The translations under genes were made by a program, and so were the position numbers. Shown one piece after another: positions 1 through 64,000 of a DNA stretch of 64,000 nt. The stretch spans positions 32,001 to 96,000 of the IMG/VR virus record IMGVR_UViG_3300020447_000001; one strand, 5' to 3'. The stretch comes from a virus. The notes beneath the pieces are model-generated. The model saw nothing but the letters and a program-made list of their open reading frames with translations. It did not search any database and had not been told where the DNA came from. The number at the start of each line of letters is the position of its first letter. The stretch's first letter is position 1.

Positions 1-2
1 AT

Positions 3-1103
3 CCTGCGTCCATCGGGTTTATAGATTTTAACGCAGAAGAATTAGGCTTTGATTCCGGTAAGCCTGTTATTGAAGGTTCGCGTTTAGTAAATCGCATAGC
101 TATTAATTCAGAGCCAGGGCTAGGTACCGGTACTTTTCCAAGTTGTAACCCGGATGACGTCCAAGCTCCTTTGCGGCGTCTAAATAACACAAAAGCCGAC
201 GATACACAAAATATAACTTTGGATTCTGGTGTTGACTGTATTAGGCTACAACGGCCTGTGACGTTAGTAAATGATTGTCCTCGTCAGTTTGAGTTTGACG
301 CAACAGTCACACCCGACGGAGCGATCACTAACCGGTTTGTTAACGATTGTGTGTCGTGTTGCGACTGCGATTATTTTGCACGCACGTACCAAGGTTTAAA
401 GCGACAATGGAATGCTTATCAAGTAATTGCGGACGATACTATAGAAGCGAGGGATCAGTTCGAACAAAATGTTACGCGATGGAATTATCAAAAAGAATGC
501 CGGGAAAGTAATCCGGTTATGTTGATAATTCGTGTATTGCCAAATTGTACTGTAGATGTAGGAGTAACTTTTGGTAATACAAGTGGATGTTGTTTAGTTG
601 ATGTTCATATGCGATTAACGTTTGAATACTATAACGGTTCTGAATGGGTGATATACCCCACAGACGATTTGTGTGACGAAGGTATTATCCGTTCTATGGA
701 TGTTAAACTGACTCAAGATCGAGGTGAAGTAAAGACCGCTGTGCCGATTGGTAAGTTCCCCGTTATTGACATTCTAGCAGACTATTTACCGCCATCTGCC
801 ACGTTCCAAGTTGCAGCTAAATTATGTTTTCCTGGGTGTATACCCGCATCCCAATTTCGATGTCACGTACATATTTGGTGGGAGCACACAATAAACTCCG
901 TACATCTAACGTGTGATTATCCCGATGCAATAACTGTTGATGCCAGCGTTTTAGCTATTTGGAGCGCCACGTCTATGGACGTGCCGCCTTATGATATTAC
1001 TTACGCGGTATCGTCGCCTACTAAAGATTTAAACACTTCAAGCGCGTTTTGTACCTCTGACAATGCAAGTTGCGAAAGGCCGCCGGAGTGTAGCATTGGT
1101 TGA
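3..1103 (+). CDS. Virion structural/baseplate-region protein, 5' partial
   Basis: The frame of ORF 171..1103 stays open back to position 3 (PASIGFIDFNAEELG...), so the gene starts left of the window. Cys-rich; first of a run of co-oriented structural-type genes. Confidence 0.55.
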   Translation, partial: PASIGFIDFNAEELGFDSGKPVIEGSRLVNRIAINSEPGLGTGTFPSCNPDDVQAPLRRLNNTKADDTQNITLDSGVDCIRLQRPVTLVNDCPRQFEFDATVTPDGAITNRFVNDCVSCCDCDYFARTYQGLKRQWNAYQVIADDTIEARDQFEQNVTRWNYQKECRESNPVMLIIRVLPNCTVDVGVTFGNTSGCCLVDVHMRLTFEYYNGSEWVIYPTDDLCDEGIIRSMDVKLTQDRGEVKTAVPIGKFPVIDILADYLPPSATFQVAAKLCFPGCIPASQFRCHVHIWWEHTINSVHLTCDYPDAITVDASVLAIWSATSMDVPPYDITYAVSSPTKDLNTSSAFCTSDNASCERPPECSIG

Positions 1104-1149
1104 TACCCGTAGATAAGTGCACTGATAAACTACCCGTTGAGTTTTAATT

Positions 1150-3012
1150 ATGGCTGTTGTAAACCAAGATTGGTACAACTTAAATGAGTCGCGGCCTTAC
1201 CCGTTGGCGGATAACGCTACCGCTTTAGATAACGAAGGTAATTTTCTTCCGTCAAATATTATCACAGATTTACGTGTACGATGGCCGGATTGGGCCGGAA
1301 CATACGCCTTTATAGGTTCTGTTGCTGTTTCACCTAGCATAGCTACTGTAACTATTTTAGTAGCAACAAGCCTTTCTAGCGATTCTTCTTATATTCCAAT
1401 AGCTGTAGTTTCCGTTCCACTAGCAGATTTTCAAGAGGGGCGACAGTACTCTCTTGAATCTATGTATCCCGGTGCTTTTGGGTACATAACACTTGGATCG
1501 GGCATAACGGCGAATTATAGCGGTCGGTTTTTAGGCCCGGCTCAGACACTTCTAACTTCCCGAGCAGCAAAGCCCCACCCCGGACTACCGGTTACAAGTT
1601 TAAATAAGCTTAATGACCAAACCGCACTGACTGGTTTAATTAATTTACGTGCGGAATCTCCCCTTTTTATTACTAAAGAAAGGCGGGTCATTGATGGCGA
1701 TTCCAAGGACGCGATTGTATTTTCAATAACTGAAGACGCTAGTAGAATTACTACCGAAGACGCAATAGAAACAGTACTTCAGACGTTAGCCGGGAATTGC
1801 GGTAAAAGACCAGAGTCAGGTAACTGCGGATCTCCCGAGCCAATTGAGTTTGTTAATTCAGTTGGTCCTGATTGTAACGGATTGCTTACGCTGGAATTTA
1901 CTGGTTGCGCTGTAGTGGGCCGTAATGTATCAGATTTAAATACAACTAATTACGATGACGATACTATTATTGTAGATTGCACTTCTGATATTGAAGATAC
2001 CTGCGCTCCGCCGATTTTACCCCGATTGTCCGACGGTAGATTGCCTAGCGAATATACTCCTGTTACGCCAGATCCTCCGGAACCACCTCCTCCGCCACCG
2101 TCTACACATGAGAGTGTGAGTGCACCGTTTAAATCTCCAATCTCACTACCCTACTGTGAGACTTTTGAAGACGACGTAGCGGACAATTTCTTTGACGTAG
2201 GTGAAGTTCCTAACTCAGCAGTGGCGGGTGCATGGAAATTCGAAGTAGCGACAAGTCCGGAAGACATTTGTCGTGATGAATCAATTGACGCGTCAGAATC
2301 TATAATACGATCAGGCAGTTATTCAACTAATACCGAAACGGGCGTTACATCTCGTAACATGTCCGTTTGGTATAGAGACATTGTTTCCAATCCCAATAAT
2401 TTTCCAGATACAAATCAAACGGTTTACCGCACGTTTACGACAGACCTAAGAATTGTAGTGAATTCTACAGACACACCATTAGTAACAACAGCACATCCAG
2501 ATAATGTCCAACAGAACGGTGGACTACTAGTAAATTATCGAATTAATCCTGCTACAGGTGGTCAAACGTTTTGGACGGCTTACGTAGAGACTAGTGTCAC
2601 TCCAGCGTCAGGCACGTTTGGTATTTATTATTATAACGGTGTGCGGTTGGTCAAACTTACGTACCCCAGCGGTGGGTATGCAGAAATGACTGGGCAAAGC
2701 TTATATCCAGATGTTTGGTACCGATTAACATTAGATGTGTCTCTAGAACGAAATACTCACGCAAATAGAAACGTAGTGTTGACGTCGACATTAACTGGGC
2801 CGTTGTCTTCATGGTCGTCTGAACCAGAAACACCGCAAAAACTTACTATAGGTTCTGTGCTTGTGCCTGTTAACGAATACGAAAATGAAGCGACGTACGG
2901 CGACGACGGAGAATCAGGGTTAGCCGGTTTTTACGCCCGCAAATCGGCAACACAGTTTTCCGCCTGGAAAGTAGAAGATAATCGTAGCAGTCCATCACAT
3001 TTGTACTACTAA
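1150..3012 (+). CDS. Putative tail/baseplate structural protein (620 aa)
   Basis: N-terminal WYNLNESRPYP resembles WYNDNVNRSFP in 3941..5278; Pro-rich linker; beta-rich C-terminal domain. Confidence 0.55.
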   Translation: MAVVNQDWYNLNESRPYPLADNATALDNEGNFLPSNIITDLRVRWPDWAGTYAFIGSVAVSPSIATVTILVATSLSSDSSYIPIAVVSVPLADFQEGRQYSLESMYPGAFGYITLGSGITANYSGRFLGPAQTLLTSRAAKPHPGLPVTSLNKLNDQTALTGLINLRAESPLFITKERRVIDGDSKDAIVFSITEDASRITTEDAIETVLQTLAGNCGKRPESGNCGSPEPIEFVNSVGPDCNGLLTLEFTGCAVVGRNVSDLNTTNYDDDTIIVDCTSDIEDTCAPPILPRLSDGRLPSEYTPVTPDPPEPPPPPPSTHESVSAPFKSPISLPYCETFEDDVADNFFDVGEVPNSAVAGAWKFEVATSPEDICRDESIDASESIIRSGSYSTNTETGVTSRNMSVWYRDIVSNPNNFPDTNQTVYRTFTTDLRIVVNSTDTPLVTTAHPDNVQQNGGLLVNYRINPATGGQTFWTAYVETSVTPASGTFGIYYYNGVRLVKLTYPSGGYAEMTGQSLYPDVWYRLTLDVSLERNTHANRNVVLTSTLTGPLSSWSSEPETPQKLTIGSVLVPVNEYENEATYGDDGESGLAGFYARKSATQFSAWKVEDNRSSPSHLYY

Positions 3013-3037
3013 GACTTTTAAATAGTGGAATTTAACG

Positions 3038-3922
3038 ATGCCCAGCCAAATACGACATCCTGAGTGGCGACCGTCGTTAGAGGGTACGAAGTACCCGTTT
3101 GCCCCTGGTTCGTCTCTAGTAAACAGTGACGGAATATCCCTGCCTGAATCAGGGCTTATTGACGCTCATCTCTACCCGATTGGCGGTAAAGATGGAATTT
3201 ATATGTCTCAAATAGTGATCACTTATGACTACGTTACGTTTCATATTGGAGACAGCGAGAATTTATCTATTGCGTCTGGAGCAGTAGGTATGAATTCTCT
3301 CCTAGCTTCGCCATTAGATAAGCGTGGTGTTATTATACAGCTTTCAGATGGGCATAGTCGTCCTGCTGGTGTTTTAGTTGCTAGCGCTATTGGAGTAGCT
3401 GCTTTCAGTACTTTAGGTCTTGGGACGCATGAATTTCTACAGGCACAGACTGAGTTCGTAACTACAGTATGTATGCCTACTCCTGAAATTGGCGTGCGGG
3501 GTGTAGTTTTGGAAGACGGTTCAATTTTGCCAGAACTACACACCGACGATTTGTGGTTTGTAGGTGGAGATGGTGTTATTTTATCCTACGAATTGAGTAC
3601 CGCTAAAGTTAAATGTTCATCCGCTTTGGATACTTTCCCAGCTATTCGTGTCGACATAGTAGGAGATCCTTTGGCGCTTCGGAAACTTTGTGCGACGGCT
3701 TCTGGTTATGAAACACCCGCGTTTATAAAAACAATTCGTGTTCAAAATACAGTTGACGGTTGTAACACAGAGCAATTTGATATTAATTTAAAAGAACGGG
3801 ATGGGAAATTATTTATACAAGGAAACGACGACTTAGCTGCCCATACGTCATTACGTATTAATACCAGTGCTGAGGGGTCTATTGAAATATCTATTGCCGG
3901 ATCACCTAATTACGAAGTCTGA
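3038..3922 (+). CDS. Putative structural protein (294 aa)
   Basis: Long ORF in the structural operon; N-terminal EW...KYPF echoes the neighbouring paralogs. Confidence 0.5.
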   Translation: MPSQIRHPEWRPSLEGTKYPFAPGSSLVNSDGISLPESGLIDAHLYPIGGKDGIYMSQIVITYDYVTFHIGDSENLSIASGAVGMNSLLASPLDKRGVIIQLSDGHSRPAGVLVASAIGVAAFSTLGLGTHEFLQAQTEFVTTVCMPTPEIGVRGVVLEDGSILPELHTDDLWFVGGDGVILSYELSTAKVKCSSALDTFPAIRVDIVGDPLALRKLCATASGYETPAFIKTIRVQNTVDGCNTEQFDINLKERDGKLFIQGNDDLAAHTSLRINTSAEGSIEISIAGSPNYEV

Positions 3923-3940
3923 CACGTAGGAATTATAAAA

Positions 3941-5278
3941 ATGGCACGTCCTGGTTGGTACAACGATAACGTAAATCGGTCCTTTCCGTTTTTAGAAACG
4001 ACTACAGGCGAATATTATCTTGAGTCACAGGCCGTTTCAGCTATGTCAGGTGATTTGATCACCCCAATAAGCATTTACTCTCCGACTCACGGGTTAGAAT
4101 CCGGCTACGAAATTGTAATCAGCGGTTCAACAGGAAATACCGCAGCTAATGGGACATGGACAATCACTAAGCTAGATGAGAATAACTTTTCGATCAACGA
4201 AACCGGGAATGGAACTTACGAGGCGTACGCAGAGTGGAGTTTGCAAAAGCCGCCGTCAATGAGATATCTCCCGAGTTATTACGTTGTTGATTGTGGGTTT
4301 ACTCTAGGTGGTAACGCTTCTTTTCCTGTGAACACTAGCCGTAGACTTCCCGCAATTGAAAACCTAGAGGCGGCAGTTTACTTAAAAAGAGTTTATCGTG
4401 CTGGCAATGAAGTTACTTTTGAGTTTCGTTGTACAGACCCCCAGATCAACGAGAAATATCCTCTAGTATTTACAAGAGATATTACTGTCCACACTGAGTA
4501 TGACGTAGAGTATGCAGACAGTGATTCTCCGGATGCTCCTGACAGCACTAGCGAGTCTGTGCCTGCTAGTTGCCAGATGCCTTTTTGGAGCGGCTATCTC
4601 GTCACAGGCGATATGGCTTTAATCGCTGCAAATCTGCCGGACGGGGAAAGTATAACCGCGCTAGATTGGGCTTTAACTGCAAGCAATACCCCTGTCGAGG
4701 CGCAAGAGGCTGTAGTTGAGCCGTCTGTTATTCAGAATTTATCTCGTGCAGTTGTATCTGGGATAAACATTGCGAATGACGATCGAACTAGAGCTACTCC
4801 CCCCAACATGAAGACTGAGGACGGGGAAGATACAGACGGTTGTGAGCCTTTTGAATGGCCGTTTGGCCTCATACCAGACGGATATTCGTATGTAACAGAA
4901 CAATGTCTTACGGGGGATGTCCGTTTTAAACCCGGATATAACGCAATAATAGTTTCAGATGCGACTAGTAACACAATTACGTTTCGTGCCGCATTAGGTG
5001 CAGGCGAAGGTCAGCCATGTAATCACGAAACAAAACTATTTCCTGAGGAAACTGGACCTACTTCAGCAGGCAATACTTGGGATAATAACCTGCTAGAAGG
5101 AGGTCCAATTTGTAAGGAGGTGGCGAGATCTGTTAATGGAATCGGTGGTCCGCTTATAAATTTTGTGGGCGGGCAGGGAGTCAGTATTGTTCCAGACCCT
5201 AGTAAAAATAAAGTAACAATTGATGTAGATCTAACAAGCATGGATTTATGTCAATATAGTACATATTCTGTCGGTTAA
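3941..5278 (+). CDS. Putative tail/baseplate structural protein (445 aa)
   Basis: WYNDNVNRSFPF N-terminus and GAGEGQPC / SVNGIGG motifs partly echoed in neighbours; RBS aggaat upstream. Confidence 0.55.
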   Translation: MARPGWYNDNVNRSFPFLETTTGEYYLESQAVSAMSGDLITPISIYSPTHGLESGYEIVISGSTGNTAANGTWTITKLDENNFSINETGNGTYEAYAEWSLQKPPSMRYLPSYYVVDCGFTLGGNASFPVNTSRRLPAIENLEAAVYLKRVYRAGNEVTFEFRCTDPQINEKYPLVFTRDITVHTEYDVEYADSDSPDAPDSTSESVPASCQMPFWSGYLVTGDMALIAANLPDGESITALDWALTASNTPVEAQEAVVEPSVIQNLSRAVVSGINIANDDRTRATPPNMKTEDGEDTDGCEPFEWPFGLIPDGYSYVTEQCLTGDVRFKPGYNAIIVSDATSNTITFRAALGAGEGQPCNHETKLFPEETGPTSAGNTWDNNLLEGGPICKEVARSVNGIGGPLINFVGGQGVSIVPDPSKNKVTIDVDLTSMDLCQYSTYSVG

Positions 5279-5293
5279 CGAAGAGTTCATATT

Positions 5294-7393
5294 GTGGCTA
5301 CATCCACCGAATGCCCACAAGGCAACCAAACTCCTGTATTTGACATTGAAAAATGTCAAGTTCCGTGCATATTCCCTATTCCCGACGGGACATGGGGTAA
5401 TTTCTGGTTGCCGCAAGGACCTGAGCCTATATTTGACTTTGAAGATCCTGTTCAAATTCCACTAGCGCCGGATATTCCATGTCCTGTGTTTACCGTGGGT
5501 TCCCAAGCTGATGTTTTAGTAAGGGAAGTTACGTTTGTATGCGCAGACGGCGCACAAGGTGCTCAAGTAGCGGGAAAGCTTGAAGTTACACTTACCAAAG
5601 AAGATTGTTGTGCTTTTGACCTAGATTTTGATTTAGAGATACCGTGCCCGGTACTTTTGCCGCAAGTCACAGTTAGTTCGACCACATCGCCCTATCCCAC
5701 GGCTTCGAGTGGATCAGCGGCATCGACTTGGGCTTCTCTTACAATTTTAAGTTGCGGTAGCGGTGGCGCTCAAGAGCAACAAGAGATGAGCGGTTGTGCG
5801 TTCGACTTGGGGCTAGAAATAAATTTCCCGTGCCCATCTATTTCTGGTAGTGGTGCGGGCTCAACAGAAATAGTAGAGGTCGGCGAAGAATCAGCAACAT
5901 TACTTGTTACCAAAGAAGACGAATGTACGCTTGATTTTAATTTAGACATTAAATTTCCGTGCCCCACAATCGCCCTTACCCCGACATCTTCAACAACGGC
6001 TGGTTATCCTGGCGTATTTACCATTGAAGAGGGGGCAGGTAATAACCCAGCCAATTGTGAGTTTGAGTTTGACTTAGAAATTAAATTTCCATGTCCCGCG
6101 ATAACTAAAGGGTCACAAACTAAAAGTGTTGTTGAGATTGGAAGTGAATCTGCCAACCTTGGCATTTCTAAGGGCGGTAGCTGCGACTTCACCTTCACGC
6201 TCGACATTAAATTTCCATGCCCGAAAATTCAAGTTACTCCGGGCGCTGGCGGCACTGGGGGAACAACGTGGCCGATAGTACCTGCTACACAGAGAAAGGC
6301 ATTGCTCACAGTCTCAAAAGGGGATTTTGGAACTGATTGCGACTTCAATTTCGCGCTCGATATAAAATTTCCCTGCCCTAAAATCGATACGTCGGCAGCA
6401 TCTAACAACGCGAAATGGTCTACGGGGGCCGGTAAAGCTGAAATTACGATGCCAGACGAGGGTGAAGGCGACGAAGATTGTGCGTTTGACATGGAATACG
6501 ATATTCAATTTCCATGTCCCACCTTTGAGAAGCATATAGTCACCGTCCTCCCCAATCCGGAAGAGGGACCACCTACTGCCTACATTCAGTTCTCTCGGCA
6601 ATCCACATCTACAAAATGTGAATACGGCTTTACATTTTACATTAAATTTCCTGTTGTGGGACCACAGGGACCAACTGGACCAGCCGGTCCACAGGAGGGA
6701 GCTACCGGATTTACAGGCTACACCGGATTTACTGGGTATACCGGATTTACTGGATATACCGGATATACCGGATTTACTGGATATACTGGATATACTGGAT
6801 ATACAGGCTACACCGGATTTACTGGAGCTACCGGACCAACTGGATATACCGGATTTACTGGATTTACTGGATTTACTGGATTTACTGGATATACCGGATA
6901 TACCGGATTTACTGGATATACTGGAAAGACTGGATATACCGGATTTACTGGAGCTACCGGACCAACTGGATATACCGGATTTACTGGATTTACTGGAGCT
7001 ACCGGACCAACTGGATATACCGGATTTACTGGATTTACTGGAAAGACTGGGCCTACTGGACCAACTGGATATACCGGATTTACTGGATTTACTGGATTTA
7101 CTGGATTTACTGGAAAGACTGGGCCTACTGGACCTACTGGGTTTACTGGATTTACTGGGTTTACTGGAGCTACTGGGTTTACTGGATTTACTGGGTTTAC
7201 TGGAGCTACCGGACCTACTGGAGCTACTGGATTTACTGGATTTACCGGGTTTACTGGAGCGACAGGCGGTGACGGCGGCTATGACTGCGTCGCAGTTATG
7301 AATTGTATCAGTAATGGTGAAACCGGACCTGCGGTTTTATATTTGGATATCAATGGTAATATCTCTTGGAAGTCTGTCTCCGCATGCCCCTAA
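5294..7393 (+). CDS. Collagen-like tail fibre protein with N-terminal C-x-F-x-F-x-L-x-I-x-F-P-C-P repeats
   Basis: About 8 copies of the FPCP motif in the N-terminal half, then about 200 aa of Gly-X-Thr triplets. Confidence 0.85.
6659..7268 (+). repeat. Coding tandem 9-nt repeats (ggatttact / ggatatacc) encoding collagen-like G-F/Y/A/P-T
   Basis: Directly visible tandem repeats. Confidence 0.95.
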
Positions 7394-8311
7394 GTGTGTT
7401 TAAGCAATATGCCTTTGTGGTTAAACGACAATAAGATAGTAATTGATTCCTCTGGCTATCCCATTGATTGTGCTCATTGTCCTTGTGACGATATTCCCGA
7501 TGTAGATTGTGAGCAGTGTTCGTATTGGGACACGGATCATTATGTACACACCGCAAAGGAGAATTTAACTTTAACCTATACTGGATTTAGCGAAGGCAGC
7601 TGCGGCTTCCCACAATCAACTGTTCCATCGGTAACATGTAGTTCTGTTCCGGTGGAGTCAGATTGCCCAGCCAGTTGCGCTGCTATGAATAGCTCTTGGA
7701 CACTAGAACATGGGCGTTTCGCAAACGACTGCACATGGTGTGTACCGCATGACCTATGTACGATAAGCACGTGGCCTGGAATTAGCGTATTCGCCCATCA
7801 TTTTTTTGATTCCTCGTGTCTTTACTTCTCAAGCGCTCTAGGTGGTTCGAATGATTATGTCAAGCTGATCCTACAGCTAAATGGGGCAGATTACTCATGG
7901 CATATCCGCTGGGAAAAAGTTGTTGCCCGGCCTGGTCCTCCGCATTATGACCCAGGTTGTCTGGGGCCTGATTATTTCTTCAACTGGTGTGGTGCTGCGG
8001 ATGGTTTGTGTAGCCCACATTATAAACCTGATTGTTCTCAAATGGGAAACGGGGACTGCGCCGTATTTACGGCTGCTGACCTAGCGAGCATATACTGGTT
8101 CGGGATATATTGGTCTCCATCCATCTCGATTCCTTTCGAAAACGATGTTTACACTTGTTCTTTTCCTGGTGGCGATTGCCCCTGCGATGTCGGCTGGGCT
8201 GGCTCTGTGATACCGGCAAGTGGTCCCGGAGCACACCACACGCTCAACCATCAGATAACTACAACGTCGCTACCTGGATCTAGTATTACCGCCACTATTA
8301 CAGGCTGGTAA
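7394..8311 (+). CDS. Cys-rich fibre-associated protein (probable start ATG 7409)
   Basis: Many Cys (DCAHCPCDD etc.); immediately follows the fibre gene. Confidence 0.55.
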   Translation: MCLSNMPLWLNDNKIVIDSSGYPIDCAHCPCDDIPDVDCEQCSYWDTDHYVHTAKENLTLTYTGFSEGSCGFPQSTVPSVTCSSVPVESDCPASCAAMNSSWTLEHGRFANDCTWCVPHDLCTISTWPGISVFAHHFFDSSCLYFSSALGGSNDYVKLILQLNGADYSWHIRWEKVVARPGPPHYDPGCLGPDYFFNWCGAADGLCSPHYKPDCSQMGNGDCAVFTAADLASIYWFGIYWSPSISIPFENDVYTCSFPGGDCPCDVGWAGSVIPASGPGAHHTLNHQITTTSLPGSSITATITGW

Positions 8312-8317
8312 TAACAT

Positions 8318-10402
8318 ATGCGCAATAAATACCGATTAATTCTTCGACATCGCTGGGCTCTAGGCGATACGGTATTATTAACTTCCCTTGTTCGAGATAT
8401 TCACCGCGCACATCCAGGTGAGTACGAAATTAAAGTTGAAACAAACTGGTCTCCTGTGTGGACTAACAATCCCCATGTTACTAGTTTCGAAGAAGCCGGA
8501 TTACCGCGAGCACAACGTATTGAAATAGGATGGGGAGACGGCATTAAGTGGAATGGGTATGCAAAGTTTAACGATAAGAAAGAAATGCGGCACATTCTAG
8601 CTTGGTATCATTACGATTTTACTCGTAAGACTGGTATCGAAGTTCCTGTTACCGACCCACGCCCTGACTTACATCTATCGCCTGCTGAAATTAAACCACG
8701 AGTGCAAGGAAGATACTGGGTCATACTATCAGGCGGTAAGCTAGATCTCACTAATAAACATTGGCATGCTCATAGAGTGCAAGAGACTGTAAACAGGCTA
8801 AAATCCTACGGATTACAGTTTGTCCAATGTGGTGCTACTCACAGCAGACATATCCACCCTCCATTAGAGGGTGTTTTAAATCTTGTAGGTAAGACAGACA
8901 ATGTTAGAGATTTCTGGAACGTCGTACTTCATTCTGAAGGCGTTATCTGTCCGGTGACAGGAGCTATGCATATTGCAGCAGCGTTCAATCGCCCATGCGT
9001 AGTTATTGCGGGAGGCCGTGAAGAGCCTTGGTTTGAAGCTTATTGTGACAATTTCGAAGCTTTCGGTCCTTCGGCTAAACCCGTAGTAATGCCACATAAA
9101 TTCCTGCATACTATAGGTTTGTTGGCTTGTTGTGACATTCAGGGGTGCTGGAAAAAACGAGTTATCCCTGTTGATCAATCGGATTTGTCTAGCAAAGCAC
9201 ACACTTTATGTCGTCAACCTGTGCGACCTGTGAATACACATGCTGTGCCAAGGTGCATGGATTTGATAACTGTGGATCATGTAGTGGAGGCTGTAATGGA
9301 CTATTACGATAAAGACGTATTGCCGCCTATTGGGGAGCCTAAGGGAGCATACCCAGACATTGTACCTACAGAAAATACCGCAGCTCCCACTACTGAAAAA
9401 CCAGTAGTAGCTCCAGAAGCTCCGCCTAACATTGTGGTTCCAACAGTAGAATTGCGAGAAGCTCCAAAAATATCCGGAGGCCCCGTTCTTCTTAGAGATC
9501 CGTCAGTTCACGCTAAAACACAACGTCCGGATCAGCAAATGCATCCGCAAGAGGCACAGTTGCAGTTAAATAAACCTCCTCTTAAAGCAAGAGCTGCGGT
9601 CTCGGAGCTTGATAATCCAATTATTGGCGGTCGGTACACAGTATTTGTATTGTGTTACGGTGATCATGTTGAGTTAGTAAAACGTTGTATTGATAGTATC
9701 TTAGAAACAGTACCAATACCTAGAATTGATTTACGTGTTGGAGGCAACGAATTAGGCCCTGCAACTATTCAATATTTGCAAACTGTTCCTGCCACTAAAT
9801 TATATCTTCACGCAGAAAATGCTAAAAAATATCCGCTAATGCGTGAAATGTTTTTTGATCCAAGTCATCCAGTTAACACGTCATATTTGCTGTGGTTTGA
9901 CGACGATGCTTATGTTGTAGACCCCCGTTGGTTATCTTTATTGACGTCAATGATTGTTGGCGGACATAACCAAGATTATCGGCTATATGGCAATAAAATG
10001 TTTCATGACATTAACGCATATAATACAGAAGATCACAATCCTTTACGTTGGTTCAGACATGCCGATTGGTTCACTGGAATGCCGTTACGTACCAGGGGTT
10101 CAGAGAGATTAGCTCCCAACGGTAGTGTCATAGATTTTGCTGTTGGTTGGTTTTGGGCTTTAGACGCCGTTTTAATGAAGACAGCGAATATACCCGATAA
10201 GCGCTTAAATCATAACGGAGGAGATATCACTATTGGAGCACAAGTACATCAGGCGGGATATAAAATACAACAATTTAATAAAGGTAAATCGTTAATCAGT
10301 ACGCCTAAAAAGGAAGAAGGCGGACGGCGTGTAGGCGGTTATGAGGAATCTTTTCCGTGGGTAAACCCTAAAAATGTATTTCAGCGGACATTTACGGTAT
10401 GA
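8318..10402 (+). CDS. Two-domain glycosyltransferase: N-terminal GT9 (heptosyltransferase-like) plus C-terminal GT-A/GT2-like
   Basis: LGDTVLLTSLVRDI; NLVGKT; VICPVTGAMHIAAAFNRPCVVIAGG (GT9 motifs); YTVFVLCYG and WFDDD (DxD motif). Confidence 0.85.
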   Translation: MRNKYRLILRHRWALGDTVLLTSLVRDIHRAHPGEYEIKVETNWSPVWTNNPHVTSFEEAGLPRAQRIEIGWGDGIKWNGYAKFNDKKEMRHILAWYHYDFTRKTGIEVPVTDPRPDLHLSPAEIKPRVQGRYWVILSGGKLDLTNKHWHAHRVQETVNRLKSYGLQFVQCGATHSRHIHPPLEGVLNLVGKTDNVRDFWNVVLHSEGVICPVTGAMHIAAAFNRPCVVIAGGREEPWFEAYCDNFEAFGPSAKPVVMPHKFLHTIGLLACCDIQGCWKKRVIPVDQSDLSSKAHTLCRQPVRPVNTHAVPRCMDLITVDHVVEAVMDYYDKDVLPPIGEPKGAYPDIVPTENTAAPTTEKPVVAPEAPPNIVVPTVELREAPKISGGPVLLRDPSVHAKTQRPDQQMHPQEAQLQLNKPPLKARAAVSELDNPIIGGRYTVFVLCYGDHVELVKRCIDSILETVPIPRIDLRVGGNELGPATIQYLQTVPATKLYLHAENAKKYPLMREMFFDPSHPVNTSYLLWFDDDAYVVDPRWLSLLTSMIVGGHNQDYRLYGNKMFHDINAYNTEDHNPLRWFRHADWFTGMPLRTRGSERLAPNGSVIDFAVGWFWALDAVLMKTANIPDKRLNHNGGDITIGAQVHQAGYKIQQFNKGKSLISTPKKEEGGRRVGGYEESFPWVNPKNVFQRTFTV

Positions 10403-10779
10403 ATACACGAGTTGGTAAAAAGTTGATTTTAGAGCATAATGTTGTGTATCAAATGTTCTCTGACCCATTGTTTTGGGAAAAAGTGCCAGAATTGCTGGAT
10501 ATGAAAGACGAAGGTGAATTAGCACACTATTTAGCGTTGGATAGGTTTTTCAACCCCCGAGAAGTAGCACCAGGATGTATGGATTGCGCTACCATAAAAA
10601 CAACATTGCAGCCTATTTTAAATAAACTCAGCTTACAAATCGCACAATGGATAGACGAGTCACCGGAAAAGACAGAGAATTTAGTTTCTTACTTAACTAA
10701 ACGTTTAGGCTACCGACCCGAATCAATTGTTATGCGATTAGAAAATAAGGCGGGTAAAACTCGTACTGTTGAATTTTAG
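10399..10779 (+). CDS. Hypothetical protein (CxxC)
   Basis: ORF overlapping the previous stop (ATGA coupling); CMDC. Confidence 0.65.
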   Translation: MNTRVGKKLILEHNVVYQMFSDPLFWEKVPELLDMKDEGELAHYLALDRFFNPREVAPGCMDCATIKTTLQPILNKLSLQIAQWIDESPEKTENLVSYLTKRLGYRPESIVMRLENKAGKTRTVEF

Positions 10780-10790
10780 GAGAGGTAAGG

Positions 10791-11246
10791 ATGGCTACTC
10801 GCCGAATACGATTAACCAAATATGCTGCGGAAAACGTTAACTACTCGTACTACGGGGCCTACCGCATGAAAGTTGCGGTTACGGACGTAGAGGGGGATGA
10901 TATTGATAAATACATCTTCATTTATCAGCGTCACCCGGACAGTCCGTATACGAATGCTAGCCAAGATGAATTTTCAGCCGTTTGCGGCCCCAGTCAATTT
11001 GCAACAATTCCCGCCGGTGCTCCGGATGCTAATCAAGGGTGGCCTTTCTACAGATTAGATTACGTTGAACTTGATTTCATGTCAGTTAATCAAGCGGATC
11101 AGGCATGGGAAGATATTAAGGTTGAGGTTAGTAAATTAGTTGAAGGCATGGGTAAGTTGACTGCTTTGGTTGCGGTAGAAGACGTTTGGTTTCCGTCCGC
11201 ACCTCCGGCTTCTTCGCAGTCTGAGTCCGCGTCTGATTCGTTGTAA
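10791..11246 (+). CDS. Hypothetical protein
   Basis: RBS ggagagg; in operon. Confidence 0.65.
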   Translation: MATRRIRLTKYAAENVNYSYYGAYRMKVAVTDVEGDDIDKYIFIYQRHPDSPYTNASQDEFSAVCGPSQFATIPAGAPDANQGWPFYRLDYVELDFMSVNQADQAWEDIKVEVSKLVEGMGKLTALVAVEDVWFPSAPPASSQSESASDSL

Positions 11247-11252
11247 TTATTA

Positions 11253-11585
11253 TTGGAGCAAACAATGGCAGTTGATCCTAGTGTACCGGTAAGGAAACTT
11301 GTAATCATGGAAGACGGTATGATTATTGGATTATCTAATAATCATCAATTTGTGACTGCCTTTCCCTTTTTAGCCCCACTAAAGAAATTAACTAACGCAC
11401 GTGTTGGCGGTTGCGGTAAATGCAATTCAGCTGCTAAGCAACGTGTTCAACTACTAAACTCGGCTAAGATGGCAATCATAGGTCTAGGACAAGACAAGAA
11501 AGACCAAATGAAGAAGCTCATGAATGCTAATAAGATACAGGTTAAATACCTGGCTGGACGAGAAGTCAAGACGCACGAGTTCTAA
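11253..11585 (+). CDS. Hypothetical protein (GCGKC motif)
   Basis: Last ORF of the structural operon; RBS ggag before the internal ATG. Confidence 0.6.
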   Translation: MEQTMAVDPSVPVRKLVIMEDGMIIGLSNNHQFVTAFPFLAPLKKLTNARVGGCGKCNSAAKQRVQLLNSAKMAIIGLGQDKKDQMKKLMNANKIQVKYLAGREVKTHEF

Positions 11586-11599
11586 CATGCCTATTTAAG

Positions 11600-11641
11600 C
11601 ACCTAAATTCTTGGCATTATTGCGTCATTATATAGTGAAGG
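11600..11641 (+). promoter_or_regulatory. Putative early promoter element, copy 1
   Basis: cacctaaatt-n-ttgg...ttgcgtcattat...tgaagg recurs at about 15019-15060; each copy is followed by a small hairpin. Confidence 0.45.
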
Positions 11642-11669
11642 ATAATATCCTTCAGCGACCTCAACGGTC

Positions 11670-11748
11670 AAGCCTTACGAGTGGTATGTACATCCGCTTG
11701 TGAGGCTTTTTTATTACATGTACTTTTTGCAAGCAAGGAGCTAGTAAC
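11670..11748 (+). terminator. Hairpin + T-tract + conserved spacer + RBS module
   Basis: aagcc...ggctttttt attacatgtac tttttgcaag caaggagcta before ATG 11749. Confidence 0.75.
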
Positions 11749-12315
11749 ATGTTAGTAATTCATTTTTCAAATCAATCCGCTCATTGCATCTTCGGGGGCC
11801 TCGGCATTGACGGGCCCTGGACTTATGAAGAAGACGACAACGACTACACCACTGACTATTTGCTGCCCACGGGAGAATTTTTGATCCTGAGCAATGTTCG
11901 TCATAAGTGGTTTCCCGAACTTAGCCATGGGGAAATGATTTGGCAAACGGATCATTGTCATATGTTTTGGGAACGCGTACCGCGTACGCCGAAGGAAATC
12001 GTGGACAGCTTAGAGTCTCTTTTTAGTACCTCGTACACGGACGATAGCGGTGTAACACACACCTGGACGAAGAACATTTACACTGTGTCGGAGCTTGTTG
12101 TTTTGGGCGTCCAGCAACGAATCCGGAACGGTACACTGTGCGACAAGGATGTGAAAATCATTCTGTATCGTAGTGACACGCCGGAGTGGCGTAGTGGCAA
12201 ACACATGCAACTGAATAAGAAAGGTGAGTTCGTAGATTACTGGCCCGGAGGCCTCGCCCTGCAAATCTATGAATTTACTAACGGCTTCGAAGATTTTGCC
12301 TGCATAGTCCCCTGA
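11749..12315 (+). CDS. Hypothetical early protein
   Basis: ORF with strong RBS. Confidence 0.7.
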   Translation: MLVIHFSNQSAHCIFGGLGIDGPWTYEEDDNDYTTDYLLPTGEFLILSNVRHKWFPELSHGEMIWQTDHCHMFWERVPRTPKEIVDSLESLFSTSYTDDSGVTHTWTKNIYTVSELVVLGVQQRIRNGTLCDKDVKIILYRSDTPEWRSGKHMQLNKKGEFVDYWPGGLALQIYEFTNGFEDFACIVP

Positions 12316-12365
12316 ACATACAGGGGGCTTTTTTATTACATGTACTTTTGCAAGGAGCTAATAAC
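12309..12365 (+). terminator. Hairpin + conserved spacer + RBS module
   Basis: cccctg-aacata-cagggg, then ggcttttttattacatgtactttt (24 nt identical to 11704-11727), then gcaaggagcta. Confidence 0.8.
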
Positions 12366-12956
12366 GTGTCGACTTACAATTCTATGAACGAGTTCTACGA
12401 AGACCACTACGAAGACCAAGAATCTTTTGATGCAGACAACGAGCAAAAAGGAGAAGGCATGGAAATTCTAAAAAAGAGAGTTGTTGTACACGAGCGTGGC
12501 GCACAGAAAAAGATCGTAGAGACTATATTTGACGCAGACTTTCGTTATGACGACCTCGGGCTCGAAGGAATTGTTAATGCCAAGCAAACTGCCGGCATAA
12601 CCGGCAGTAACGCTCTATACGAAATCGATTGCGTACTGGGCGCTGATCATAAGGGTAAAGGTTACACCCAAACTTACGAGGTGGAGAGCCTAAGACTTCA
12701 GCTGGGTGAACGCAGCCTTACAGCGTTGCTGATGATTCTTTCGAAGATGCAAAAGTACGCACATTCCAACCTCCCGCAAACCGACGATGAGCTGGCCCAG
12801 GACGATAGTGCGGATGTGTGCGCCCGCAAATTTTCAGGGGCTCGTTTTCATGTTTCTCCAGAAACGCTTGATGCAACTGTTCATCCAGACCACATAGATC
12901 GGAAGGCGAGACAGAATTTGGCACTAACGGTCAAACTGAGTGAACGCCAAGCCTAA
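12348..12956 (+). CDS. Hypothetical early protein (probable start GTG 12366)
   Basis: ORF; RBS aaggag. Confidence 0.65.
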   Translation: MQGANNVSTYNSMNEFYEDHYEDQESFDADNEQKGEGMEILKKRVVVHERGAQKKIVETIFDADFRYDDLGLEGIVNAKQTAGITGSNALYEIDCVLGADHKGKGYTQTYEVESLRLQLGERSLTALLMILSKMQKYAHSNLPQTDDELAQDDSADVCARKFSGARFHVSPETLDATVHPDHIDRKARQNLALTVKLSERQA

Positions 12957-12964
12957 AACACCGT

Positions 12965-13012
12965 GCCCCCTTCGGGGGGCTTTTTTATTTACTTTTTTGC
13001 AAGGAGCTAATT
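12965..13012 (+). terminator. Hairpin gccccc-ttcg-gggggc + T-tract + RBS module
   Basis: UUCG tetraloop hairpin, T6, ttttttgcaaggagctaa. Confidence 0.85.
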
Positions 13013-13216
13013 ATGAAGATTGAAGTCGATGGTGTTCTCGTTTCAGTCTGTCAGTCATGCCTGGACGGAGAACACAAGAGTTATGGTGAGGATCATCGCA
13101 ACGGCCCACCGGAACGTTGCGACTGTAAAAATATACTGGACGACAAAACACAGTGTATGTGTAGTCCAGAGTGGCCTGAATTAATGACAGCAATTCGCAT
13201 GCAAGAAAGGAGCTAA
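13013..13216 (+). CDS. Small Cys-rich hypothetical protein
   Basis: CQSC, CDC, CMC; RBS. Confidence 0.6.
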   Translation: MKIEVDGVLVSVCQSCLDGEHKSYGEDHRNGPPERCDCKNILDDKTQCMCSPEWPELMTAIRMQERS

Positions 13217-13218
13217 TT

Positions 13219-13509
13219 ATGCCCATGGACTTTCCGAATATGGAATCGCTAACGCGGCGTGCTACGCAGCGAGATTTCCGTCAGCCCCACGAGGGCGAGA
13301 CAGAGGTCCAGTATCGAGAGGCGTTCGCGGATTTCATGAAGGACATTGATCTTGTCGAAAGTCATGAGATTCGTGGCGGGTGCGGGTGGGACAGAATGAC
13401 TGATCAGCAAACTACTGAGATGCTGGTCGATCAAGTTGGCGGTAGGGAGAAGTTGCTTAAACTCTTCGCAGATCTCCAAGGAGGAATCAAAGGACAAAAG
13501 GAAGAATGA
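13219..13509 (+). CDS. Hypothetical protein
   Basis: RBS aaggagctaatt. Confidence 0.65.
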   Translation: MPMDFPNMESLTRRATQRDFRQPHEGETEVQYREAFADFMKDIDLVESHEIRGGCGWDRMTDQQTTEMLVDQVGGREKLLKLFADLQGGIKGQKEE

Positions 13510-13730
13510 TGAAAGTAATGTCTGACGGTCAGAACGTTGTAGAACTGTTCTCGGTGCTACTCACTGAAGGAGAAGCACTAGAGTTGATCGAGGGTTTGAG
13601 TAGGCAGCTTAAGCGTCGCAAAGACTTCAAATTTTCTGAATTCGGACGCCTTGAGGTCCAATCAGACAGCGACGAAAGCGGCGAAAGTTTCGCCGCCCTC
13701 ATACACTTCCCCACTTGGGCTGGCTCGTAA
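13506..13730 (+). CDS. Hypothetical protein
   Basis: Translationally coupled ORF. Confidence 0.55.
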   Translation: MMKVMSDGQNVVELFSVLLTEGEALELIEGLSRQLKRRKDFKFSEFGRLEVQSDSDESGESFAALIHFPTWAGS

Positions 13731-13736
13731 CATCGT

Positions 13737-13790
13737 GCCCCTTCGGGGGCTTTTTTATTATATGTACTTTTTTGTAAGAAAGGAGCTAAT
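13737..13790 (+). terminator. Hairpin gcccc-ttcg-ggggc + conserved spacer + RBS module
   Basis: Near copy of the 12965 and 12309 modules. Confidence 0.85.
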
Positions 13791-14474
13791 ATGAGTGACC
13801 CTTTAGGGTATATCACTGAACTACGAAATTCACTCGATTCGCCAGTCGTGAAATCGGTGTTCGACAACACCGTAGTTCCTTTTGAGGAGCTAGATGAAGA
13901 CGCGAAAGCTACACTTTACAGTATGGTGTCGGCGTTAGGGTTTATCCGCCTATACGGCATTGATGTGCCGGTGGATGTTGCTATTCGGCTGGCTACTTTC
14001 TCTGTCGCCTGCGTAGCTACAACTATTGAATTCCACATGATTCACGCAGTGAAACATAGGGCGTACGGGCTTATGTCAGAAATAACGGATATGGCGCAGT
14101 CGTTTCCGGAGCGGTTTGACGAGGACGATTTGGAAGAAGGCGAGATTACGAGTATTTTTCACCTGCTCATGGAGTTATGGGCAGTCCGCGCGGCCAGTTC
14201 GCGCTTGGTACCACCAACTAGCGGGAAATTGTTCTGGGTGCCAGCTGAGATCGTGTTGGATACCAAGCTCCATAACAAAGGCCTAAAGGAGGTCCTGTCT
14301 AGCGTCACGTCACTTCCGCTTTTTGACAACTGGCGGAAAATGCTGGTCAAGCCATATTGTGATGATCTGCCTTGGTGGCTCGACGGGACTTTGGAAAAGG
14401 TCGCGAAGAAAATTGGCGATGACATTGACGATGATGAGGTGTACTCATTGAAACGCATTGGGAGTAGTAAATAG
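13791..14474 (+). CDS. Hypothetical protein
   Basis: 227-aa ORF with RBS. Confidence 0.7.
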   Translation: MSDPLGYITELRNSLDSPVVKSVFDNTVVPFEELDEDAKATLYSMVSALGFIRLYGIDVPVDVAIRLATFSVACVATTIEFHMIHAVKHRAYGLMSEITDMAQSFPERFDEDDLEEGEITSIFHLLMELWAVRAASSRLVPPTSGKLFWVPAEIVLDTKLHNKGLKEVLSSVTSLPLFDNWRKMLVKPYCDDLPWWLDGTLEKVAKKIGDDIDDDEVYSLKRIGSSK

Positions 14475-14500
14475 TACAATTTAACAGGGAGGGACTAGTG

Positions 14501-14641
14501 ATGATTTCACGGATGATACTTATCGTTTTACTTCTGTTCGCTTCGGGATGTGCAACCACCACGAACTTCACTGTGAAGCAAGTGGTCCCGGAGCATCACC
14601 TGTCGTGGGAAGTTTGCCACGGTGTTACAAGGACTTGGTAA
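14501..14641 (+). CDS. Small putative lipoprotein (46 aa; not in ORF track)
   Basis: MISRMILIVLLLFASGC signal peptide with lipobox-like ASGC; RBS ggaggg. Confidence 0.6.
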   Translation: MISRMILIVLLLFASGCATTTNFTVKQVVPEHHLSWEVCHGVTRTW

Positions 14642-14653
14642 GGAGGACAACTC

Positions 14654-15025
14654 ATGAGCGAAGAAGAGTATGTTGGTTTTAAAGGAGTAGTAGAGTATCT
14701 AAAAGGTGGAGTCCCCGGCGCAGGAAAAAGTCACGCCATTAAATGTGTTGCTGGAGAATATAATAAGGTCGTTGAGACTGACAAGAACTTGTCTCGGGCG
14801 ATTGACATGCTGGAAAAGTGGGCGGGAAAAGGAGGCCGATTCATTCTGTTATATGAACAGCTCAGGGAAGAAGGCCTGAATCAGGAAGAGGCCATGAAAG
14901 TGGTCAAAGAAGAAGTAGAGATTCAAAAGTTAGAAGCAAAGGGCATGACTCGGAGTGATGCCCAGGGGGTGGTGGAGCTTAACGATCCAAATCACCCAAG
15001 TAACAAGGGACGCAAAAACACCTAA
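14654..15025 (+). CDS. Mini-protein carrying condensed fragments of the AAA ATPase at 20588 (Walker A GVPGAGKS)
   Basis: Three collinear blocks shared with 20588..22486, including 24 identical nt. Confidence 0.7.
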   Translation: MSEEEYVGFKGVVEYLKGGVPGAGKSHAIKCVAGEYNKVVETDKNLSRAIDMLEKWAGKGGRFILLYEQLREEGLNQEEAMKVVKEEVEIQKLEAKGMTRSDAQGVVELNDPNHPSNKGRKNT

Positions 15026-15060
15026 ATTTTGGGTGTTTTTGCGTCATTATTATATGAAGG
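15009..15060 (+). promoter_or_regulatory. Putative promoter copy 2, inside a 14-bp palindrome
   Basis: gacgcaaaaacacc (15009-22) / ggtgtttttgcgtc (15032-45); shares motif with 11600-11641. Confidence 0.45.
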
Positions 15061-15078
15061 GAATCCTTAGGATTCCCA

Positions 15079-15105
15079 GGCCCTTTATCGGGCCTTTTTT
15101 ATTAC
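15079..15105 (+). terminator. Terminator-like direct repeat, copy A
   Basis: ggccctttatcgggccttttttattac, identical to 15453-15479. Confidence 0.8.
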
Positions 15106-15108
15106 TTT

Positions 15109-15432
15109 GGCAACTAGCTGCCGAAGGCCTGCTCGGGCGCGGAGTATATACAGTTTAAATGCCAGTCCCTAGGTCCTGGCTGTCCGTGTGACCATTAGGC
15201 GAGCCTCTGAGCTCAAGAGCACGGAGCAGCAGCATGTGAAGAGAAATCATGCTGCAAATCTTCAACACACGAGATCGACCGTGGTAGGAATGACAGCGTA
15301 AAGCTGCCTTCCACGGGGGATGCTGTACGACGTAAGTGCCCGTGAGGAAATGTACTCCTCTATGGCCAAACGTGCAGATAATGGAAGTGTGCTCTGGGGT
15401 CGCCAAGCTGGGCGTTAAACGTAGCTAGTGTG
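15109..15432 (+). ncRNA. Candidate structured ncRNA (~320 nt)
   Basis: No credible ORF; ends can pair (actagct 15113-19 / agctagt 15423-29); internal hairpin gcagcatg...catgctgc; bracketed by identical repeats. Confidence 0.4.
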
Positions 15433-15452
15433 ACACTTCTTTTACTTTCACT

Positions 15453-15501
15453 GGCCCTTTATCGGGCCTTTTTTATTACCTTTTAGCAAGGAGAGCTTGA
15501 G
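15453..15501 (+). terminator. Terminator-like direct repeat, copy B, + RBS
   Basis: Identical 27-mer followed by ttttagcaaggag. Confidence 0.8.
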
Positions 15502-15780
15502 ATGAAAGTAGCAATATTTGGGAGCCGAGGATGTTGTGGATACAAAGTGACCGTAAGCGAGGATCGGTTGGAAGCCACGCTGGAGGCCATTAGGGCGGCG
15601 GGAGCGGAAGATATTTCGCACCTCATTAGACACACTAGTGAGCCGTGTGACGATCCCGTGCTCAATGACAACAAAAAGCTTGTGCCACTTCCACGCTATG
15701 TCGCCCACACGTGGGCTGACATCTCTTTCACATGTACGGAAGAGATTTACGACCGCCTGAAAGATGGCGGAACATTTTAG
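15502..15780 (+). CDS. Hypothetical protein
   Basis: RBS aaggag; 92 aa. Confidence 0.65.
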   Translation: MKVAIFGSRGCCGYKVTVSEDRLEATLEAIRAAGAEDISHLIRHTSEPCDDPVLNDNKKLVPLPRYVAHTWADISFTCTEEIYDRLKDGGTF

Positions 15781-15842
15781 CCTGATGGGCTTGAGTTTAC
15801 GCTGCGATCGTGGAGATGACACCTGTAAGTCCTTCAAAGTAT

Positions 15843-15963
15843 GGCTGTAGTGGAGCTAGAAACGATCCGGAAGTCTTAGCTAGTCTTGCGGGGGATACAA
15901 CGGGTAAGGCTTTATCCCATGCTTTGTCGCGGGTGTTGCAGGGTTCGACTCCCTGCCGTGGCA
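15843..15963 (+). ncRNA. tRNA-like element (T-arm only clearly supported)
   Basis: gcaggg-TTCGACT-ccctgc at 15938-15956; no convincing acceptor or anticodon arms by eye. Confidence 0.25.
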
Positions 15964-16137
15964 TCTTTTAGGGGGGGCAAATATGAGCGGAAAAAGAGCT
16001 GGATGTATTTGGGTAGCAATAGAACTGACGATTTTCGTTATCGTTTTGTTGTACTTTATGACACTTTAATTATTATTCTTTTCATACCCCGCCCCAGGAA
16101 AATCTTCTTGGGGCGGGTCTTTTGCAAGGAGAAAGAT

Positions 16138-16257
16138 ATGCGTCGTTCTGGTTATGCGCTTCCGGAAGCAATTATGGGTGTGATACTGGTAACTTTGGTA
16201 TTCACCGCAGGCATAGGCGTATACCGCCTTGTCTGCACGGTTCTCGGAAGTCTCTAG
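16138..16257 (+). CDS. 39-aa mini-protein with prepilin-like N-terminus
   Basis: MRRSG|YALPE + hydrophobic helix; preceded by hairpin and ttttgcaaggag RBS module (16086-16131). Confidence 0.6.
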   Translation: MRRSGYALPEAIMGVILVTLVFTAGIGVYRLVCTVLGSL

Positions 16258-16276
16258 TTTAAGTTTTTAATGTTGT

Positions 16277-16316
16277 AGCCCGGTAGCGTCTTCGGATTCT
16301 ACCGGGCTTTTTTTAT
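16277..16316 (+). terminator. Rho-independent terminator
   Basis: agcccggtag...ctaccgggct ttttttt. Confidence 0.85.
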
Positions 16317-16338
16317 TCCTAATTCGAAAGGATCGAAA

Positions 16339-16695
16339 ATGTGTACTCATGAGAAAGGTACTTGTGTACGTTGTGCGACAGAGGAGCAGGTTGAAGCCGA
16401 AGCACGGCTAGGCGAACGTCTAGACTCCCACACTGCGAAGTTTATGCTGCGGAATCTCAGCAATGGCGTTCCGGCCACCGTCGATCGGTTTATAAAGTCC
16501 CCAGCCGTCGTATTGGAGCCTTTGCTGCCTACAGCTAGCTTGGCCAATGGTCAAGCGAGCTTGCCAAACGAGGCCCAGCCGCTTTCTAGTTTTGTATCGG
16601 CAGCTAGAGAACAAAAGCACATTTCTGATCGCACTGTGCGAGCAGACGAGTGGTGGGACAAAGTCCAAACGGAGAGAGGAGTAGGGGTAGCATGA
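16339..16695 (+). CDS. Hypothetical protein
   Basis: RBS aaagga; CVRC. Confidence 0.6.
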   Translation: MCTHEKGTCVRCATEEQVEAEARLGERLDSHTAKFMLRNLSNGVPATVDRFIKSPAVVLEPLLPTASLANGQASLPNEAQPLSSFVSAAREQKHISDRTVRADEWWDKVQTERGVGVA

Positions 16696-16976
16696 CAAAG
16701 GCAACTACTAATGGAAGAGGTTTGTGTCTAAGCCAGACCTCGAAAGAGGACGTGATCGTGCGTCCATCCCAAGACTTCTTGGTCGCATATTTTACGTGCG
16801 ACATGAACCTCTCACGAGAGGAAGCAGAAGCAGAAGCAAGTAAGTTAATCTTGCTCCAAACGTTACGGATAAAAACAATTGGAGCCCGAACAAAGCAGCT
16901 TTTTCAGGGGGAGAAAGCCGTACAGGTAATTAGAGTTCCTGCCGGAAAAGATGTTGTAGAATTGTCCCCGGTTTAA
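16692..16976 (+). CDS. Hypothetical protein
   Basis: ATG 16692 in the frame of ORF 16650..16976. Confidence 0.55.
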   Translation: MTKATTNGRGLCLSQTSKEDVIVRPSQDFLVAYFTCDMNLSREEAEAEASKLILLQTLRIKTIGARTKQLFQGEKAVQVIRVPAGKDVVELSPV

Positions 16977-16999
16977 CTATTTTTGCAAGGAGAAAAAGA

Positions 17000-17242
17000 A
17001 TGGCTACGCAGAAGAAAAAGGCTACAAAAAGTTCGTTCGTAAATGGTGTAGAGACTGGCGAGGAACTTATCCAGCAAACGGCTGGGATTCTTGTTGGTGT
17101 TACTAAAGTGTTTGTAAATACTACTGTGGTGGCACCACTGCGATACGTCGCAACTGTCGCTCAGGCATCTCTTCCAGTTAAGTCGAGTGGGAAGCGGCGA
17201 AAACCGTTTTCGTACACACCACGACGTAATCGAGTAAAATAG
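17000..17242 (+). CDS. Basic hypothetical protein
   Basis: Preceded by ttttgcaaggag. Confidence 0.6.
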   Translation: MATQKKKATKSSFVNGVETGEELIQQTAGILVGVTKVFVNTTVVAPLRYVATVAQASLPVKSSGKRRKPFSYTPRRNRVK

Positions 17243-17262
17243 GGCAATGCCAAGAGGTATTG

Positions 17263-17333
17263 TCGTCCTGCATGGAATCGCGGATAAACTGTAAGGAACA
17301 TTTCCCCAGTTTGCTACGTTCCATGCAGGACGA
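17263..17333. other. Long intergenic stem-loop
   Basis: tcgtcctgcatggaa (17263-77) / ttccatgcaggacga (17319-33), plus inner aaactg/cagttt. Confidence 0.7.
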
Positions 17334-17397
17334 GAGGTTTGTAATATGTTACATTATTGTACCTTACCTTTAGCTATCAGTGAAAAGGAGACATTAA

Positions 17398-17712
17398 ATG
17401 TCCTTAAAAGTAGTAGAGTCAGCGTCAAAGATAACTTCAGATACTACCGCAACTGTTGTTGTCGAAAGTGATTTGCGAGACGGCAAAGCTCATTATGAGC
17501 TAGAACTAAAAGGCTGGGAAACGGCAAGAGACTGGGCGAACAAGAACGGTATCTCTAGTCCGGGTCTTGGCAATACTACACAATCTCCGTACGCAGTAAA
17601 TCATAAAGGCGAAGAGATCGGAACTGAACAATACAATCTTCCGCCAGAATCCCCTGAGCGGCAGGCTACGGCATATCGTATAGATGTTACAGTGCATGGC
17701 CGTATGCGATGA
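17398..17712 (+). CDS. Hypothetical protein
   Basis: RBS aaggag. Confidence 0.65.
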   Translation: MSLKVVESASKITSDTTATVVVESDLRDGKAHYELELKGWETARDWANKNGISSPGLGNTTQSPYAVNHKGEEIGTEQYNLPPESPERQATAYRIDVTVHGRMR

Positions 17713-18170
17713 CTGTTGATCAGTGGCGAAAATGTCTAACAGTTCTAGACGAGAGCCAATCTAAACGGCTGCTCAAAAGTTTAGACATTATTGTTTCACC
17801 AGAAGATGAGTTAGAGCCCTTGGTAGGACTAAAGATGGCCGTGGCAGATTGGGTCTCGCATCTGGGGTTATTCACGGACGCACAGATATACCAACTATTA
17901 TCTGCTATTGACAATCCGTTAAAATCTCTCGCAAATACACTTAATGATACAGAAGTTCCTGTGTTTACTTTAGTGATATGTGATGGTCGTTGGGCGTCAT
18001 GCTCCGGTAAAGAACGTTTCTTTGATCTGCAAGAGTACGAAGAAGTAGAGCAATTACCCGAGTATAGTATTACACATATTATGTGTGATGTGACGCAATT
18101 ATACGCTAGAATGGAATATCGCGTTAATCGCATGGGGAAGGGCAAGGAAGCTCCGGATGTTAACAACTAA
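17709..18170 (+). CDS. Hypothetical protein
   Basis: Coupled ORF. Confidence 0.65.
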   Translation: MTVDQWRKCLTVLDESQSKRLLKSLDIIVSPEDELEPLVGLKMAVADWVSHLGLFTDAQIYQLLSAIDNPLKSLANTLNDTEVPVFTLVICDGRWASCSGKERFFDLQEYEEVEQLPEYSITHIMCDVTQLYARMEYRVNRMGKGKEAPDVNN

Positions 18171-18927
18171 AGCTGCAAACTTGTTAATGCGTTCGGCTAC
18201 GTCAAGAGCTGCGACGCCCAATACACGTGCGGTTTTACGGTCTTTTCTAGGATCGGACGAGACGTACGCCACAGTTCTGTTATTACTATTAACAGACAAG
18301 TACGGTCATGAAGCTTTAGAATGGTCACCGTCCACTATTCGAATGCAGCTGGAAGAAGATTTTTCCGTTACGTTACCAGACAGTAATTTGGACAAGCTGA
18401 TGTCTGCAATTACTGTTGTTACCACAAACTATTTCTACCAGGACCCCATCAGATTTGTAGAGTTGTGTAACATCTTTAGCGGCGATAGCGCAGAACACGA
18501 TGAATTTGATCCTGCGGATGTCTCTGAAATTCTTTGGGGCATCTCAGAAGCATTTTTGTTATGGCCACCGGAACAAGAAGATGCTCCTTATGACACACAC
18601 TTCTCTAAGGAAATAATTGAGTACATACGACAAACACTTACTGAAGAGGGGTTCTTAAAGGCCCCTGATGTATTAAACGTATCCGGGCTAGACGAAACAT
18701 CGTTTGTTCGAGATACATGGTCAGATGACCCGGAAATGTACCAGGCAATTTATGAACTCCAGCAACAAAAAATGGACGACATGAAAATGTTCTTGTACAA
18801 TAATTTCCGTGATTTACACGAACAATTACGGGTCCTTCCAATTGAGGAGGGGGATAAGGAAGCGTTAATGAAACGAATTTCAGCTGGAGAAGAACATGTC
18901 CAATCCAAATATACCGCCGACCCCTGA
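18157..18927 (+). CDS. Hypothetical protein (256 aa)
   Basis: Long overlapping ORF. Confidence 0.7.
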   Translation: MLTTKAANLLMRSATSRAATPNTRAVLRSFLGSDETYATVLLLLLTDKYGHEALEWSPSTIRMQLEEDFSVTLPDSNLDKLMSAITVVTTNYFYQDPIRFVELCNIFSGDSAEHDEFDPADVSEILWGISEAFLLWPPEQEDAPYDTHFSKEIIEYIRQTLTEEGFLKAPDVLNVSGLDETSFVRDTWSDDPEMYQAIYELQQQKMDDMKMFLYNNFRDLHEQLRVLPIEEGDKEALMKRISAGEEHVQSKYTADP

Positions 18928-19051
18928 TAACTACGACGACGAAGAGTCTTGGGCCTACGAGTGGGATGATGCGTGGGATGACGTGTTAGACACGCTGGAA
19001 TTCGAAGACGAAGAAGAGGACGAAGGCGAGGACGAAGGCGAGGATTTTTAA
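18896..19051 (+). CDS. 51-aa extremely acidic peptide (not in ORF track)
   Basis: MSNPNIPPTPDNYDDEESWAYEWDDAWDDVLDTLEFEDEEEDEGEDEGEDF; RBS ggag; followed by a terminator. Confidence 0.6.
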   Translation: MSNPNIPPTPDNYDDEESWAYEWDDAWDDVLDTLEFEDEEEDEGEDEGEDF

Positions 19052-19070
19052 TCCAAGAAATTTGGCATGA

Positions 19071-19105
19071 AGCCTGCACACCGTTTGGTTTGCGGGCTTT
19101 TTTTT
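19071..19105 (+). terminator. Rho-independent terminator
   Basis: agcctgca...tgcgggct tttttt. Confidence 0.7.
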
Positions 19106-19116
19106 ATGGAGATACT

Positions 19117-19458
19117 ATGAGTGGAATAAACCGACGATATTTAAAAGCGATGGCTCAGAGGTTAGAAAAGGCAGGGTGGCTATTCACGTCAGAACCTGAG
19201 TTACCGAGAGAGTACGTGGTGGATCAAGCAGTCGAGTGCATGGGCGAGGAGTGGCAGGACAAAGCAGCTGTCGTTTGGGGAGTGGATGACATTCTTACAG
19301 CAGCGCACCCAGCCGACACGCCCGAATGGATGACTAAGAACGAAGCTACTGCAATTCTTTGTGAGGCAGTAAACCAACACGATCCAACACAGGGTATTAC
19401 CTGGGATATTATTGAGGCGTTAATCCAAGAGTTTAAAAACGAAAAGGAGAAGGTATGA
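19117..19458 (+). CDS. Hypothetical protein
   Basis: ATG 19117 with RBS ggag. Confidence 0.65.
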   Translation: MSGINRRYLKAMAQRLEKAGWLFTSEPELPREYVVDQAVECMGEEWQDKAAVVWGVDDILTAAHPADTPEWMTKNEATAILCEAVNQHDPTQGITWDIIEALIQEFKNEKEKV

Positions 19459-20195
19459 GTCATGTATCAGCTGGAAAGTATCCGGTCACAGATCTTGCGG
19501 CATTACTTCAGGCAGTGAAAGGGATGCCTGAGTACGGCATAGATGGATGTCCAGAACTCGAGCTAGTTAAACAAAACACGTACAAATGGTTCGGTAGTAT
19601 TGTGGGTGATTCTGCGCCTACGCCGGTCTACCAGCTCCAGGCCATGATCTACATGGTTAAAGATCTGGGGCTTTCGTGGGAAGAAGTACGAGAGTTAGCA
19701 AAAGGTGCTGGGGTAGAATTACCTGAAAGTCCTCTTCAGATTGAGGAGAATCCACTCGATCTGAATGAGACTCGCAAGCTCCTTCAAATAGCACAATTTA
19801 AGGAGGCGTTCGACAAGCAGAACGAGAAGATTGGTAAGGATGCTGAGTATGTTATTCGCTACAAGAAGGAGCACAGTAGAAGCTCCGAATCATACGAGAT
19901 CGGTGTGATCGAACATCCTGTTCGAAAAGGTGAGTATTGGTTGAGTGCCGACTACTGGCAAAACGGCCAGGGGTTGATGCGCGCCAAGGGTTTAGGCGGA
20001 GTGGTTCATGAAAGAAAAATGGAAGTTGGTCCCGACGGTAAAGAGACAGAAGTCGTTACCACAGAGTGGGGACAAGAGCTGAAGCAACGATATACCGCAG
20101 CGGCTACGGCCAACATAGCTAAACAAGCTGGAAGAAAGGTTAAGTCTGTTGAAAAGTTGCCTGACGGTAAAATATGTGTGGAGACAGAGGAATGA
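19455..20195 (+). CDS. DUF1257 (Ycf35)-like protein with an internal insertion
   Basis: MSHVS...VTDLAALLQAV...YKWFG...YEIGVI...ADYW...LKQRY...AG pattern; neighbours DUF2997-like and AAA genes. Confidence 0.7.
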   Translation: MSHVSAGKYPVTDLAALLQAVKGMPEYGIDGCPELELVKQNTYKWFGSIVGDSAPTPVYQLQAMIYMVKDLGLSWEEVRELAKGAGVELPESPLQIEENPLDLNETRKLLQIAQFKEAFDKQNEKIGKDAEYVIRYKKEHSRSSESYEIGVIEHPVRKGEYWLSADYWQNGQGLMRAKGLGGVVHERKMEVGPDGKETEVVTTEWGQELKQRYTAAATANIAKQAGRKVKSVEKLPDGKICVETEE

Positions 20196-20401
20196 CTTTT
20201 AAAGATCGGTACGTGTGGTTGACCGTTAAAGGCATTGAATTTTCAGCCAAGTTAGATGACAAGGGTGTTGTAGTGGACGCTTGGGAGGGCGATGAGTGTA
20301 TCGCATCTACCTGGAAAACATACCCAGAGTTTGGCGTAAGAGCTATGTTTTTCGATTCGCACGTACAACAACCTCTAAAGGAGGAAAAAGATGAGTCGTA
20401 A
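20192..20401 (+). CDS. Hypothetical protein
   Basis: Coupled ORF from ATG 20192. Confidence 0.55.
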   Translation: MTFKDRYVWLTVKGIEFSAKLDDKGVVVDAWEGDECIASTWKTYPEFGVRAMFFDSHVQQPLKEEKDES

Positions 20402-20591
20402 GAAAGTATTGATAACGATTGCGAAAAACGGGGACATAGAAAGTATTCAACCCGTAGGATATTCGGGACCAAATGCCTGTTACAAGGCTACTGAACCGTT
20501 TGATAAGGCGTTAGCTCCTAATACTAAAACAGACAAAAAGACACCGGACTATTATAAATCCGAAGCAAACAAATTGAGGGAGACAGAATGA
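20391..20591 (+). CDS. DUF2997-like small protein
   Basis: ITIAKNGDI...GYSGPNACYKATEPFDKAL pattern. Confidence 0.7.
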   Translation: MSRKKVLITIAKNGDIESIQPVGYSGPNACYKATEPFDKALAPNTKTDKKTPDYYKSEANKLRETE

Positions 20592-22486
20592 GTAAACTAA
20601 CTACTGAGCTAAACGAAGCGCAGGCGTGCCACGAAAGCGCAATTGTTATTGAAACAACTGAGCCAAGAGAAGTGGAGAATGAGATTCGGGAATTGGTGTA
20701 TAGTCAAAACAAATCGGTAGACGATGCCGACAAATCAGTTTTATTGGCTATTCATGATCCGGTTAAAGGGCTTTGCGATTCTGAGGGAATGCCGTTCAAT
20801 GGCGGTGCAGGAGCACAAGACCCTGAGTTAGCAAAGCTAGGTATTGTGCCACAAGCACAGGGCGCTGAAGATGCCCTAACCGCAGTCCAGTTCTTTATGG
20901 ATATAGCACAGGAGCGACTTACCCGGCTAGAGAATGACGAAGCTCAACCTGGGGATAGTTCGCTTCAGATTCTGATGCTGAAGTACTTCGATCGTCAACT
21001 AATGCCTAACGGGTCAGACTCAAACGCTGATCCAATATTATTGACGGCAATTGACCATCTATGTCGCATAGGTGCTCAAGTCAACGTATGCGCAATTTTG
21101 TTAACTCAACCCGGAGCAAAGCTTCCAGCTGAGTTCATTGAGTACTGTGCAGTTATTGATCACGAGCTTCCTCCGAATGATGTGAGAGAACTCATCATTG
21201 AGGATCTTGTTGAGACGTGTTCGTTTGCTTCGGACATATCTAAAGAAGAGATAACTGCAACTATAAAAGTCACGAGCGGCTTGAGTTACTCAGGTACCGA
21301 ACGAATTGTAGCGAGAAGTCTTACTAAGCATAAGGGTTTGAACCCATCCGCTATGTTGCGGGAGAAAGGAAAACAGTTAGCAAAGCGAGACCTGGGGTTC
21401 TGGTGTGCTGACATGGACCCCTTTGTATTGTGGCCCGTTCCGGATAATGAGTTTAACCAATACCGCGAGGTTATTTGTCTGGCGGAGGAAACTCATCAGA
21501 TGAATTCTCAAGTTCCAGACGGTCATGTTAGAGCCCGTGTTCGATATTTAGATGAGGAGATTAAAAAGGAACACTGGCTTGATCCAATGCCTCTCGTAGA
21601 CTTCGAATCGCAATTTCGCCCTGAGCGAGATTATTTCAGTTACAAAAACTGGATTGGGTTTGAAGGCGTTAAAGATTATATGCGTAGGGGCGCAGGTACG
21701 GTGCAGCCAGATCGTTGCCATATGAAGGGCATCTTGTTTGTTGGCGTTCCTGGGGCTGGTAAATCCTTCGGTATTAAGTGTACCGCAGGAGAACTAAAAA
21801 TGCCCGTTACCTCAATTGAATCGGGTAAGTTGTTTAGCATGTGGCAAGGTGAGACTGACAAGAACTTGTCTCGTATGCTGAAAACTATCGAAGCGATTGG
21901 GGGAATGCTCGCTATTGACGAATACCAACGATTCATCAGCGAAAAGAAAGATAGTTCTGGTAAGTCATCTGGTGACGGAGGCACCGGCGAGCGAGTATCT
22001 GGAGGTATTCTAACTTGGCAGCAAAACCAGAACGGCGTGTTCATTTTTGGATGTGCTAACGATATCAGTTCTATCCCGTCTGCGTTTACAAGGTCCGGGC
22101 GTTTTCAAAGCACCTTTGTTGTCGGTTTTCCTGGTCGTAAGGCTAAGGATAAAGGCTGGGAAGGGTATAGAAAACGTCATTGTCTTGAGCAACAGGAGCC
22201 GCCAAACGACGAAAACTGGACCGTCGGTGAGATTGCAGAATGCTGCAAGATTGCCGAGCAACAGCGCCTTTCCCTTAAAGACGCAGAAAAGTACGTCAAA
22301 CGCGTCTATAAGGGAGATGGTAAAAAGGAGCAAGACGCTTTATTTGAATGGGCAGAAGACGCTGATTGCATGTGCGTAGAAACTGGCGAGAAGTTTGTGC
22401 ATCCGCGCAAGCAGAAAAGAACTAAGTCAGCTAGTTCTAAGCCCACTACTCGTGCACCTCGTCGAGGTGTCAGAAAGGTTGATTAA
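20588..22486 (+). CDS. AAA+ ATPase, Ycf46-like
   Basis: KGILFVGVPGAGKS (Walker A), LAIDE (Walker B), GCAN, FTRSGRF (Arg finger). Confidence 0.85.
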   Translation: MSKLTTELNEAQACHESAIVIETTEPREVENEIRELVYSQNKSVDDADKSVLLAIHDPVKGLCDSEGMPFNGGAGAQDPELAKLGIVPQAQGAEDALTAVQFFMDIAQERLTRLENDEAQPGDSSLQILMLKYFDRQLMPNGSDSNADPILLTAIDHLCRIGAQVNVCAILLTQPGAKLPAEFIEYCAVIDHELPPNDVRELIIEDLVETCSFASDISKEEITATIKVTSGLSYSGTERIVARSLTKHKGLNPSAMLREKGKQLAKRDLGFWCADMDPFVLWPVPDNEFNQYREVICLAEETHQMNSQVPDGHVRARVRYLDEEIKKEHWLDPMPLVDFESQFRPERDYFSYKNWIGFEGVKDYMRRGAGTVQPDRCHMKGILFVGVPGAGKSFGIKCTAGELKMPVTSIESGKLFSMWQGETDKNLSRMLKTIEAIGGMLAIDEYQRFISEKKDSSGKSSGDGGTGERVSGGILTWQQNQNGVFIFGCANDISSIPSAFTRSGRFQSTFVVGFPGRKAKDKGWEGYRKRHCLEQQEPPNDENWTVGEIAECCKIAEQQRLSLKDAEKYVKRVYKGDGKKEQDALFEWAEDADCMCVETGEKFVHPRKQKRTKSASSKPTTRAPRRGVRKVD

Positions 22487-22488
22487 GT

Positions 22489-22725
22489 ATGATTTCTAGC
22501 GATCCTTTAGTGGGAACGTTGGAAGAGAAAGCAATCGAAAATCCCCACGAGTCGCAAGATGAGTGGGGATTTTTGCATTCTCCTCCGAAGTCAGTGAAGA
22601 TTATTTATAAGACCACGGCATACGCAGGAATGATAGTGGGAATTGCTTTAGCGTTTCCGCTCATCGCTGTATCTAGCGCTAAGAAGTGGTACGACAAAAG
22701 TAGAAAGGACAAATACGGTGAGTAG
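22489..22725 (+). CDS. Small membrane protein
   Basis: One hydrophobic segment. Confidence 0.5.
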   Translation: MISSDPLVGTLEEKAIENPHESQDEWGFLHSPPKSVKIIYKTTAYAGMIVGIALAFPLIAVSSAKKWYDKSRKDKYGE

Positions 22726-24163
22726 TAATGAACAATGGGAGCCGTTTTTCAACGCGTATCCCGAGCAAAGTGACGATCTACTCTTACAAACGATGGAGGA
22801 AGAAATGGCAGAAAATGCACAGGAACCTACCCCACAAACACCGCAGGATGCAGTAGATAATTTGGGTGAAATTGACGTGGATCAAGCAGCGAATTGGGTG
22901 GGCAGTAATTGTTCATTCTTTTGTTATAGCATTAGCAGCCCGCCCAAAAGTCGGACGATTCCTAGGAATGAGATGGAAGTTATTGCGTCTGCTGCTCATG
23001 CAGATCCGGATGCAGTTCAAACTTCTTTGAAGATCTTTGATCCGAAGGAATTTCCTATTATCAAGGAGGGAGCGGCAGTACAAAAGCGCTTTGACGCGCT
23101 CATTAACAAATACGCAGTTCCGAAGCAAACACTTGTGCGGGGGTTAGCTGCAAAGACCGCAGAGGAAAATGGTGGTCTTAAACAAGTTGTAGACAACGAG
23201 CGCGATAAAGGACGTTATATGATTCTCAACGAGAACATTGAAACGTTCGTGACGCAGTTCGATGTGATTATGGCTTCTTACATGGATTGGGGGCAACGAT
23301 TGTTGCAACGATATGAAACCATTAAAGAACGCGATAAGACGCGATTAGCTGATTTCTGGTCGTTGATTCGCCATAAGTATCCGAGTCAAGCTTATGTGGA
23401 GTCAAAGATTCGTGTTCGCTCGCCCTCGTTTGAAGCAGCTAATCACATGCTGAGTACGACTCATTTGCCGCAAAGGATGCGAGAAGCATTAACTGAGCAA
23501 TATAAGTCCGAAGCTGCTTCGCAGGTTCAGGCTTGTTGTGAGGCTATGATGCAAGCGCTTCTGGATGCGGTGACGCTCGCCACTAAGCAGTTGGGACGAA
23601 GGACTCGAGTTAATCCTGCAATTGAGGATCCGGATTACGCCCATCTTCGAGATGGAGAAGTAGCTTTCTTTGAGAGTCACGAAGACGCCAAGGAAGATAT
23701 TCCGGAGGATTTTGTTCGTGTGAAAATCCAACTCGTTAAGACAGACGAGAACGGAAAGCGAACGAATAAGCGTGATCAGCAGGGTAATCCAGCGACGGAA
23801 GTGTTATTAATTCCCGAGGAAGAGTTTACTTCGCGTTTAAAGCCTCGCCAAACGAATGACGAGTATTGTCGCTTGTTCGACGGACAAATACAGGCTTTGA
23901 TTGATATGGGCGAGAAGCTGCATAAGTTCGAGGGATTGTTGGACGTAGGGAATAGCCCGTTGAAATCGTTTTCAGACCAAGTGCAAACTATCTTGACTGC
24001 ACATGGTGAATCTAGTTCGTCTATCACTAACAGCCTCAAAAATAGTGGATTACGACGAGATACTGTGCATGGTCAATTGTCTGATTTAAAAGGAAAATTG
24101 GCGGAGCAACTTACTATTCAAAGTAAGAAGAAAAAGGTAAGTCGACGTAACTTAGGCGTTTAG
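22718..24163 (+). CDS. Helical protein, possibly DUF3150-like
   Basis: Position in the AAA/DUF1257/DUF2997 cluster; KYP..AYVESKIRV segment; ends KKKKVSRRNLGV. Confidence 0.5.
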   Translation: MSSNEQWEPFFNAYPEQSDDLLLQTMEEEMAENAQEPTPQTPQDAVDNLGEIDVDQAANWVGSNCSFFCYSISSPPKSRTIPRNEMEVIASAAHADPDAVQTSLKIFDPKEFPIIKEGAAVQKRFDALINKYAVPKQTLVRGLAAKTAEENGGLKQVVDNERDKGRYMILNENIETFVTQFDVIMASYMDWGQRLLQRYETIKERDKTRLADFWSLIRHKYPSQAYVESKIRVRSPSFEAANHMLSTTHLPQRMREALTEQYKSEAASQVQACCEAMMQALLDAVTLATKQLGRRTRVNPAIEDPDYAHLRDGEVAFFESHEDAKEDIPEDFVRVKIQLVKTDENGKRTNKRDQQGNPATEVLLIPEEEFTSRLKPRQTNDEYCRLFDGQIQALIDMGEKLHKFEGLLDVGNSPLKSFSDQVQTILTAHGESSSSITNSLKNSGLRRDTVHGQLSDLKGKLAEQLTIQSKKKKVSRRNLGV

Positions 24164-24175
24164 TAGGAGTTTAGT

Positions 24176-24541
24176 ATGTCTCTAACTACTCGTGACATGG
24201 AGCATGCACGACAACGGGTAGCTGGTATGACTCCGCCTCAATTACTGACTAGACTAAATCGTATAACGAAGCCGGAAAAGTTGCATGCTTTTTCTGCCGC
24301 AGTTGCAGAGCATCTTGAGGCGTGTAACTCAGAGCGTGAGGTTAAAAGATACCATCGTGTACTTGTACGCATTGATGAACGTCGAGATAGCAATACGCTA
24401 GATTTAGAGTATTACCTAGGTAGATTTCAGGCAACAAAAATGCCCGAGAAACCTAAGGTTAAGGAAGTAATTGTTAAGCAACCAGTTATTCAACTACCTA
24501 AACCTAAGAAGAAGATAGCGAGGAGAAACTTAGGCGTATGA
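24176..24541 (+). CDS. Hypothetical protein ending KKKIARRNLGV
   Basis: RBS aggag. Confidence 0.65.
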   Translation: MSLTTRDMEHARQRVAGMTPPQLLTRLNRITKPEKLHAFSAAVAEHLEACNSEREVKRYHRVLVRIDERRDSNTLDLEYYLGRFQATKMPEKPKVKEVIVKQPVIQLPKPKKKIARRNLGV

Positions 24542-24846
24542 AGATCGTGATCGATAAGGACGCTACTGTCCATAAGATCTACGAAAAAGAATTTGATGAT
24601 GAGCTTGGTCTCACGCATCAACGGGCATCGCACGTTGAGCCGGTTAATCCGGTTCTTCGTGCGTTGTTCCATCTTATTCGTAGGTGGGTGCACGACACCA
24701 GCATCCTGGCAGACTTTACACGGCTATGGCCCTGTAAGTGGAGAGCCAGGATATTTGACGGCCCTACGTTGGGTCCGTTTAGCCGCAGGAGCGACGCCAT
24801 CGGGGCAGAAATTAAACACATTGAAAGACAGTTTTTGAAAGGGTAA
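24538..24846 (+). CDS. Small protein typical of AAA/DUF1257/DUF2997 loci
   Basis: RASHVEP...W.A...GPTLGPFSRRSDAIGAE pattern, recalled from Planctomycete loci. Confidence 0.6.
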   Translation: MKIVIDKDATVHKIYEKEFDDELGLTHQRASHVEPVNPVLRALFHLIRRWVHDTSILADFTRLWPCKWRARIFDGPTLGPFSRRSDAIGAEIKHIERQFLKG

Positions 24847-24850
24847 CAAA

Positions 24851-25291
24851 ATGACAGTAACACTAGATGACGTAACAACAGCAGCACTAGCAAAGTATTA
24901 CACCAAGGAAAGCAAAAACATCGATGTTGCGCCTGGCGCACATACGATTGACGAAGAATTCTCCGTTCGTGTCGTTGGAACGATTGAGCGAAAGCCTGAC
25001 ACAGAAGCAAAGCCGCCTATGCGGATTCCAATCGCACATGTGTTAGCTGTGTTCATTGGAAACATCGATACCTACCATCCGGAAATTGCAGATGACGTAC
25101 GGGAGGATCTGCAAAAAACGTTGAAAGAATGCGCCACAAAACCAGAGCGTATAGAGAGAAACTATCCGGCTGAGCTAGCGATCACCAAAGACATGGTGGA
25201 CGATGCAGAAGCTTATTACAAGAAGCGTGTTGACGCTAAGCCCCGAAAAGGTGCGACGTCTTTCCACGGCAAAGTAACGGTTATCAGCTAA
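24851..25291 (+). CDS. Hypothetical protein
   Basis: ORF in operon. Confidence 0.65.
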   Translation: MTVTLDDVTTAALAKYYTKESKNIDVAPGAHTIDEEFSVRVVGTIERKPDTEAKPPMRIPIAHVLAVFIGNIDTYHPEIADDVREDLQKTLKECATKPERIERNYPAELAITKDMVDDAEAYYKKRVDAKPRKGATSFHGKVTVIS

Positions 25292-25306
25292 TAACTAAAC
25301 TAGCTT

Positions 25307-25340
25307 ACGGGGGCGGCATATTAGTGTCGCCCCCGTTTTT
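25307..25340 (+). terminator. Terminator directly followed by RBS
   Basis: acgggggcggca...tgtcgcccccgttttt ggagg. Confidence 0.8.
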
Positions 25341-25350
25341 GGAGGTACAC

Positions 25351-26868
25351 ATGAGTTGGTTTGAAGTAGATCGAAAAGGGATGAGGCAGGTTAATCAGAG
25401 GATTGTTGATCGCCGTGGATTCGGCATCATGATGGGAGAGTTGTATCAGAATGTAATGGATACAGATGCGACGGAGTGTTTCATCACTACGACAAATCTA
25501 GAAGGACGTTCTCGAGTTGAGGTAGTTATAACAGACAATGGTCCTGGTTTTGCTCGTCTTTCGGACGCCTGGACAATGTTTGCACCGTCCATGAAGAAAG
25601 ACGATCCTACAAAAGCCGGTCGTTTCAACCTGGGCGAGAAGATGGTGCTATCGTTCTGCCACAGTGCGCAGATCGAGACGACGAGCGGTACTGTTGAGTT
25701 TAATGAGGATGATGACGATCGAAAACTGGATGTGCGACGAAAATACGCGGACGGTACTCGAGTTACGTTGGAGTTGATGTGTAATCAAAAACAGTTCGAT
25801 GAAATGCTGGATTACATACCTACACTTATTGTGCGTGAAGGATTACGTCTTTGCGTAAACGGCGCGGAGATACATCATCGCGAACCTATCGCAACGTGGG
25901 AAGAAACTATCCCTACCGAGATCGGAGAAGATTTACGGAAGAGCCGCCGTAAAACAGAAGTTCGTATCTATGAGCCTGAAATAGGCGAAGTACCTATGCT
26001 TTACGAAATGGGTATCCCCGTCGTTGAGACAGGAGATAAGTGGCATGTTTCTGTTGAGCAGAAGGTTCCTCTCAATACAGAGCGGGACAACGTAACGCCT
26101 TCGTTCCTGAAGGAAGTCCGCGTGTCTGTTGTTAACAACATGCACGAGCAGTTGGACGAGGAAGATACTCAAGCGGCGTGGGTCAATGAGGCTACGTCCG
26201 ATAAGCGTTGTAATGACGATGCATCTGAGACTTTTCGCATTAAGAAGTATGGCGAGAAAAGTGTGGCGTTTGATCCCTCCAACCCCGAGGCAAACGCTGT
26301 AGCCATGAGTGAGGGATACACGATTATCCCTTCGCGTGGTCTTACGTCTGGGCAGCGAGATAATCTGAAAGGCGCTGGAACATTAAGTTCGTCATCTCAA
26401 GAGTTTCCTACCGCAGGTGTAGGAGCGTACAGCGACGATCCTACATCTCCACCAGTGGAAGTACTTGCAGAGGATGACTTAACCGAAGCTATGGTGGAGG
26501 TTCGTCAGTACTCCAAGGTGCTTGGTATGGAGCTTTTGGGTGTGGCAATCAGCGTTAGGTTTGTCCGCATGAAGAGGTTCCCAGGAAAACCCTGGATTGC
26601 GGCTTTTGGGGCCAAACAATTGGACTTTAATGTCCATAAGATTGGTAAGAAAGCATTTGCCACAAAGTACGCAGTTGGAACCGAAAATCTAGACTCGCTA
26701 TTGATTCACGAGTTTGGTCATCATTTCGAGTCTGATCATCTTAGCTCTAAGTACCACGAAGCTTTGTGTAACTTAGGTGCGAAACTAAAGGCTGTGACTT
26801 TAAACCAATTGCAGGCCGCTCAAAAGGCTAATGACGACGGAGTCTCTTATGAGAAGGTACAGAAATGA
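25351..26868 (+). CDS. GHKL (HATPase_c) ATPase with C-terminal HExxH motif
   Basis: ELYQNVMD (N-box), ITDNGPGF (G1), GRFNLGEK (G2); LLIHEFGH near the C-terminus. Confidence 0.8.
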   Translation: MSWFEVDRKGMRQVNQRIVDRRGFGIMMGELYQNVMDTDATECFITTTNLEGRSRVEVVITDNGPGFARLSDAWTMFAPSMKKDDPTKAGRFNLGEKMVLSFCHSAQIETTSGTVEFNEDDDDRKLDVRRKYADGTRVTLELMCNQKQFDEMLDYIPTLIVREGLRLCVNGAEIHHREPIATWEETIPTEIGEDLRKSRRKTEVRIYEPEIGEVPMLYEMGIPVVETGDKWHVSVEQKVPLNTERDNVTPSFLKEVRVSVVNNMHEQLDEEDTQAAWVNEATSDKRCNDDASETFRIKKYGEKSVAFDPSNPEANAVAMSEGYTIIPSRGLTSGQRDNLKGAGTLSSSSQEFPTAGVGAYSDDPTSPPVEVLAEDDLTEAMVEVRQYSKVLGMELLGVAISVRFVRMKRFPGKPWIAAFGAKQLDFNVHKIGKKAFATKYAVGTENLDSLLIHEFGHHFESDHLSSKYHEALCNLGAKLKAVTLNQLQAAQKANDDGVSYEKVQK

Positions 26869-27005
26869 CATTTTTTGTGTACGCAGAAACAATGATTGCT
26901 TCGGATGCGGAATCGGAAGAAGACGCTAAGGAGGAGGCTCGACAAACGTTGATTGAGCGCCTGCTGAAAAACGAAGTTGAATGGCTAGTAGAGGAGGAAG
27001 AATAA
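26865..27005 (+). CDS. 46-aa acidic hypothetical protein (not in ORF track)
   Basis: MTFFVYAETMIASDAESEEDAKEEARQ...; coupled at both ends. Confidence 0.5.
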   Translation: MTFFVYAETMIASDAESEEDAKEEARQTLIERLLKNEVEWLVEEEE

Positions 27006-27442
27006 TGGGAGCTGATCTTATTTTAACTTCACTTCCTCGTTGTCAACTTACTGACGAGAGGAAAGTAAAGATTAGAGAAGCAGTAGAAGGAGTACCCGAT
27101 AAGGAGGTCCTTGCATTTAATAGCGATTTTCGCTGCATGGAGTTATCGGACGAGAAAGATCCTTCTAGTTTAAGCGAGGAGGAACACGATAAGGAACTTG
27201 CCAAGGAAGTGCGAGAAGATATTCTTGAAGCCTGCCTTGAGATTTTGCGCGATGCTGACGAACCTCGAGATATGAGTACTATACGTTTTCCAGGAATGAA
27301 ATATGACGTCCTGATAAGCGGAGGTATGTCTTGGGGGGATATGCCTACAGACAGCTGCGACTTGTTTGACCGGTGTCAAAACTTTGAGCCTATTTGGGAT
27401 CTTCTTCAAGCATTTGCGGAGGAGGATTTTAAATGTCAGTAA
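27005..27442 (+). CDS. Hypothetical protein
   Basis: ATG 27005 with RBS; SGGMSWGD motif. Confidence 0.65.
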   Translation: MGADLILTSLPRCQLTDERKVKIREAVEGVPDKEVLAFNSDFRCMELSDEKDPSSLSEEEHDKELAKEVREDILEACLEILRDADEPRDMSTIRFPGMKYDVLISGGMSWGDMPTDSCDLFDRCQNFEPIWDLLQAFAEEDFKCQ

Positions 27443-28122
27443 CAGCGGGTAATACCAAGCTGGGGAAACTCATTTGGTGTTGGTCGTTGCCTACGTTAGC
27501 GGCTATCTGTGTTGGATCCACAGAGGTCTGTAGAAAATTATGCTATGCAATGAAGGGCTTCTTTCGAATGCCCAGTGTGAAGGATGCACATTACAAAAAC
27601 TACCAAATGTCCCAAGAGAAGGACTTCTCGCAGTATATGAGTATGGCCCTGAGCAATATCTTTGCCAGGGTCGTACGCGTCCATGTAAGCGGGGACTTCT
27701 ATAATGAGGCCTACGTACGGAAATGGCTCAAGATCGTCCGTAGGAGGCCATATATTGCGTTCTATGCCTATACACGGAGCTGGCGTAGCGACGAGATACT
27801 TCCAGCGCTGAAAGAGCTGGCAAAAGAGCCTAATTTCTTCATGTGGTGGTCCTGTGACAAAGACACAGGGGCTCCGCCGCGTAGTAGATATGTTAGGCGA
27901 GCTTACTTAATGGAGAACGACGATGACATCGCTTCTTACAAGGTTGATCTCGTATTTCGAGACAAATGCAAGACAGTGATGAAATATGACCCGAAGGGCA
28001 ATCAAGTGTGCCCGTACGATAACGGGGTAACACTTACAACTTGCTCTAAGTGCAAGCTGTGCTTTACAGACGAGGTAATAGCTAAGAAAAAGCTCGTCGA
28101 GCTTAGCCCATCAGTCGTATAG
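27433..28122 (+). CDS. Phage Gp88-like Cys-cluster protein
   Basis: GNTKLG...SLP...CVGSTEVCRKLCYA...RVHVSGDF...YAYTRSW, and C-terminal CP..CSKCKLC. Confidence 0.7.
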   Translation: MSVTAGNTKLGKLIWCWSLPTLAAICVGSTEVCRKLCYAMKGFFRMPSVKDAHYKNYQMSQEKDFSQYMSMALSNIFARVVRVHVSGDFYNEAYVRKWLKIVRRRPYIAFYAYTRSWRSDEILPALKELAKEPNFFMWWSCDKDTGAPPRSRYVRRAYLMENDDDIASYKVDLVFRDKCKTVMKYDPKGNQVCPYDNGVTLTTCSKCKLCFTDEVIAKKKLVELSPSVV

Positions 28123-29286
28123 TTTAGCTAGAGCTTCTAGAACCTCTTGAGGAGGTCCTTCATGCGAAGCTGTTTTCCCGAAAGCCGGGTCTTGTCCAGA
28201 TTCTGCCAGTAAATGCTCTAGTAGTTCTGCGTCAGGGGTGGGCAGTGTATGTGCAATTTCAGCCATTTTTTCTGAATCAATCTCTAATCCGGTACAAACT
28301 TCATTAGCAAAATCAGAGCCAAACAAAGACTCTACATCGTCTTTAGCTAACTTGGCTAGTTGATTTTTATTATAGACACTACCGGTTTGAAGAGTGCACA
28401 ACTCTGCCTGCTCTGATGCAGCTTTAGTAAAAGTAACTTTGAAGATAACGTCTTCAGGGCGTTGGATATTATCTGTGTACTTGCCTTTGATATGCAACGC
28501 ACTATCGATAATATCGATTGTCTCCGCTAGCTTAACGAGCTCTGTTGGTTGTAAAGCAATACGTGCGTGATTTTTTACTGCTGAAGCTAGCTTAAGAATT
28601 TCTTCTTTATACGTAGCTTTTGTAGCTAAATTAGCACGTTGTTTAATCATAGAAATAACTTCGTCAGGATCGGGAATACCGTGTCCTGCTTGTTTTTCTG
28701 TATGCTCGCCCAATTGCTCCCCTAAGTTAGTACCAGTATTACCGGCCTTTTCCAGGATCTTTTTGGCAATAACATTCCGGTCTGAAAACGGTAACCGGTC
28801 TTGGTACTTATGCAGCCACTCAGCGGCTGCCTTAATGTTCATAGAGGAATTAAGCGGAAGATATCTTTCTTTACCTCCCCGATCGTCTACCCACACGTAA
28901 GCGTAGGAAGAATCGGGAAGTTCTTGTGAAATCAGGTCGTTTGCTTGTTTAACTAAAGCGTCGTAAGCGGGACGAATTCGCCAGTAATTAACGTAATTTT
29001 CTAGCCTAGATTCAATACGTTGCCGGTCTTTGGGGTGATATTCGGCCTTCTTTTCGTGGAAATACATTCCTGAAACCCATGTAGCAGCAGCGGTATGGCA
29101 CGCAAACTTTTGACGTACAGGATCTGCGTACGAATTAATAGCAATACCATCAGGATTCATAGTAAAATCTAAGTTGGCCTGCTTTACGAAGGCAGGAATC
29201 TCGTACAATTTAACCATACGAGCCAGTTCTTCGCGATTTGTATCGCTAGCTGCATCAATAATTAAAGCATTTGCTGAAGGCATCAT
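28111..29286 (-). CDS. Hypothetical protein, probably late/virion
   Basis: 391-aa minus-strand ORF, co-oriented with the terminase. Confidence 0.65.
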   Translation of the reverse strand: MMPSANALIIDAASDTNREELARMVKLYEIPAFVKQANLDFTMNPDGIAINSYADPVRQKFACHTAAATWVSGMYFHEKKAEYHPKDRQRIESRLENYVNYWRIRPAYDALVKQANDLISQELPDSSYAYVWVDDRGGKERYLPLNSSMNIKAAAEWLHKYQDRLPFSDRNVIAKKILEKAGNTGTNLGEQLGEHTEKQAGHGIPDPDEVISMIKQRANLATKATYKEEILKLASAVKNHARIALQPTELVKLAETIDIIDSALHIKGKYTDNIQRPEDVIFKVTFTKAASEQAELCTLQTGSVYNKNQLAKLAKDDVESLFGSDFANEVCTGLEIDSEKMAEIAHTLPTPDAELLEHLLAESGQDPAFGKTASHEGPPQEVLEALAKLYD

Positions 29287-31540
29287 GAGTCTCCATCAGT
29301 TAACGTGGCCGGTGATTGCCCCTTCATTGGGGTTGCCACAAACAAATCCGGTATTTCCAGTACAGACGTTGTGCCCTCTGTGTGAGGGAGCATTGTCCAT
29401 ATATAAGGATAACAAAAGTGGCGAAGAATGGGCATACTGTTTGGATTGCCAGTGGTCTTCCTCCGCGCTGCAATTAGCTGCACATCTTTGGAACGTCCCT
29501 CTTTCAGTAGCAGTCGAACGTCTCGCAGAGTTACATAATACTAGCGTAACTGAGAGCGAGATTCAAACCTATATCAAACGATGTGTCTTAACCCACGAAA
29601 AAGCAAATAAGCTGTGGAATAAGGCACAAAATAATATAAGTCGTCCTAGCCCAGGGTTGTCTAAATTGAGAACGCACTTTGGGCTGAACATTGGTCAGCT
29701 GAGCATCTCTCGTATTGTAGACGGGCCTGCCCGCTTGTTTGGCATTATACACGTCGCCGATGTAAAACGTTTATGGGTATACGGGGGGAAGAATCGAGCC
29801 TATCGAAAGGCAGAGTTTTTCAAAGGCAAAGGGTGGGAAGATGTGCTGGTAATTCCGTACTTTAAGGCTCCCGGAAACGTGGCCAGTATTTTATTTGTAG
29901 GTAGAGAAGGCAAAGAAACCAGCGATCAAATTTTTCAGACTTACGCTAGGCGAGGAAGAAGTAGTAACTCAAGTAATGCGTCTTCTGGTTTTGCGGGACT
30001 GCATTCAGTTATTGATTATGATTGTGGTCACGTCATATTAACGAGCGACGTGTTAGCTAATTTCCGTATACAGACACGACATTTTTTAACTAGTGTAACT
30101 CCATTACCATTGGTTTCTTGGTACGACGATCCTGGTGGCGTTTATGCGTCTAACTGGGGTCTTTTTAGCGGTAAACGTTTAGTGTTCTGGGAGTGGGAAC
30201 CAAAAGCTAGTGTGTTGTATCAGTGCATGACAACAAACGCAGATTTGGTTATCAACGTTGGCCCTAAGAAATATGACGTACGAAACATTAGTCATTGGGT
30301 GCGGAATCAAAAATCTATGTTGGACATAGAGCGACAAGTTGTACGAGAGGCGAAACCATGGAAAAAAGCATTACGAAACTGGATTCGAACTAGAGACGCA
30401 ACGGAAGGACGAATTTCAACTTTATTGTTAGAATGTAACAATCTAAGCTCCAAGCTTGCGGAAGAAGTCCGCTCTGCAATTGGGTGGGAACGTACACAAG
30501 CTAAACATTACACACGTTCTGTTACGATAAATAGCAATACATATACTGATCGTGGTGGAGTGTGGTATCAAAACAGTACGGAAAAACCGTTATTTGACGG
30601 TAACATTCGTGTAGACCGTGTGATCGTTCGAGACGGTTGTTTACCGGAGTATGTGGGAGAAATATTTATACAGGATTCCGCAATGCCGTTTCGTGTGAAA
30701 GGGCGTACACGAGCTAAGCTAAATAAAGCTATCTGGGATGTTATTGAATCCTCCGGCTATTTTTCAGAAAGAAAAGCCCCTTGTGGTGTGGGGCTTATTC
30801 AATTGGCGTTGGCTTTTTATAAGCCTGACATCTGGAAAGGCAAAGACATACTTGGGTGGGACGGAACTGGCTTTCAGTTACAAAACTGTAAAATTGTTCG
30901 TGGCAAATACGAGAAGACTCCGCCAGAGTTATTTTCACATCAATTTGAGGGTCCAGCCGGTAGTTCCTACAGATGGCGTGCTGAAGTAGTAAGTTCATTA
31001 CTTCAAGCTACGTCCCTAGAGTCAACATGGGCGTGGTCTATAGTGTTCGGGTGTATCAACCAGATTTTGTCCCCTGTGGCTCAACATCCTGTGTCAAAAC
31101 TCGTGTTTGAGTACGATGAATATCATAATACAGCTTTTACACGTATCTTGCGTTTGTTGGGTGTTCCAACTACCACAGAATTTTGGAAGCACAATTGGCC
31201 TGCTATATCAATAGAAAAGCCGACCCGACACCAAAAATTTAAAGCTGTTACTGTATCGTCACAAGACGAGATAATAAAAGGCAGAGGTATCTATCTAATT
31301 AAAGCGCCTTCTGCCCACGAATTGCGACCTGTAAATATTCCTACAGCGTTTAGAACTGTGATTCCAAACTTTTTAGCGTGGTTTACGCTACAGGACTTTG
31401 CTACTTGCTTTAACGAGCAAAGTTCGTGGGAAAAGCAGACGTTGAGTCTTGTGCAGAAATGGGCCACAGAGAGAGAAATTAAAAAGCTATTTCCTGTGTT
31501 TCAAGCGGCAATACAACTCACTCGTCCTCCCAATCATTAA
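29285..31540 (+). CDS. Large protein with N-terminal zinc finger (CPLC..CLDC), primase-like N-terminus
   Basis: ORF 29174..31540; likely start ATG 29285. Confidence 0.55.
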   Translation: MSLHQLTWPVIAPSLGLPQTNPVFPVQTLCPLCEGALSIYKDNKSGEEWAYCLDCQWSSSALQLAAHLWNVPLSVAVERLAELHNTSVTESEIQTYIKRCVLTHEKANKLWNKAQNNISRPSPGLSKLRTHFGLNIGQLSISRIVDGPARLFGIIHVADVKRLWVYGGKNRAYRKAEFFKGKGWEDVLVIPYFKAPGNVASILFVGREGKETSDQIFQTYARRGRSSNSSNASSGFAGLHSVIDYDCGHVILTSDVLANFRIQTRHFLTSVTPLPLVSWYDDPGGVYASNWGLFSGKRLVFWEWEPKASVLYQCMTTNADLVINVGPKKYDVRNISHWVRNQKSMLDIERQVVREAKPWKKALRNWIRTRDATEGRISTLLLECNNLSSKLAEEVRSAIGWERTQAKHYTRSVTINSNTYTDRGGVWYQNSTEKPLFDGNIRVDRVIVRDGCLPEYVGEIFIQDSAMPFRVKGRTRAKLNKAIWDVIESSGYFSERKAPCGVGLIQLALAFYKPDIWKGKDILGWDGTGFQLQNCKIVRGKYEKTPPELFSHQFEGPAGSSYRWRAEVVSSLLQATSLESTWAWSIVFGCINQILSPVAQHPVSKLVFEYDEYHNTAFTRILRLLGVPTTTEFWKHNWPAISIEKPTRHQKFKAVTVSSQDEIIKGRGIYLIKAPSAHELRPVNIPTAFRTVIPNFLAWFTLQDFATCFNEQSSWEKQTLSLVQKWATEREIKKLFPVFQAAIQLTRPPNH

Positions 31541-33479
31541 CAGTTATTGGTTGGACTGCCTGCTTTACTTCATCTCCCATTGATACATTTTCATACTCAG
31601 CCAGATTAGGCCATTGTCCTGACATGTGGCAAAGCATCATAGTACCCATATTGACTGCCTGTGCAAAATCATCAGGACCAGCTGGGTCTCTAAGAATTTG
31701 ATACCGATCTCTGCCAAATCCTGTTTCTGACTTATCTTCAATGAGATAAAGAAAATCATGTAGCAATCCAGGCTCACCAGAACTTATATAATCGTAAGTA
31801 AAGAACCTGAGAACACCAGATTTAATAAATTGACAGGTGTAACTAAGACTTCGAGCTTTCTCCATATTAAAGTGTTCACGAGGATGGAGCGAGGTTGCAG
31901 GCTTAAACTGAAGAACATTGCCTTTTGCAGGTCCCGTATATGCAATCGGTATGATATTAGCCAGCGGCAACCCTGCGTGATTCATCACGGTTTCTCGAAT
32001 CGAACCGGCTCCTGTGTAATCGTGAACGAGATGACTGCACTGGAAGTGGTTCATAACCCCTAAAATCATTCGAGCTTCTCTTACATGATCGTGGGGGTGC
32101 AGGCTGCGATATCCGTACAAAACATCAATTTTCCCCTCTGGTCCCATCCCTAGTACCGCAATAGCGGTATAAGACTGATACTCCATAACTGATTTACCGC
32201 CTTTTACGCCCCCTCCGCCCCAGTCTACAGAAACAACCTTATAGCTGTATTCATTTATGTGCGCCTTAGCTTCGTCTATGTCTCGTTTCCACGGAAGACA
32301 AGCCGCTTTTCTAATATCGGTTACGCTGACAAGTTTGCTACCAGAATCGTATGATTCCCCACAAACTTCGTTCATAAATACATTAATAGGTGTATTGCCT
32401 TTACCCTGTTGTTTGCCTACCAGTATTTCCCATTTTTCAGGGTCGGCATAATGCATTGGCATAATGATTTGTGGTACGTGATAACCTGCGGAGGTCCAGC
32501 GTCTGTCTTTTATACGATGTACCCAACGACCTGTTCCTCCTTGGTAAGCAGGGCGTGGGTTGACTGGCTTTCTGCATTTTGCACATACAACACCCGGACA
32601 TTTTTCTGAGATGTCTGCGTGGTAAGGGCCAATCATAGCTACGAGATCGTACTCTAATGCTGGGATGTTCCAGTGGGCACAATGTGGACATTTAATCATC
32701 CACTCAGCCATAGAGGAATCTTGCCATAAAACTTGTATCGTGTTGTCATTTGTCTTGGGCGTTCCAGCATATTGAATCAGTCCCCACTCTTGAGAAGCAG
32801 ATATTGTTTCATGAATCACAGGCAAAAAAGATATGTCCATATCCTGAACTTCATCAATTACATTTTTGTCCGCTGAGATGCCGCGAGTACGTTCGGCATC
32901 TTGGTAGGCAAAACTAAAAAGCATTTGAGATCTATTTTTAAACGAACGCTGTAAAACTGAATTAATAGTACTAGTACCCATGAAAAGATCGACTACGGGA
33001 GATGTTTCGATAAATGGGCGAACGTAGTTCTGACTAAAACGACGAATCATTTCAAAAAGAGGAGTAATATACAATGTGCTGAAATAAGGAATACAATTGC
33101 TGAACAAAACACCTTGCGCAGCTAAAGACGTAGATTTAGAAACTTGTCGCCCTGTTTTTAACAGCGTTCGACGGGGCATTCGTGTACGAAAAAACGGAGC
33201 AAATGGAAAATGATCGTGAAGATGATAAGGCTTTCCACGAATTTCAAGCAGTAAAGGTAATAGCGGTTTCAGGGTAAGATATCCGCTCTTATTTAGAACG
33301 TGGGAAGCGGTTTTTAATCGTTTCGTAATTTGGTCGTCTCCAACAGACCACCTGACACCTTCCCCTAGGGAAGATCGTAGTAGGTTTTCAAAGTCAACTC
33401 CTTGGTCAGCCTCGACTTGGTCTAACGTTTCCTCGGATTTTTCGAGGGCAGTTAATGTTGGGTTTGTTTGAGTATTCAT
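31518..33479 (-). CDS. terL: Terminase large subunit (GpA-like)
   Basis: KTGRQVSKST (Walker A-like), RGISAD, VIDEVQD (Walker B), GTPKT, CPHC..CAKC zinc motif, VSVDWGG and DDFAQA nuclease motifs. Confidence 0.85.
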   Translation of the reverse strand: MNTQTNPTLTALEKSEETLDQVEADQGVDFENLLRSSLGEGVRWSVGDDQITKRLKTASHVLNKSGYLTLKPLLPLLLEIRGKPYHLHDHFPFAPFFRTRMPRRTLLKTGRQVSKSTSLAAQGVLFSNCIPYFSTLYITPLFEMIRRFSQNYVRPFIETSPVVDLFMGTSTINSVLQRSFKNRSQMLFSFAYQDAERTRGISADKNVIDEVQDMDISFLPVIHETISASQEWGLIQYAGTPKTNDNTIQVLWQDSSMAEWMIKCPHCAHWNIPALEYDLVAMIGPYHADISEKCPGVVCAKCRKPVNPRPAYQGGTGRWVHRIKDRRWTSAGYHVPQIIMPMHYADPEKWEILVGKQQGKGNTPINVFMNEVCGESYDSGSKLVSVTDIRKAACLPWKRDIDEAKAHINEYSYKVVSVDWGGGGVKGGKSVMEYQSYTAIAVLGMGPEGKIDVLYGYRSLHPHDHVREARMILGVMNHFQCSHLVHDYTGAGSIRETVMNHAGLPLANIIPIAYTGPAKGNVLQFKPATSLHPREHFNMEKARSLSYTCQFIKSGVLRFFTYDYISSGEPGLLHDFLYLIEDKSETGFGRDRYQILRDPAGPDDFAQAVNMGTMMLCHMSGQWPNLAEYENVSMGDEVKQAVQPITVNDWEDE

Positions 33480-33973
33480 AGAAGGGAGGTATTTTGACTA
33501 CAATGTGAGATTGCGGGTAAACTTTAATTGTATGGCATGTATCGTAATACACGCTATAATTTTTTCACTATAGACAGGAGTATTTTCACTATGCCAAGTC
33601 GTAACCCGTGGGGGTATCAAAAGAGAAAGCGGCTCAGACATACAAATTTGTTTGGTGAAGTTCCAGGGTTTGATACTGGCGAGTTTTTGGTGCGTAAGTA
33701 TCCGTTGGGATTGACTATTGACAAGTTAATGGCGTCTGAGGGGCAAGGAGACGCTCCAAATAGAGCCGCAATGGTTCAGTGGCGTACTCCTGAGGGAACG
33801 TAAAATGCTTTATGGGGAAATCTACTGGGGTACTAGTCGCAGGGGCAACTTTGTTTTTAGCTTTGGGTGCCGCTTGTGCGTTCATAGTAAGCGGTGAATG
33901 GATGATACCCGCTTGTGGTATTGGCGGTTGGCTTATAGGAATAATGCTGATTCGTTCTCTAGGATAGATAATT

Positions 33974-34336
33974 ATGTTATTTGACGTGTTTATTGCGGCT
34001 CTAGCCACATGGCAAATTATTGAAATTTGGCATCACAGTTTACTGTTTGCTGGAGCCAGAGCACGTGTGGAACTCTGGGAGAACAAGCTAGGGGAATTAT
34101 TAGTATGTCCCTTTTGCTTGTCTCCCTGGGTAGCCGCTTTGTCTGTAATAGTACTACTTGTTCCAGCGTGGTTACAATTATCTGGGTGGTACATACTAAC
34201 CACACATATAGTATGGTATGCTTTTGCAGTTTCTCGGTTAGCTAATATATGCAACGACATAACACGCAAGATGTCGCGAACGCCGAAACCGTTCGACGGC
34301 ATTTTAGATTCTTTTGACACTGACGTGAAGGAGTAA
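33974..34336 (+). CDS. DUF1360-like membrane protein
   Basis: LLVCPFCLSPWVA between hydrophobic helices. Confidence 0.65.
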   Translation: MLFDVFIAALATWQIIEIWHHSLLFAGARARVELWENKLGELLVCPFCLSPWVAALSVIVLLVPAWLQLSGWYILTTHIVWYAFAVSRLANICNDITRKMSRTPKPFDGILDSFDTDVKE

Positions 34337-34338
34337 AC

Positions 34339-34773
34339 GTGGCCGATACCGATACACCATCAGTTGAACTAGCTTCTAATGCTAAGCAACCTGGAGTTAT
34401 GTTTGATAGTCAACTTGTTGAACTATTTCACCCGACAATCGACAAAGCCTTCATGGAGCATTCAGATGTTCTTCGCTCTGTGCTAGTGTCTTTTGATTAT
34501 TACGGGTCGTTAAATGACGCGCCTGACTTGAATAAAGCTATATGGCTTGGACCGCAGGGCGCACAACAAGAACCGGCAGGTATTATAGGGTCTATAGGCG
34601 CTACACTCCAGGCGGTAGCTCATATGATTGATCGGGCATTTCTACTAAGAAACGCAATTCGCGAAGACCTAGAAGAAACTATACAAGCCCTCCACGAAAG
34701 GAAAGCAGAACTTGAGCAAGTCAAAAAAGAACTTGAAGAACGAGGAGGAGTCTCTGGAGGAGCTTCTGAGTAG
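34339..34773 (+). CDS. Hypothetical protein with C-terminal coiled coil
   Basis: RBS aaggag, GTG start. Confidence 0.6.
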   Translation: MADTDTPSVELASNAKQPGVMFDSQLVELFHPTIDKAFMEHSDVLRSVLVSFDYYGSLNDAPDLNKAIWLGPQGAQQEPAGIIGSIGATLQAVAHMIDRAFLLRNAIREDLEETIQALHERKAELEQVKKELEERGGVSGGASE

Positions 34774-35293
34774 GTTAAATATTCAACCGGATGAATGGGA
34801 TCTTTTAATAATAGGAGACGGTTCTGGCTCTAATTGGACTCGTGAAAGTGGGTGGGCCTCTGTTTCAATTGAACGTGCTACGTTAGAAAGGCGTGTATGG
34901 CTAGGGGCCATGAACCGAGGAACGGTTAATTTTGCGGAGATGATGGCTTATCTACAGCCCCTTAATTGGTATGCTTCTGCTGAGCTTACTAAACGTAAAA
35001 AATCTGGTAACGTCCGTTTCAGAAAAGTTCACATTGTTACCGACTCAAAATACTGCAAGGAACAGGGCAGTAGAAAATTATTTACTTCTAAGAAAAATTC
35101 TGTGCTGTGGAAAATATTCGATGGCTTTCAAAGACACGGTATTTTGCTGCATTGGCACTGGATACCGCGAGACACAGTTAGTTTGAATGTATACGCGGAT
35201 AAAGTGAGTAAAGCTGCACGTAAATCCTTAGCGGGGGTTCAAACAAACTTAAACCCAGGTAATTTGACAGGTCCCTACCAATTTAACCCCTAG
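34712..35293 (+). CDS. rnhA: Ribonuclease HI-like protein
   Basis: IIGDGSG, NFAEMMA, IVTDSKY, HWHWIPR, NVYADKVSK: the RNase H D-E-D-D pattern. Confidence 0.8.
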   Translation: MSKSKKNLKNEEESLEELLSRLNIQPDEWDLLIIGDGSGSNWTRESGWASVSIERATLERRVWLGAMNRGTVNFAEMMAYLQPLNWYASAELTKRKKSGNVRFRKVHIVTDSKYCKEQGSRKLFTSKKNSVLWKIFDGFQRHGILLHWHWIPRDTVSLNVYADKVSKAARKSLAGVQTNLNPGNLTGPYQFNP

Positions 35294-35528
35294 TAACATT
35301 ATTTAATACGCAGAGTCTGTGGCAAATAAAAGTATAAGGTTATTCCTGTTACACACGGAACGTGCTATAAATTAGCAACGTGGTACGAAGGACCGCATTT
35401 TCGCTAAATAATATAACTGAGGAGGCTTGACATGAAATTTTAACCAGTAAATATAGAGGCATAACGGAGTGGAGTTTTAACACGGACGGTGGGTTAGTTA
35501 TCGTAGTTCAGCTACTAAGGACTTTTTA

Positions 35529-35936
35529 ATGGTAAACACAAGTATTTCAACACTAACGAAGGCAGAAGACGTATCGAAGGGCAACAAAGCTACTAAGGTT
35601 GTTCAATTGCGTATGGATAACCCGACTATGACTAATGTCAACGTAGCTAAAACAGTTGGTTGTTCTCAAACTTACTCAAGCAAGATCTGGAGTGATTACA
35701 TGAAAGCAAAAGGCAACGCAACGAAGACACAGAGTAAAACAAAGAGTGCGGCCCCAGCTAAGGCAAAGAAAAGAATTACAGCGGCTAGGAAAGCCACAAC
35801 GACGGCTCCTTCGGCAACTACGCACAGTGCAGAGCAAATTCTAACTGCATATGATGACATGAAGTGTCTTGTTAATCGTGTTGGCCCATGTGCTGCAACA
35901 CATCTTCTAAAGAGAGCTGAGAAGGAATTGAGCTAA
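35529..35936 (+). CDS. Putative HTH DNA-binding protein with K/A/T-rich linker
   Basis: NPTMTNVNVAKTVGCSQTYSSKIW resembles an HTH. Confidence 0.5.
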   Translation: MVNTSISTLTKAEDVSKGNKATKVVQLRMDNPTMTNVNVAKTVGCSQTYSSKIWSDYMKAKGNATKTQSKTKSAAPAKAKKRITAARKATTTAPSATTHSAEQILTAYDDMKCLVNRVGPCAATHLLKRAEKELS

Positions 35937-36004
35937 CGGTAATTAATGTATTGCGTTCATTCTCGTCGTCCTCGTCATTGAACGTGGGCGGCGAGAATTT
36001 TTAA

Positions 36005-36556
36005 TTGGTGGTGTCAGCAATGAAACTAGGCGGCTTAGAAATACTCAAACGAGTGCGGGACGGTTCAATAGTTATTGATCCGTTTGACGAATCTCAGCTT
36101 AACCCTAATTCCTACGACCTAAGACTAGCGGATACGTTAGTGACTTATGCCCACGATGACATGCCGCTGGACATGGCAAAAGAACACGACAGTTTTCAAG
36201 TTAAGATACCCACGGAGGGTGCCCTGCTACGCCCCGGAGAAATATACCTAGGATCAACTGTAGAGTACACAGAGACAGCGGATTTGATTCCAGGCATCGA
36301 AGGGCGTAGTAGTGTAGGACGGCTAGGAATCAACATTCACGCAACAGCAGGTTTCGGAGATGTTGGCTTTAAAGGAACATGGACGTTAGAATTAAGCGTC
36401 GTACGACCGGTTAGAATCTACGCTGGCGTACGTATTTGCCAGATCTATTACGAGCCTCTTATGGGTGATTTTACGCCTTACGAATCAGACAAGTATCAAG
36501 GGCAAACATTACCTAGACCTAGCGGCCTATGGAAAGAAGCAGAGGAGTGGACCTGA
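36005..36556 (+). CDS. dcd: dCTP deaminase
   Basis: QLNPNSYDLRL, EGRSSVGRLG, TAGFGDVGFKGTWTLE, RICQI, KYQGQ. Confidence 0.95.
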   Translation: MVVSAMKLGGLEILKRVRDGSIVIDPFDESQLNPNSYDLRLADTLVTYAHDDMPLDMAKEHDSFQVKIPTEGALLRPGEIYLGSTVEYTETADLIPGIEGRSSVGRLGINIHATAGFGDVGFKGTWTLELSVVRPVRIYAGVRICQIYYEPLMGDFTPYESDKYQGQTLPRPSGLWKEAEEWT

Positions 36557-36557
36557 C

Positions 36558-36899
36558 ATGCACGAATATTTCTGCACCCTCGACCAGAGCAAGTACGAAA
36601 TGGGAGCCGTAGACGGAGACACAGTAGATGTCATGGTCGACCTAGGGTTTCATACCTTCCAGAAGCTACGTATACGACTTCTATTGGTAGATACCCCAGA
36701 AAGAGGCGAAGAAGATTTCCATGAAGCTACACAGGTATTTCGTGACCTTCTGAAGCAAGCGACCGAGGGCGACCCTCGATTGTACCTACGGACACAGAAA
36801 CGAGGGAAGTACGGTAGATGGCTAGGTGAGTTTATTAGTTTGGATCGCACCTTAAATATTAACGAGGTGTTAGAAGAACGATGGCCATATGTTAAATAG
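36558..36899 (+). CDS. Thermonuclease (SNase)-like protein
   Basis: VDGDTVDV.VDLGF, RIRLLLVDTPE, GKYGRWLG. Confidence 0.85.
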   Translation: MHEYFCTLDQSKYEMGAVDGDTVDVMVDLGFHTFQKLRIRLLLVDTPERGEEDFHEATQVFRDLLKQATEGDPRLYLRTQKRGKYGRWLGEFISLDRTLNINEVLEERWPYVK

Positions 36900-36927
36900 T
36901 ACTATTTAAACCACGTTAGTTAGAAGT

Positions 36928-36956
36928 AAATACCCTGCTTATTGCGGGGTATTTTT
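36928..36956 (+). terminator. Terminator followed by RBS
   Basis: aataccctgc-ttatt-gcggggtatt ttt, then aggagg. Confidence 0.75.
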
Positions 36957-36969
36957 ATAGGAGGATTAA

Positions 36970-37209
36970 ATGGCAGATTTAAAAGAATATGAGGTGGTGT
37001 GGACGCAATGCCCAACGGCATACAATCGCCCCAGAGTATTATTTATTGAAGCACAAAACAAAGAAGACGCAAGAGTTTTAGCTAAAGACCACATAAAGAG
37101 AAGCTTTGGAATTGGGCAGAGTGTTATTGATAAAATTACAGAAACCAAAGAGATGCCTGAGGGAGGTGTTGTTGGTTCAAAGTATGGGGATCATCATGTA
37201 AGGAGATAG
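36970..37209 (+). CDS. Hypothetical protein
   Basis: RBS aggagg. Confidence 0.6.
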   Translation: MADLKEYEVVWTQCPTAYNRPRVLFIEAQNKEDARVLAKDHIKRSFGIGQSVIDKITETKEMPEGGVVGSKYGDHHVRR

Positions 37210-37211
37210 TT

Positions 37212-37442
37212 ATGGGTAGACCCATTTGCGTCAACTGTAAACAAGAGTATCAATGTAAGAAGAATGAGCAGGTCGTTAACGACAAAGCGGCAGGAGTATT
37301 CCCCGCTACGTTTTGGATGGGAGATTTATGGGAATGCACTAACTGTAGTCATCAAATTGTCACAGGACGTGGTAAAAGCCTGGGGTTAACACCCTTTGAA
37401 GTGGAAAGCCTAGGAGGCTCTATTGAATTTGGACATTGTTAA
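37212..37442 (+). CDS. Small zinc-ribbon protein
   Basis: CVNC...DLWECTNC. Confidence 0.6.
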   Translation: MGRPICVNCKQEYQCKKNEQVVNDKAAGVFPATFWMGDLWECTNCSHQIVTGRGKSLGLTPFEVESLGGSIEFGHC

Positions 37443-37463
37443 AACAAAAAAGGAGCTTAAATC

Positions 37464-37730
37464 ATGAGTCACGATCCAACTGAAACTATTCGTAGAAGTG
37501 AAGTTAATAGAATTAATACAGCAGTAGAAAGTTCAGACGAGGATGCTGAACGCGCAAGACTTGAAGCAGAATACGGACAAGTATGGGATACGAAACAACT
37601 TCAAGAAGATTTTGCGGTAACTAGCTTTGGAGCCCCATACGTGGTTGTAACACGTAAAACAGATAGTGTTGTTGGTTCACTGGAATTTCAACACAGTCCA
37701 CGTTATTATTTTAACTTCACGGAAAATTAG
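37464..37730 (+). CDS. Conserved hypothetical protein
   Basis: YGQVWDT..L.EDF.V..FGAPYVVV.RK....GSLEFQHSPRYYF. Confidence 0.65.
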   Translation: MSHDPTETIRRSEVNRINTAVESSDEDAERARLEAEYGQVWDTKQLQEDFAVTSFGAPYVVVTRKTDSVVGSLEFQHSPRYYFNFTEN

Positions 37731-37760
37731 ATAAAGTAACCATATAGAAAGGATTCGAAA

Positions 37761-38123
37761 ATGGTACAGCGATTTGGGCCTAGTAAACGCAGGACACGGA
37801 AACCACCGGAAAACGAATGGCTCCAGTTTATGTCGACGAGTGAAAAAGAGACTCTAAGGCAAAAAGAATGGTTAGATACATCTCTAGCGGATACTGGTTT
37901 ACCGGTTCGTGTGGTAAATTGCCTGGAGGAGGCCGGAATTCTTACTGTGGAGGACTTGACGAAACAAACCGCAGATGCGTTACTACGTATTACCAATTTT
38001 GGCGAGCAAACATTGGGACAATGTACTCGCCTGCTGGCAAAACTTAATCTTCCGCATTGCTTGCAGGAAGAGGCACATGAAGACCCCGGTAGGTGTATTA
38101 ACCTTAAGTCTCCTTCCAGGTGA
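37761..38123 (+). CDS. Stand-alone RNA polymerase alpha C-terminal domain protein
   Basis: SLADTGLPVRVVNCLEEAGILTVEDL...LLRITNFGEQTL matches the alpha-CTD pattern (LSVR..NCL....I.T..DL...NFG.KSL). Confidence 0.85.
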   Translation: MVQRFGPSKRRTRKPPENEWLQFMSTSEKETLRQKEWLDTSLADTGLPVRVVNCLEEAGILTVEDLTKQTADALLRITNFGEQTLGQCTRLLAKLNLPHCLQEEAHEDPGRCINLKSPSR

Positions 38124-38161
38124 CCTACCGGGGTCGCTTTAAATCAATTCAATTACTTCGT

Positions 38162-38191
38162 AGCCTGGAGTCGATACTCCGGGCTTTTTTT
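38162..38191 (+). terminator. Terminator upstream of the RAMP-like gene
   Basis: agcctggagt-cgat-actccgggct tttttt. Confidence 0.8.
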
Positions 38192-38211
38192 ATGCGCAAA
38201 GGAAAAACAAC

Positions 38212-39036
38212 ATGGCTACAATTACTAAAGCAAAAATAGCAAAGAACGGAAAAGTATCGACAGCAAAGAAGGCAACTTCACAGAGAAAGGATCCTTTTGA
38301 AAAGACGCGTATTGTAATACCGGCAATGAAGAAGGCGATCTACAGGGCTACCCTATATGGAAAAACGGATCTGATCGTACATGCTTTAGGCACGAAGGCA
38401 AAAAAGAAGTTGTTGGACTCAATGGGGCCGAAGAACGCTGCGTCGAAAGTGCGACCTGCTAAAGATCCCGCCGCTGAGTATTTTGACAGCATGTACATCC
38501 TTAACAACAAGTACGACTTTGTGACTGGAGAATACTCCAATCCTCACATGAAAGATCAGCCGTACACGGGCGACATCGACGCAGATTATGAGACTATTAT
38601 GCGTCCCATCCGGTACGAAGATTGCACGGCTATTCACGGGGTAGCTTGCGCGGGTATCCGAAAGGGCATGGTTCGTGCGGCAAAGTCGTGCGGGGCCGTT
38701 ATGACAGATACCAACTGTAATATACGGGTAGAAAGTCCTTATGGGAACGAGCTTGCCATTAAATTTGAAACTCTTGTTTCTGGGGAAGTCCCGGTTAAAG
38801 TCGGTAAAAACCAAACGGACTTGCGATATCGTCCTCACTATTCAAACTGGAGCATAGATATTGCGATTACTCACCAGTCTGAGATTATCGGGCCGGAAGA
38901 ATTGACACAACTCCTTCGAAATGCCGGGGAATTTGTCGGCCTGTCAGAATGGAGAAACGAGAAGGGCGGTCAATACGGCGCGTACGAAGTAGACCTCAAC
39001 AGTATTCAATACGAGCTAACTAAAGACAACAAGTAG
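38212..39036 (+). CDS. Cas7/RAMP-like RNA-binding protein, putative effector of the downstream GGY-NN array
   Basis: N-terminal strand RATLYGKTDLIVH; IRKGMVRAA helix; thumb-like VKVGKNQTDLRYRP; C-terminal Gly-rich loop LLRNAGEFVGLSEWRNEKGGQYGAYEV. Confidence 0.7.
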   Translation: MATITKAKIAKNGKVSTAKKATSQRKDPFEKTRIVIPAMKKAIYRATLYGKTDLIVHALGTKAKKKLLDSMGPKNAASKVRPAKDPAAEYFDSMYILNNKYDFVTGEYSNPHMKDQPYTGDIDADYETIMRPIRYEDCTAIHGVACAGIRKGMVRAAKSCGAVMTDTNCNIRVESPYGNELAIKFETLVSGEVPVKVGKNQTDLRYRPHYSNWSIDIAITHQSEIIGPEELTQLLRNAGEFVGLSEWRNEKGGQYGAYEVDLNSIQYELTKDNK

Positions 39037-39055
39037 ATAATTCTGTTTTCGTTAT

Positions 39056-39087
39056 AAGCCCCTAGCCTCCGGGCTAGGGGCTTTTTT
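39056..39087 (+). terminator. Hairpin between the RAMP-like gene and its partner
   Basis: aagcccctagcc-tcc-gggctaggggctt tttt, then aaggag. Confidence 0.8.
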
Positions 39088-39100
39088 AAAAGGAGAACTC

Positions 39101-39625
39101 ATGGAAGCTGCAATTAATTTTGAGTATCAAGCGAAGAAGGGTCGTCCGTTATCAGATGCGGTAGCCGAATTGGTGGGTCCTGAAATTCGATCGCTTAGCC
39201 AAGAGACAGGGGAGGAAGTCACCCCTGTCGAGTATTTAAACTGGGTAGCTACTCATCCACATAGTGAAAGTCACGCTTTGTTTGAGTGGGACGACACAGA
39301 AGCAGCGAAGAAATATCGTCTGCACCAAGCACGAAACATTATCAACTCGATTGAGATTAAGATAATTGATCATCGTGGAGATGAAACTTTTGTCCCTGCT
39401 TGGCTAAACATAAAGGTACAAAACGACGAAGAGGAATCTCCTCGTCAAGTCTACACTTCGTTTGAAAGTGTCGTAAATGATAATGAAAAAAGTCAAATAG
39501 TGGTGGCACAAGCGAGAAAAGAGTTTATTTCCTGGCGACGACGTTATTTGTTGTTTAGGAATGAGTTACCTCTAGCCGCTATTTTTGAGGCTACTGATGA
39601 GCTTGAGCTAGAAGAAGAAGGTTGA
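39101..39625 (+). CDS. Partner protein of the RAMP-like gene
   Basis: VTP...HPHSESHALFEWDDTEAAKKYRLHQARNIINSI motif; ends 13 nt before the array. Confidence 0.7.
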   Translation: MEAAINFEYQAKKGRPLSDAVAELVGPEIRSLSQETGEEVTPVEYLNWVATHPHSESHALFEWDDTEAAKKYRLHQARNIINSIEIKIIDHRGDETFVPAWLNIKVQNDEEESPRQVYTSFESVVNDNEKSQIVVAQARKEFISWRRRYLLFRNELPLAAIFEATDELELEEEG

Positions 39626-39638
39626 CACCTTAAAACAA

Positions 39639-40433
39639 GGCGAGGTACGGCTAGGCTAGGTACGTCATGTTCAGGTGGGGCGAGGCAGTCGTGGCTGGTT
39701 CGGGCGAGGCAGAGGCGTGGACTGGATGGGCAGTCGGGGCGAGGTCGGGCAAGGCAGCGTGGGGTCTGGTAGGGCAGGGCAGTCATGTCACGGACGGGCG
39801 AGGCAAGTCCGGGGCGGGCAAGGCCTGGCAGTCAAGTCAGGGTTTGGTCTGGAACGGCTAGGCTAGGCTGGGTCGGGCGTGGTTTGGCAGTCAGGGCGAG
39901 GCGAGGTCCGGTTTGGTGCGGAATGGTGGGATATGTAATGGCTGGTCGTGGCTGGTTCTGGCAGTCGGGGCTTGGTGGGGTACGGTAAGGTTTGGTTGGG
40001 TATGGTCTGACTTGGCAGTCTCGGCGAGGTCGGGCTAGGCTAGGCTAGGCTGGGTCGGGCATGGTGAGGCAGTCATGGCAAGTTCAGACTTGGCTAGGTA
40101 GGGCGGGCTCGGGCACGGCAGTCACGGCTAGTTCGGGAGTGACAAGGCGGGTTCAGGTCAGGTACGGCAAGGCAGTCAAGGCGGGGAAAGGCTGGGCTAG
40201 GCTGGGTGGGGTCTGGACAGGCAGTCACGGTGAGGTCTGTTGCGGTGAGTCGGGTACTGGTAAGGACGGGTTCGGCAGGCATGGTCGGGCAGCGTAGCTC
40301 ATGGCGAGGCCAGGCGAGGCCAGGCACGGCAGTCAAGGCGATGTGGGGTGTGGCTTGGCTAGGTAGGGCTTGGACAGTCGAGGCAGTCTAGTCATGACAA
40401 GGCTAGGTGTGGCGGGGTGCAGGTAAGGCAGTC
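39639..40433 (+). ncRNA. Array of 15 units of (GGY-NN)n pentamers separated by GGCAGTC; putative multi-guide RNA
   Basis: GGCAGTC at 39684, 39729, 39778, 39827, 39886, 39960, 40014, 40068, 40117, 40171, 40220, (GGCAGGC 40274), 40328, 40382, 40427; 12 of 14 spacings are 5n+4. Confidence 0.85.
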
Positions 40434-40446
40434 ACGTCCAGCTATG

Positions 40447-40486
40447 AACACCGCAAGTGCTACCATGCGCTTGCGGTGTTTTTTTT
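40447..40486 (+). terminator. Rho-independent terminator closing the array
   Basis: aacaccgcaagtgc-taccat-gcgcttgcggtgtt tttttt. Confidence 0.9.
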
Positions 40487-40560
40487 CTCTGGTACAAACC
40501 CTGGTACTTTTTTAGGGGGGACAAAAAGGGAGTCATATATTAGCCGATTAGACCGCAACT

Positions 40561-40782
40561 GCGCCGCAGCTAATTACCGGGGTTTGTACTAGCGCCGCAG
40601 CTAGGACGCAGCTGAGGACGCACTTGGGACGCACTTGTAATGCACTTGGAACGCACACTCCAGTGCACATTTTCTGCATATTTTCTGCACATTTTCTGCA
40701 TACTGGAGTGCACATTTTCTGCACAATGGGCTGAGGACGCACTTGGGACGCACACTGGAGTGCACATTTTCTGCACAATGGG
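40561..40782. repeat. Iteron-like direct/inverted repeat cluster
   Basis: ATTTTCTGCA x5; 24-mer at 40611 and 40730; 29-mer at 40702 and 40754; gcgccgcagcta x2; actccagt/actggagt inverted. Confidence 0.85.
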
Positions 40783-40799
40783 GGGTAAAAAACTAAAGT

Positions 40800-40847
40800 T
40801 TTACCTCCTACAATAACTTAACGCGTCCCTTATACTACGTATAAGAA
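40800..40847. repeat. 48-bp inverted repeat, left arm
   Basis: tttacctcctacaataacttaacgcgtcccttatactacgtataagaa is the exact reverse complement of 41751-41798. Confidence 0.9.
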
Positions 40848-40855
40848 AGGCGAGC

Positions 40856-41614
40856 ATGATTAAACGAATTCCACTGGGGCTGCAAGACATACTGACCCGA
40901 ATCGAAGATCCGTCGGACGCATTCACATTTAGTCGTTGGGGTGATGGCGAATGGCAAGCGATTGCAGGGGCGAGAAGCCGTAGTAATCGAGACGGGCACA
41001 GGTATTTCCCAGAAATGGGCAAAGAACTACGCCAAATCTTGCTGGAACAGCCAGATTACGTTATGGGCATGCAGGGATTAGCCCTGCGGGTCATGGGAGA
41101 CAAAATTAACACGCAAGTTAAAGCCGCAGGCCTAGATTACGTCGATTGGGTAGATTCGGATGTATTTCACCAAGCTGCTTTAAACGGACATCTCTATTGC
41201 GTTGTAAACGCAGTAAATACACGAAAGGTGTTGCTGGTTGGTCCACCCCATCTAAGGAAGGTCAATACAAATACAAATTTACCCCTACATTATTGGGAAT
41301 TTGTAGAGGTCTCGCCAAAGAATGCTTATCTGGATATAGAGCGCGTAATAGGGGATATAGAGCAAATTTTAGCAGAATACAAAGGAAAAGAGCCTTTGTG
41401 TATCTCAGTAAGTGCCAGCTTACCTGCGGGTATTATTCTTCACAGAATATACCCATTAACCAAGGGGCGACACACTGTAATAGACTTCGGATGTTTGTGG
41501 GATCCGTTAGCTGGTGTAATTACAGCGGGATATCACAAGGAGCAAGGTATTAAAGCTATTGTGGAAGCTAGAAGTACAGAACCTTACATCACGGAAGTAA
41601 GTGAAGAACAGTAA
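40856..41614 (+). CDS. GT-D fold (DUF1792-like) glycosyltransferase-domain protein
   Basis: FTFSRWGDGEW motif; KVLLVG; VIDFGCLWDPLAG. Confidence 0.65.
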   Translation: MIKRIPLGLQDILTRIEDPSDAFTFSRWGDGEWQAIAGARSRSNRDGHRYFPEMGKELRQILLEQPDYVMGMQGLALRVMGDKINTQVKAAGLDYVDWVDSDVFHQAALNGHLYCVVNAVNTRKVLLVGPPHLRKVNTNTNLPLHYWEFVEVSPKNAYLDIERVIGDIEQILAEYKGKEPLCISVSASLPAGIILHRIYPLTKGRHTVIDFGCLWDPLAGVITAGYHKEQGIKAIVEARSTEPYITEVSEEQ

Positions 41615-41750
41615 CACCTATTTACTATAGTAACATAGCATATGTTACTGTGCAATAAGAAGGTAATTTACTACGTAAATCCATATGGAATTGGCGAAGA
41701 TTAACAGATAAGTAATTTACTTAAGATACAGGGAGAAAAAAGACTCCCTG

Positions 41751-41798
41751 TTCTTATACGTAGTATAAGGGACGCGTTAAGTTATTGTAGGAGGTAAA
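41751..41798. repeat. 48-bp inverted repeat, right arm
   Basis: ttcttatacgtagtataagggacgcgttaagttattgtaggaggtaaa. Confidence 0.9.
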
Positions 41799-41829
41799 GT
41801 TTTAAGTTACAACCACGAAGGAGTTAGTA

Positions 41830-42039
41830 ATGACCATGTATGGTTCTCTTACAAAGAGACAAATGGCTCTTCTTACCCCCCATGCTGGCATCTTCGATTG
41901 GGATGACCTTCCCAAGGAGACGCAGCAGCAGGTCTTGGCAATCAGGGATCACGAGACAACGTGGTCTGACGCACAGCGCTATCTGGGCGATCTCTACAAT
42001 CCACATTTCGTAGATGCTGCCGCTAGATTGCTTAAATAG
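41830..42039 (+). CDS. Hypothetical protein
   Basis: RBS aaggag. Confidence 0.55.
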   Translation: MTMYGSLTKRQMALLTPHAGIFDWDDLPKETQQQVLAIRDHETTWSDAQRYLGDLYNPHFVDAAARLLK

Positions 42040-42061
42040 CACTATTTACGGAGAAAACACG

Positions 42062-42853
42062 ATGCTCCAGCCAATACCGGACAAGTTGGTGGTGTTGACC
42101 TTTGATGACGGGCATAGATCAGACCTTCATACAGTGGTTCCACTACTGCAACGTTTTTGTTTTGGAGCTACGTTTTTCATCCCTGGAAGGTGGAAACACC
42201 GTGCGGATGCTGCGGCTTTTTTAACTTGGGAGGAGGTAGAGCAGCTAGACAGTTTTGGCTTTGAGGTTGGTAATCACACACTTAGACATCCAAACCTTTT
42301 GGAGTGTGAGGCCTGGGAAGTTGCCAAAGAGATTGATGATCTTCATCAGTGTCTTTCAGACCGAGGTATTTCTCCCCCAGTGTCTTTTTGTTACCCCGGA
42401 TTTCACCACAATCCTTTGGTAGCGTCAGTAGTACAAGAGAAGAATTTCTTGTTTGCGAGACGGGGGGTTGATGGTGAGTTTAAGACAAAGGAAGGGTTTT
42501 GGAGAACCCTTAACGTTGATTCTCGTTTTGAAGATGGTAATTGCGGAGCACGGGGTCCGACTTACGACATAACACATGATCACCCGTTGCTAATACCAAT
42601 TACGTTGTACTATGGCTCTGCCATGTCTTTTGATGACGTAAAGTGGGCTGTTTCGCAAGCGGTTAACAAGCAGATTACTGTGTTGTGTTATCACGGCGTG
42701 CCAGAAGAGAAAGTATCTATAAGCACGTCTGTGGCGGACTTTAAACAACACATGGAGTACTTACACCATGAGGGTTGTCAGGTGATTGCCATGCGAGACC
42801 TGCAAAACTATGTGGATCCCGCCAAGTTCACGAGAGGTCCGTACGATGTTTGA
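42062..42853 (+). CDS. Polysaccharide deacetylase (NodB/CE4)
   Basis: VVLTFDDG, ATFFI, EVGNHTLRH, SFCYPG, LCYHGV. Confidence 0.9.
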   Translation: MLQPIPDKLVVLTFDDGHRSDLHTVVPLLQRFCFGATFFIPGRWKHRADAAAFLTWEEVEQLDSFGFEVGNHTLRHPNLLECEAWEVAKEIDDLHQCLSDRGISPPVSFCYPGFHHNPLVASVVQEKNFLFARRGVDGEFKTKEGFWRTLNVDSRFEDGNCGARGPTYDITHDHPLLIPITLYYGSAMSFDDVKWAVSQAVNKQITVLCYHGVPEEKVSISTSVADFKQHMEYLHHEGCQVIAMRDLQNYVDPAKFTRGPYDV

Positions 42854-42888
42854 CAGTTCAATAGTGCTATTTAACGAAGGAGAAAGAG

Positions 42889-43206
42889 ATGAGTGACGTA
42901 GCTACAAAGACGGTATACGAAGTAAAGACCTCGTTCACGATATATGCCAACTTCAAAGTTCCGGCAGACAGTTTTGACGAGGCACTAGACAAGCTCTGCA
43001 ACAAGGAACTTCTCACTGAATACTGTGGAGATCCCGCCACGTGGGGGTTCGATGAACGCAAGTTGGAGGAGGAGGGGATTACTGTCGAAATAGATAATGT
43101 TGACGGTGACCCGTCTCCAACAGGCCGGGCTTGTGTTGTGAGCGATTGGGATTATCGAGAGTTTAAAGCGGATGAGAACGGAGACGAAATTGAGGAGGAC
43201 GAGTGA
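42889..43206 (+). CDS. Acidic hypothetical protein
   Basis: RBS aaggag. Confidence 0.6.
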   Translation: MSDVATKTVYEVKTSFTIYANFKVPADSFDEALDKLCNKELLTEYCGDPATWGFDERKLEEEGITVEIDNVDGDPSPTGRACVVSDWDYREFKADENGDEIEEDE

Positions 43207-43379
43207 TGCCGATTTTTAAGATTTCCACGTCCTGGGAAATGTCTGCGAACGTTGAGGTTCAGGCGTCCGATCTGGACGAAGCGGTTGACATAGTTGAATC
43301 AAGCGACTTCCCGTTGCCTACCGATGCTTCGTACATAGCGGGTAGTTTTTCAGTTGATCAGGCTAAGCCTTCGAAATGA
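43206..43379 (+). CDS. 57-aa hypothetical protein (not in ORF track)
   Basis: MPIFKISTSWEMSANVEVQASDLDEAVDIV...; coupled TGATG. Confidence 0.5.
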   Translation: MPIFKISTSWEMSANVEVQASDLDEAVDIVESSDFPLPTDASYIAGSFSVDQAKPSK

Positions 43380-43396
43380 CTTGCTAGTTAGTAGAA

Positions 43397-43879
43397 GTGA
43401 TGAACCATCTTATTTCACAATATCTAGGAGAGCGGACGATGAAGGTTTTACTTATGGTTTTGGTATTGTTCGTCGCAAGTGTAGCCCAAGCTGGGGATTG
43501 GAGCGGACAAGAATTAACGTTGATGGAAAACGTTAACATTCAACAGATGTATGAAGTACATACCAAGCATCGAAGTCGTAACGGACTGCGACCACAGATT
43601 CTTAATGGTGAATTATGTCGTGCGGCTCAGGAGTGGTCAGAATATATGGCCGAGCATCACTATTTTAAGCACTCACATTATCCCGTCGCCGAAAATATTG
43701 CGGTGGGGCAGAAATCAGCAAATTCTGCCATGAATGCGTGGATACACAGCAGAGGGCACAATGCGAATTTGTTAGGGGGACATAATCAGGTCGGGTTCGG
43801 GATTGCTGAGTCTGCGGACGGAACTAGGTACTGGACATCATGTCATGGTTCAGGCTTTAAAGTGCACAAAGGAGGATGA
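43397..43879 (+). CDS. Secreted CAP/SCP-domain protein (probable start ATG 43439)
   Basis: Signal peptide; LCRAAQEWSEYMA, HS, AENIAVGQ, WIHSRGHNANLL, VGFG. Confidence 0.85.
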   Translation: MMNHLISQYLGERTMKVLLMVLVLFVASVAQAGDWSGQELTLMENVNIQQMYEVHTKHRSRNGLRPQILNGELCRAAQEWSEYMAEHHYFKHSHYPVAENIAVGQKSANSAMNAWIHSRGHNANLLGGHNQVGFGIAESADGTRYWTSCHGSGFKVHKGG

Positions 43880-44158
43880 ATGATGTCGTTTATACAACGA
43901 GGATTACCAAATAGAGAAGGAGGAGAAGTGATGAAAACGGGATGTTGTATTTGTGGTGGCGTAATTGACAAACATTACACTCCAGAGGGCAAGATGTATT
44001 GGGATAAGGGACATAACCCTTACCCGGTTGCAGTAGATGTAAATGGCGACGCAATCGACACAGAGCACGAGGATTATCGTTGTTGCGACGTTTGTAATGC
44101 AGGCGTAGTAATCCCAGCTAGGATGGAGGGAATTCTTTTGGCAAGGAGTAAGAAATGA
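43880..44158 (+). CDS. Small Cys-rich phage protein
   Basis: CCICG...GHNPYPV...RCCDVCNAGVVIPAR. Confidence 0.65.
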   Translation: MMSFIQRGLPNREGGEVMKTGCCICGGVIDKHYTPEGKMYWDKGHNPYPVAVDVNGDAIDTEHEDYRCCDVCNAGVVIPARMEGILLARSKK

Positions 44159-44658
44159 CACGTGATCGGTTTGAGAGGACGACTTGTGCTTGTAACGAGT
44201 GTAAGCTTGCTTGTCGTCATATGCCGGGAGCATTAATTCCCGGAGATGTTGAGGCTATTGCGGGTCACCTGGGTGCCCAAGCTACTGATGAATGGATCGA
44301 ACAACATTTCCGTGCCAGTGATGGTGCGAAGGTAGTTCTGCAAGGTAATTTCTTAGCTGTCCCTTCTATGGTTCCAGCGCAGAAAGCAGACGGTAGCTGT
44401 ACTTTTCTAGACGACGATGGTCGTTGTACGGTACATCCAGTAGCCCCCTTTGGATGTGCATACCTCGATATGCACATGGGACAAAGCGAGGCTGATGAAC
44501 GTAGTCAGGCAACCATCCGAGCTCAGCTAGAAGACCTAGCAAAACAAGGTGATCATTCTAAACACATTGCTAACTTGGCTGAGAAAGGTTTAGTAGCGCC
44601 TCCCCTTTTTGAACGGCGGCGTAACTTGGAGAACGCCTTTGAGGAGGTAGAAGCATGA
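44155..44658 (+). CDS. YkgJ-like Cys-cluster protein
   Basis: CACNECKLACR...CTFLDDDGRCTVHPVAPFGC. Confidence 0.7.
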   Translation: MTRDRFERTTCACNECKLACRHMPGALIPGDVEAIAGHLGAQATDEWIEQHFRASDGAKVVLQGNFLAVPSMVPAQKADGSCTFLDDDGRCTVHPVAPFGCAYLDMHMGQSEADERSQATIRAQLEDLAKQGDHSKHIANLAEKGLVAPPLFERRRNLENAFEEVEA

Positions 44659-45062
44659 CAACAATTGATTCTGTAGATAGCTTGGCTAGGACGTGTTATG
44701 AGTGGCCACGTACGGCAGAGAACGTGAGTGCTGAGGAGTATATAAAAAGAGGAGTTTACAGATATACCAACTGTGGTGCTTGTTTTGATACGTATGGCAA
44801 ATATGTAACGGTTTCAGGGTATTGCGAAGGATCCGAGGGTGAGTTGCCTGTTTACGAGTTACGGCTACCTTTTCCAGAGAAAGTTTGGTGGGAAGCTTTA
44901 GCTAAAGCTGAAGCTGATGCTTTTGAAAAGTGGAACTCGACGCACGGATGCGAGCGGTGTTGGCCACAAGGACATTGCACTGACAACGAAGAGTTAGAGT
45001 TTGGTAACTGGCCTATCAATCCCGAGTGTGTCAATTGCGAAGGCGACGGGGTAATTTTATAG
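44655..45062 (+). CDS. Hypothetical protein (CxxC motifs)
   Basis: Coupled ORF. Confidence 0.6.
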   Translation: MTTIDSVDSLARTCYEWPRTAENVSAEEYIKRGVYRYTNCGACFDTYGKYVTVSGYCEGSEGELPVYELRLPFPEKVWWEALAKAEADAFEKWNSTHGCERCWPQGHCTDNEELEFGNWPINPECVNCEGDGVIL

Positions 45063-45073
45063 GAGCACACATA

Positions 45074-45352
45074 ATGGCAGTTAAAGATTTCGTAATGGGG
45101 GGTGTGATGATTACTGAGCAAGAGCCTGGGTATCATCCCCATCGTTCTACTCCCACTAGCCTCACTTACTACAGAGGTGGCCAGCTTTATATTGATTTCA
45201 CAGAGGACTGTTACGGTCTTACAAATGGCGTGGCTTTAGATATGAACGAGGGTAACTTACGTGTAATCGTATGGGCGGACCCAGAAACTGAAGATCCTAC
45301 TCATATAATTGTTATTAAAAAATCAAAACTGAAGGAAATTAACAATGACTGA
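45074..45352 (+). CDS. Hypothetical protein
   Basis: ATG 45074 with RBS aggag. Confidence 0.55.
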   Translation: MAVKDFVMGGVMITEQEPGYHPHRSTPTSLTYYRGGQLYIDFTEDCYGLTNGVALDMNEGNLRVIVWADPETEDPTHIIVIKKSKLKEINND

Positions 45353-45857
45353 ATTAACACGGGAAGAGCTTGAGGCACGATGGAGAAAGAATCGCGAGGA
45401 AGAGACGGTTAGACAAGCGGAAAAAGAGAAGGCAACTAAACCTCTCTTTATGAGGATGTGCGAGCTGCTTTTGGCGAGGGATATTCGTTTTGTGGAGGTA
45501 GAATACGATGGGCAGGGGGACAGCGGTTGTATCGAGACCGTTAGTTATTTAGACGAGAAGGAGGAGCACTCGCCGCAGCCGCCGATTAGTACTGATTTTT
45601 TGCCGGGATGGAAGACTTTTGGTGGGCAGGAGTTGGATTTGGAAACTGGTATCCGGAAACGACAAGAAGTCGATGGTACTGTCGAAGACTTCATCGAAGA
45701 TTTCGTGTACGAGAGACTTCCGGGCGGTTGGGAAATTAACGAGGGAAGTTTTGGCACTTTCAAAATTGATTTGAAAGAGAAAAGTTGGGACAGTTCTCAC
45801 ATGATTCGAACGTACTCGGTAGAGGACTTCGGCATGAGCGGAAGTTACGAGGACTAA
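45345..45857 (+). CDS. DUF6878-like protein
   Basis: VEVEYDGQGDSGCIE...GWEINEGSFG. Confidence 0.7.
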   Translation: MTELTREELEARWRKNREEETVRQAEKEKATKPLFMRMCELLLARDIRFVEVEYDGQGDSGCIETVSYLDEKEEHSPQPPISTDFLPGWKTFGGQELDLETGIRKRQEVDGTVEDFIEDFVYERLPGGWEINEGSFGTFKIDLKEKSWDSSHMIRTYSVEDFGMSGSYED

Positions 45858-45858
45858 C

Positions 45859-46263
45859 ATGGCACACCCATATCACCATGCGGAAAGCTCTGTAATTAAG
45901 TGGGGTGGTGACGTAAAGGACTACGTTGCCATCCATAGTTGGTTTGACGAGTCAAAGGCACACATGGCTGACTTTCGTCATCGAGCTTTACGACATCATA
46001 CCGAAGGTATTTTCATGTGCGAAAGTATCTTTGGTGTTACCATTGTTAATTCACAAGGACGTAAGGTGCCTGTTCGATTTATCGGCGAGCAGCACGTAAA
46101 GGAGGACCTTGGTTGGATCCCAACCGTGAAGGATTGGTTTAAGAACATTGAGTCGGAATCTTGGATGATGAAACGTGGAACTAACGTAGCGGAAAACGTT
46201 AAGAAAGCGAGTAAAAGCAATGGAGCTAAAGTCAAAGCAGTGGACCATGCAGAAGCAACATAG
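45859..46263 (+). CDS. DUF6915-like protein
   Basis: MAHPYHHAESSVIKWGG...IHSWFDESK...RHRALRHH...EQHVKEDLG. Confidence 0.75.
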   Translation: MAHPYHHAESSVIKWGGDVKDYVAIHSWFDESKAHMADFRHRALRHHTEGIFMCESIFGVTIVNSQGRKVPVRFIGEQHVKEDLGWIPTVKDWFKNIESESWMMKRGTNVAENVKKASKSNGAKVKAVDHAEAT

Positions 46264-46447
46264 GGAGGAGAACGGAAAGTCTCGTTCTTCTTTTGCCCTT
46301 CTGTACGTTAAAGACAATAAGGCTAAGAACCTTATATCGTTAACCGTTCCTGAACATCTTCGCCAATTTGGTGACTTACTCAAGGAAGCGGGGTATTCTT
46401 ATGTTTCTTTCGACTCGCTCGATGTAGACAATATTTTTCAGCTGTAA
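46220..46447 (+). CDS. Hypothetical protein
   Basis: Short ORF between DUF6915-like and 46461. Confidence 0.4.
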   Translation: MELKSKQWTMQKQHREENGKSRSSFALLYVKDNKAKNLISLTVPEHLRQFGDLLKEAGYSYVSFDSLDVDNIFQL

Positions 46448-46460
46448 CGAAGGAGGGGAT

Positions 46461-47453
46461 ATGGCGGATTTTAAAATCACTATGGCACCACAAGAACCAA
46501 CACCTCAACGGATTGCGGCGGCGTTGTCTTTAAAGGATATGGCCCCACAAAAATTTGAAGCTTCTCTAAAGAATAAGAATTTTGTTCCTTTTATAGAGGG
46601 GGTGCAGCGGAATTGGCGTAACTGGTTAGCAATAATGAAAGAAGCTGGGTATGCGGCATTGGACGGCAAGAAGTTTGGCTATGCTCGTAACTGTCCTCCT
46701 GTGTTGGTTTCTTCTGCGGTGGATGGTGCGGTTGGGCTCAACGTTCGATTAGTGCCGTGTCGTCTTCCTGCGTGTCCGTTTTGCAACGCAAGAGCTGTAA
46801 TGAAAATACAGGAAACATTGTCGGCTACTTTAACTAACCTAGAAAAATTCGACACACTTAGCTTTGTTTCTTATGACGTATCGCACACGTCGTTAGAAAG
46901 TTGCGTGCAAGAGGTGGAGTCGCTGTGGTCAACGCTTGGAGGACCGGATTGTGCGGGGGTTATTAGTAGACGAGTGTTTTGGGTAGAGCCCTCTCCGCCG
47001 GGGGGAATCCTCGGGGTCCTGAACGTCCCCAGCGTATATAACGGTCGTTTGTCTTTTATACAGATAAATCCAGAAGACCCTTGTCGCCTTTCGCAAGACC
47101 TAGGCTTGCCGACGGTTGATCTCAGGCACAACACTGATTACCACCTGCAAGTGGCGCCTTCAAACAAAGACTTAGGCGCAATTGCTAAACACATTGGAAA
47201 GACATTTGCGTATCCTCCTATGTTGTTGTCTTGGAAAGACACAACAGATGCCGCAGCGAGTATGTTAAACGAGCTGCATAAGAAGAAGCGGCGTTTCTAC
47301 AGAACTGCCGGTATATGCAGAGGTAACTCATCACAGGCAACCCCTAGCCGACAAATGAGTACTAAGTCGTGGCGGCATGATGTTAACGAAAAATTGGATG
47401 TTATTGTTAAGGAGTTAGCGGAATTGAAAGAAATGCTAGCTCAGAAAGGGTAA
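46461..47453 (+). CDS. Hypothetical protein with CRLPACPFC zinc motif
   Basis: RBS ggagg; 330 aa. Confidence 0.65.
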   Translation: MADFKITMAPQEPTPQRIAAALSLKDMAPQKFEASLKNKNFVPFIEGVQRNWRNWLAIMKEAGYAALDGKKFGYARNCPPVLVSSAVDGAVGLNVRLVPCRLPACPFCNARAVMKIQETLSATLTNLEKFDTLSFVSYDVSHTSLESCVQEVESLWSTLGGPDCAGVISRRVFWVEPSPPGGILGVLNVPSVYNGRLSFIQINPEDPCRLSQDLGLPTVDLRHNTDYHLQVAPSNKDLGAIAKHIGKTFAYPPMLLSWKDTTDAAASMLNELHKKKRRFYRTAGICRGNSSQATPSRQMSTKSWRHDVNEKLDVIVKELAELKEMLAQKG

Positions 47454-47461
47454 TTACAACG

Positions 47462-48031
47462 ATGGCGTTTGAAAATTTAGGCAGTTGGGACCATAGTCCA
47501 CCATACCCAAGTGATTTGAGTACTCCTTTGAGCATGCACCGTATATTAATAAGTGTATCTGACTGGATTACTTACCACGAGGATTGGGTAAATGAAGAGG
47601 CGGAGCGACTTGGGGCTACTGAGGACGAAGAACCGTTTCTTGGTCCGATGTTAGTAACCCCTTCTAGTTTGGGTAACGATGCTCTTATGCGGGTATCTGT
47701 TCCTTCGCTTTTTCGTACGTGGATGACAATGCGTGCAGTACGGGAACGTTGGGACTGGGTCTTTAGAACATTCGAGGAAGATTGGACTTCCGATAAGTGT
47801 GTTAAAGCCCGGTTGCTTTGTTTTAAAGTCGCAGCGCTCGCATTAAATAGTGCCTTTTTAGACCCTGAGACTTTGGAAGCTAAACAAGAGGAAGAGGTAC
47901 AGAGAACCAAAGAGCAGACTTATCAGACGCTCAAAGGGTTAGGTCTTCCTGATAAATTACTTAAAGTAATGGGAGTCATACACGATGACGACGAAGAAGA
48001 AATTGACTTTGACGAGTTGTTCCACCCGTAA
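47462..48031 (+). CDS. Hypothetical protein
   Basis: 189-aa ORF with acidic tail. Confidence 0.65.
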   Translation: MAFENLGSWDHSPPYPSDLSTPLSMHRILISVSDWITYHEDWVNEEAERLGATEDEEPFLGPMLVTPSSLGNDALMRVSVPSLFRTWMTMRAVRERWDWVFRTFEEDWTSDKCVKARLLCFKVAALALNSAFLDPETLEAKQEEEVQRTKEQTYQTLKGLGLPDKLLKVMGVIHDDDEEEIDFDELFHP

Positions 48032-48299
48032 ATGTAAATCTAGTACATCTCCGTATGCAGGGAAGCGCGGTGTAACTCGAATACATGTGAATCAACATAA
48101 TATTCGCGCTAATAAAAAGAACGGAACGGATCTTCCAATTGTTACAGTAAAACGAGGAAAACAGAATCTGTATGGACACGTTGTAGAAATAGAAGGACCT
48201 TCTGTTGTGATTTACAGCCCGGACAAGCCGTTAAGTTGTGGCGCTCGCGTTTGGGTAGAAACTTTATCTGATGTTCGGGTGCTTTCGCGTACAGCGTAG
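47985..48299 (+). CDS. Conserved phage hypothetical protein (true start uncertain)
   Basis: RIHVNQHNIRANKK...YSPDKPLSCGARVWVET, a pattern recalled from many phages. Confidence 0.65.
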   Translation: MTTKKKLTLTSCSTRKCKSSTSPYAGKRGVTRIHVNQHNIRANKKNGTDLPIVTVKRGKQNLYGHVVEIEGPSVVIYSPDKPLSCGARVWVETLSDVRVLSRTA

Positions 48300-48334
48300 C
48301 TCTCCCGAAATAGAATAACGAGGGTAACTTAGTT

Positions 48335-48880
48335 ATGACTAAACGTTCTTCTGTTACGAGTGCTGCGTCGTTTAAATCAGCACTCCGCACGGTAAAAGCG
48401 GATCTTAAGGGACTAGGATTCTGGAGTAAAAAGTTAGCAGACATTAATGTACGTCAAACCTTGTGGGGACTTGCCTACGGTTGGCAGTATTATCGCGGTA
48501 GCGGCGATATTGTTATTCCTAAGTTGTCTATAATTAGGTGGTTTAATACGGCGTGCTATGGGGATACTTTTCCGGTTAGAGATGTCATTAGACACGAGTA
48601 CGGGCATGCTGTTGCTGATTGTCATCGCGGTATTATAAGATCAGCGAAGTTCAGGGACGCTTTTGGCATGTCGCATGATGACGACAGTAGTTCTGAGTAC
48701 GATGACGAGGACTTTGTCACGTATTATGCGTCTGATAATGCAGGGGAAGATTTCGCAGAAACATTTATGTATTATGTTAAGCACAAGGGACGTATTCCCG
48801 CTAATTTTGATACTCCTACAATTAAAAAGAAGTGGGAGTTTATAAAACATGTAGGTTGTTGTTTGGAGGAGGCAGTATGA
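48335..48880 (+). CDS. Zincin-like putative metallopeptidase
   Basis: IRHEYGHA...FVTYYA..NAGEDFAETF. Confidence 0.75.
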   Translation: MTKRSSVTSAASFKSALRTVKADLKGLGFWSKKLADINVRQTLWGLAYGWQYYRGSGDIVIPKLSIIRWFNTACYGDTFPVRDVIRHEYGHAVADCHRGIIRSAKFRDAFGMSHDDDSSSEYDDEDFVTYYASDNAGEDFAETFMYYVKHKGRIPANFDTPTIKKKWEFIKHVGCCLEEAV

Positions 48881-49419
48881 GTAAACCTAGTGAGGTGTGT
48901 GTATTATCGGATCCTTGGAAGGTAACCAAGCATGAGGATGGTGGCATTCTTATGTCTTTGTCTTTTGGTTGGTCTGCCGTAGAAAATTGTTATCACTTAG
49001 TTGGAAAGGTTTATTCCAATAACGGCGAGCAGCACGACGAGCAGGTAACCACACAGATCCCCGCAGGCAACAAAATTTTAGTGCCAGGCGAGTTTTTTAT
49101 CGATTGTGCTGGCCCTTTTCGTTTTTGGTGTGAGCATTTAATTTCGAAAGGAATATTGTCTACTGCGGGTAAAACATTTCGATTTAAGCACGTCGAATAT
49201 ACGGCTTGTAAATTTCACAAAGATAAATGTGCTCCTCGTTTTAAATGTGATCAATGTGGTTTTTTGGCAAGTTCTTCTCAGGCTTATTATGATGAAGGAA
49301 TTGGGGGAACTCGGTGCTTGAAATGCGAGGCAATATTAACTGGAAATGTTAGTGTAGGCGAGAACTTTGTAGCTGAGGTCGAGCAGGCTATTGCCAAGCT
49401 TGATAAGTTAGATATTTAG
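48877..49419 (+). CDS. Hypothetical protein with C-terminal zinc ribbon
   Basis: CDQC...CLKC; RBS ggagg. Confidence 0.6.
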   Translation: MSKPSEVCVLSDPWKVTKHEDGGILMSLSFGWSAVENCYHLVGKVYSNNGEQHDEQVTTQIPAGNKILVPGEFFIDCAGPFRFWCEHLISKGILSTAGKTFRFKHVEYTACKFHKDKCAPRFKCDQCGFLASSSQAYYDEGIGGTRCLKCEAILTGNVSVGENFVAEVEQAIAKLDKLDI

Positions 49420-49476
49420 CAAGGTATATCGCTGCGCAGGGAGGCGCTTGGTGTGTTATGTCGAATGATTTTTTAA

Positions 49477-49857
49477 TTACTCTGCGTAGTTCATTTTGCA
49501 GTCTTTAAATCCGTCGCCCGTTAGTTCGATGATATCGTTTTTGACTTTCATTCGGATTCGATTAAGATCCCGAATTTGTAATGCACGTCGTCCGATCTCT
49601 TCAAGACCTAGATTTTCGTCCTGGCCTTTGCGGATAGCGTACTCGGCATCCCACATTTTGCCGTTTATTTCATATAGATCGTTTACGAGTATGGCTAATT
49701 CAGGGTCTTCTAGTTTTAGTCCTTCTCTGTAATAATCTATTTGTTTCCGCATATCATCAATGTCTATTTCGTCGGGACCGAGACGCTCAATTTTGAGTAG
49801 GGCTATAGTGTACCGGTCTGCAACTTCGGGTACGGGTGTGACAATAGGTTTAACCAT
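49477..49857 (-). CDS. DUF6165-like protein
   Basis: PVPEVADRYTIALLK...LYEINGKMWDAE..IR...LNRIRMKVKNDI. Confidence 0.7.
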   Translation of the reverse strand: MVKPIVTPVPEVADRYTIALLKIERLGPDEIDIDDMRKQIDYYREGLKLEDPELAILVNDLYEINGKMWDAEYAIRKGQDENLGLEEIGRRALQIRDLNRIRMKVKNDIIELTGDGFKDCKMNYAE

Positions 49858-49888
49858 AGTTTAAATTCCACTATTTAGGAGGATTGAG

Positions 49889-51037
49889 ATGGGTGATTAC
49901 TTTGCCTTAGTCGCGTCCGATCTTCACTTGAAGAAACGTACTTGGAGCAACCGCCCTATCGAGGGTGATTCATATTTTGCGTGGGAGCAAATCGTAGACA
50001 GAGCAATTGCTGTTGAGGTTGAGGTTGTCATTTTAGCAGGTGATATTCTTGACAAGCAGATTAATGGCTCAGGCCCAATTGTAAAACTACAAGAGGGCAT
50101 TGAAAAGCTGGGTGCTGCCGGTATTAAAACATTGTTTATACAAGGGCAGCATGAATATCAAGAAATGCCGTGGGCATCTCTGTCAAAACACGCCATTCAT
50201 TTGCATCGGAATGAGGCAACGTCTCTTGATCCGTTTATAGAGGTAGCGGGTTACACGATAGCAGGCATTGATTTTCAGGCGAAGGAACGTCTTCAGGACG
50301 AGTTAAGCTACGTAGCGGAGACGCTTAAGTCTCCCCCTGAGAAGACAATTCTAGTGATGCATCAAGTGTGGGAAGAGTGGATGGGAGAACGTGCTCTCCC
50401 GCAAGGAAAGCTGTCGGATGTGGATAATTGGCTCCCTGGGTTAGGTTTGTTAATCACCGGCGATCTGCACGAATCTCACGTGGAAGACGAGCCGCTTCGT
50501 GTTCTTTCTCCTGGAAGTACATGTATGCAAAGTATTTCTGAGCCGGAGGATAAGTACATGTACTTCCTTAGTAGTGTAGATGGTTCCTTGGAAATAAAGA
50601 AAAACACGTTACTTGGAAGGCCGTTTATTGATTGGCCGTTTATTGGAACGGTAGCGGACATTGAAGATTGCATTCGTGAATACTATACCGTATACGAAGA
50701 TTCTCAATCTCATGCGGAACAGCATTCAATTCCAGCGGAAATATGCAAACCTCTTGTTCGTTTTCAGTACGAGCATTCTCTTTCGGGAGAAATACATCGT
50801 TTGGAGAAGCTTGTAGGGGATACAGGGCATATCTTCTGGAAAGAACACGCGCCTAAAGATGTAGTCGCGGATGAAATAATTACATCTGGCGATCATATAA
50901 CGATGGAGTCCTTATTAAAGTCGGCTGAGTGTGATGATAGTGTGCGTCAGTTAGCAGAACGTTTGTTAGCTGGCGGTGATCCAAATCAGGAATTACATCG
51001 ATGGCACAAGGAGCGACTAACAAATGAAGGTAATTGA
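49889..51037 (+). CDS. sbcD: SbcD/Mre11-like metallophosphoesterase nuclease
   Basis: SDLH, AGDILD, IQGQHE, VMHQ, GDLH, SPGS. Confidence 0.85.
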   Translation: MGDYFALVASDLHLKKRTWSNRPIEGDSYFAWEQIVDRAIAVEVEVVILAGDILDKQINGSGPIVKLQEGIEKLGAAGIKTLFIQGQHEYQEMPWASLSKHAIHLHRNEATSLDPFIEVAGYTIAGIDFQAKERLQDELSYVAETLKSPPEKTILVMHQVWEEWMGERALPQGKLSDVDNWLPGLGLLITGDLHESHVEDEPLRVLSPGSTCMQSISEPEDKYMYFLSSVDGSLEIKKNTLLGRPFIDWPFIGTVADIEDCIREYYTVYEDSQSHAEQHSIPAEICKPLVRFQYEHSLSGEIHRLEKLVGDTGHIFWKEHAPKDVVADEIITSGDHITMESLLKSAECDDSVRQLAERLLAGGDPNQELHRWHKERLTNEGN

Positions 51038-51668
51038 TCTAGGCACAAAGCACGGTCCTTCTGTCATTCATTTTATACGCAAAGTGAATACGTTTTTTCC
51101 TTCCTATGAGCAGACTATCACCCCCTCCGAGTGTGTCGGGGTGGATGTTAATGAGAAGTTTCGTCGCGATATAGCTGGACAAGAAATTTGCTTTATGTGT
51201 GGTGACATAACAGACGCTACTTTTCGCGATACGTTACCCGAGACAGATTTCTTCCTTGTGTGCAATCTTCTGCACCATCTTCCGAACCGTCAAGTTGTGG
51301 AAGAGGTTATAGGTTACGTGTTAGACACAGCTAAGTGTGGGGTTTGGTTTCGAGTAAAAAGTTTTGAAATTGATTCTGACAGTGGAGAGGGTATTTTGTT
51401 ATTTCATGGTTTGCGTTTCAGTTGGTCAACTAATTCTACGGCGTACACGTGCGCTGACTTTTTTAAGTTTATTCGAAACCGTTGTTCAAAGTCAGCTTCT
51501 CGTTTTGAGGCAGCTAAGCGTATTCGTCACACTAGTGACAAGCGTGTAGTGCCTGAAGACATAGTATCTTCTTCTTTTTATTACGAGCCTGCTATGGGAG
51601 ATAAAGAGCAGGTTGCGCTTACTAAGCCGGTCGTATGCGACTGGGATATTTTTGTTGAAAAGGGTTAA
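51024..51668 (+). CDS. Class I SAM-methyltransferase-like protein
   Basis: VIDLGTKHG, CVGVDVNE, CGDITD, NLLHHLP. Confidence 0.6.
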   Translation: MKVIDLGTKHGPSVIHFIRKVNTFFPSYEQTITPSECVGVDVNEKFRRDIAGQEICFMCGDITDATFRDTLPETDFFLVCNLLHHLPNRQVVEEVIGYVLDTAKCGVWFRVKSFEIDSDSGEGILLFHGLRFSWSTNSTAYTCADFFKFIRNRCSKSASRFEAAKRIRHTSDKRVVPEDIVSSSFYYEPAMGDKEQVALTKPVVCDWDIFVEKG

Positions 51669-51669
51669 T

Positions 51670-53613
51670 ATGCAACTTACACAAGTTCGGCTAAAGAATT
51701 TTGGTCCGTATGAAGACTCTACGTACGAGTTGAGTCAAGGGTTGATTGGGATTGTAGGACCGAACGGATCGGGTAAATCAACTTTAGTGAATGGAATTTA
51801 TGCGTGTTTAACTAACGATTTTTCGAGGTTCGAAGGGCGTAAGGCGGGGGTTATTCGTGACACTGCGGGAGAGCGCGACAGCAGTTTAGTTTCAGTGGTT
51901 GGCAAGCACAACGGAGCTTCTTTTCAGTTAACACGTAGTTTACGTCCTAATCGTTCAAAGCTTGATATACGGGATAAATCTTATACTAAAGCTGCGGATA
52001 TTGAGCAGCACCTTATAAAAGATTTGGGTTTGAACCGTAGATTGATTGATGCCTATGTTTTTGTAAATCAGTGGGACATGTTTTCTTTCTTGGACCAGAC
52101 AGACAGTAAACGAGCGGCAGTGTTTCAGTATTTGTGTGGGACTGAAAAATCTACAGATATTTACGACGCTTGCACTAAGTTTGCTACAGACAAGCGGTTT
52201 ACAGAGAGAGGGTCTGATAATAGCGACCAAATTAATGTGGAATTGGCGTACGCCGAAAAGGAGTTAAGGGAGCTCCAGTTGCAGTACGAGGACTGTAGTC
52301 AGTATTTAATGGAAGACAACAGTCTAGCTAGTGCCGAAAAGATTATTCGTCGTCGTGACGTTTTAAAAGGACAACAAGAAGAACTATCAACACGCAAGAA
52401 GGCTTCTACTACAGCTAATCGTGAAATTCGTAAACTGAAGCAGACGTTGGTGCAGGATAGGTGCGAGTATGAGAAGCTTCACAATGCCGTAGAGGTCGCG
52501 GATAAAAAATTGGCTGCACTCCAGGTTGATGAGGCTAACAATATTACGGCACGTCATCTTGTAGCTCGTCAAGAGTCTTTGTTGATTAAGCGCAGTTCAT
52601 ACGAAAATATTAAGCCAGTGCTCGAATTACCGGACGAGAAAATTTGTCCCACGTGTAGCCAGGTTGTTACAGACGAGGAGTTAGAGGCAATCTATATAAA
52701 GGAATTTAAGGCCAACCTCGACGCTTATAAGAAAGCACTTGAAGAGATCGATTCTGAATTAGCTTCTATTGAAGTAGATGAATCCCACTTGAATTTTAAG
52801 CCTGATCGTTTAGAGAAGGCTAAAGAGGTGTGTTATCACTTGGAGGATGAGCACGCTAAAACAAATAAGAAGGTTATTGCTTTTGAATTGATGTTAGCTA
52901 GGCAAGAGGGTGAGTTTAATGCGTGTCAACAGAGAATTACGGTACTAAAGACTCATCTCCAAGGTTCGTCGATAGAAGAGTATAATAAATTGTATGATCG
53001 TGCTAAACGTAGGAGGCGAGAGCATTACGATTACAAGGAAAAATCGGATCACTTAGATGGAGCAATTAAGGCTAAGCAAGGGACTGTAGTTCGTTACCGG
53101 AAGTTGCTTGCTTCATTAGAGGAGCAAAGAGCAATCGCTGCGAAATATGGCGATCTACTGGATGTTGTATTAGAGGCCCGAGAGTTATTTCATTGGCAGA
53201 AGTTACCTAGGCAAGTTGCTCAGGCTAACTTAGAGGCCATTACTGGGGAGATTAACGCTGGGCTGGAAAATTTCGGAAGTCCATTTTGGGTAGAAGCAGA
53301 CGTTAACTTAAGTTTTAAAGTACATTTTCCTGGGGCTCCGTCACGTGCGGCAGCGGCATTGAGTGGCGGACAAAAGGTTGTGTTAGCCATATGTTTTCGA
53401 GCAGCTGTTAATTGTTTGTTTGGGCAGAATATTAGCATGATGTTTCTTGACGAACCAACTTCGGGGTTAGACGGTGAAAATATCGAGTATTTCCGAGAAG
53501 TGTTGGTTAAGATGGCTAATAAGATTAGAGGTAAGTACCAGTTGTTTGTTGTTACTCACGACGAAGCTTTAACACCTGCTTTTGACAAAACGGTTTCGAT
53601 TGGTGAGAGATGA
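51670..53613 (+). CDS. sbcC: SbcC/Rad50-like SMC ATPase
   Basis: GPNGSGKST, coiled coil with CPTC hook, LSGGQK, FLDEPT, VVTHD. Confidence 0.92.
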   Translation: MQLTQVRLKNFGPYEDSTYELSQGLIGIVGPNGSGKSTLVNGIYACLTNDFSRFEGRKAGVIRDTAGERDSSLVSVVGKHNGASFQLTRSLRPNRSKLDIRDKSYTKAADIEQHLIKDLGLNRRLIDAYVFVNQWDMFSFLDQTDSKRAAVFQYLCGTEKSTDIYDACTKFATDKRFTERGSDNSDQINVELAYAEKELRELQLQYEDCSQYLMEDNSLASAEKIIRRRDVLKGQQEELSTRKKASTTANREIRKLKQTLVQDRCEYEKLHNAVEVADKKLAALQVDEANNITARHLVARQESLLIKRSSYENIKPVLELPDEKICPTCSQVVTDEELEAIYIKEFKANLDAYKKALEEIDSELASIEVDESHLNFKPDRLEKAKEVCYHLEDEHAKTNKKVIAFELMLARQEGEFNACQQRITVLKTHLQGSSIEEYNKLYDRAKRRRREHYDYKEKSDHLDGAIKAKQGTVVRYRKLLASLEEQRAIAAKYGDLLDVVLEARELFHWQKLPRQVAQANLEAITGEINAGLENFGSPFWVEADVNLSFKVHFPGAPSRAAAALSGGQKVVLAICFRAAVNCLFGQNISMMFLDEPTSGLDGENIEYFREVLVKMANKIRGKYQLFVVTHDEALTPAFDKTVSIGER

Positions 53614-54578
53614 ACGGTATTTTACGATTGCATACTGACTCTGATGGTATTGTCTGGTGTGGGCAGAACGGTGTTTGTGCTGTCAATTCTAGATTAACGC
53701 CAGAGGAGTTCGTATCTCGCAATTCTTTTTCGTCTGCTAAGCTTGTTCGTATTTTAGGGCTACCAGTTAATGCGAATCTTATCGTAAGGGCTTATGAATC
53801 GCAAAAAGCTAAACCTGCGGCGCAGTTACCTGTCCATAGTGTCTTGGGTAAGTCAGCTCGTGCTTTAGAGGTGGGGAGTGCGGCTGTTTGCCCTACTGCC
53901 GTCACACGTAGGGATCCTACAGAAGTACTCCAAAGGATGTGGCAACCAGATACTAGCGGTCGATTGTCTGCGTGCTGGAGGCGTGTTGACAGTGATATGT
54001 TCAACAGTTATTTGCTGCGTATAAGTTTGGAAGAATCGGAAGAAAAAGCCATTTCCATTTTCCGGTATCACCCGTTGGCGTGTCCGTTAGGGTTTTTAAA
54101 TTCTTTCAATTTAAAGGCGTGTGTATATTGGGCTTCTGAGGTGTTAGATCCTCGTTGGTTTTTCCACCCTGATAAGCCCCACAGGTTTACAAAGCTAATG
54201 CGTTTTTTGGGGCTATACCCAGATAATTTTAAGTTGTTTTTTGATGAGGACGGTTTAAAGTCGCATAGATCGTTGGGTAATCAGTCGCGGCTGCAACGTG
54301 CTAGAGTAACTTATGATTGTTGGAATACGTTGGTTGCAGCTGAGGTGGACTACACATCACCACATAACTTTTTGTGGAGAATTAACAAGTATCATGGGTT
54401 TGGCTGGAAAGGAGCATTAGCTTCATCCAGAGCTTTTGTAAGGTTTGCCGCTTTGCATTGGCAAGACAAACTTAACCCGTTGTCCCGTGTCTTTTTTGAT
54501 CCTGATCTCTACTTCGGAAGTTCCGAGGAGGTAGAAGCCTACTCGCTTTATACGAATACTGGCCAGGTGCGAGGGTAA
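53610..54578 (+). CDS. Hypothetical protein with weak IS110-like segment
   Basis: EVLDPRWF...KLMRFLGLYP resembles EIGD..RF...L..Y.GL.P. Confidence 0.5.
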   Translation: MNGILRLHTDSDGIVWCGQNGVCAVNSRLTPEEFVSRNSFSSAKLVRILGLPVNANLIVRAYESQKAKPAAQLPVHSVLGKSARALEVGSAAVCPTAVTRRDPTEVLQRMWQPDTSGRLSACWRRVDSDMFNSYLLRISLEESEEKAISIFRYHPLACPLGFLNSFNLKACVYWASEVLDPRWFFHPDKPHRFTKLMRFLGLYPDNFKLFFDEDGLKSHRSLGNQSRLQRARVTYDCWNTLVAAEVDYTSPHNFLWRINKYHGFGWKGALASSRAFVRFAALHWQDKLNPLSRVFFDPDLYFGSSEEVEAYSLYTNTGQVRG

Positions 54579-54583
54579 TCTCG

Positions 54584-55117
54584 ATGCGAGAGCTTACTAT
54601 TAGGATTAGGTTTTTGACCCCTTCATTAGGGAATCAAAAAGTAAATGACGGCTCAGGGAAGTTTGTGTTTCAACGTAGCCCTGATAACAACATTATTTTT
54701 TTAGCTAGCTGGCACCATTCTAATATGCGAATGGCGGCACAACTTTTAAATCGTTTTCAGTCAGACGTTGTTTCTATTCACTGGGATATACACATTGACG
54801 GGAAGTTGAAAAACAATAAATGGCATAAAAACTATTATAGAGCGGCAAAGAATAATCGGTTGAGATATTCTCTTCACGAGTCTTTTCTTGAAAATCAGAT
54901 TATAGGTATTAATTGTTTAGTACCTAACGCTATTTCAGACGAGGATTTTTGGCGTCTAATGAGTAAGGCAGGACAATACAAAGGATTAAGTCCTTGGAAG
55001 CCCGGAGAGTTCGGGTTTTACGATGTTGTTTCTATTCGTCCACGCAGAGTGCATCGAGGGCCTGAGGACGTAGCTGAGCTGGAGGAGTATCCTCCTCCAG
55101 GGGCGTGGCCTGAGTAA
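54584..55117 (+). CDS. Second RAMP/Cas7-like protein
   Basis: LTIRIRFLTPSLG first strand; C-terminal ISDEDFWRLMSKAGQYKGLSPWKPGEFGFYDV aligns by eye with the 38212 protein. Confidence 0.55.
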   Translation: MRELTIRIRFLTPSLGNQKVNDGSGKFVFQRSPDNNIIFLASWHHSNMRMAAQLLNRFQSDVVSIHWDIHIDGKLKNNKWHKNYYRAAKNNRLRYSLHESFLENQIIGINCLVPNAISDEDFWRLMSKAGQYKGLSPWKPGEFGFYDVVSIRPRRVHRGPEDVAELEEYPPPGAWPE

Positions 55118-55125
55118 ATACATAG

Positions 55126-55203
55126 AAAAGAGCCGGTCAGTGTGGCACCTGACCGGCTCCTTATGGCACTCTTGGTTCCGGTGTGTTTATGGCGAGGAAC
55201 CAA
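55126..55203. other. Twin hairpins downstream of the second RAMP-like gene
   Basis: gagccggtcag / ctgaccggctc and ttggttcc / ggaaccaa. Confidence 0.6.
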
Positions 55204-55255
55204 CTTGTCTGTATTCTAGCGGTAAAAAGTTAAATAAGTCAACCCAGGATATGTC

Positions 55256-56782
55256 ATGTCAATAGCAGATAATATAAAAATTGTAACACTTTTGAAGCAT
55301 GGTAACCGGTTACTGGTGGAACCTACAACGACTCAAATCTTGGATATTTTGGCTCCTTGTCTTACGTTTACAGAGCAAAAACGGCATGTGGGGTGGAAGG
55401 CAAAACAGAGGATGAAGCAGCTAGGTAAAGGACCTGTGGAATTTATAGAACATTCTCTATTTGTACTGGATCACAAGTCTAGGGTAGTTTGTCCGTATGG
55501 ATTTTGGAAGAAAGTAAAGCGGGCGCTTACGACAGCTGGGTACGGGGTTAAGTTCAAGGATTTGGCTCCGTGGCCTCCGGCAGACGTTATGACCCCTTGT
55601 TGGGAAAACATACGTAACTATGAGCTGCGACCAGGCCAGCGGGAATTTATCACGAAGGTTTTATCGCATAGATGTGGCCGATTTGATTGTCCGCCTGGAT
55701 TTGGAAAATCTTTTTTAATTGGCTTAGTTTGTGCGTTACTTCCGAAGGCAAAAATAGATATTGTAACTCAACGAGTTCCTGTATTACGTGAACGTATTTA
55801 CCCTGAGTTATGCCAAATGGTAGGAGACGTCGGTATTGTTGGTGGAGGTAAGCGACGAACTGGCCACCGGGTGATGTGTTATACAGCGGCTAGTATGCAG
55901 CATGCGAAGGAGCCTAGTAATACTCACATTATGTTTGGAGACGAGTGCCACGAACTTGCAGCGGATTCGTATGCTAAGAAATTAATGGCGTGGGACACTA
56001 GTCGTAACTATGGCTTGTCGGCTAGCCAGGACATGCGAATTGATAACAAAGATTTACGACTAGAGGGGATTTTTGGTCCGATTATTTACAAGGTTGATTA
56101 TGCAGAAGCACAGTCTCACGGGCTTGTGATGCCTATTAAAGTGCATTGGTCTAACGTAAAAATGGACTATGATCCGTTGGCTGGAAAAGCGGATGATTTT
56201 GTTACACGTAAGAGGTACGGAATTTGGCGGAATGACGTAAGGAACACGGTTATCGCTAAGGACGCAAATAAGTATGATGAAGATACACAAGTTTTGATAA
56301 CGTGTGAAACTTTGCAGCACGCTATACAGCTTAAATCTCTATTACCTGATTTTACTTTGGTATATCGCGAAGGATCTTTAACTCCGTGGGATCGGGCAAA
56401 ATATGCTAAAGCAGGGCTTATTTCTCCGGACGAGCCTTTAACAAGTCTTAAGCGACGTATTTGGCTAACGAAACAGTTCGAGAAGGGTAAGTTAAAGAAA
56501 GTTATCGCTACTACTGTTTGGAACGTAGGAGTGTCCTTTAATTTTCTGGAGGTTTTAATTCGTGCTGATGGCGGAGGGAGTCCCATTAATGACGTGCAGA
56601 TACCCGGACGTGTATCACGGTTAAGTGAAGGAAAAACGCATGGTATAGTTCACGACTATTTAGACCAGTTTAACTCGTCGTTTCATGCGAGAGCAAAACG
56701 AAGGGCAACTACTTACAAGAAAAATAGTTGGGAGCAAGTGCTGCCTCAAAAAAGTGCGCTAGAAAGTTTACTAAGCAAATAA
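55256..56782 (+). CDS. Superfamily 2 helicase (UvsW/XPB-like)
   Basis: CPPGFGKS, GDECHE, GLSAS, IATTVWNVGVSF, QIPGRVSR. Confidence 0.88.
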   Translation: MSIADNIKIVTLLKHGNRLLVEPTTTQILDILAPCLTFTEQKRHVGWKAKQRMKQLGKGPVEFIEHSLFVLDHKSRVVCPYGFWKKVKRALTTAGYGVKFKDLAPWPPADVMTPCWENIRNYELRPGQREFITKVLSHRCGRFDCPPGFGKSFLIGLVCALLPKAKIDIVTQRVPVLRERIYPELCQMVGDVGIVGGGKRRTGHRVMCYTAASMQHAKEPSNTHIMFGDECHELAADSYAKKLMAWDTSRNYGLSASQDMRIDNKDLRLEGIFGPIIYKVDYAEAQSHGLVMPIKVHWSNVKMDYDPLAGKADDFVTRKRYGIWRNDVRNTVIAKDANKYDEDTQVLITCETLQHAIQLKSLLPDFTLVYREGSLTPWDRAKYAKAGLISPDEPLTSLKRRIWLTKQFEKGKLKKVIATTVWNVGVSFNFLEVLIRADGGGSPINDVQIPGRVSRLSEGKTHGIVHDYLDQFNSSFHARAKRRATTYKKNSWEQVLPQKSALESLLSK

Positions 56783-56798
56783 TGGGGATTTATCGGAA

Positions 56799-57584
56799 AT
56801 GTTAACAATGACTAAATATCGAAAACAGCCTGTACCAGGAAAGAGAGCTACGCCTATTGAGGGCGCAGGTTCTGGTAATGCAGAGGAGCGCGACTTGTGT
56901 GAGCAGTTAAAGACTACTTACACCCTCGAGCGCCGCCTCTTTGAGGCGAGACTCGGTAAGTCAGTTAAACACCCCTATTCACCGCACCCTCGTTACGATG
57001 GGAAAGTAACTGAGGTTACGATTGAGGACAGAAAGCAGCGTGTAAAGCACACGTGGCTTGATATTGTCACGACGTTACGTGCGGCCCATGTACATCCTTG
57101 TTTGTACGTACGAGTGATATTCCGAGGTATTGCGGGGACGGCTATGTCTCCTCCTTACCCGGATCAGCTGGTCAGTAAGAAGTGGCTAAGATTTTTTCAT
57201 GAGCAAAGTGAGCTACTTGTAGCTGAAATACCTGGGCAATTTGAGAGACAATGTAAATTTTCTCGTTCCTATCTATTGCGTTATCAGCAGGCTTTAGGGT
57301 ATGACTTTCAATCAGCGGTATATTACTTGTTGACGGATAAGTTGGCACCTTTAACGTCGCTGTATCGTTATTGTTTAGCTGTGTCGATGTTGAGGGAGCC
57401 AAATCGCTCAAAAATCGACAATGAATCGTTATTTACGCAAGTGGCAAATAGAATCGAGCGTGAAGCGGTCATTCAATACACCTGCTTTTCTCGTGCATAC
57501 GATGAAGAGTGGGGTGAGTTTCTTCCCCCTACATTTGCGGGAGAAGCGGAAAGGATCTACCGTGGCATGTTATCGGTGTGTTAA
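56799..57584 (+). CDS. Hypothetical replication-region protein
   Basis: 261-aa ORF upstream of the helicase. Confidence 0.65.
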   Translation: MLTMTKYRKQPVPGKRATPIEGAGSGNAEERDLCEQLKTTYTLERRLFEARLGKSVKHPYSPHPRYDGKVTEVTIEDRKQRVKHTWLDIVTTLRAAHVHPCLYVRVIFRGIAGTAMSPPYPDQLVSKKWLRFFHEQSELLVAEIPGQFERQCKFSRSYLLRYQQALGYDFQSAVYYLLTDKLAPLTSLYRYCLAVSMLREPNRSKIDNESLFTQVANRIEREAVIQYTCFSRAYDEEWGEFLPPTFAGEAERIYRGMLSVC

Positions 57585-59290
57585 AAGTGGCGATGGAGGT
57601 ACCAATGTCAGTGCAACGGTCACGGTTGACCGTTCGTGAGTATCGACAAGTTCTTAAGGCGTTGTGTAACAGCCCAGAATTATTTGAGGTATTTCGCGAA
57701 CAACTCGAAGTATCACACTTCGGGATTTTAGAGACGTATCAACTTGTTTATCGTGTTTTGTTAAATTTTTATGCTAAGTACGATGAACTCCCTACACCTG
57801 AATTGATGTGGGTTGAAGTGGAGTCTCTTCTGGAGAGTATGCCGGAGCATTTTTCTACGGAAGAGCTGGAAGACTTAGAAGATTTCCTAAACCAAGATTG
57901 TGATGGGCATTCTATTGATGCAGCGATGCATAAGTGGGCATCGTCTAAGATAAGGCAGTTGATTGAAGAGTCTGTTCTTCATGAGATGGCTGCGAAGGCA
58001 ACGTCTGAAGTATTGCCAGTTAGTCTTCCTGATATGCTAGAAGGCTGGGAGGAAAAACTTACAACAATACAGTCGTTGGGTTTTACGGAGTCTTCTACTC
58101 AAACGTATCCGCCTAAGTGGGATCGTGTGGCTGGTTTGGCTTTGCGGTCTACTGGGTTATCGTTTCTTGATGATTTTTTGGCGGGCGGTCATTGTCCTGG
58201 CGAAGTATATGGAATATTAGCTCCTTACGGGACTTGTAAAACTACGCTTGCTGCGATGGTATGTTGTAACGAGGCTAGGCACGCACAAGCTGTTAGATTA
58301 GAGACAGCGGGGTCTGGTGGATATCGTGTGGGTCTTTCGGTTTTGGTGTCGTATGAGGCTCCAAACTCACCAGAGTTACAACACCGTTTTCTTATGTATA
58401 TGGGGCAGATACAGCGAGCTTCTTTAGCTGCGATGGACTCTACCGGTATACAGAGTCTTTCGGGAGATGTATTAAATCCGCTGCAATATGAGCGACAGAG
58501 ATTTGCTCAGCAGATATCAGACGGTATGTTTAGGACAGAACGTGACCGTGTATCAGAAGTTGTATCTGTTATGAATGAACATTCATTGGTACTGGATATG
58601 ACGGGAAGTGACGAGTCTTTTCGAGGAGCGGGAGGTGGCGGTTTGAAGGAGATTGCTTCTCGATTAAAAGCTGAAATTAGTCATCGTTCGCGGGATAGTA
58701 TCCATGATTATTATATAGAGAACATAGTCATTGATTACGTTGGCGCGATGGTGAAGCGGCATTTAGCTTTTGCTGGTGACGATTCGTCAGATCTTCGCCA
58801 TCGAATTACAGAGGCTCCTCTGATGGCAGCAAATCTTCTAGCTAAGCCCTTTAAGTGTCCTGTGTGGTTGGTGCATCAGCTTTCTGGTCAGGCTAATGCT
58901 TCGTTTAAGCCGGGAGCTAGATTACACCATACGGATTCGGCGGAATCTAAGTCATTCGCAGAGAACTTAGATTTTGCTTTTGTGATTGGTAATTTGAACG
59001 AAAAGAATCAAGGACAGATTTCATGCACTAAACATCGACGTGCTGCCTCTAAACCTGCGAGGGTTATAGAGGTTGACGGCGATTTTAATACTGTTGTTGC
59101 ACGTGACGATTTATACATTGATCCGTCTAGGATGACAGTGGTTGATCGTGATATTGCACAAACAGTCGGGTATGCGACGCCTGTTACAAATGCGCATCAA
59201 AATGAGCAGGAAAATTTAAATCACAATGAAGAAGTAGTAGAGTGGGATCATTATCATGACAATGACGGAAGTGAGCCAGGTACTGAATAA
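57578..59290 (+). CDS. dnaB: DnaB-like replicative helicase
   Basis: TGLSFLDDFLAGG, APYGTCKTT, VSYE, IVIDY, VHQL. Confidence 0.75.
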   Translation: MLKVAMEVPMSVQRSRLTVREYRQVLKALCNSPELFEVFREQLEVSHFGILETYQLVYRVLLNFYAKYDELPTPELMWVEVESLLESMPEHFSTEELEDLEDFLNQDCDGHSIDAAMHKWASSKIRQLIEESVLHEMAAKATSEVLPVSLPDMLEGWEEKLTTIQSLGFTESSTQTYPPKWDRVAGLALRSTGLSFLDDFLAGGHCPGEVYGILAPYGTCKTTLAAMVCCNEARHAQAVRLETAGSGGYRVGLSVLVSYEAPNSPELQHRFLMYMGQIQRASLAAMDSTGIQSLSGDVLNPLQYERQRFAQQISDGMFRTERDRVSEVVSVMNEHSLVLDMTGSDESFRGAGGGGLKEIASRLKAEISHRSRDSIHDYYIENIVIDYVGAMVKRHLAFAGDDSSDLRHRITEAPLMAANLLAKPFKCPVWLVHQLSGQANASFKPGARLHHTDSAESKSFAENLDFAFVIGNLNEKNQGQISCTKHRRAASKPARVIEVDGDFNTVVARDDLYIDPSRMTVVDRDIAQTVGYATPVTNAHQNEQENLNHNEEVVEWDHYHDNDGSEPGTE

Positions 59291-60326
59291 ACAGTTGTAC
59301 TTAAGTTGTAAACAAATATTTAGTTATGTAAGGATACAAAATAAGGGCGAGAGCCAGCAGCGACAGGTGGGTTACGACGTTAGGACAAACACTCACAAGG
59401 CTCATGTCCGTTACTCAGGAGAGTATTACATTGTTAGTTGCCCGTTCTGCAACGATACTCGATATAGGTTGTATATTAACCACAGGTTCGGTGTACCTGA
59501 CGAGTTTGGCAGGCCAGAGCTTCACCTAGCACATTGCTTTAATGAAGATTGTCTTTCAGACTATCGAAACCGTGAAAAATTATATGATTTAGTTCGTGGG
59601 CACTTTACGTTTGAGCCGGTTGTAAAAAAGGGTAAACAAGTTGTCGCGTCAGATTTCACTGCTAGTTGGCCGGGGGAGGTTATACGTGTTGATAAACTCC
59701 CTGAGGATCATACAGCAAGATCTTACTTAGACTCTCGCGGTTTTGACCCGAATAGAATTGGTACGTACTACAACGTACATTTCTGCCACAGTAGTGACAG
59801 GTGGTTGTGTAAGAATCGTCTAATTATTCCCATCTATCAGAATAAGAAGATGCGTGGGTGGCAGGCGAGATATGTGGGTGAGCTAGACTGGAAGGACCCC
59901 AGCACACCTCCTAAGTATTACACATGTCCGGGCACACCTAGGGCTCAATTACTTTATAACCTAGGCAACGCGTCTAACTATCACACAGGTGTTATCACTG
60001 AGGGTGTGAGTGATGTATGGTCTATCGGCCCTATGGGTGTTTGTACGTTTGGTGCGAGTATGACGGGAAAACAACAGAGTATGTTTATTTCGGCTTTCAA
60101 GGATCAAGCGGGCATCCTTCTTTTCGATCCAGAGGAGATGGAGAAGGCGGCGATTCAAATGTTAATTAGTAACATGAGAGGAAAGTTCAAGAATGGTTTT
60201 GCTGCGGTAACTCTTCCGGACGGTGTAGATCCTGGTTCATTGGAACGGGATACTTTAAGAAGCTACATTGTGGAAAAGGCGTTAGAACAGAAGTGTGTAG
60301 TTTCATGGAAAAGAAAGGAAGGCTAG
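59256..60326 (+). CDS. DNA primase (zinc finger + TOPRIM)
   Basis: CPFCND...HCFNEDC; RLIIPI..GWQAR; ITEGVSD; DGVDPG. Confidence 0.85.
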   Translation: MTMTEVSQVLNKQLYLSCKQIFSYVRIQNKGESQQRQVGYDVRTNTHKAHVRYSGEYYIVSCPFCNDTRYRLYINHRFGVPDEFGRPELHLAHCFNEDCLSDYRNREKLYDLVRGHFTFEPVVKKGKQVVASDFTASWPGEVIRVDKLPEDHTARSYLDSRGFDPNRIGTYYNVHFCHSSDRWLCKNRLIIPIYQNKKMRGWQARYVGELDWKDPSTPPKYYTCPGTPRAQLLYNLGNASNYHTGVITEGVSDVWSIGPMGVCTFGASMTGKQQSMFISAFKDQAGILLFDPEEMEKAAIQMLISNMRGKFKNGFAAVTLPDGVDPGSLERDTLRSYIVEKALEQKCVVSWKRKEG

Positions 60327-63300
60327 TGATGGCAAGAATTCGTAGAAATCTGGCGATTGACAATAGGGCTTCTCCTTCGGGTGGTGCTATGTCTAAGTCA
60401 GCGTTGAGTTACCAGAAAACGTACAATAAGCTTCGCAAGGCCGTTGAAGATTCTAGTATGTATCCGTTGAATGCGCCAGGGATGCCTGTACCTCCTCCTG
60501 GTGGTTGTTTTGTTTCCTTAGCAAAAGGATTAGGAGACAATGAAACTTCTATAGCTGAAAAGACTCGCGGCGGTAAAAAAGTAACTGAATTCACACCAAG
60601 CGAGCTATTAGATCGGTTGTACGTTGAAGCGTTACGCAAGCCGAATTTTCAGTGCAAGGTTTCTGTGGGACCACATAGAGAACAGCTAGCTTCTTTTGTT
60701 CCAGGGCATATTTGGAGTCAGAATCTAGATGTAGTGGACGCTGTAGATGGACCACATCCTGCGGATGTGATGATCATTGGCAAGATGCCGTGGCGAGAAG
60801 AGGTTCGTGAAGGTCGTAATTTGTGGGGTGACACTGGTGTATTGTTGCGTGAAATTTTAACCGAGCTTCGAATTTGTGGCTGGGCTAATTGGTATGTGAC
60901 TAACGTTCTTAAGTTTATGCCTCCGGATTACTCCACACGCATTAAAGCTTCGTGGATTAAGGATTGTCTTCCTCTGTTGCATCAAGAGTTACGTATTGTT
61001 AGGCCTAAATATATTTTGTGTCTTGGTACGGATGCGAGTAAAGCTCTTCTGGGAACCAAATATTCTGTGACGCACATGGAAGGTCGTGTCGAAGATCTCT
61101 CGTTTCCTACGGCGTTTGATCAGAAAGATCCTGAAGGAGACCGCACACATACAGCTAAAGTTATGACTGTGGTACATCCAGCACAGGTATCTCGTGATCC
61201 ATCTTCACGTCGGCAGCTGGAGCGTGGACTGGGACGTTTTGGGCAGCTTATTCGAGGGGTAAACCCAGCAGGAGAAGAAGAGGATTTAGATCATCGAACT
61301 ATTAGCAGTGTTGGTGATCTTTTTCATACACTCGTTGAAATTGAAAAAGATCCTGTGTTCCGTAAATCTAATGTTATTGCGGTGGATGCAGAGTGGCATG
61401 GAAATCATCCTGGTAACGAGGGAAGTTATTTGAGAACGGTTCAGTTTTCGTGGTTACCTAAGAAGTCGGTTGGTGTCTGTTTGACTGGCCCAGGAGGCAA
61501 ATCTGTTTTTGATCCAGACATTAAAGCTTGTATGTATTTGCTTACAGAGTTCTTTTGTGGGGGGGAGCTTTATGGGCATAAGTTCCGTAAGAAACGAGTA
61601 GTGGGTCATTTCTTTAACGCGGATCTCGAGTGGCTTGTGCATTACGGGTTAGATCTTCGTAACGAGTTTGCGGCACCACTTTATGACTTAGAACTCGCAG
61701 ACGAGGATAAGAATTCGTTACGGTACAAACACTACGCTTCCCTTGGGTTTAAGGCAGATGATGCGGTACCTGCTTGGTACCGTACGAAATATGAGGGTGG
61801 AGCCGATACAGGTTTAATGGCGCACGCTATTGAAGAGACAGCTCAATATAAGTTGGAGTCTCTTGCAATTCGTTACACTACATGCCCTCGATACGACTCC
61901 GATTTGAGCGACTGGAAAACGTCTTATTGCAAGGAGCAAGGGTTATCTTCTAAGGACTTGGAGGGGTACGGAGAGTGCCCAGACGAAGTACTTTTACCAT
62001 ACGGTATTTACGATGCGGACGTAACGCTTCGTCTCTTCTACGAGTTTGATGTTCTTCTTGACAGTGATTACGAGGGTAATAATTGTCGAGAGGCGTTCTG
62101 GGAAAGTCAGATAGCTGCTCCGGCAGTCTTGGAGATACACCAGAGTGGAGTTCGTCTAGATATGGAGCGTGTCGAATCGCTAACAATAGCTTTCCTCGCT
62201 GCTCGTGAGGAAAAGGTAGAGAAACTTCGAGAGTTGATTAGCTGGTCAGAGTTCAATCCGAGGTCGTTGATTCAGGTGCGTGAGTTTCTGTACGGTGTCA
62301 AGTTAAACGGTAAGAAGACGGAGGACGGGCAGCCTGTGCGAGTGAGCCCCGCTGATGCGTTGCGTTTGAATTTAGAGCCTTTGTTCGATACGTCGAAACC
62401 ACCTAAGCCTTGGACAGATATTCGTGTTAAAGGCAAGGAGGATGAGCATACCCCTTCGACGGGAAAACAAGCTTTAGCTTTGCTAGCGCAAGACGCGTAT
62501 GACGTGCAGTACGATTTAAAGGATTCTCTTACGGCTGCTGACTACATTAATATGCTGAGGGACTATCGTTTTCTAGACCAAGTCGTAAAGACTGTTCTTC
62601 GCCCTCCTGAGATGTTGGATGACGAGTTCGTTAGAGATGAGGATGACGAGCTTGTTTATAAAGAAGGACTAGCTGGTCATATGTGCGACGATGGTCGTGT
62701 CCGAACGCATATTTATCAAACTAAGGAAACAGGTAGGTGGGCTTCTGCACGCCCTAACTTGCAGAATATCAGTAAGAGCCGGGATAACGATTACAAGCGA
62801 TTACTTGGCGATCGATATAAAAACAAGTTGAGGAGTGTTATGTGTGCTTCTCCGGGATGTGTGCTGGTTGAGGCAGATTATATTGGGGCGGAATTATTTG
62901 GAATGGCGATTATGTCTAATGATCGTCGTATGATAGATCACGCACAACGTAATCAGCTTGGCGAGTCGCACCCTGAGTTTTACGACATTCACTCGAATGT
63001 TGCGAAGTTATCGTTTGGTTTAGAGTGTGAGCCTACTAAATCTGCTATGGCGGCTATTGATAAGTCACATCTTCGCATAGTGGCTAAGAGCGTGATATTC
63101 GGTATTGCATATGGTCGAGGGGCTAAAGCAATTGCCATGGCAGCTAAGGAGCAGGGCATTAGCGTGAGTATTGATGATGCGCAGCGCATTGTCGACACGA
63201 TTTTTTACATGTACCCAGGGCTAAAGCCGTTTTTTGCTGAGTGCCAAGATAGGGCCAACAGAAAACCTCGCCAGAATAGCGAAGTAAATTATGAGGGGTG

Positions 63301-63769
63301 GTTAGTTAACTGTTTTGGCCGGTATAGGCGGTTTCCCCCGGTGGCAGAAGACGATCGTGGGTTGCAAGGCGAATTTGGTAGACAAGCTATGAACTTCCCT
63401 ATACAGTCAATGATCGCCAGTGTAGTTTCTCGTGCGATGGGTTATCTATATCAGGCGCGTTTAGATACAGGTGACCCTGGTTTGTTTAAGGTTTTGTTGC
63501 AGATCCATGACGCTGTTTTGTTGGAGGTGCCTTATGAAAATGTGAAGTTTGTGGCGGAGGAAATATTACCTTTTGCCATGCGGGAATGCGTTCCGATTTA
63601 CCCTACTGATTTAGATGGAGCGGCTACCACCAAGGAGCCTTACTATTTAGGTATTGAGGCAGACATGATGTTGCATTGGGGTGAGACTCTTTCTACAGAG
63701 AAAGCACAGAAACTAGGTTTGCCTACGGGTACTTCTACAAAGAACGGAATGGTTATGAACTACACTTAA
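60293..63769 (+). CDS. polA: Family A DNA polymerase with N-terminal uracil-DNA-glycosylase-like domain and 3'-5' exonuclease
   Basis: UDG4-like TNVLKFMPP, ELRIVRPKYILCLG, VVHPA; Exo DAEW, NAD, YDAD; Pol TGRWAS.PNLQNI, ADYIGAE, KSVIFGIAYG, NFPIQS, QIHD. Confidence 0.95.
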   Translation: MCSFMEKKGRLVMARIRRNLAIDNRASPSGGAMSKSALSYQKTYNKLRKAVEDSSMYPLNAPGMPVPPPGGCFVSLAKGLGDNETSIAEKTRGGKKVTEFTPSELLDRLYVEALRKPNFQCKVSVGPHREQLASFVPGHIWSQNLDVVDAVDGPHPADVMIIGKMPWREEVREGRNLWGDTGVLLREILTELRICGWANWYVTNVLKFMPPDYSTRIKASWIKDCLPLLHQELRIVRPKYILCLGTDASKALLGTKYSVTHMEGRVEDLSFPTAFDQKDPEGDRTHTAKVMTVVHPAQVSRDPSSRRQLERGLGRFGQLIRGVNPAGEEEDLDHRTISSVGDLFHTLVEIEKDPVFRKSNVIAVDAEWHGNHPGNEGSYLRTVQFSWLPKKSVGVCLTGPGGKSVFDPDIKACMYLLTEFFCGGELYGHKFRKKRVVGHFFNADLEWLVHYGLDLRNEFAAPLYDLELADEDKNSLRYKHYASLGFKADDAVPAWYRTKYEGGADTGLMAHAIEETAQYKLESLAIRYTTCPRYDSDLSDWKTSYCKEQGLSSKDLEGYGECPDEVLLPYGIYDADVTLRLFYEFDVLLDSDYEGNNCREAFWESQIAAPAVLEIHQSGVRLDMERVESLTIAFLAAREEKVEKLRELISWSEFNPRSLIQVREFLYGVKLNGKKTEDGQPVRVSPADALRLNLEPLFDTSKPPKPWTDIRVKGKEDEHTPSTGKQALALLAQDAYDVQYDLKDSLTAADYINMLRDYRFLDQVVKTVLRPPEMLDDEFVRDEDDELVYKEGLAGHMCDDGRVRTHIYQTKETGRWASARPNLQNISKSRDNDYKRLLGDRYKNKLRSVMCASPGCVLVEADYIGAELFGMAIMSNDRRMIDHAQRNQLGESHPEFYDIHSNVAKLSFGLECEPTKSAMAAIDKSHLRIVAKSVIFGIAYGRGAKAIAMAAKEQGISVSIDDAQRIVDTIFYMYPGLKPFFAECQDRANRKPRQNSEVNYEGWLVNCFGRYRRFPPVAEDDRGLQGEFGRQAMNFPIQSMIASVVSRAMGYLYQARLDTGDPGLFKVLLQIHDAVLLEVPYENVKFVAEEILPFAMRECVPIYPTDLDGAATTKEPYYLGIEADMMLHWGETLSTEKAQKLGLPTGTSTKNGMVMNYT

Positions 63770-63781
63770 CGAGGATTATAC

Positions 63782-64000
63782 ATGTTTATCGTCATAGAAG
63801 GAGTTGACGGTTCGGGTAAGGGTACGCAGACAAAACGTCTTTTTGCGTACCTAGCCTCCCAAGGCAAGGATGTGGCTCAGTTTTCTTTTCCGCGTTACCA
63901 ACAAACAGTACACGGAAAGTTAATTGGCGAGTATTTAAACGGGCAGTACGGTGATGTTCACATAAAGATCGGCAGCACGTTATTTGCAGTGGATCGTTTT
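63782..64000 (+). CDS. tmk: Thymidylate kinase, 3' partial (not in ORF track)
   Basis: MFIVIEGVDGSGKGTQTKRL...FSFPRY...LFAVDR. Confidence 0.9.
   Translation, partial: MFIVIEGVDGSGKGTQTKRLFAYLASQGKDVAQFSFPRYQQTVHGKLIGEYLNGQYGDVHIKIGSTLFAVDRF

What the first reader, a model, noticed from the sequence alone, without database searches (positions are those of the whole stretch)
38212..40486. Candidate phage RNA-guided system: Cas7/RAMP-like gene + partner gene + GGY-NN pentamer array + terminator
Seen: a 274-aa protein with a RAMP-type first beta strand and C-terminal Gly-rich loop (AGEFVGLSEWRNEKGGQYG). It is followed by a 174-aa partner, then ~800 nt of non-coding G-rich repeats starting 13 nt after the partner's stop codon, and a strong terminator at 40447-40486. 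No cas1, cas2 or cas3 and no CRISPR repeat-spacer array occur in the window. Established: RAMP/Cas7 proteins polymerise along guide RNA with a fixed nucleotide periodicity. Inference: each protomer binds an invariant GGY and presents the variable NN, so each unit is a guide that reads a target through dinucleotides rather than contiguous pairing. It could act against competing phages or host genes, and with no nuclease in the locus it may work by repression. I recall a similar architecture being reported recently under the name VIPR; that is recollection and must be verified.
Basis: partly seen in the sequence, partly recalled or inferred. Interest (0 to 1): 0.96.

Follow-up and report, generated by a model that had tools for sequence, protein, structure and literature searches.

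The report
Phage VIPR RNA-guided silencing locus
This marine phage carries a VIPR system, a kind of RNA-guided gene silencer first described in 2026, and one of its roughly 16 guides spells out the first codons of the bacterial gene queE, hinting that the phage may silence a host gene.

Summary
VIPR systems are described in 2026 bioRxiv preprints (10.64898/2026.04.26.720920 and .720927, and 10.64898/2026.10.15.759431).

- **Accessory gene.** The 174-aa gene belongs to a family of unknown fold that recurs next to Vipr genes.
- **Array.** Positions 39636-40432 hold about 16 guide units of the form C-NN-GG(Y-NN-GG)n-CAGT. Unit length is 5n+4. The YNNGG grammar occurs nowhere else in the 116-kb phage contig.
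- **Conservation.** Related marine phages and dozens of IMG/VR contigs have the same compact array. SUSP1 differs, with 40-nt tails.
- **New lead.** The first guide is conserved in related phages with 67-90% identical Vipr. Read by the published 1-nt-skip rule, it matches codons ~5-14 of bacterial queE (KE[I/T]YYTIQGE) 20/20. It gave at least 120 exact hits in bacterial genomes against about 2 expected, and none in queE of viral contigs.
- **Not found.** Targets of the other guides were not found.

Verdict: a new member of a known kind. Expression, RNA processing and repression are inferred, not shown.

The parts
38162..38185 (+). Terminator-like hairpin that closes the upstream gene, so the vipr unit starts after it
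   Evidence: 10-pair stem followed by a T-run.
38212..39036 (+). vipr: a 274-aa Vipr-family RAMP. It has a Lys-rich N-terminal tail (residues 1-38), beta1 with H57, a thumb hairpin at about 187-211 with R205 and R207, and a G-loop at 243-256 with E246-W247-R248.
39064..39082 (+). Short terminator-like hairpin between vipr and vap (weak: 6 pairs)
   Evidence: A hairpin at the same place is visible in L001.
39101..39625 (+). vap: a 174-aa accessory protein of unknown fold with a conserved FEWDDTEAA..YRLHQARNI core
   Evidence: No Pfam, NCBIfam or PADLOC match. Matches phrog_15946. 19 homologues. A homologue lies near the array signature in 28 of 71 IMG/VR stretches. Not similar to the gene downstream of SUSP1 vipr.
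39636..39689 (+). vrRNA unit 1: 10 pentamers plus CAGT. NN string is AA GA AC TA TA AC AT CA GG GA. This is the candidate queE guide.
   Evidence: The same NN string (AC or AT at dinucleotide 3) is kept in L003, L004/L005 and L008 while GGY positions drift. Target match.
39690..39734 (+). Unit 2 (45 nt), irregular: the register slips inside the unit
39735..40225 (+). Units 3-11, all canonical (49, 49, 59, 74, 54, 54, 49, 54 and 49 nt, each 5n+4). Boundaries are at 39783, 39832, 39891, 39965, 40019, 40073, 40122 and 40176.
   Evidence: All NN strings differ.
40226..40333 (+). Two 54-nt units. The first ends in CAGG instead of CAGT (about 40279).
   Evidence: read directly. The CAGG delimiter is the one used in Gordonia phage Ecliptus.
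40334..40432 (+). Three degenerate terminal units (45, 9 and 45 nt)
40446..40491 (+). Intrinsic terminator that ends the vap-array transcript
   Evidence: 15-pair stem with 8 GC pairs, then a T-run. The same hairpin follows the arrays of L003 and L004.

Best explanation
This is a phage-encoded VIPR (Viral Interference Programmable Repeat) system with the layout vipr - vap - compact vrRNA array - terminator.

**Proposed mechanism**
- vap and the array are transcribed together and stop at 40446-40491.
- Vipr protomers each clamp one GGY, using H57, R207 and E246-W247-R248, and polymerise along a unit.
- This exposes the NN dinucleotides, which pair with one strand of double-stranded DNA in an NN-x register (one skipped base). 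The bound complex blocks transcription.
- Units are separated by only 4 nt (CAGT). That shifts the 5-nt register by -1, so each filament ends at the unit boundary. CAGT probably also marks a processing site.
- About 16 guides are encoded.
- The first guide, conserved in related phages, reads K-E-T/I-Y-Y-T-I-Q-G-E. These are codons ~5-14 of bacterial queE (7-carboxy-7-deazaguanine synthase, Cx14CxxC class). One likely job of the system is therefore to silence host queE just downstream of its start codon.

**Shown here:** homology, fold, conserved contact residues, array grammar, conservation of the architecture, and the in-silico target match.

**Inferred:** transcription, processing, ribonucleoprotein formation, DNA binding, repression, and any benefit to the phage.
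For: **Family membership**
- match to the solved SUSP1 Vipr, E 2e-6 (single sequence) and E 1e-13 (profile).
-, with paper .720927: SUSP1 H17, R138, D177, W178 and R179 align to H57, R207, E246, W247 and R248. All but H57 are invariant within the clade; H57 is replaced by N in three members. R207 is invariant and R248 nearly so across 124 family members.

**Array**
-.

**Conservation**
- The same vipr-vap-array layout with GGCAGTC punctuation is found in L001 (55% identity), L003 and L004 (90%) and L008 (67%).
- 71 IMG/VR stretches carry the signature. Of these, 40 have a Vipr homologue and 28 a vap homologue.

**Context**
- Viral: terminase, tail fibre and DNA polymerase are present.
- No Cas1 or Cas2.
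- No self-target, as the paper reports for its systems.

**queE target**
- 118 of 120 hits lie in the same frame and at the same site of a ~205-aa ORF, 4-5 codons after its start in 98 of the 120.
- The ORF is TIGR04508 queE, 307-336 bits against a cut-off of 240, in a queC-queE-queD-queF operon.
- 17 of 301 genomes of one phylum match with at most 1 mismatch, against 0 of 301 for the reversed pattern.
- The AC/AT difference between the window's guide and the relatives' guide matches the natural T/I variants of the QueE motif.
Against: - There is no expression, processing or binding data for this locus or for this array type.
- The 1-nt-skip rule was established on type II (SUSP1 and P. fulva) systems. 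It is assumed here.
- The vap has no recognisable DNA-binding or other domain.
- Only one of about 16 guides has a candidate target. Three other guides gave nothing better than 3-mismatch, chance-level hits in five candidate genomes. Two gave no exact hit in IMG/VR.
- Cross-matches among related phage fragments equal the shuffled controls.
- The queE guide contains two GT-ended pentamers (TACGT, CATGT), which might bind Vipr poorly.
- The host is unknown, so it is unproven that the host's queE carries the matching sequence.
- The skip-rule comparison on the queE loci is circular, because those loci were selected with the 1-nt-skip pattern.
Confidence: 0.9

Rival explanations
1. It is a genuine VIPR system, but the queE match is a coincidence or a decoy. 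The real targets of all guides, unit 1 included, would then be competing phages, satellites or prophages absent from the databases, as in the published SUSP1 and P. fulva cases.
For: - Published natural targets are mobile elements. Host hits in that work are decoy REP sites.
- No other guide here hits the candidate host genomes.
- A codon-periodic pattern that happens to equal a conserved peptide automatically collects many hits, so the count of 120 overstates the number of independent events.
Against: - The NN string is conserved across phages whose Vipr is only 67% identical, while the flanking GGY positions drift.
- The match is 20/20 over exactly the ten variable dinucleotides.
- It lies 4-5 codons from the start codon in most hits, which is a promoter-proximal site.
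- The reversed-pattern control gives 0 of 301.
- No queE of viral origin matches. The 10-NN pattern gave 0 hits in IMG/VR, and the 9-NN pattern gave one chance hit that is not queE.
Confidence: 0.3
2. The target of unit 1 is a queE copy carried by a competing phage or other mobile element as part of a 7-deazaguanine DNA-modification cluster. The host's housekeeping queE would not be the target.
For: - From established knowledge, many phages carry queC/D/E, folE and dpdA clusters to hypermodify their DNA.
- VIPR is described as a weapon between phages.
Against: - There are no exact hits among 2.9 million viral contigs. Relaxing the pattern to nine dinucleotides gives only a non-coding chance hit.
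- The exact hit examined in detail lies in a chromosomal queC-queE-queD-queF operon that includes queF, which belongs to the tRNA-queuosine branch.
Confidence: 0.1
3. The G-rich array is not a guide array. It could be a G-quadruplex-prone or recombinogenic repeat, or a degenerate Gly-rich coding region that merely sits beside a RAMP-like gene.
For: - GG every 5 nt fits a two-tetrad G4 motif.
- Short ORFs of up to 80 aa overlap the array.
Against: - A 5-nt period cannot be a coding period.
- The ORFs are short and occur on both strands.
- The grammar (Y 93%, NN at maximal entropy, GG) is exactly that of vrRNAs.
- It co-occurs with Vipr homologues in many unrelated viral contigs.
- Vipr keeps the residues that read GGY.
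Confidence: 0.02

Closest known systems
Type II VIPR of Escherichia phage SUSP1 (Vipr, vap1, vrRNAs; PDB 36pp; bioRxiv 10.64898/2026.04.26.720920 and .720927)
   Same: - Homologous Vipr protein with the same GGY-contact residues.
- YNNGG repeats with hypervariable NN.
- Two-gene locus in a phage.
- No cas genes and no CRISPR array.
- The candidate target aligns the skipped base with the codon wobble position.
   Different: - Vipr here is 274 aa rather than 195 aa. It has a Lys-rich N-terminal tail and an insertion between alpha1 and the second half. Identity is detectable only over the C-terminal ~70 residues by BLASTP.
- The accessory gene is unrelated by BLASTP.
- SUSP1 vrRNAs are separate ~100-nt units, each with a ~40-nt structured tail and a spacer. 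One lies upstream of vipr.
- Here about 16 units are packed head to tail with only CAGT between them, and none lies upstream.
'Staggered' vrRNA arrays mentioned in the VIPR discovery paper (fig. S18 legend)
   Same: [quoted passage not shown] That fits units of 5n+4 nt, in which the register slips by one at every GGCAGTC.
   Different: The figure and the type tables are not held here. I could not confirm that this is the same architecture, or which of the seven types it belongs to.
VIPR-like locus of Gordonia phage Ecliptus (OP820472, gene 19), the nearest Vipr in an isolated phage
   Same: - Vipr is 25% identical over 93% of its length.
- The compact array lies directly downstream, with a 4-nt delimiter between runs of YNNGG.
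   Different: - The delimiter is CAGG, not CAGT.
- The array is only ~260 nt.
- tblastn found no homologue of the 174-aa vap in any isolated phage.
- The host is an actinobacterium.
Cas7-family RAMPs of class 1 CRISPR-Cas (Csm3, Cmr4, type VII Cas7, Cas7-11)
   Same: - Both polymerise along a guide with a fixed periodicity.
   Different: - No CRISPR repeats, adaptation genes or partner Cas proteins.
- The period is 5 nt with two presented bases, rather than 6 nt with five.
- Sequence identity is 8-14%.

Membership tests
VIPR system | Vipr protein: a single-RRM RAMP with a thumb and a glycine-rich loop, homologous to described Vipr proteins | tested here: met
   [not shown]
VIPR system | Residues that read GGY (SUSP1 H17, R138, D177, W178, R179) | tested here: met
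   They align to H57, R207, E246 (a D-to-E change), W247 and R248. R207, E246, W247 and R248 are invariant in the clade. H57 is N in three clade members.
VIPR system | Adjacent non-coding array of at least 4 tandem YNNGG units with conserved GGY and hypervariable NN | tested here: met
   There are 59 distinct NN strings among 61 canonical units from five related arrays.
VIPR system | Minimal locus with an accessory vap gene, and no CRISPR array or adaptation genes | tested here: met
   The adjacent 174-aa gene recurs with Vipr and arrays. No Cas1 or Cas2. No CRISPR-like repeats. Which of vap1-6 it corresponds to could not be checked.
VIPR system | Viral or proviral context | tested here: met
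   Terminase, tail fibre, DNA polymerase and SbcC are present. G000 is a virus record. Relatives lie in IMG/VR and marine metagenomes.
VIPR system | vrRNAs are expressed and co-purify with Vipr | not testable with these tools
   Needs small-RNA sequencing and a pull-down.
VIPR system | Targets are read with the 1-nt-skip (NN-x) code | tested here: inconclusive
   Unit 1 matches queE 20/20 under this rule. However, the collection scan was run only with this rule, so the comparison with skips of 0, 2 and 3 is circular. The other guides have no target.
Type II VIPR (SUSP1 / P. fulva clade) | vrRNA of 9-16 repeats capped by a ~40-nt conserved structured 3' tail; vap1 | tested here: not met
   Units are separated by only 4 nt, whereas SUSP1 has tails. 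The vap is unrelated to the SUSP1 neighbouring gene.
Hammerhead-interspersed VIPR arrays | Ribozymes between vrRNAs | tested here: not met
   An Rfam scan of 37900-40900 at E up to 1 finds no ribozyme. There is no room for one between units.
Class 1 CRISPR-Cas (type III-like) | Cas7 RAMP together with a CRISPR repeat-spacer array and other cas genes | tested here: not met
   The fold is shared, but there are no repeats and no Cas1 or Cas2.

The most novel reading that the evidence does not exclude
A phage uses a VIPR guide to switch off a host metabolic gene rather than a rival mobile element. The guide's codon-periodic reading targets the invariant N-terminal motif of QueE, at the start of the 7-deazaguanine/queuosine pathway. 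Synonymous mutations cannot escape such a guide, and the same guide works across many host lineages. A plausible purpose is to starve co-infecting phages, or host Dpd-type systems, of the preQ0 precursor used for 7-deazaguanine DNA modification, or to alter Q-tRNA decoding. That purpose is speculation.
Probability: 0.5. Interest if true: 0.72.

Novelty: new member of a known kind. Interest (0 to 1): 0.5.

Why it matters
VIPR is a months-old class of RNA-guided DNA binders with a gapped code. Only the E. coli phage and Pseudomonas prophage systems have been tested at the bench. This locus adds three things:

- **A worked example of the compact array form.** It shows 4-nt punctuation and units of 5n+4 nt, with about 16 guides. 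Related marine phages show guide turnover, and a recurrent accessory-protein family of unknown fold sits beside Vipr.
- **A directly testable target.** The conserved first guide matches the start of bacterial queE. If real, it would extend VIPR from conflict between mobile elements to host take-over. It would also show how a codon-periodic guide can be aimed at an invariant protein motif.
- **A possible route to the host.** The same logic could help assign hosts to uncultured phages.

Tried and rejected
**Searches that gave nothing**
- Pfam, NCBIfam and PADLOC give nothing for either protein.
- The first AlphaFold run, on a 13-sequence alignment, was poor (pLDDT 52.8). I replaced it with a 124-sequence run. 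The fold search started on the poor model was never collected.
- For the vap, a profile search of the PDB found nothing. The protein atlas found only unnamed viral clusters. tblastn against isolated phages found nothing.

- Both fold jobs went to Vipr, so the vap was not folded.
- The genome contigs and metagenome-contig scans were capped at one each. The remaining guides could therefore not be scanned there.

**Target searches**
- No self-target in the 116-kb contig.
- No excess over shuffled guides or over other skip rules among related phage fragments.
- Guides from 71 IMG/VR arrays show no excess against the queE loci.
- The other window guides have no hit in the 120 queE loci.
- Units 5 and 8 have no exact hit in IMG/VR.
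- Units 5, 7, 8 and 10 gave nothing better than 3-mismatch, chance-level hits in five candidate host genomes.

**Other checks**
- No queC/D/E/F homologue in the contig. The contig is only about 52% complete.
- Host assignment is not established. The exact window variant of the target occurs in three genomes of the phylum of G001 (Neomarinimicrobiota) and in two Rhodothermales, which is too weak to name a host.
- The alpha-CTD-like upstream gene is syntenic in L001, but absent from the other 71 array loci. I do not count it as part of the system.
Full report
**1. What is there**

- The window lies at 32001-96000 of a single 116,382-bp viral contig. The contig is about 52% complete by CheckV.
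- Almost all genes are on the + strand. They include a large terminase, a collagen-like tail fibre, an SbcC-like protein and a DNA polymerase.
- Relatives of the locus come from TARA and other marine metagenomes.
- The finding's coordinates hold two ORFs, 38212..39036 (274 aa) and 39101..39625 (174 aa). An ~800-nt G-rich tract follows, then a 15-pair terminator at 40446-40481.

**2. The array is real and highly ordered**

- G autocorrelation peaks at lags 5, 10, 15 and 20 (0.45 to 0.30). A greedy parse gives 107 YNNGG pentamers, against 49 on average and 61 at most in shuffles.
- Splitting at GGCAGTC gives units of the form C-NN-GG, then (Y-NN-GG) eight to thirteen times, then CAGT. Their lengths of 49, 54, 59 and 74 nt are all 5n+4.
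- In register, position 1 is a pyrimidine in 93% of pentamers. Positions 2 and 3 carry 1.97 and 1.92 bits, and all 16 dinucleotides occur. Position 4 is G in 99% and position 5 is G in 83%.
- Runs of four or more YNNGG occur nowhere else on either strand of the contig.
- I count about 16 units. Eleven or twelve are canonical. One uses CAGG as its delimiter. The last three are degenerate.
- Rfam finds no ribozyme or other family in the array.

**3. The protein is a Vipr**

- VIPR systems were described in 2026 preprints. They comprise a minimal RAMP (Vipr), an accessory vap gene and vrRNAs made of YNNGG repeats. The NN dinucleotides read double-stranded DNA with one base skipped, which leads to transcriptional silencing. 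Seven types are reported, mostly in phages.
- The 274-aa protein alone matches the solved 'SUSP1 Vipr protein' (PDB 36pp_D) at E 2e-6.
- A 124-sequence family profile matches that structure at E 1e-13 over chain residues 5-191.
- The structure paper names H17, R138, D177, W178 and R179 as the residues that hold the two guanines and the pyrimidine. They align to H57, R207, E246, W247 and R248 here. The last four are invariant among the 13 clade members.
- With the deep alignment, AlphaFold2 gives pLDDT 91.6 and pTM 0.83.
- The family is large, with 3104 cluster representatives at E up to 1e-3.
- No Cas1 or Cas2 and no CRISPR-like repeat array is present.

**4. The partner gene**

- The 174-aa protein has no Pfam, NCBIfam or PADLOC match.
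- It belongs to phrog_15946.
- It has 19 detectable homologues that share a FEWDDTEAA..YRLHQARNI core.
- It is not similar to the gene downstream of SUSP1 vipr.
- It recurs, however. Among 71 IMG/VR stretches that carry the signature 'GGCAGTC plus five canonical pentamers', 40 encode a Vipr homologue and 28 a homologue of this protein. The usual order is vipr-vap-array.
- I therefore treat it as the vap of this VIPR form. Its fold and role remain unknown.

**5. The architecture is conserved and the guides turn over**

- The same layout and GGCAGTC punctuation occur in four related loci: L001 (Vipr 55% identical, a 78-kb viral contig), L003 and L004/L005 (90%) and L008 (67%, at least 25 units).
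- Unit lengths across these arrays are 39-74 nt, always 5n+4. Fifty-nine of 61 NN strings are distinct.
- Some guides are shared between phages and others are not.
- SUSP1 differs. Each of its vrRNAs has a ~40-nt tail and its own spacer.
- Gordonia phage Ecliptus carries the closest Vipr in an isolated phage. It has the compact form, with CAGG as delimiter.
[quoted passage not shown] That fits a register slip of one at each delimiter. The figure is not held here, so the identification is unconfirmed.
- My inference: after GGC-AG the next expected GG is replaced by TC, and the next GG comes 4 nt later rather than 5. A Vipr filament therefore cannot continue in phase across a boundary. CAGT thus separates guides, and it may also be a cleavage site.

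**6. Targets**

*No self-targets or phage cross-targets*
- Under the published NN-x rule, no guide matches the phage's own contig better than shuffled guides do. This agrees with the paper's own self-targeting control.
- Cross-matches among related phage fragments equal the shuffled and other-skip controls.

*Unit 1 is conserved*
- Unit 1 stands out because its NN string (AA GA AC/AT TA TA AC AT CA GG GA) is kept in the window, L003, L004/L005 and twice in L008. Meanwhile its GGY positions drift.

*Unit 1 matches queE*
- As the pattern AANGANAYNTANTANACNATNCANGGNGA, it has no match in 2.9 million viral contigs.
By my arithmetic about 2 are expected (1.2e12 positions divided by 5.5e11).
- Of the 120, 118 lie in one frame at one site, reading K/N-E-I/T/M-Y-Y-T-I-Q/H-G-E. 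The site is 4-5 codons after the nearest in-frame start in 98 of the 120. The ORFs are about 205 aa.
- The ORF is queE of the Cx14CxxC class (TIGR04508, 307-336 bits against a cut-off of 240). In L020 it sits in a queC-queE-queD-queF operon.
- In 301 genomes of L020's phylum, 17 match with at most one mismatch. None match the reversed pattern.
- The skipped bases are the wobble positions, as the VIPR papers report for natural targets.
- The guide has the sense of the coding strand. It could therefore pair with the template DNA strand but not with the mRNA.
- The window's variant (AC, Thr) and the relatives' variant (AT, Ile) both exist among natural QueE sequences.

*Viral queE is not the target in these databases*
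- Relaxing the pattern to nine dinucleotides finds only one hit in viral contigs. It is non-coding and a chance match.
- In the available data the target is therefore cellular queE, not a phage-borne copy.

*Caveats*
- A pattern that equals a conserved peptide collects many hits at once.
- The skip-rule comparison on these loci is circular.
- The host is unknown.
- Other guides gave nothing in five candidate genomes or in IMG/VR.
- I put the chance that queE is a real target at about one half to two thirds.

**7. Verdict**

- This is a new member of a known, very recently described kind. It has the compact array form and a vap family of unknown fold.
- The possibly new element is a conserved guide aimed at a host metabolic gene. 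That is a computational lead and needs the reporter and expression tests listed above.

Noticed in passing
window 54584-55117 (+): A 177-aa ORF in the replication region has a RAMP-like first strand (LTIRIRFLTPSLG). Its C-terminal stretch, AGQYKGLSPWKPGEFGFYDV, resembles the Vipr G-loop. BLASTP to the 274-aa Vipr gives E 8e-6 over 35 residues, and hhalign to the Vipr profile gives probability 72%. It has no Pfam, PHROG or PDB sequence match, and no array lies beside it. It may be a second, very divergent Vipr-like paralogue.
   Followed up: partly
window 37761-38123 (+): The gene just upstream of vipr encodes a 120-aa protein with an RNA polymerase alpha-subunit C-terminal domain (PF03118, E 1e-13). 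It is syntenic in L001 but absent from the other array-bearing viral loci.
   Followed up: partly
window 40596-40725: Directly after the array terminator lie two runs of 11-nt tandem repeats (GGACGCACTTG-like, then TGCACATTTTC-like, about 5 copies each). The period is one helical turn. They could be protein-binding iterons or a regulatory region.
   Followed up: no
window 6703-7258: A 9-nt repeat with 62 copies lies inside the 535-aa tail-fibre gene (5786-7393). It matches collagen-like tail-fibre PHROGs.
   Followed up: no
L015 3185-3445 (Gordonia phage Ecliptus, OP820472): An unannotated ~260-nt intergenic tract after gene 19 (a Vipr homologue) is a compact YNNGG array with CAGG delimiters. 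This isolated, culturable phage could serve as a bench model for the compact array form.
   Followed up: partly
L178 (IMGVR_UViG_3300044960_000579) and L142, L190, L198, L199: Some IMG/VR contigs carry very large or multiple GGCAGT-punctuated arrays, with up to 15 signature matches and three separate arrays in L178.
   Followed up: no
L003 2167-2274 and L008 6777-6884: In two relatives the queE guide is followed by the same second guide (NN string AG AC GA TT GG/GA AT TC AT GA TA/AA). This is a conserved two-guide block. The target of the second guide was not found, and the window lacks it.
   Followed up: partly

What the first reader, a model, noticed from the sequence alone, without database searches (positions are those of the whole stretch)
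39639..40433. Array grammar: near-strict 5-nt register, 15 different NN strings, GGCAGTC punctuation
Hand parse. Separator spacings are 45, 49, 49, 59, 74, 54, 54, 49, 54, 49, 54, 54, 54, 45, i.e. GGCAGTC-NN plus 7-13 pentamers; the two 45-nt units each carry one extra nt. About 94 of 132 pentamers start with GGY and 128 of 132 start with G. The NN positions vary and differ in every unit. Examples: unit 39967-40013 = GG TT GG AC AA TT TG AT CT TT; unit 40021-40067 = TC GA CG TA TA TA TG CG AT GA; unit 40227-40273 = AC GA CT GC GA GG CT AA CG TC. Units 39834 and 40021 share TA TA TG CG, hinting at duplication or recombination between units. A conserved scaffold with a varied payload is what an information-carrying repeat looks like, unlike a microsatellite. 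GGCAGTC is a candidate processing site.
Basis: partly seen in the sequence, partly recalled or inferred. Interest (0 to 1): 0.9.

Follow-up and report, generated by a model that had tools for sequence, protein, structure and literature searches.

The report
Phage VIPR staggered guide-RNA array
The 800-base five-letter rhythm is real. It is a row of about 15 guide RNAs of a VIPR system, a CRISPR-related RNA-guided DNA silencer of phages first described in 2026, so this is a new example of a known kind, and its targets were not found.

Summary
Window 39639-40433 (+) holds 15 units built as GTCNN-(GGYNN)n-GGCAG. They are separated by 13 exact GGCAGTC and one GGCAGGC. Pentamer positions 1-3 carry 1.8, 1.1 and 0.7 bits; the NN positions carry about 0.1 bit.

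If the G of GGCAG|GTC is shared by both neighbours, 13 of the 15 units are exact multiples of 5 nt. That is the 'staggered vrRNA array' of VIPR systems (bioRxiv 10.64898/2026.04.26.720920).

The two upstream genes fit this reading:
- 38212-39036 encodes a Vipr. It matches SUSP1 Vipr (PDB 36pp) by sequence at E 2e-6 and keeps the G-loop (D/E)WR motif. Its model matches Cas7/Csm3/Cmr4 folds.
- 39101-39625 encodes an accessory protein with a probable winged-helix fold. Its homologues lie beside a Vipr gene and a pentamer array in 70 of 80 IMG/VR loci, and in the cultured Gordonia phage Ecliptus.

Relatives whose Vipr is 90% identical share only 3-4 guide units with this array.

No self-target exists. 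The target searches gave only hits at about chance level.

This scan has found VIPR arrays before on other DNA. Verdict: a new member of a known kind.

The parts
38162..38185 (+). terminator-like hairpin ending the upstream gene; marks the start of the vipr-vap-array unit
38212..39036 (+). vipr gene (274 aa, P0001): small Cas7-like RAMP
   Evidence: phmmer hit to PDB 36pp_D 'SUSP1 Vipr protein', E 2.1e-6, over the G-loop region. BLASTP to the phiSUSP1 CDS, E 2e-12, with E-W-R aligned to SUSP1 D177-W178-R179. AF2 model pLDDT 90. Foldseek top hits are Csm3/Cmr4/type VII Cas7, E about 1e-5. 1624 representative homologues.
39101..39625 (+). vap gene (174 aa, P0002, phrog_15946): accessory protein, probable winged helix plus a long C-terminal helix
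   Evidence: Homologues sit beside both a Vipr ORF and a pentamer array in 70 of 80 IMG/VR loci. Homologue gp20 of Gordonia phage Ecliptus, E 5e-11. AF2 pLDDT 88. VIA-align Z 5-7 to many winged-helix domains. No Pfam hit.
39639..40433 (+). staggered vrRNA array: 15 guide units, each GTCNN-(GGYNN)n-GGCAG, with the last G shared with the next unit. Unit spans: 39639-39688, 39688-39733, 39733-39782, 39782-39831, 39831-39890, 39890-39964, 39964-40018, 40018-40072, 40072-40121, 40121-40175, 40175-40224, 40224-40278, 40278-40332, 40332-40386, 40386-40431
   Evidence: Parse gives unit lengths 50, 46, 50, 50, 60, 75, 55, 55, 50, 55, 50, 55, 55, 55, 46. NN lists are; information content is.
40446..40491 (+). 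strong intrinsic terminator (15-bp stem, T run) ending the array transcript; conserved in the relatives L203 and L205

Best explanation
The tract is the guide-RNA (vrRNA) array of a phage VIPR system of the 'staggered array' kind.

Inferred: vipr (38212-39036), vap (39101-39625) and the array are transcribed together on the + strand and stop at the terminator at 40446.

Established for SUSP1 in the published work and assumed here: Vipr protomers bind the RNA one per pentamer, hold each GGY and expose the two NN bases. The NN bases of one unit (9-15 pentamers) then read double-stranded DNA as NNxNNx..., and the bound filament silences transcription of a competing mobile element.

My inference: the constant GGCAG followed by a 4-nt step (GTC in place of GGC, one G shared) breaks the 5-nt register. 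A Vipr filament therefore cannot continue across the junction. This delimits one guide from the next and leaves the junction open to trimming.

Inferred from a middling fold match: the winged-helix-like vap helps at the DNA level.
For: 1. Grammar. GGY is conserved and NN is near-random. Units are 9-15 pentamers, within or near the published 9-16. With one shared G, 13 of 15 units are multiples of 5, which matches the published 1-nt-overlap staggered arrays.
2. Vipr. A sequence match to SUSP1 Vipr in PDB and in the phage record keeps the G-loop WR that contacts G2 and Y3. The fold is Cas7-like.
3. Linkage. Of 80 IMG/VR loci fetched through the vap protein alone, 75 have a lag-5 G array within 1.5 kb and 73 have a same-strand Vipr ORF. 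The array is always G-rich on the coding strand.
4. Family-wide punctuation. The 68 arrays hold 791 -1 slips with consensus GGCAG-GC, and 485 of 723 spacings equal 4 mod 5.
5. Payload turnover. Relatives with 90% identical Vipr and 86-89% identical flanks share only 3-4 of 11-18 units.
6. No guide matches its own 116-kb record at 80% or more of NN positions, as in the paper.
7. A terminator follows the array and it is the only such array in the record.
Against: So transcription, unit boundaries and cleavage are inferred. No convincing target was found, and exact gapped scans gave hit numbers near chance. Several pentamers depart from GGY (for example GATAT, GTAAT, CGTAG, CTCAT), so some units may be decaying. 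The published work did not confirm staggered arrays by small-RNA sequencing. The VIPR type number cannot be assigned here.
Confidence: 0.9

Rival explanations
1. The array is a relic or a decoy. Either it is a partly decayed array that no longer guides anything, or it is a set of RNAs that soak up or redirect the Vipr of a competing phage. Satellite solo vrRNAs do this in E. coli.
For: Some units have degraded scaffolds and two have a 1-nt insertion. No target was found. The October 2026 preprint describes decoy and solo vrRNAs.
Against: The phage's own vipr and vap genes are intact, adjacent and conserved. 13 of 15 units keep an exact 5n length. Relatives keep the same module with different guides, which argues for selection on the payload.
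Confidence: 0.06
2. The tract is a G-rich structural element that acts as DNA or nascent RNA, independently of Vipr. Examples are an R-loop or G-quadruplex replication origin, or a protein sponge with 5-nt periodicity (TRAP- or CsrA-like).
For: The tract is 45% G on the non-template strand, with GG every 5 nt. An 11-nt iteron-like repeat block lies just downstream at 40560-40760. GAG and TAG triplets at 5-nt spacing occur in some runs. The RNA folds better than shuffles, z = -5.4, but with no dominant structure.
Against: The tight linkage to a Cas7-like gene in 73 of 80 loci is not explained by an origin or a sponge. The iteron block is missing in relative L203 while the array stays. Cumulative GC skew shows no turn here. 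Only about a quarter of the pentamers give GAG or TAG.
Confidence: 0.03
3. The tract codes for protein, or is a decaying microsatellite.
For: Short ORFs of 61-80 aa overlap the tract.
Against: A 5-nt period with a -1 slip per unit cannot keep a reading frame. Stops occur in all frames. NN entropy is near maximal while GGY is conserved, which is the opposite of uniform decay. TRF finds only short local repeats.
Confidence: 0.01

Closest known systems
VIPR systems with staggered vrRNA arrays (bioRxiv 10.64898/2026.04.26.720920, fig. S18)
   Same: A phage-borne small Cas7-like Vipr with an accessory gene. GGY/NN pentamer guides. Adjacent guides abut with a 1-nt overlap. No ribozyme and no long tail between units.
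   Different: The junction here reads GGCAG-TC, whereas related arrays mostly read GGCAG-GC. Gene order is vipr-vap-array, against vipr-array-vap in most relatives. The type number could not be assigned because the supplement is not held.
Type II VIPR of Escherichia phage SUSP1 (Vipr structure PDB 36pp; bioRxiv 10.64898/2026.04.26.720927)
   Same: The Vipr C-terminal half aligns (33% identity over 70 aa), including the G-loop WR. Same GGY/NN code.
   Different: The SUSP1 Vipr is about 195-202 aa, against 274 aa here. SUSP1 vrRNAs are separate RNAs of about 100 nt with a conserved 3' tail and pseudoknot; here there is no tail. SUSP1 vap1 shows no similarity to this vap.
Gordonia phage Ecliptus (OP820472.1) genes 19-20 and the intergenic tract 10968-11228
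   Same: The same three-part module: a Vipr homologue (25% identity over 93% of the query), a GGCNN array with GGCAGGC junctions and a vap homologue (E 5e-11). The phage is cultured.
   Different: Order is vipr-array-vap. The array is much shorter (about 260 nt). The host is an actinobacterium. All parts are annotated as hypothetical.
CRISPR arrays with Class 1 Cas7 backbones
   Same: A RAMP filament on a guide RNA with periodic flipped bases. The array holds variable guides that turn over between close relatives.
   Different: There are no 23-50-nt direct repeats or spacers, no cas1/cas2 nearby, the guide is non-contiguous (2 of every 5 nt), and the system is phage-encoded.

Membership tests
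VIPR system | Vipr protein: a small RAMP (RRM core, G-loop, thumb) encoded at the locus | tested here: met
   PDB 36pp_D SUSP1 Vipr, E 2.1e-6. BLASTP E 2e-12. AF2 pLDDT 90 and Foldseek hits to Csm3/Cmr4/Cas7 at E about 1e-5.
VIPR system | G-loop residues that hold G1, G2 and Y3 (SUSP1 D177, W178, R179) | tested here: met
   They align to E-W-R in ...GLSEWRNEKGG.... R248 is invariant across 56 homologues. Thumb R138 and H17 could not be aligned.
VIPR system | vrRNA made of tandem GGY/NN pentamers (9-16 per guide), with GGY conserved and NN hypervariable | tested here: met
   15 units of 9-15 pentamers. 1.79, 1.07 and 0.70 bits at positions 1-3, against 0.06 and 0.13 bits at NN.
VIPR system | A vipr-accessory (vap) gene in the operon | tested here: met
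   P0002 homologues co-occur with both Vipr and an array in 70 of 80 loci. The winged-helix-like fold is only at Z 5-7.
VIPR system | Encoded mainly by phages | tested here: met
   IMG/VR virus record of 116 kb with a large terminase gene.
VIPR system | Guides do not match their own genome at 80% or more of NN positions | tested here: met
   The best self scores are 63-78% of NN positions in the 116-kb record. The record is only about 52% complete.
VIPR system | vrRNAs are expressed, processed and bound by Vipr | not testable with these tools
VIPR system | Natural targets readable by the 1-nt-skip rule (NNx), usually in competing mobile elements | tested here: inconclusive
   Five exact gapped scans of IMG/VR gave 4, 0, 0, 3 and 1 hits, near chance. 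The two best leads are given in the report.
Staggered vrRNA array (sub-architecture) | Adjacent vrRNAs overlap by 1 nt, with no spacer, tail or ribozyme between them | tested here: met
   With the G of GGCAG|GTC shared, units are 50, 55, 60 or 75 nt. Rfam finds no ribozyme. The same -1 slip occurs in 68 related arrays.
Type II VIPR (SUSP1-like) | Separate vrRNAs with a conserved 3' tail or pseudoknot, and a vap1 accessory gene | tested here: not met
   There is no tail between units. vap1 of SUSP1 is not similar to P0002, E 6.5.
CRISPR array | Direct repeats of about 23-50 nt alternating with spacers | tested here: not met
   TRF and the hand parse show only a 5-nt scaffold and a 7-nt junction.

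The most novel reading that the evidence does not exclude
In staggered arrays the one-base register slip at GGCAG|G(T/G)C may itself be the punctuation. It would stop Vipr filament growth, so guides are measured and separated with no dedicated nuclease, ribozyme or tail. The constant junction may also serve as the recombination point where whole guide cassettes are swapped between related phages. That would explain why phages with 90% identical Vipr share only 3-4 units. Neither the processing nor the acquisition route of staggered arrays has been shown experimentally.
Probability: 0.3. Interest if true: 0.55.

Novelty: new member of a known kind. Interest (0 to 1): 0.3.

Why it matters
This adds a well-delimited 15-guide staggered VIPR array from an uncultured marine jumbo-size phage. 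It comes with three things that may be useful beyond the known description:
- A family-wide junction rule: GGCAG followed by a 4-nt step, with unit length 5n+4 between junctions.
- An accessory-protein family (phrog_15946, probably winged helix) that marks this VIPR lineage and finds its loci by itself.
- A cultured exemplar, Gordonia phage Ecliptus genes 19-20, in which processing of staggered arrays could be tested.

The comparison with two close relatives shows guide turnover much faster than gene divergence. This bears on the open question of how VIPR arrays acquire guides.

Tried and rejected
Before the VIPR lead:
- I considered a TRAP/CsrA-type protein sponge, an R-loop or G-quadruplex origin, chi or primase site arrays, a pac site and type III antitoxin repeats. 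I dropped these once the Cas7-like neighbour and its linkage were shown.
- blastn against cultured phages found nothing for the array or for 8 kb around it.
- Rfam gave only sub-threshold chance hits.

Target searches:
- Unit 3 pattern: 4 IMG/VR hits. Two lie in the wobble frame of an internal virion protein (phrog_511, motif ITREKWQKL; L211, L213). Those phages are 64% and 59% GC, no other guide of three arrays converges on their full records, and the hit count is near chance.
- Units 4 and 7: no hit.
- Unit 10: 3 hits in unrelated contexts.
- Unit 0: one hit, 18 of 20 NN positions, on the TATAAT-plus-Shine-Dalgarno spacer just upstream of uvsX in a T4-like contig (L228, 48% GC). The position is attractive for a silencer, but it is a single hit near chance expectation, and the spacer is not covered in cultured relatives.

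Other negatives:
- Foldseek found no match for the vap model.
- The supplement of the discovery paper is not held, so no type number could be assigned.
- The host was not identified. The sources of homologues (Tara and JGI marine sets) suggest a marine phage.
- The genome-contig scan and complex prediction were not used.

Full report
**1. The observation**

Window 39639-40433 was read directly.
- GGCAGTC occurs 13 times on the + strand inside the tract and twice in the remaining 63 kb.
- The tract is 45% G. G autocorrelation peaks at lags 5, 10, 15 and 20: it is 0.31 at lag 5 and 0.13 at lag 2.
- Pentamer positions 1-3 carry 1.79, 1.07 and 0.70 bits. The NN positions carry 0.06 and 0.13 bits. 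139 of 143 pentamers start with G and 99 of 143 are GGY.
- No ORF longer than 80 aa overlaps the tract, and TRF sees only short local repeats.

**2. Register**

Suppose the last G of GGCAG also serves as the first base of the next unit (GTCNN). The units are then 50, 46, 50, 50, 60, 75, 55, 55, 50, 55, 50, 55, 55, 55 and 46 nt. That makes 13 of 15 exact multiples of five, and the two others carry a single extra base. So the 'punctuation' is a constant last pentamer, GGCAG, followed by a one-base register slip.

**3. Surroundings**

The window is part of a 116-kb IMG/VR virus record that CheckV rates about 52% complete. It has a large terminase gene. The tract directly follows two + strand genes and is closed by a strong intrinsic terminator at 40446-40481. 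A terminator-like hairpin at 38162 precedes the first gene. It is the only such tract in the record.

**4. The lead and the literature**

Before I knew any name for it, I fetched IMG/VR loci through the 174-aa neighbour protein alone. Nearly all of them carried a G-rich lag-5 array next to the homologue, always on the coding strand.

Earlier notes of this scan then pointed to VIPR systems. I read the preprints. They report the following:
- Vipr is a small Cas7-like RAMP.
- vrRNAs are 9-16 GGY/NN pentamers.
- One protomer binds per repeat, holds the GGY and exposes the NN.
- The target is double-stranded DNA read as NNx with a skipped base, often at codon wobble positions.
- Binding silences transcription of competing phages and satellites.
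- Seven types exist, and 'staggered arrays with overlapping vrRNAs' are among the array forms. According to the text, these were not among the architectures confirmed by small-RNA sequencing.

**5. Membership, tested here**

*Vipr.* The 274-aa product of 38212-39036 matches 'SUSP1 Vipr protein' (PDB 36pp_D) at E 2.1e-6. It also matches the phiSUSP1 CDS at E 2e-12. In that alignment its E-W-R lines up with D177-W178-R179, the G-loop residues that the cryo-EM paper shows holding G1, G2 and Y3. tblastn also finds Gordonia phage homologues over 79-93% of its length. An exhaustive HMMER search finds 1624 representative relatives. An AlphaFold model built on 56 sequences has pLDDT 90. Its best PDB matches are Csm3, Cmr4 and type VII Cas7 backbone subunits, at E about 1e-5.

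*vap.* The 174-aa product of 39101-39625 (phrog_15946, no Pfam hit) behaves as an accessory protein.
- Of 80 loci found through it, 75 have an array within 1.5 kb, 73 have a same-strand Vipr ORF, and 70 have both.
- The gene order is vipr-array-vap in 53 loci and vipr-vap-array, as here, in 15.
- Its model (pLDDT 88) has no Foldseek match. It aligns at Z 5-7 to many winged-helix domains such as MecI/BlaI, PadR, Fur, forkhead and TFE. That fits the published 'WH-like' DNA-binding vaps but does not prove it.
- It is unrelated to SUSP1 vap1. There is also no 3' tail between units. The locus is therefore not type II, and the type number could not be assigned.

**6. Grammar across the family**

I ran a Viterbi register decoder on 68 distinct arrays from the vap-linked loci. 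It found 791 -1 slips with consensus GGCAG-GC. The spacings were 49, 54, 44, 59, 64 and 39 nt, and 485 of 723 spacings equal 4 mod 5. The window's GGCAG-TC is a local variant of this junction. The cultured Gordonia phage Ecliptus carries the same module, all annotated as hypothetical: gene 19 (Vipr homologue), a roughly 260-nt GGCNN array with GGCAGGC junctions, and gene 20 (vap homologue).

**7. Turnover**

Three metagenome contigs encode a 90% identical Vipr. Their vipr and vap genes and the terminator are 86-89% identical and colinear with the window. The arrays, however, have 11 and 18 units, and only 3-4 of those correspond to window units. The shared ones lie mostly at the vap-proximal end. 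The rest share only the scaffold. The payload is therefore replaced much faster than the genes diverge. With three arrays, polarity cannot be settled.

**8. Targets**

No guide matches its own record at 80% or more of NN positions; the best scores are 63-78%.

Only exact gapped patterns could be scanned in IMG/VR, and the five scans gave 4, 0, 0, 3 and 1 hits. By my rough estimate from pattern specificity, that is about what chance predicts.

Two leads are recorded but not claimed.
- The unit shared by all three phages spells ITREKWQKL in the wobble frame of an internal virion protein (phrog_511) in two unrelated high-GC phages. No other guide converges on those genomes.
- The first unit matches 18 of 20 NN positions in the TATAAT-plus-ribosome-site spacer just upstream of uvsX in a T4-like contig of similar GC. 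The spacer is not covered in cultured relatives.

**9. Mechanism and status of each step**

- Shown here: the array grammar, the Vipr and vap genes, their linkage, the guide turnover and the absence of self-targets.
- Taken from the published SUSP1 and P. fulva work: filament assembly, the NNx code and silencing.
- Inferred by me: co-transcription of the module, and the idea that the register slip ends a filament and so delimits guides.
- Not testable here: expression, end mapping and target identity.

**10. Verdict**

This is a genuine, well-formed VIPR staggered guide array. It is a new member of a known kind, and this scan has already met several such arrays on other DNA.

Noticed in passing
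window 40560-40760: Just after the array terminator lies a block of 11-nt tandem repeats (units like GGACGCACTTG and TGCACATTTTC, several copies each; partly palindromic, iteron-like). The stretch 40490-40775 has no counterpart in relative L203, where the terminator is followed directly by the homologue of window 40775 onward. It may be an inserted origin or regulatory block.
   Followed up: partly
window 37761-38123 (+): A phage gene for a 120-aa protein with an RNA polymerase alpha C-terminal domain (PF03118, E 1.1e-13) lies directly upstream of the VIPR module. It may be a host-transcription takeover factor.
   Followed up: no
L226 (Gordonia phage Ecliptus OP820472.1) 10338-11651 in the record: A cultured actinophage carries an unannotated VIPR module between its tail chaperone and tape measure genes: gene 19 Vipr-like, an intergenic GGCNN staggered array, and gene 20 vap-like. 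All are annotated as hypothetical.
   Followed up: partly
L228 1331-1363 (IMGVR_UViG_3300009075_000060): A T4-like contig (DNA polymerase followed by uvsX). Its 32-nt spacer, containing TATAAT and a Shine-Dalgarno site, matches the NNx reading of the window's first guide at 18 of 20 positions. It is a single hit near chance expectation.
   Followed up: partly
window 39031-39088 (+): A sub-threshold Rfam hit to NsiR1 (27.6 bits against a gathering score of 39, E 0.012) between vipr and vap. It coincides with a small terminator-like hairpin at 39064-39082 and is probably only a hairpin.
   Followed up: no
window 39782-39890, 40386-40431; L203 2032-2091, 2273-2336; L205 2583-2646: Several units start with a doubled GTCNN GTCNN. 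Units in different phages share their first four pentamers (GA AG TT CT) and then diverge. This looks like chimeric units made by recombination inside guides.
   Followed up: partly
window 36005-36556, 42014-42853, 43397-43879: Auxiliary genes near the module: a dCTP deaminase-like gene, a polysaccharide deacetylase, and a CAP/YkwD-like 'sporulation protein' family gene. The host remains unknown. Homologues come from marine data sets.
   Followed up: no
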